From: Conexivisphaerales archaeon | GTDB lineage: Archaea; Thermoproteota; Nitrososphaeria; Conexivisphaerales; DTJL01 | DNA: 11,869 nucleotides | Assembly (NCBI GenBank): GCA_049509455.1 | Contig: JBEKZX010000047.1 | Coordinates: 1-11,869 of the forward strand | Reading direction: 5' to 3' | Part shown: positions 1 to 11,869 of the stretch, in pieces | Numbering within the stretch: position 1 is the first letter of the stretch | Layout of the letters: each line of letters opens with the position of its first letter | The notes under the pieces: model-generated | Seen by the model: only the letters and a program-made list of their open reading frames with translations | Told to the model about the DNA's origin: nothing | Database searches by the model: none | Program-made: the position numbers and the translations under genes

Positions 1-81
1 TTGAAAACAACTTTACTTTCCTATAGCAAAGGAAATGTCTAAATACCATCCGCCTGATGCTTGTCTGACGTGAGATACTAG

Positions 82-390
82 ATGGAGTATGTATACGCTG
101 CTCTCATACTTCACCGACTTGGAAAGAAAGTGGACGAAGAGAGCATAAACAAGATAATCACCGCCGCAGGTGCTAAGCCCGACGAAATTAAAGTCAAGGC
201 GTTGGTAGCGGCCTTGGGCGAGATCAACATCGACGAGGCGCTGAAGTCCGCGGTGGCCTTGCCTGCCGCGCAAGCGGCTGCACCGGCCGCGGCAGCGGCT
301 CCGGCCAAGAAGGAAAAGAAGGAAGAGGAAAAGAAGGAAGAAAAGAAGGAAGAGGAAGCCCTCGAGGGCCTAGCCGCTCTCTTCGGTTAG
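82..390 (+). CDS. rpl12: Archaeal ribosomal stalk protein P1 (L12p)
   Basis: 102 aa; N-terminal [11 protein letters not shown], Ala/Pro hinge ([15 protein letters not shown]), Lys/Glu tract and C-terminal GLAALFG, all typical of archaeal P1. SD-like GTGAG at 70-74. Confidence 0.97.
307..357 (+). repeat. Purine-only low-complexity tract encoding [17 protein letters not shown]
   Basis: Only A/G bases; AAGAAGGAAGAGGAA occurs at 316-330 and 343-357. This is the normal charged linker of P1. Confidence 0.85.
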
Positions 391-412
391 TCTGACCTGA
401 GTCTCCCGTATA

Positions 413-428
413 TGTTCTGTTTCATTTC
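413..428 (+). terminator. Possible T-rich archaeal terminator of rpl12
   Basis: TGTTCTGTTTCATTTC lies 23 nt after the rpl12 stop, in a convergent intergenic region. It has no long uninterrupted T run. Confidence 0.35.
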
Positions 429-494
429 ACTAACGGCCTTAGCCGAGGCTCGGGGCATGCCTAATTAATGGAACCTGGCAGGCTCGCCGCTGCC

Positions 495-1271
495 CTATTC
501 TACCATCCCACGGATCGAAACGGAAGCGATGGCCAGGAAAAGCAAGGTGAAGCCCCCCAGGACGAGGGCGTCCAACGGAAGGGTGGAGTAGTCGCCCGTG
601 AGAATCATGGATCTGACAGCGTCCACGCCGTAGCTGAGAGGATTGAACACGGAGACGGTCTGCAGCCAGGCCGGCATCAGAGAAAGCGGGTATATGGCGT
701 TGCTGGCGAAGAAGAGCGGCATCGTGATCGCCTGTCCGATGCCCATCATCCGGTCGCGCGTCTTAAGAAAGGACGCCAGTATCATGGAAAGGGCAGAGAA
801 ACACATCGCGAAGACGACTATCGTTATGAAGACCCCCATTACGTCGAGTATGTCGAACCTCAGGTTAACTCCGATGATCAGCGCCAGGGCAAATATCATA
901 ATCGCCTGAAATATACCCCTCACTCCTGCGGCTAGCGCCTTGCCTACGATGATAGAGGACCTCGGCGAAGGCGTGGAGAGCAACTTGCTGAGCAGGCCGG
1001 CGTCCCTCTCCCAAACCACGGTGATTCCGTAGAAGATAGCTACGAAAAGGACCGACTGTGCTAGGACTCCCGGAGTTATGAACTGGATGTAGGTGTAGTT
1101 GCCTTGCGTTATGCCGCGGATAGATGTGAACACCTCGCCAAAGACCAAGAGCCAAAGCGCGGGCTGGACCAACCTGGTCCATAACTCGGTCGAATCATGG
1201 CGAATCTTCCTTGCCTCCATCTCAGCCACCGTCAACGAGCTGTGAACAAAACGAGTAATCGAGTTCATCAT
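495..1271 (-). CDS. ABC-2 type exporter permease (DrrB-like)
   Basis: 258 aa with about 6 hydrophobic segments. ABC-2 hallmarks: FITPGVLAQSVLF, WERDAGLLSKLLSTP, FASNAIYP, NPLSYGVDAVR. ATGA overlap with the ATPase gene. The start could be 1271 or 1268. Confidence 0.92.
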   Translation of the reverse strand: MMNSITRFVHSSLTVAEMEARKIRHDSTELWTRLVQPALWLLVFGEVFTSIRGITQGNYTYIQFITPGVLAQSVLFVAIFYGITVVWERDAGLLSKLLSTPSPRSSIIVGKALAAGVRGIFQAIMIFALALIIGVNLRFDILDVMGVFITIVVFAMCFSALSMILASFLKTRDRMMGIGQAITMPLFFASNAIYPLSLMPAWLQTVSVFNPLSYGVDAVRSMILTGDYSTLPLDALVLGGFTLLFLAIASVSIRGMVE

Positions 1272-2251
1272 CCAGCATGCCTCATGAAGCTTCTGCGAGC
1301 CTGACGCGCTTGCGAATAGCTCTCTACTTCCTCTATCCTGACCTTCGCGTATTTCAGGAAGACGTCGTCGAGGGTGGGCCTGTTTAGAGACATCGAAAGA
1401 ACGTGGAGGCCGTTCTGTTCGTAGTAGCCAACGATCTTGGGAATGGCTGTTTCGCCATTGAGGGTCAAAATGCTGACGGTGTCGTCCAAGACATGGACCA
1501 CTTTGCCCAACTCCGCCGGCAAGGGCATTTCAGCACCGCCGGACAGCTTGACGGTCACCATGTCCCCGCCCATTCCTCGCTTCAGTTCTGACGGAGTGCC
1601 GGCCGCAACGAACCTCCCCTGATTCATTATAGCAATGTTGTCGCAAAGCTCATCCGCCTCGGCCATGTCGTGCGTGGTAATCAAAACGGTCATGTTCAGC
1701 TCCCTGTTCAGGCGCATTATATGATTCCAGACTTGTCTCTTGGATGAAGGGTCGAGGCCGATGCTAGGTTCATCTAGAAAGAGGACACGGGGACGGCTCA
1801 CCACGGCCTCCCCGATTTCGAGTCGCCGCATCATGCCGCCAGAATAGTGCTTTACAAGATCGTTCGCCCGGTCCGTTAACTCCATCTCCGCAAGCGCCTC
1901 CTTAATCCTGACGTCGCGATCCTTCTTCTGGACGTAAAATAGCTTTGAGAATATCAGCAGGTTCTCGTATCCTGTAAGGTCGCCGTCCGCGGAGATGGCC
2001 TGGGGCACGTAGCCCATAAGCTGACGGACCTGAGAAGCAGACGACAGGGCGTCGATGCCGCATATCCGTATGGAGCCTGAAGTGGGCCTCGTCAACCCCA
2101 TGATCATCTTGATTACGGTGGTCTTGCCTGCTCCGTTGGGTCCCAGCAGCCCAAAGATTTCGCCGTCATCGACTTTGAAGCTGACCTTGTCTACGGCCGT
2201 GAAATCAGGTGGGTACGTCTTGGTGAGGTCGGTGACTTCTATGGCCGTCAA
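1268..2251 (-). CDS. ABC exporter ATP-binding subunit (DrrA-like)
   Basis: 327 aa; Walker A GPNGAGKTT, signature YSGGM, Walker B VLFLDEP, H-loop TTH, C-terminal PTLDDVFL. TTG start with GGTGTGA at 2264-2258. Confidence 0.95.
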   Translation of the reverse strand: MTAIEVTDLTKTYPPDFTAVDKVSFKVDDGEIFGLLGPNGAGKTTVIKMIMGLTRPTSGSIRICGIDALSSASQVRQLMGYVPQAISADGDLTGYENLLIFSKLFYVQKKDRDVRIKEALAEMELTDRANDLVKHYSGGMMRRLEIGEAVVSRPRVLFLDEPSIGLDPSSKRQVWNHIMRLNRELNMTVLITTHDMAEADELCDNIAIMNQGRFVAAGTPSELKRGMGGDMVTVKLSGGAEMPLPAELGKVVHVLDDTVSILTLNGETAIPKIVGYYEQNGLHVLSMSLNRPTLDDVFLKYAKVRIEEVESYSQARQARRSFMRHAG

Positions 2252-2288
2252 CGCCCGTCACACCAAGTCCCGCGCAACCAAGCCATGA

Positions 2289-2296
2289 TATTTAAA
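2289..2296 (-). promoter_or_regulatory. TATA box of the ABC exporter operon
   Basis: The minus strand reads TTTAAATA, a consensus archaeal TATA box, ending 37 nt before the TTG. This leaves room for a short leader containing GGTG. Confidence 0.7.
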
Positions 2297-2339
2297 CGAT
2301 ACTTCGTGCAGAATGCCCCCAGACGATGCTTCCTCCGCG

Positions 2340-3383
2340 TCAGGGTAGCAAGATCCTTCGAATCATTGATGAATAGACTTCTGTGCCCCTGAGATAATCG
2401 GCGGCGCTCACCGCCTCCCGGTTCGTATGTGAAAGGGAGGCGTCACCCGGCCCGTAGGCCACGCAGGGAGCCTTCGTGGTCAAGTAGAACTGGTTCATGT
2501 CGCTCGTTCCGACCTTGACGAGAGCCCTAGGCTGGACCCCGGCGGCTCGGACGGCAGCCGACGCTGCCCCGAACACGCGGTTCGTCCTTCCTACATTGAT
2601 CGGAGGCGTCAGCTCAGAGACTCCGACTTTGACGCCCTCTGAATGCTTGCGCTGCACGACTTTCAACGCTTCGGCGGAGCGGACATCTGTAGGGATCCTG
2701 ACGTCGAGGGCGACCCTGCACCTGTCGGGGATGATGTTCTCTACCCTCCCCCCTTTGATGACCGTTATGGAGGCCGCACAGCCAAGAGCGTTGAGCTCGT
2801 CCTTGAGCCGCGACGCGAGCTCGATGCCGATTTCCACAGCGTTGACCCCTAGGGCTGCGCTCGATGCATGAGCGGCCCTTCCTTTGACGTCGAACTCTAC
2901 GCCCAGCCGTCCTCTGTAGCCCACCACGATGCCTCCTCCGGAGGGCTCCCCGAAGACTCCGCCTACGTAAGGAAGTCCCTTGGATAGCACCGTTTTCATC
3001 CCCCTCCCGTTGGTCTCTTCCCCTACCACCGCCGCGTACATGATGCCGTCCATGCAGTCGGAGGCTGAACGAGAGGCAGCCACGCACATGGCCGCCAGGG
3101 AGGCCTTGGCGTCGACCGCCCCCCTTCCTCTGATGACGCCGCCGTCAAAAGAAACGGGCAGCTTCCCAGGCACCGTGTCCATATGGCTGCAGAGAAGGAA
3201 GTATGGTCCGGCCCCCTTTCTGGCCACGACGTTGCCAGCCGAGTCGACCTCGACGCTGTCGAAAGACGAATGGGTCACCAACCATCGACGAATGACCGAT
3301 GCTATCTCGTCCTCCTTTCCGCTTGGGGAATATATTTCGACCAGGTCTCTCAGGAGGCCCAGAGCGTCCCGCTCCGATGACAT
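2340..3383 (-). CDS. lysK: [LysW]-ornithine/lysine hydrolase (LysK/ArgE-like, M20 family)
   Basis: M20 metal motifs SHMDTV, GRGAVDAK, VGEE, GEPS, GTSDMN, YGPGD..SHT..E. Start placed at the ATG at 3383 (MSSERD), 1 nt after the lysJ stop and downstream of GAGGA. The ORF track start (3392) is less likely. Confidence 0.9.
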   Translation of the reverse strand: MSSERDALGLLRDLVEIYSPSGKEDEIASVIRRWLVTHSSFDSVEVDSAGNVVARKGAGPYFLLCSHMDTVPGKLPVSFDGGVIRGRGAVDAKASLAAMCVAASRSASDCMDGIMYAAVVGEETNGRGMKTVLSKGLPYVGGVFGEPSGGGIVVGYRGRLGVEFDVKGRAAHASSAALGVNAVEIGIELASRLKDELNALGCAASITVIKGGRVENIIPDRCRVALDVRIPTDVRSAEALKVVQRKHSEGVKVGVSELTPPINVGRTNRVFGAASAAVRAAGVQPRALVKVGTSDMNQFYLTTKAPCVAYGPGDASLSHTNREAVSAADYLRGTEVYSSMIRRILLP

Positions 3384-3384
3384 C

Positions 3385-4557
3385 TCATGCATCCTCTTTG
3401 AAGGCCGTTTCGATTATGGGGACCGCCTCGGCCAAGACCGTGGCATCGATGTTGATGGGAGGCAGCATCCGCACCACGTTGAGCCCCGTCGGGATTGGCA
3501 GGAGCCCGCTGGATAGTAGCTTCCTGATTACAGGGCCGCTGGGCTGCTTGGTCTCCACCGCGAGCATGAGCCCGACGCCCCTGGCCTCCCTCACCACCGA
3601 GTGCGGCAGGCGTTCGAAGACCTCCATGAGCCTGGAGCCCATGTCGGCCGCGTTGAGCCAGAGCTTCTTCGATATCACTTCGTTGAGAGTGGCGGCACCG
3701 GCGGCGCAGGAAATGGGGTTGCCACCGAAGGTCGTGGTATGCTCTCCCTTCGACCAAACAGATGCGACCTCCGTTGTCGTCAGGACGGAGCCAATGGGGA
3801 TCCCTGAAGCCAACCCCTTCCCGAAACACATGATGTCAGGCCGGATGCCTGAGTGCTCGTGAGCCCATAGGCGGCCTGTCCGTCCCATGCCGGACTGGAT
3901 TTCGTCGACGATTAGCAGCACGCCAGCGTGCCGACAGGTCTCCTCGACCTCCTTCAGAAAACCTGAAGGTGGCACCCTGATGCCGGCCTCTCCCTGGACC
4001 GGCTCCACCATGACAGCCGCCGTTTCGCCATCAATGAGCTGGGCGACGCTCGACGAGTCACCGTATCTGGCGAATTTGGTCGGCAGCAACACGCTCTGAT
4101 ATGGCTCCCTGTACTTCGAGCCCCATGTGAGTGAAAGCGCACCGAGGGTCTTGCCGTGGTAGGCACCTTGGAAGGCGACGAAACCCTTCTTCCCCGACTT
4201 CTTGACGGCGAGCTTCATGGCGGCCTCCACAGCCTCGGCTCCGCTGTTGCAAAGGAAGGCCTTGTCCAGACCCTTGGGGGCCGCCAAGCTGAGCGCCTCC
4301 AAGAACCTCTGACGGGCGTCGTTGTAGAGGCTTCCATGGCAGACCATGAGTTTGCCTACCTGATCGACGATGGCCGCGGTGACCATAGGGGGGCGATGGC
4401 CCAGTATGGCCGTCCCATAGCCCGTAGCAAAGTCGATGAGCCTTCTATCTTCCGCGTCCCAGATGTAAGATCCCTCCCCCCTTGTGATCTTGAGGGGGAG
4501 CTTGGCGTACGTGGGGATGAGCCACTGGTCTTCGACGTTGAGGGGCTCGGCGCTCAT
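3385..4557 (-). CDS. lysJ: [LysW]-semialdehyde transaminase (LysJ/ArgD, class III PLP)
   Basis: 390 aa; NSGAEAVEAA, YHGKT, EPVQGEAG, DEIQSGMGRTG, PLP lysine in FGKGLASG, TTFGGNP. ATGA overlap with lysZ. Confidence 0.93.
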   Translation of the reverse strand: MSAEPLNVEDQWLIPTYAKLPLKITRGEGSYIWDAEDRRLIDFATGYGTAILGHRPPMVTAAIVDQVGKLMVCHGSLYNDARQRFLEALSLAAPKGLDKAFLCNSGAEAVEAAMKLAVKKSGKKGFVAFQGAYHGKTLGALSLTWGSKYREPYQSVLLPTKFARYGDSSSVAQLIDGETAAVMVEPVQGEAGIRVPPSGFLKEVEETCRHAGVLLIVDEIQSGMGRTGRLWAHEHSGIRPDIMCFGKGLASGIPIGSVLTTTEVASVWSKGEHTTTFGGNPISCAAGAATLNEVISKKLWLNAADMGSRLMEVFERLPHSVVREARGVGLMLAVETKQPSGPVIRKLLSSGLLPIPTGLNVVRMLPPINIDATVLAEAVPIIETAFKEDA

Positions 4558-5354
4558 TCGATGACCGTCCCCTTTCCTTCCGACAGCGCGGCGCTTATCG
4601 GCCGTTCAACCTTTCCGTTGGATATGATCACTTTGGAGACGCCGCCCTTCAGCGCCTTGGAGGCCGAAAGGAGCTTGCGATTCATGCCCACCCCAGTATT
4701 CTTAATCAGGGCCTCCAACTCGTCGGCTGAGACCTTGGAAACGACCTTTCCGTCAACGAGCAGGCCGTCCACGTCAGTGAGGAATAGCAATGAGTCAGCT
4801 TTCAAGGCTGATGCGATGGCTGCCGCCGCGGAGTCCCCGTCCATGTTCACTAAATCCTTGCTCGCGTCCATGCCCAAGGGGGCGACGACGGGAACGATGG
4901 ACAATTCGAAAAGGCTCTTGATCAGCCCAGAGTTGACGGCGATAGGCCTCCCGGAATGGCCTCCGTCGATGGCCATCTTCCTTCCCTGGTTGACGACCAG
5001 AATCTTCTCCCGCCGCTCTGCCTGCATGAGTCCGCAATCGGCCCCCGTAAGGCCCAGCGCTTGGACGCCTTGACGCTCCAGCGCCTGGACGACGCGCGTG
5101 TTCACCAAGCCCGCCAAGACCATTAGACAGGCTTGAAGGGTGTCGTCGTCGGTGTACCTGCTGCGGACTCCAGAAGGGGCGGTGACGAACTTCTGCTTTA
5201 TCCCCATGCGCTCGCCGAACCTGGTAACGAGGTCTCCCCCTCCGTGCACGATGGCTAGCGGACCGAGGCTGCGGTTGGACGCGATGTCAGCCCCGATTCC
5301 GTCTAGGAAGGGGCCTTCGGTGAGCCGTCCGCCTATCTTTACGATTGTCACCAA
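4554..5354 (-). CDS. lysZ: [LysW]-glutamate/aminoadipate kinase (LysZ/ArgB)
   Basis: 266 aa amino-acid kinase fold: VKIGG, IVHGGG, SRYTD, NMDGD, LTDVDG, GMNRKL. Start is TTG 5354 or GTG 5351. Confidence 0.92.
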   Translation of the reverse strand: MVTIVKIGGRLTEGPFLDGIGADIASNRSLGPLAIVHGGGDLVTRFGERMGIKQKFVTAPSGVRSRYTDDDTLQACLMVLAGLVNTRVVQALERQGVQALGLTGADCGLMQAERREKILVVNQGRKMAIDGGHSGRPIAVNSGLIKSLFELSIVPVVAPLGMDASKDLVNMDGDSAAAAIASALKADSLLFLTDVDGLLVDGKVVSKVSADELEALIKNTGVGMNRKLLSASKALKGGVSKVIISNGKVERPISAALSEGKGTVIE

Positions 5355-5360
5355 ACGCGA

Positions 5361-6410
5361 TCACACTGGAAACACGGGAACCAAGTCTAGGCCGGAGCTC
5401 TCCGGGTAGCCGCCCATCACATTCAGACACTGCACCGCGTTGCCTGCAGCCCCTTTCATCAGGTTGTCCAGGGCGGCAACGACCATCAGATGCTTCCCGT
5501 CGGGCTCCAGCTCGAAGCCGATGTCACAGAAGTTCGAGCCGATGGAAAGCTTGGGATCGGGGAGCTTGAAGCTGCCTAGCTTGTCTTTAACGAGCCGGAT
5601 GAAATGCTCGTTACCGTAGGCGCCGCGGAGTCGCTGCCAGACGTCTTTGGCTGCGATGGGTTCCTTGGCCGTGATGTAGAGGGTGACCAGGATCCCGCGG
5701 ACCATGTTGACAGCATGGGCGGAGAAGAGGACGTCCACTCCGCCCTTATCGCGGGACCTGAGGAAGGTCCTGACTTCTGAGCCATGGCGGTGGTTCCCCA
5801 ACTTGTACGGTCTGACGGTTCCATACCTGATGGCATGCATCCCGGCGGGCGACGGCTTGGAGCCTGAGCCCGACGAGCCCACCTTGGCGTCGATAATCAG
5901 GCCTGCCTCATCATCCATGAGCTCCGTGAAAGGGGCCAAGGCTAGGATCGAAGTCAGCGCCATGCAGCCGGGGTTGGCCACAAGGTTGCTCGAAGCTATC
6001 GACGCACGGTATAGCTCCGGAAGGCCATATGCGAAATGGGACAGCAGCTGCTGGTCGGGGTGCACCATGCTGTAGTGGAGCTGGAAGTCCTCGGCCTTGG
6101 GGAGACGGTAGGCGGGGCTCATGTCTATCACCTTCACACCCGCGGACGCTAGCCTGGGGACTGCGTCAAGAGACGCCTTGAGAGGAAGAGATGTGAACAC
6201 GAGGTCGCTGTTGCTCACGATCCTCTCGAGGTCGTACGAAATGAACTGAAGATTGGAGACGCCCCGAAGGTGTGGATGAGCCCTGTGAATGAACTCGCCC
6301 GCGTACTCTCTGGAGGAGATGTTGGCAATTTCGACGGAGGGGTGCCGCAGGAGTAGGCGGAGCAGCTCTCCGCCCACGAAGCCGGAAGCACCCATGATGC
6401 TGACCTTCAT
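5361..6410 (-). CDS. lysY: [LysW]-phosphate reductase (LysY/ArgC)
   Basis: 349 aa; Rossmann GASGFVG, catalytic NPGC, GSSGSG, HRH, DNLMKGAAG. ATGA overlap with lysX. Confidence 0.94.
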   Translation of the reverse strand: MKVSIMGASGFVGGELLRLLLRHPSVEIANISSREYAGEFIHRAHPHLRGVSNLQFISYDLERIVSNSDLVFTSLPLKASLDAVPRLASAGVKVIDMSPAYRLPKAEDFQLHYSMVHPDQQLLSHFAYGLPELYRASIASSNLVANPGCMALTSILALAPFTELMDDEAGLIIDAKVGSSGSGSKPSPAGMHAIRYGTVRPYKLGNHRHGSEVRTFLRSRDKGGVDVLFSAHAVNMVRGILVTLYITAKEPIAAKDVWQRLRGAYGNEHFIRLVKDKLGSFKLPDPKLSIGSNFCDIGFELEPDGKHLMVVAALDNLMKGAAGNAVQCLNVMGGYPESSGLDLVPVFPV

Positions 6411-7255
6411 TTGGCAGCCTTCCTTAGAGCGTAATCAAGTATCCGCCCGGCTATATCGACGCCGGTTCCTCCTGCGGCGCCCCTGAACTCTACGTTGGAG
6501 TTGACTTCATGGACCATCAGGCCCTGCGGACCTTCCATGGAATCGACGCCCACTATTTCACCGCCGACGACCTCCGCTGCCTTAAGCATGAGCTCCCTCC
6601 CCTCACGGTCGAGCTGGCATGGCTTCGCAGTACCGCCGAGGGCAACGTTGGACCTCCAGTCGCCTTCTGGGGCATAGCGATAGATGCTGGCGACCACCTC
6701 GCCGCCCACGCAGACGGTGCGTATGTCCCTGCCGGGGTTCTGGATGAACTCCTGCAGATAGTAGACGTGGTCATCGGGGTCCCCGGAACCCTCCTTCAGC
6801 TCGAGGTAGGACTTCAGGGAGCGTGCATCTGAAAGGACGGCCACCTCCCTCCCCCAAGAGCCGTTGAGTGGTTTCATGACAATCGGGTAGCCCAGCTTGT
6901 CGGCTCCCTGGAGGGCGGATTCCACAGAAAATGCTTCCGCGGTCCTGGGATGCGGGATGCCAGCGCCCAGGAGCCGGAGGCCGGTGGCGAACTTGTCGCC
7001 GCATATCTCGGAGACTCTGCTGGCGTTGATGACGGTGGTCCCTCCGAGTTCGAAATACTGGGCGGCGCGTATTCCTCTGGTGTGGCTGACGCATCTTTGT
7101 AGGGCTATGCCGGGAAGGTCACGTTCGCGTGGAATCTGGTACAGCAGCCCTCGGACGTCTACTAAGTCGAGAGGTATGCCCCTTTCAGATGCCCTCGCGT
7201 GGAGCTGCTTCTCTTCCCACCGAACGCGGTCGTAGAAGAGGGTTATCTTCGTCAT
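6407..7255 (-). CDS. lysX: LysW-amino acid ligase (LysX/ArgX, RimK-family ATP-grasp)
   Basis: 282 aa; YDRVRWEE, RCVSH, GDKF, KP..GSWGR, QEFI..PGRDIR, GVD, EVN. Adjacent to lysW. Substrate (Glu vs aminoadipate) is unresolved, so it may be argX. Confidence 0.92.
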   Translation of the reverse strand: MTKITLFYDRVRWEEKQLHARASERGIPLDLVDVRGLLYQIPRERDLPGIALQRCVSHTRGIRAAQYFELGGTTVINASRVSEICGDKFATGLRLLGAGIPHPRTAEAFSVESALQGADKLGYPIVMKPLNGSWGREVAVLSDARSLKSYLELKEGSGDPDDHVYYLQEFIQNPGRDIRTVCVGGEVVASIYRYAPEGDWRSNVALGGTAKPCQLDREGRELMLKAAEVVGGEIVGVDSMEGPQGLMVHEVNSNVEFRGAAGGTGVDIAGRILDYALRKAAK

Positions 7256-7264
7256 TTGGCCGGC

Positions 7265-7435
7265 TTATTCTCCCCAGTCTTCTTCAATCTTGGGTGCAGC
7301 CACCAGCTGAACGGTGGAGCCCATTTCTTTGACCTCGAACTCTGTGCCGCAGTCGGGGCAGGAGACGATTTCACCCTTCAGCGCATCGTCGGCTACGGGC
7401 ACGCTGCCGCCACATTCCGCGCAAGTCGCGTTCAT
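7265..7435 (-). CDS. lysW: Amino-group carrier protein LysW/ArgW (56 aa)
   Basis: MNATCAECGGSVPVADDALKGEIVSCPDCGTEFEVKEMGSTVQLVAAPKIEEDWGE: two CxxC motifs, acidic, C-terminal EDWGE. ATGA overlap with the argG stop. It is the tail of the 155-aa ORF in the track. Confidence 0.97.
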   Translation of the reverse strand: MNATCAECGGSVPVADDALKGEIVSCPDCGTEFEVKEMGSTVQLVAAPKIEEDWGE

Positions 7436-8643
7436 GCTAACACCTCCTTTGTCTTCAACAGGCTTCTTCTCGCAGCCATAACGGACGGAAGCCCCCAGAG
7501 CTTGATGAATCCCTCGGCAGCCTTCTGGTCGAAGGTGGAGTCGACGCCGTATGTGGAGAGCTGTTTCTGATAGAGAGCAAAGGGAGACGACCTGCCCACA
7601 ACGCGACAAGCTCCCTTGAAGAGCTTGACCCTCGTGTCTCCGGTGACGAACTCCTGAGTTGAATCGATGAAGCTCTGCAGGTCTTTGAGCAGCGGGTCTA
7701 TCCAGAGCCCAGAGTACACGAGCCAAGACCACTGCTGTTCGACCGCGGGTTTGAAAGCAGCCTCCGACCTCGTCAGGACCAACTTTTCCAGCTCCCTGTG
7801 GGCTTCAATCAAGACCGTAGCGGCGGGGCATTCGTAGACCTCATGGGATTTTATTCCGACCGACCTGTCCTCCATGTGGTCGAGCAGCCCCACTCCATGG
7901 CTGCCGGCTAAGCGGTTCAATCGGATTATGAGATCGGAGAGCTTCATATCTTGACCGTCCAAGGAAGTGGGAACCCCTTCCTCGAAGCCGATTGTAACAT
8001 ATGATGGCTCAGCGGGCCAGAGGCCGGGCGCTCGAGTCCACTCCAGGGCTTCCTGTGGCGGCTCGTCGGCAGGGTTTTCAATGCTACCTCCCTCGACGGA
8101 CCTCCCCCACAGGTTCTGGTCAACGCTGAACTCCGACCGCTTCATTGGTGCGTCGAAGCCCTTCGACCTGAGATAGTCTACCTCTTCGTTCCGGCTGAGG
8201 TTCCATTCCCTCACGGGAGCCACCACCTTAAGGCTGGGGTTGAGGGCGCTAACGGCAAGATCGAACCTGACTTGGTCGTTGCCCTTCCCGGTGCAGCCGT
8301 GCGCCACGGCCGTCGCCCCCTCCTTCTCGGCGACTTCTACCATCTTGGCGGCGATGAGCGGGCGAGCCAAGGCCGTGCTAAGAGGGTACTTCCCCTGGTA
8401 GAGTCCGTTGGCCTTGATGGACTTGGCGATGTAGGCGTTGGCGAATTCCTCCTTTGCGTCGATCTCGAGGTGCTTGACGGCACCGAGCTCCTGGGACCTC
8501 TTGGCGATGGGAGCAAAGTTCTCCTCTTGCCCGACGTCGACAGTCAGAGTGACGACATCGTAACCATACTTCTCTTTGAGCCATAGTATAGCCGTGGTCG
8601 TGTCAAGACCTCCGGAATAGCCCAACACGATTTTGGAAGCCAT
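7432..8643 (-). CDS. argG: Argininosuccinate synthase
   Basis: 403 aa from MASKIVLGYSGGLDT; HGCTGKGNDQVRF, SVDQNLWGRS, GIKSHEVYECP, GFIKLWGL. The ORF-track start (8673) lies inside the TATA element. Confidence 0.96.
   Translation of the reverse strand: MASKIVLGYSGGLDTTTAILWLKEKYGYDVVTLTVDVGQEENFAPIAKRSQELGAVKHLEIDAKEEFANAYIAKSIKANGLYQGKYPLSTALARPLIAAKMVEVAEKEGATAVAHGCTGKGNDQVRFDLAVSALNPSLKVVAPVREWNLSRNEEVDYLRSKGFDAPMKRSEFSVDQNLWGRSVEGGSIENPADEPPQEALEWTRAPGLWPAEPSYVTIGFEEGVPTSLDGQDMKLSDLIIRLNRLAGSHGVGLLDHMEDRSVGIKSHEVYECPAATVLIEAHRELEKLVLTRSEAAFKPAVEQQWSWLVYSGLWIDPLLKDLQSFIDSTQEFVTGDTRVKLFKGACRVVGRSSPFALYQKQLSTYGVDSTFDQKAAEGFIKLWGLPSVMAARRSLLKTKEVLA
7441..7448 (-). promoter_or_regulatory. Shine-Dalgarno site for lysW
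   Basis: The minus strand reads AGGAGGTG, 5 nt upstream of the ATG at 7435. Confidence 0.85.
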
Positions 8644-8644
8644 A

Positions 8645-8655
8645 GATGCTGCATC
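8645..8655. promoter_or_regulatory. Interrupted palindrome, candidate operator at the argG start
   Basis: GATGC-T-GCATC, 1 nt from the argG ATG and near the expected argG transcription start. Confidence 0.35.
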
Positions 8656-8668
8656 GGTTCGGAGGAGC

Positions 8669-8683
8669 AACATTTAATTATTT
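8669..8683. promoter_or_regulatory. Central AT-rich element, putative bidirectional TATA for argG and the regulator-argH operon
   Basis: AACATTTAATTATTT: TTTAATTA on + and ATTAAAT on -. The core 8673-8680 is 29 nt from the argG ATG and 28 nt from the ATG at 8709. Confidence 0.65.
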
Positions 8684-8708
8684 CGGACGACGCTGGTCAG
8701 AATTAGCC

Positions 8709-9401
8709 ATGAACCGACCAAAACTGGTCACAGCCTCTATATCGAGGACGGTGAGGGAGCAGGTGAACAGCGACTCCCTGATGCAGGAGGCGTTGGCGAG
8801 GGGCATCGTGAACATGAGTGCGGCGGCCAGGCTCCTCAAGCCCGCCGTGGTCTCTAGCCTCGGCAGGAGTGTATCTGAAGAAGCCATCGTCACCTCCCTC
8901 AAGAGGATTAAGGGCGCGTACAACAGGGGTGCCCTAGGGTACCTGAGGGTCCTTGCTAAGAGCAGCGTCGAAGTCAGGACTGATTTAGCCTTGGTCTCCG
9001 TCGAATTGGACCCCGAGGTCTCCGCAAAAATCAGAGACGTCGCATTCAAGAACTATGATGCCTTTGTGCAGATTTCTAGCTCGCCCAACGCCTACAGCTT
9101 AGTCTTTGAGAGAAGCCTCTTCGGTTATCTGAAGGGCCGCTTCGAGGAGGAGCAGGTCATGGAGGCCAAGACCGAACTGGCCGCCCTCATCATCCACAGC
9201 CCCGAGGAGATAATGGAGACTCCTGGCTGTATAGCGGCGATCTACAACCGCGTTGGCAGAGGCGGGATTAACGTGGTGGACACTGTCAGCAACTATACTG
9301 ACACCATACTAGTGGTCAAGATGGATGATGTCGTCAAGGCTTTCACGGCGGTGACCGATTTGATTTCGGAAGCTCGGCGCTTGGGAGGGAGGCAGCGTTG
9401 A
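8709..9401 (+). CDS. Uncharacterised protein with N-terminal helical/HTH-like region and C-terminal ACT domain(s); putative amino-acid-responsive regulator
   Basis: 230 aa. The C-terminal LAALIIHSPEEIMETPGCIAAIYNRVGRGGINVVDTVSNYTDTILVVKMDDVVKAF fits the aspartokinase/CASTOR-type ACT pattern. The N-terminal VNMSAAARLLKP..LGRSVSEEAIVTSLKRI is HTH-like. TTGA overlap with argH. Confidence 0.75.
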   Translation: MNRPKLVTASISRTVREQVNSDSLMQEALARGIVNMSAAARLLKPAVVSSLGRSVSEEAIVTSLKRIKGAYNRGALGYLRVLAKSSVEVRTDLALVSVELDPEVSAKIRDVAFKNYDAFVQISSSPNAYSLVFERSLFGYLKGRFEEEQVMEAKTELAALIIHSPEEIMETPGCIAAIYNRVGRGGINVVDTVSNYTDTILVVKMDDVVKAFTAVTDLISEARRLGGRQR

Positions 9402-10879
9402 AGGGCGGCCTCTACCGTTCAAGGTTGGGCAAGGACATCAACTCCAGCTCTCAGCGCTTCATCGGCTCGCTGGGCGTCGACGTAGAGTTGCTGCAATATG
9501 AAATCGACAGCTCCCTAGCCCACGTGGTGATGCTGAAAGAACAGGGCTGGCTGAGCGCCGAGGATGCCAAGAAGATTGCCAAGGCTTTGAGGAAGACGGC
9601 AGAGGTTCGCGTCCCGGCCGAAGGGTTCGAAGACATACATGAATATGTGGAGACGGCGGTGACACAGATGACCTCAAAGGAGACCGGAGGGCGCCTCCAC
9701 ACGGCACGCTCGAGGAACGACCAAGTGGCTACGATAACTAGGATGATGTGTCGCGACCGCCTGTTGCAGCTGACTGAAGCGGCCGCAGGTCTGGCGAGCA
9801 CCCTCCTTGAGCTCTCCCGTCGCTACTCGTCGACCCCCGTGCTGGCATACACCCACCTGAGGCAGGCACAGCTACAGACGTTGGGCCATCACCTGCAAAG
9901 CTATGTCCAACCTCTGGTCAGGGACATCGAACGCCTTTCGGACTGCTACGGTAGGACCGATCAATGTCCGCTGGGAGCCTCTGCTGTGGCCGGCTCTACG
10001 ATTAAGGTCGACAGGAGGAGGACAAGCGAACTCCTGGGCTTCTCCTCGGTTCTCATAAATTGTGAGGACTCTGTGGAGAGCCGGGATTTCGCCGTCGAAT
10101 CAATGTTCGTTCAGTCGCTGCTCCTGGTCGGACTGAGCCGGATCGCGGAGGACATGATAATATGGTCTACATCGGAGTTTGCATACTTCGAGCTCCCTGA
10201 CGATCTGGTGTCTCCTTCGAGCGCCATGCCCCATAAGAAGAACGCCGACGTCTTGGAGATGGTCAGGGCAGATGCGGCTCTTCAAATTGCGCAGCTGGTC
10301 CAGATGCTGGTGACGCTCAAAGGCCTCACCAGCGGATATAACAGGGACCTCCAGAACGTCAAGGCCACGTTGACGGGTTCCTTTTGGACGACGCTGGATG
10401 CCATATCCTCGGTCGACATGTGCCTCAAGGGTGGCTCGTTCGATGCAAAGGAGATGCAAAGGAAGGCGGAAGGAAGCGACGTCTTCGCTCTGCCGTTGGC
10501 CGAATGGTTGGTCAGGAAGCGTGGTGTGGCCTTCAGGGAGGCGCACAGGATCGCAGGGAGAGTCGTTTTCGAGCTAGCCTCCAAGAAGAGGAGGTTCGCT
10601 GACCTGTCGCCTGGCGAACTGGCCAAGATGGTCAAGCTAGCAGGTTCGGGCTTCACATTGAGCACGGCGGAGAGCATGCATCTGCACGCGTACCTTCGAC
10701 CCGCCATGGTGCTGAAGGAAACGGCGACGGAAGGAGGGCCATCGGACGCTCAGGTACTGGCCAACTACCGCCGGCTGAAGGGCGAGCTTGCTAATCTCAT
10801 GGAGGAAGCTCGGAAGAGGGAGAAGGGGCTCTCCGAAGCCCGCAAAAGGCTTTACGCCTCCGTCTCCTCCATCGAATGA
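9398..10879 (+). CDS. argH: Argininosuccinate lyase
   Basis: 493 aa; HTARSRNDQV, YTHL..AQ, PLG...AG, SRDF, SSAMPHKKN..VLE, GYNRDLQ, FREAH. TTG start preceded by GGAGGGAGG. Confidence 0.93.
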   Translation: MKGGLYRSRLGKDINSSSQRFIGSLGVDVELLQYEIDSSLAHVVMLKEQGWLSAEDAKKIAKALRKTAEVRVPAEGFEDIHEYVETAVTQMTSKETGGRLHTARSRNDQVATITRMMCRDRLLQLTEAAAGLASTLLELSRRYSSTPVLAYTHLRQAQLQTLGHHLQSYVQPLVRDIERLSDCYGRTDQCPLGASAVAGSTIKVDRRRTSELLGFSSVLINCEDSVESRDFAVESMFVQSLLLVGLSRIAEDMIIWSTSEFAYFELPDDLVSPSSAMPHKKNADVLEMVRADAALQIAQLVQMLVTLKGLTSGYNRDLQNVKATLTGSFWTTLDAISSVDMCLKGGSFDAKEMQRKAEGSDVFALPLAEWLVRKRGVAFREAHRIAGRVVFELASKKRRFADLSPGELAKMVKLAGSGFTLSTAESMHLHAYLRPAMVLKETATEGGPSDAQVLANYRRLKGELANLMEEARKREKGLSEARKRLYASVSSIE

Positions 10880-10903
10880 ATAGCGTCAATTGATAACGCT
10901 ATT
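10879..10903. repeat. Inverted repeat with 8-bp arms (hairpin or operator)
   Basis: AATAGCGT-CAATTGATA-ACGCTATT, beginning at the last base of the argH stop codon. Confidence 0.7.
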
Positions 10904-10966
10904 GCGTATATCTGAGTCCGGAATAGATGGCCATGTGCTTACCGAGAACGCCTTATCGTCATCAAT

Positions 10967-10981
10967 AGACGAAAAACGTCT
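10967..10981. promoter_or_regulatory. 15-bp palindrome with A-tract centre, candidate transcription-factor site upstream of dapA
   Basis: AGACG-AAAAA-CGTCT, ending 14 nt upstream of the TTTAATA box. Confidence 0.5.
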
Positions 10982-10995
10982 GCCATTCGCAAACA

Positions 10996-11002
10996 TTTAA
11001 TA
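10996..11002 (+). promoter_or_regulatory. TATA box of dapA
   Basis: TTTAATA preceded by BRE-like CAAACA, starting 28-31 nt before the GTG (11024) / TTG (11027) candidate starts. Confidence 0.6.
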
Positions 11003-11026
11003 CTTGCCTGCCTGGTGCTTGGCGTG

Positions 11027-11869
11027 TTGCACAATAGCCTTGTAGGTTGCTTCACCGCCATTATCACTCCGTTCAGTAAGGACGGCCTGTTAGACGGCGA
11101 CGGCCTGAATCAGCTACTGGACTTCCAGCTGGAAAACGGTGTCGACGGTATCGTCGTCGCGGGGACCACCGGAGAAGGTCCGACGCTTGATCACCTCGAG
11201 TTTTTGAAGGCACTCGCGCTGGTTTTGGATGGCTCAAAGGGCAAGTCCCTGACGATCGCCAACACGGGCGCCAACGATACACGAAAGGCCTTGGCTGGAA
11301 CATTGGAGGCCTGGGAACAGGGGGCCAGCGCAGCGCTGCTCGTGGACCCTTATTACAACTGCCCGAGCAGCCTAGAAATACGCCGTGAATACTACGAGCC
11401 GATCGCGAAGGCGGTCAGCGAGATGCGGCTTATCCCCTACATCATTCCAGGGCGAACCGGTACCCAGATTGCTCCCGAAGACGTAGCCATCCTAGCCAGA
11501 GGCTGCCCCAACGTCAACGCCGTGAAGGAGGCAACAGGCAGCAGCGAGAACGCGGCGGCAATAAGGTCCTTGTGCGGTGGTTCCTTCTCGATCCTGTCAG
11601 GCGATGACGAGAAGACATACGGGTTGATGACAGATCCCCGCGTCAAGGCCAACGGGACCATCTCGGTGATGTCCAACATAGCGCCGAAAGCCGTTGCCGA
11701 CTTGGTCTCCTCCGCCTTGAAGGGTGATGCAAAAAGAGCGGCCGCGATAGCTACCGCCATGAGGCCACTGTTCGAGCTGGTCACCGTCAAGACAAACGAG
11801 ATAGTCTCAGGTACCACGCTGACTGTGAAAGCGAAGAACCCCCTTCCCGTCAAGACCATGGCCGCAGTC
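11027..11869 (+). CDS. dapA: 4-hydroxy-tetrahydrodipicolinate synthase (DHDPS family), 3'-truncated by the window edge
   Basis: Own translation (absent from the ORF track): GCFTAIITPF, AGTTGE, NTGAN, DPYYN, IPYIIPGRTG (Tyr133-equivalent at 11438), VKEATG (Schiff-base Lys at 11525), LSGDD, ISVMSNIAP, NPLPVK. There is no ATG; the start is TTG 11027 or GTG 11024/11015. Confidence 0.85.
   Translation, partial: MHNSLVGCFTAIITPFSKDGLLDGDGLNQLLDFQLENGVDGIVVAGTTGEGPTLDHLEFLKALALVLDGSKGKSLTIANTGANDTRKALAGTLEAWEQGASAALLVDPYYNCPSSLEIRREYYEPIAKAVSEMRLIPYIIPGRTGTQIAPEDVAILARGCPNVNAVKEATGSSENAAAIRSLCGGSFSILSGDDEKTYGLMTDPRVKANGTISVMSNIAPKAVADLVSSALKGDAKRAAAIATAMRPLFELVTVKTNEIVSGTTLTVKAKNPLPVKTMAAV

What the first reader, a model, noticed from the sequence alone, without database searches (positions are those of the whole stretch)
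8709..9401. Candidate archaeal ArgR analogue: HTH-like + tandem ACT protein coupled to argH
Seen: a 230-aa gene at the divergence point of the arg cluster, overlapping argH by TTGA. The C-terminal ~70 aa are a clear ACT repeat (PG..A.I...V...GINV....S..T...LVV...D...A), and residues ~93-145 look like a degenerate first ACT. The N-terminal ..LGRSVSEEAIVTSLKRI echoes the ArgR winged-helix pattern G..VTQATISRDLKEL. Known: aspartokinase-type tandem ACTs bind amino acids, including arginine in eukaryotic CASTOR1; characterised archaeal amino-acid regulators are mostly Lrp/AsnC-type. Inference: this is a non-Lrp, non-ArgR arginine/ornithine/lysine sensor controlling the cluster. An allosteric partner of ArgH or LysZ is an alternative. 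It is the strongest candidate for an undescribed system here.
Basis: partly seen in the sequence, partly recalled or inferred. Interest (0 to 1): 0.72.

Follow-up and report, generated by a model that had tools for sequence, protein, structure and literature searches.

The report
Candidate archaeal arginine-operon regulator with ACT sensor
This gene encodes an uncharacterised but widespread archaeal protein (a basic helical head plus an amino-acid-sensing tandem ACT tail) that almost always sits head-to-head with arginine-pathway operons, across a promoter carrying a conserved palindrome. It is therefore a strong candidate for the arginine regulator that these archaea, which lack bacterial ArgR, have not been shown to have.

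Summary
Window 8709-9401(+) encodes a conserved 230-aa protein. It is divergent from argG-lysWXYZJK and overlaps argH by TTGA.

The C-terminal 145 residues are an aspartokinase-type tandem ACT (VIA Z 15.4). The N-terminal 80 residues are a basic (+9) five-helix domain. This domain corresponds to the start of Pfam DUF7523 and has no assignable known fold. The proposed likeness to the ArgR winged helix is not supported.

The family is large (333 clusters at E<1e-30) and occurs in about half of the 401 same-phylum genomes sampled. In a tree of 94 members, the window's clade has 50 members, and all 50 are divergent from argG or carA. Paralogues sit divergent from amino-acid or peptide ABC transporters, or from hsp20.

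The arg-linked promoters carry a dyad, TTTYGGYC-N6-GRCCAAAA, directly beside the TATA box. The window's version lies at 8681-8702. Paralogues carry other palindromes, and these track a change in helix 4.

Best reading (about 0.6): a new ligand-responsive transcription regulator of arginine genes, probably a repressor that responds to arginine. DNA binding and the ligand are untested. First readers of this scan noted the same gene in two other genomes. No paper on the family was found.

The parts
8709..9401 (+). Regulator candidate CDS, 230 aa (P0001), stop included.
   Evidence: Translation; 97 homologues; alignment A1; AlphaFold2 model with pLDDT 87.8.
8724..8960 (+). N-terminal basic five-helix domain (residues 6-84). 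It corresponds to the first ~50-70 positions of Pfam DUF7523 and is the proposed DNA-binding domain. N35 and R66 are invariant, and K65 is specific to the arg clade.
   Evidence: DUF7523 is matched by 40 of 59 N-domains, best E 1.5e-10. Model of the domain alone has pLDDT 86. Net charge is +9 against -6 for the ACT pair. Best fold-search Z is 5.4, which is inconclusive. K65 as a clade-specific position.
8964..9155 (+). ACT1 (residues 86-149). The fold is intact but the ligand loop is not conserved.
   Evidence: Secondary structure; VIA and Foldseek alignments span residues 77-223; conservation.
9156..9389 (+). ACT2 (residues 150-227) with the conserved SP...TPGC loop and the IN(I/V)xD motif. 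This is the proposed amino-acid binding site.
   Evidence: ACT_7 match to residues 155-215; invariant S164, P172, G173, N188, S194, T199; C174 and position 190 are clade-specific.
8644..8708 (.). 65-nt divergent promoter spacer between argG (start 8643, minus strand) and the regulator gene.
   Evidence: Sequence. The footprint alignment A3 shows the TATA-to-ATG 45 nt nearly invariant, while the argG-proximal half varies.
8673..8680 (.). Single central TATA-like element TTTAATTA, inferred to serve both directions.
   Evidence: Sequence; palindromic core TAATTA; equivalent TATA boxes at the same place in 39 of 49 clade-A loci.
8681..8702 (.). Candidate operator TTTCGGAC-GACGCT-GGTCAGAA, a degenerate copy of the clade consensus TTTYGGYC-N6-GRCCAAAA. 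The first half coincides with the expected BRE of the argG promoter (CCGAAA on the minus strand). The whole element lies between the TATA box and the regulator's start codon.
   Evidence: matrix from 31 distinct sites; invariant among close relatives except two transitions.
7432..8643 (-). argG (argininosuccinate synthase), first gene of the divergent operon.
   Evidence: Pfam; 403-aa gene calls in relatives.
7265..7435 (-). lysW (56-aa carrier protein). Its ATG overlaps the argG stop.
   Evidence: Translation; Zn_ribbon_LysW in the same position in relatives.
2340..7255 (-). lysX, lysY, lysZ, lysJ and lysK, downstream of argG-lysW on the same strand.
   Evidence: Pfam.
9398..10879 (+). argH (argininosuccinate lyase). 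Its start overlaps the regulator's stop (TTGA).

Best explanation
The gene encodes a one-component, ligand-responsive transcription regulator of a previously uncharacterised archaeal family (DUF7523 N-domain plus aspartokinase-type tandem ACT).

Proposed mechanism:
- The protein forms a dimer through its ACT pair (inferred).
- The two basic N-terminal helical domains bind the dyad TTTYGGYC-N6-GRCCAAAA next to the single TATA box of the argG/regulator bidirectional promoter.
- There the protein covers the BRE of the argG-lysWXYZJK promoter and the TATA-to-start region of its own regulator-argH transcript. Occupancy should therefore shut both directions, giving repression plus autoregulation.
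- An amino acid bound at the conserved ACT2 loop sets the occupancy. L-arginine, the end product, is the most likely ligand.

Shown here: the domain architecture, the family's size, its near-obligate linkage to arg/car operons, the conserved dyad, and the absence of ArgR.

Inferred: DNA binding by this protein, dimerisation, the sign of regulation, and the ligand.
For: **Architecture**
- The tandem ACT matches aspartokinase regulatory domains: Z 15.4, 14.7 and 14.2, Foldseek E 1e-7.
- The N-domain is a separate five-helix unit. Its net charge is +9 against -6 for the ACT pair. The family means are +4.3 and -1.6, and the N-domain is positive in 81 of 94 members.

**Gene context**
- Homologues from Hyperthermus butylicus, Nitrososphaera and other MAGs are divergent from argG or carA.
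- Of 94 fetched loci other than the window, 60 are divergent from argG or carA across 60-130 bp, and 6 more are co-directional with argG-argH. All 29 loci from relatives are divergent.
- The tree shows a split with SH-aLRT support of 100. The window's clade has 50 rows, all linked to argG (38) or carA (12).

**Paralogues behave like local regulators**
- They sit divergent from polar amino-acid ABC transporters, Opp-type ABC transporters, or hsp20(-cdc48).

**Operator**
- The half-site occurs in 42 of 61 arg-divergent promoters and in 0 of 34 other loci.
- Its density is 6.98 per kb in these promoters against 0.32 per kb elsewhere in the same loci. Dyads number 8 in 9.5 kb against 4 in 573 kb.
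- A matrix anchored only on half 1 recovers the mirrored half 2 at positions 16-22.
- The strict dyad is unique in two whole genomes, and it lies at this promoter.
- Among close relatives the TATA-to-ATG segment is nearly invariant while the rest of the spacer varies.

**Covariation**
- The TTGG-type operator occurs only with the helix-4 motif [ST/A][AS][LV][KR]R.
- Members with IK(M/V/A)AL(I/V)R lack it. Many of those carry TGTAAC/GTTACA palindromes instead, including arg-linked ones.
- Positions that separate the two clades fall on helix 4 (K65) and the ACT2 loop (C174, position 190), plus position 95 on ACT1.

**An open niche**
- The ArgR N-domain was found in 1 of 151 genomes of the phylum and not in this genome, while the bacterial controls were positive.
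Against: - No experiment or structural match shows that the N-domain binds DNA. Foldseek gave nothing at E<5, and the best VIA score is Z 5.4, within the noise range for small helical domains. The profile found no related sequence in the PDB.
- Half 1 of the dyad coincides with the expected BRE of the argG promoter, so part of its conservation may reflect the basal promoter.
- The window's own half 2 (GGTCAGAA) is degenerate.
- The motif patterns were defined after looking at the data, and related genomes are not independent samples.
- Another regulator could be the protein that binds the dyad.
- In genomes with a single carA-linked copy, the argG promoter elsewhere shows no such site. A wider regulon is therefore not shown.
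- The TTGA coupling to argH could instead point to a stoichiometric protein partner.
Confidence: 0.6

Rival explanations
1. The protein does not bind DNA. It is a stand-alone ACT sensor that acts through protein contacts. It could be an allosteric regulatory subunit of an arginine-pathway enzyme (ArgH, ArgG, carbamoyl-phosphate synthetase, or the ACT-less amino-acid kinase LysZ). Alternatively it could be a co-regulator that binds another transcription factor, as E. coli GcvR does with GcvA (recalled from the literature).
For: - The ACT pair is most like the aspartokinase regulatory module and the stand-alone tandem-ACT proteins VC0802 and Atu0741 (Z 12.5 and 10.7).
- LysZ belongs to the same kinase family as aspartokinase but lacks ACT domains.
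- Overlapping stop and start codons with argH suggest co-production.
- The N-domain has no proven DNA-binding fold.
Against: - The linked partner changes between argG, carA, ABC transporters and hsp20, while the divergent layout across a short promoter persists. Regulatory subunits are usually co-transcribed with one fixed catalytic partner.
- Coupling to argH is confined to the window's lineage and a few others.
- The N-domain is strongly basic.
- Palindromes in the promoters covary with helix 4.
- The genome's two aspartokinases carry their own ACT domains.
Confidence: 0.2
2. The protein binds RNA rather than DNA. It would control translation or stability of the near-leaderless argG and regulator-argH transcripts in response to an amino acid.
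For: - The N-domain is basic.
- Conserved sequence extends up to and into the first codons: GACCAAAA at 8716-8723 and TGGTCA at 8725-8730.
- The weak structural matches include tRNA-binding and ribosomal helical domains.
Against: - The conserved element is a DNA-style dyad placed next to the TATA box. Part of it lies upstream of any plausible transcript start for the regulator gene, and it lies entirely upstream of the argG promoter.
- No Rfam element is present in the window.
Confidence: 0.07
3. The protein is a true, highly diverged homologue of bacterial ArgR (winged helix plus arginine-binding oligomerisation domain).
For:
- The ArgR oligomerisation domain appears among weak structural matches to the ACT region (Z 6.7; 1b4b and 3v4g).
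Against: - There is no Arg_repressor or ArgR C-domain Pfam hit even at E<=10.
- The N-domain has no beta wing.
- Z 6.7 covers a single ferredoxin-like unit and ranks far below aspartokinase (Z 15).
- ArgR has one alpha/beta domain that forms hexamers, not a tandem ACT.
Confidence: 0.02

Closest known systems
Regulatory tandem-ACT module of aspartokinases (e.g. PDB 5yei, 6mx1, 3c1m, 2dtj/3ab4 beta subunit)
   Same: Two consecutive beta-alpha-beta-beta-alpha-beta units with the same topology (Z 14-15, rmsd 2.4-2.7, 135-141 aligned residues). The PG-containing beta1-alpha1 loop and the 'INI' strand typical of amino-acid-binding ACTs are present.
   Different: There is no kinase domain. The module is not nested in or next to an aspartokinase gene, and the genome's aspartokinases have their own ACTs. 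It carries an extra 80-residue basic N-domain. Only the second ACT keeps a conserved ligand loop.
Stand-alone tandem-ACT proteins of the ACT_7 type (VC0802, PDB 1zvp; Atu0741, PDB 1zhv; YdjB, PDB 9vp8)
   Same: Free-standing pair of ACT domains of the same Pfam type (Z 12.5, 10.7 and 8.1).
   Different: Those proteins are about 130 aa and have no N-terminal domain. Their functions are unknown, and no arg-operon linkage was tested here.
Bacterial arginine repressor ArgR/AhrC
   Same: The proposed role is the same: an end-product-sensing repressor whose operator overlaps arg promoters, with autoregulation. It is a functional analogue.
   Different: The DNA-binding domain is unrelated (no wing, no Pfam match), the sensor fold and likely oligomer differ, and the distribution is archaeal. 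ArgR was not found in 150 of 151 genomes of this phylum.
Archaeal Lrp/AsnC-type amino-acid regulators such as LysM of Sulfolobus (PMC8578740 and references therein)
   Same: An archaeal regulator of LysW-pathway genes that responds to amino acids through an ACT-like (RAM) domain.
   Different: The target has no HTH_AsnC or AsnC_trans_reg match. Its sensor is a tandem aspartokinase-type ACT rather than a single RAM domain, and its head domain is different.
Pfam DUF7523 (PF24367), a family of unknown function. Among 14 control genomes it rings only in Haloferax volcanii.
   Same: The N-domain of the target family matches the first ~50-110 positions of this model. The window scores 19.5-22.6 bits, and relatives reach 51.8 bits.
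   Different: The window protein is below the gathering cut-off. The Pfam entry carries no function, and no paper mentions it.
CASTOR1/CASTOR2 (eukaryotic arginine sensors)
   Same: ACT-based amino-acid sensing. Weak structural similarity (Z 7.0-7.7).
   Different: They are much more distant than aspartokinase ACTs, have a four-ACT architecture, and signal by protein-protein contact with no DNA link.

Membership tests
Aspartokinase-type tandem ACT (Pfam ACT_7, PF13840) | Two consecutive beta-alpha-beta-beta-alpha-beta ACT units superposable on aspartokinase regulatory domains. | tested here: met
   AlphaFold2 secondary structure; Foldseek E 1e-7; VIA Z 15.4, rmsd 2.7, 140 aligned residues.
Aspartokinase-type tandem ACT (Pfam ACT_7, PF13840) | Sequence score above the Pfam gathering cut-off (27 bits). 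| tested here: inconclusive
   The window protein scores 18.5 bits. Homologues in the same alignment score 39-49 bits, and many carry a precomputed PF13840 hit.
Aspartokinase-type tandem ACT (Pfam ACT_7, PF13840) | Binds an amino acid at the ACT interface. | not testable with these tools
   Only conservation of the SP...TPG(C) loop and of N188, S194 and T199 is seen.
DUF7523 (PF24367) | Match to the family HMM above 27 bits. | tested here: inconclusive
   The window scores 19.5 bits for the whole protein and 22.6 bits for the N-domain alone. Forty of 59 family N-domains match, and relatives reach 49-52 bits.
ArgR/AhrC arginine repressor | N-terminal winged helix-turn-helix (Pfam Arg_repressor, PF01316). 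| tested here: not met
   No hit at E<=10. The model is all-helical with no beta wing.
ArgR/AhrC arginine repressor | C-terminal arginine-binding oligomerisation domain (single alpha/beta unit that forms trimers and hexamers). | tested here: not met
   No Pfam hit. The only similarity is a generic ferredoxin-like match at Z 6.7, against Z 15 for aspartokinase ACT pairs.
Lrp/AsnC regulators | HTH_AsnC-type head plus an AsnC_trans_reg (RAM) domain. | tested here: not met
   Neither domain was found at E<=10. A genuine Lrp/AsnC gene elsewhere in the genome was detected with the same tool.
Helix-turn-helix DNA-binding domains in general | Tri-helical core superposable on known HTH domains, with basic residues on a recognition helix. 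| tested here: inconclusive
   The best matches are small DNA-binding helical domains (BEN domain with DNA, Slx4 CCD, Fur, homeodomain, Z-alpha), but only at Z 4-5.4. Foldseek found nothing at E<5. The domain is basic, R66 and N35 are invariant, and helix 4 covaries with the promoter palindrome.
Locally acting autoregulated transcription factor (functional class) | Gene divergent from its target operon, with a conserved dyad in the shared promoter. | tested here: met
   Sixty of the 94 fetched loci other than the window are divergent from argG or carA, as are all 50 members of clade A, which includes the window.
Locally acting autoregulated transcription factor (functional class) | The protein itself binds that dyad and changes transcription. 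| not testable with these tools
   This needs EMSA or footprinting, ChIP, or in-vitro transcription.
CASTOR-type arginine sensor | Four-ACT architecture with an arginine pocket at the ACT2-ACT4 interface. | tested here: inconclusive
   Only two ACTs are present. Z is 7.0-7.7 to apo CASTOR1/2, well below the aspartokinase matches.

The most novel reading that the evidence does not exclude
This protein is the founding example of a new superfamily of archaeal one-component transcription factors. Its DNA-binding head (the DUF7523 N-domain) is a fold not yet recognised as DNA-binding, and its sensor is a tandem ACT. Clade A would be the long-missing arginine/carbamoyl-phosphate regulator of Thermoproteota, including ammonia-oxidising lineages. 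Sister clades would control amino-acid and peptide uptake systems, and would control the hsp20-cdc48 heat-shock pair.
Probability: 0.5. Interest if true: 0.82.

Novelty: new variant of a known kind. Interest (0 to 1): 0.72.

Why it matters
I know of no characterised regulator of arginine biosynthesis for most archaea, and I found none here. ArgR is essentially absent from this phylum.

If the reading holds, one promoter-sized element and one 230-aa protein would explain control of nearly the whole pathway. That covers argG-lysWXYZJK in one direction and argH in the other, or carAB in other lineages.

The family is large and easy to recognise. Each member comes with its own predicted operator next to it, so a handful of gel-shift and ligand-binding assays could assign a DNA-binding domain, a motif code (helix 4 against half-site) and effectors to hundreds of genes now labelled 'ACT domain-containing protein', 'hypothetical' or, wrongly, 'aspartokinase'.

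The hsp20-linked paralogues would also offer a candidate heat-shock regulator for ammonia-oxidising archaea.

Tried and rejected
- **Homodimer prediction.** There is no result.
- **ArgR-like winged helix.** Rejected.
- **Detached aspartokinase beta subunit.** Rejected, because both aspartokinases of the genome carry their own ACT domains. The 'aspartokinase' labels that JGI gives to homologues are misnomers, since there is no AA_kinase domain.
- **Known fold for the N-domain.** Foldseek against the PDB gave nothing at E<5. VIA-wide gave at most Z 5.4. The profile-to-PDB sequence search gave only E>0.3. The ESM Atlas returned only unnamed or DUF7523 clusters.
- **Genome-wide scan for the window-type dyad in the window's own genome.** There were 21 hits. 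Many lie inside what look like ABC-ATPase Walker-A coding sequences. Only the window's own site and one at C69:~8610-8630 lie in AT-rich upstream DNA. That second site lies upstream of a 328-aa ORF that looks like an ABC ATPase; the ORF was not scanned against Pfam and the hit was not pursued.
- **Wider regulon.** The strict dyad hits only the regulator's own promoter in two genomes. The argG promoters in three genomes whose single copy is carA-linked show no site.
- **Perfect 6-nt inverted repeats.** Only modest enrichment: 42 of 93 regions against a shuffle mean of 25 and maximum of 37.
- **RNA element.** No Rfam family in the window.
- **Fused 460-485-aa forms.** The N-terminal half gave no Pfam hit at E<=0.01, and the profile comparison aligned only the C-terminal half.
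- **Literature.** 'DUF7523' gave 0 papers. Five further searches found no paper on this family. Subscription journals are not covered. From memory, which I did not check, older COG or arCOG labels such as 'predicted regulator of amino acid metabolism, contains ACT domain' may cover related proteins.
Full report
**The gene and its setting**

Window 8709-9401(+) is an open frame of 230 codons. Homologues of 229-230 aa begin with the same MNRPKLVT. I therefore take 8709 as the start rather than the upstream ATG at 8646.

The stop codon overlaps the TTG start of argH (TTGA at 9398-9401). On the other strand, argG begins at 8643, because relatives call a 403-aa product. It is followed by lysW (7265-7435, its ATG overlapping the argG stop) and then lysX, lysY, lysZ, lysJ and lysK. 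A DHDPS (dapA-like) gene follows argH.

So a single 65-nt spacer (8644-8708) separates two transcription units that together hold most of an arginine pathway. No Rfam family is present in the window.

**The protein**

For this sequence Pfam gives only sub-threshold hits: DUF7523 on residues 11-66 and ACT_7 on residues 155-215.

An AlphaFold2 model built on 30 homologues is confident (pLDDT 87.8). It shows five helices (residues 11-83) followed by two beta-alpha-beta-beta-alpha-beta units (86-227).

The ACT pair matches the regulatory module of aspartokinases:
- Foldseek E 1e-7.
- VIA Z 15.4 to 5yei, 14.7 to 6mx1 and 14.2 to 3c1m, with rmsd 2.4-2.7 over 135-141 residues.
- Stand-alone tandem-ACT proteins come next: VC0802 at Z 12.5 and Atu0741 at Z 10.7.
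- CASTOR1/2 are far weaker (Z 7.0-7.7), as is the ArgR oligomerisation domain (Z 6.7).

Conservation is concentrated in ACT2 (S164, P165, T171, P172, G173, N188, S194, T199). The equivalent loop of ACT1 is not conserved.

**The N-domain**

I folded the N-domain alone on 59 sequences (A2; pLDDT 86). It is a wingless five-helix bundle.
- It matches DUF7523 in 40 of the 59 members.
- It has no sequence relative in the PDB.
- Foldseek found nothing at E<5.
- VIA found only Z 4-5.4 matches. Many of these are small DNA-binding helical domains, but by the tool's own calibration this range is uninformative.

The claimed resemblance to the ArgR winged helix is not supported.

The domain is nevertheless strongly basic. 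Its net charge is +9, against -6 for the ACT pair. The family means are +4.3 and -1.6. N35 and R66 are invariant.

**The family**

The protein is not an orphan.
- A word-indexed search found 97 relatives. The few that carry organism names come from Nitrososphaera, Nitrososphaerota, Aigarchaeota, Bathyarchaeota and Hyperthermus butylicus. They are labelled 'ACT domain-containing protein', 'hypothetical' or, wrongly, 'aspartokinase'.
- A full profile search found 2771 representative clusters at E<=1e-3 and 333 at E<=1e-30. Nearly all are about 215-240 aa, and a few are 460-485-aa fusions.
- In an even sample of 401 genomes of the window's phylum, 199 have a match at E<=1e-10.
- The window's genome has a second, distant copy on contig C77.

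**Gene context**

This is the strongest evidence.
- The first four homologues I looked up span 33-42% identity to the window protein. All are divergent from argG(-argH)(-carAB or -lysW...) or from carAB.
- I then fetched about 16 kb around 60 matches in the phylum sample, choosing roughly one per genus plus some second copies. I also took the best match in 29 relatives.
- Of the 94 loci other than the window, 60 have the homologue divergent from argG or carA across about 60-130 bp. Six more have it co-directional with argG-argH. All 29 loci from relatives are divergent.
- By my rough estimate, chance adjacency to one of two particular genes in a genome of about 1800 genes is near 0.2%.

A quick IQ-TREE tree of 94 members splits with SH-aLRT support of 100.
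- Clade A has 50 rows and includes the window. Every member is divergent from argG (38) or carA (12).
- Clade B has 44 rows and is mixed. Eleven are divergent from polar amino-acid ABC transporters (SBP_bac_3, permease, ATPase). Three are divergent from Opp-type transporters. Five are divergent from hsp20, which is followed by cdc48 in the four f2-family loci. The rest comprise ten arg-divergent, six co-directional with argG-argH, and nine others.
- Some genomes carry two clade-A paralogues, one facing carA and one facing argG.

The partner operon changes, but the head-to-head layout across a promoter persists. This pattern is typical of a locally acting, autoregulated transcription factor. 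It is unusual for an enzyme's regulatory subunit.

**The promoters**

I oriented all the arg-divergent spacers with the regulator gene to the right. Most clade-A loci then show a TATA box (TTTATATA or similar) followed within a few bases by TTTYGGYC. About six bases further on lies its mirror, GRCCAAAA. Examples:
- TTTTGGTCAGTATTGACCCAA
- TTTGGCTTTAGGTAGCCAAA
- TTTTGGCCAAAAACGGCCAAAA

Quantified:
- The half-site is present in 42 of 61 arg-divergent promoter regions and in 0 of 34 other loci.
- Its density is 6.98 per kb there, against 0.32 per kb in the remaining 573 kb of the same loci. Dyads number 8 against 4.
- A matrix of 31 distinct sites, anchored only on TTYGG, recovers R-Y-C-A-A-A-A at positions 16-22.
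- The strict dyad occurs once per genome in two genomes, at exactly this promoter.

In the window the element is TTTCGGAC-GACGCT-GGTCAGAA (8681-8702). Its second half is degenerate. Among the window and three close relatives (about 83% protein identity), the 45 nt from the TATA box to the ATG show only two substitutions. The argG-proximal half of the spacer varies freely.

Caveats:
- I defined these patterns after seeing the data.
- Related genomes are not independent.
- Half 1 coincides with the expected BRE of the argG promoter (CCGAAA or CCAAAA on the minus strand, directly upstream of the TATA box). Part of its conservation may therefore reflect the basal promoter.

**Covariation**

Clade-B promoters lack the TTGG dyad.
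- ABC- and Opp-linked members often carry TGTAAC/GTTACA palindromes, for example TGTTACAAATGTAAC. This holds for 9 of 14 such loci, against 5 of 61 arg-divergent loci.
- hsp20-linked members carry ATGACAT/TTACAT repeats.

The operator type tracks helix 4 of the N-domain.
- Every locus with the TTGG half-site has [ST/A][AS][LV][KR]R.
- No locus with IK(M/V/A)AL(I/V)R has it. This includes arg-linked clade-B members such as the Hyperthermus protein.

The positions that best separate the clades are K65 on helix 4, position 95 on ACT1, C174 in the ACT2 loop, and position 190. This fits helix 4 reading the DNA and ACT2 reading the ligand. It is also a lineage signal, so it is supportive rather than decisive.

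**Proposed mechanism**

The proposed mechanism is inferred. An ACT-mediated dimer would place two basic N-domains on the dyad. The dyad abuts the single TATA box. Binding would therefore cover the BRE of the argG-lysWXYZJK promoter. It would also cover the TATA-to-start segment of the regulator-argH transcript. In archaea, regulators bound at those positions generally repress (general knowledge).

The end product L-arginine is the most economical effector for a clade tied to argG, argH and carAB. Ornithine, citrulline or lysine cannot be excluded.

An activator mode remains possible, with binding just upstream of the argG BRE/TATA when ligand is absent, as reported for LysM.

The canonical ArgR head domain was found in only 1 of 151 genomes of the phylum and not in this genome, while the bacterial controls were positive. 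The role is therefore open.

**Rivals**

- **A protein-contact sensor** (about 0.2): a regulatory subunit of ArgH, ArgG, CPSase or the ACT-less kinase LysZ, or a GcvR-like co-regulator. It is favoured by the aspartokinase likeness, the coupling to argH and the unassigned N-domain fold. It is disfavoured by the changing partners, the divergent layout, the basic head and the promoter palindromes. The genome's two aspartokinases have their own ACTs.
- **An RNA-binding role** (about 0.07).
- **True ArgR homology** (about 0.02).

**Novelty**

No paper mentions DUF7523. Five further full-text searches found nothing on this family. Subscription journals are not covered, and older COG-style labels may exist; I did not check that recollection.

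First readers of this scan noted the same gene in two other genomes without testing it.

Ligand-sensing one-component regulators are a known kind, and ACT-like sensors occur in Lrp, NikR and TyrR. I therefore class this as a new variant of a known kind. The new elements are a DNA-binding head not assignable to any known family, an aspartokinase-type tandem ACT sensor, a predicted operator, and a predicted role that fills a real gap.

Noticed in passing
Own genome contig C77:11436-12140 (locus L007:11436-12140, + strand): A distant paralogue of the target (E 8e-27 to the family profile) lies divergent from an hsp20 gene and next to an Lrp/AsnC gene. In the tree it groups with members from four loci of the same class (L057-L060) that are divergent from hsp20-cdc48. 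Their spacers hold repeated ATGACAT/TTACAT elements. This is a candidate heat-shock regulator, analogous in role to Phr of Pyrococcus (the Phr comparison is from memory).
   Followed up: partly
Loci L031, L035, L039, L040, L046, L048, L050, L063 (also L045, L047, L064) and L037, L043, L066: Clade-B paralogues sit divergent from polar amino-acid ABC transporter operons (SBP_bac_3, BPD_transp_1, ABC_tran) or from Opp/Dpp-type operons (SBP_bac_5). Many of their spacers carry TGTTACA-N-TGTAACA palindromes.
   Followed up: partly
L077/L104 (genome G421) and L084/L105 (genome G410): Some genomes of the window's order carry two clade-A paralogues, one facing carA and one facing argG. Each has its own TTGG-type dyad, which suggests a dedicated regulator for each operon.
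   Followed up: partly
Proteins P0140, P0143, P0176, P0213 (460-485 aa): These are fused forms. The whole family unit occupies the C-terminal half. The N-terminal ~250 residues have no Pfam match at E<=0.01.
   Followed up: partly
Window 8631-8636 and 8716-8730: There are further half-site-like words inside the first codons of both divergent genes: TTTTGG in argG (8631-8636), and GACCAAAA (8716-8723) followed by TGGTCA (8725-8730) in the regulator gene. They lie roughly symmetrically around the TATA box. They could be auxiliary operator sites or simply Lys/Pro codons.
   Followed up: no
Own genome, all contigs: carA and carB were not found with archaeal CarA/CarB queries (tblastn, E<=1e-5). 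The only hit was a weak ATP-grasp match to lysX. The assembly is 95.5% complete. Either the genes lie on unassembled DNA or carbamoyl phosphate comes from another route. A 320-aa AA_kinase-family frame on C108 might be a carbamate kinase.
   Followed up: no
Own genome C69:~8610-8630 (minus strand): This is the only other AT-context match to the window-type dyad (TTTCGGTC-TAGGTA-GGTCGAAG). It lies about 70-85 nt upstream of a 328-aa ORF (7557-8543, minus strand) that looks like an ABC ATPase from its N-terminus. The ORF was not scanned against Pfam.
   Followed up: no
Window 495-2251 (minus strand): An ABC-2 type exporter pair (ATPase with a DrrA-like C-domain, plus an ABC2 membrane protein) lies downstream of lysK. 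No link to the arginine genes was examined.
   Followed up: no
Window 11015-11869 and relatives' loci: dapA (DHDPS), followed by dapB in relatives, comes after argH on the same strand with a gap of about 135 nt. So a lysine (DAP) pathway entry sits beside a LysW-type cluster that here looks dedicated to arginine.
   Followed up: no
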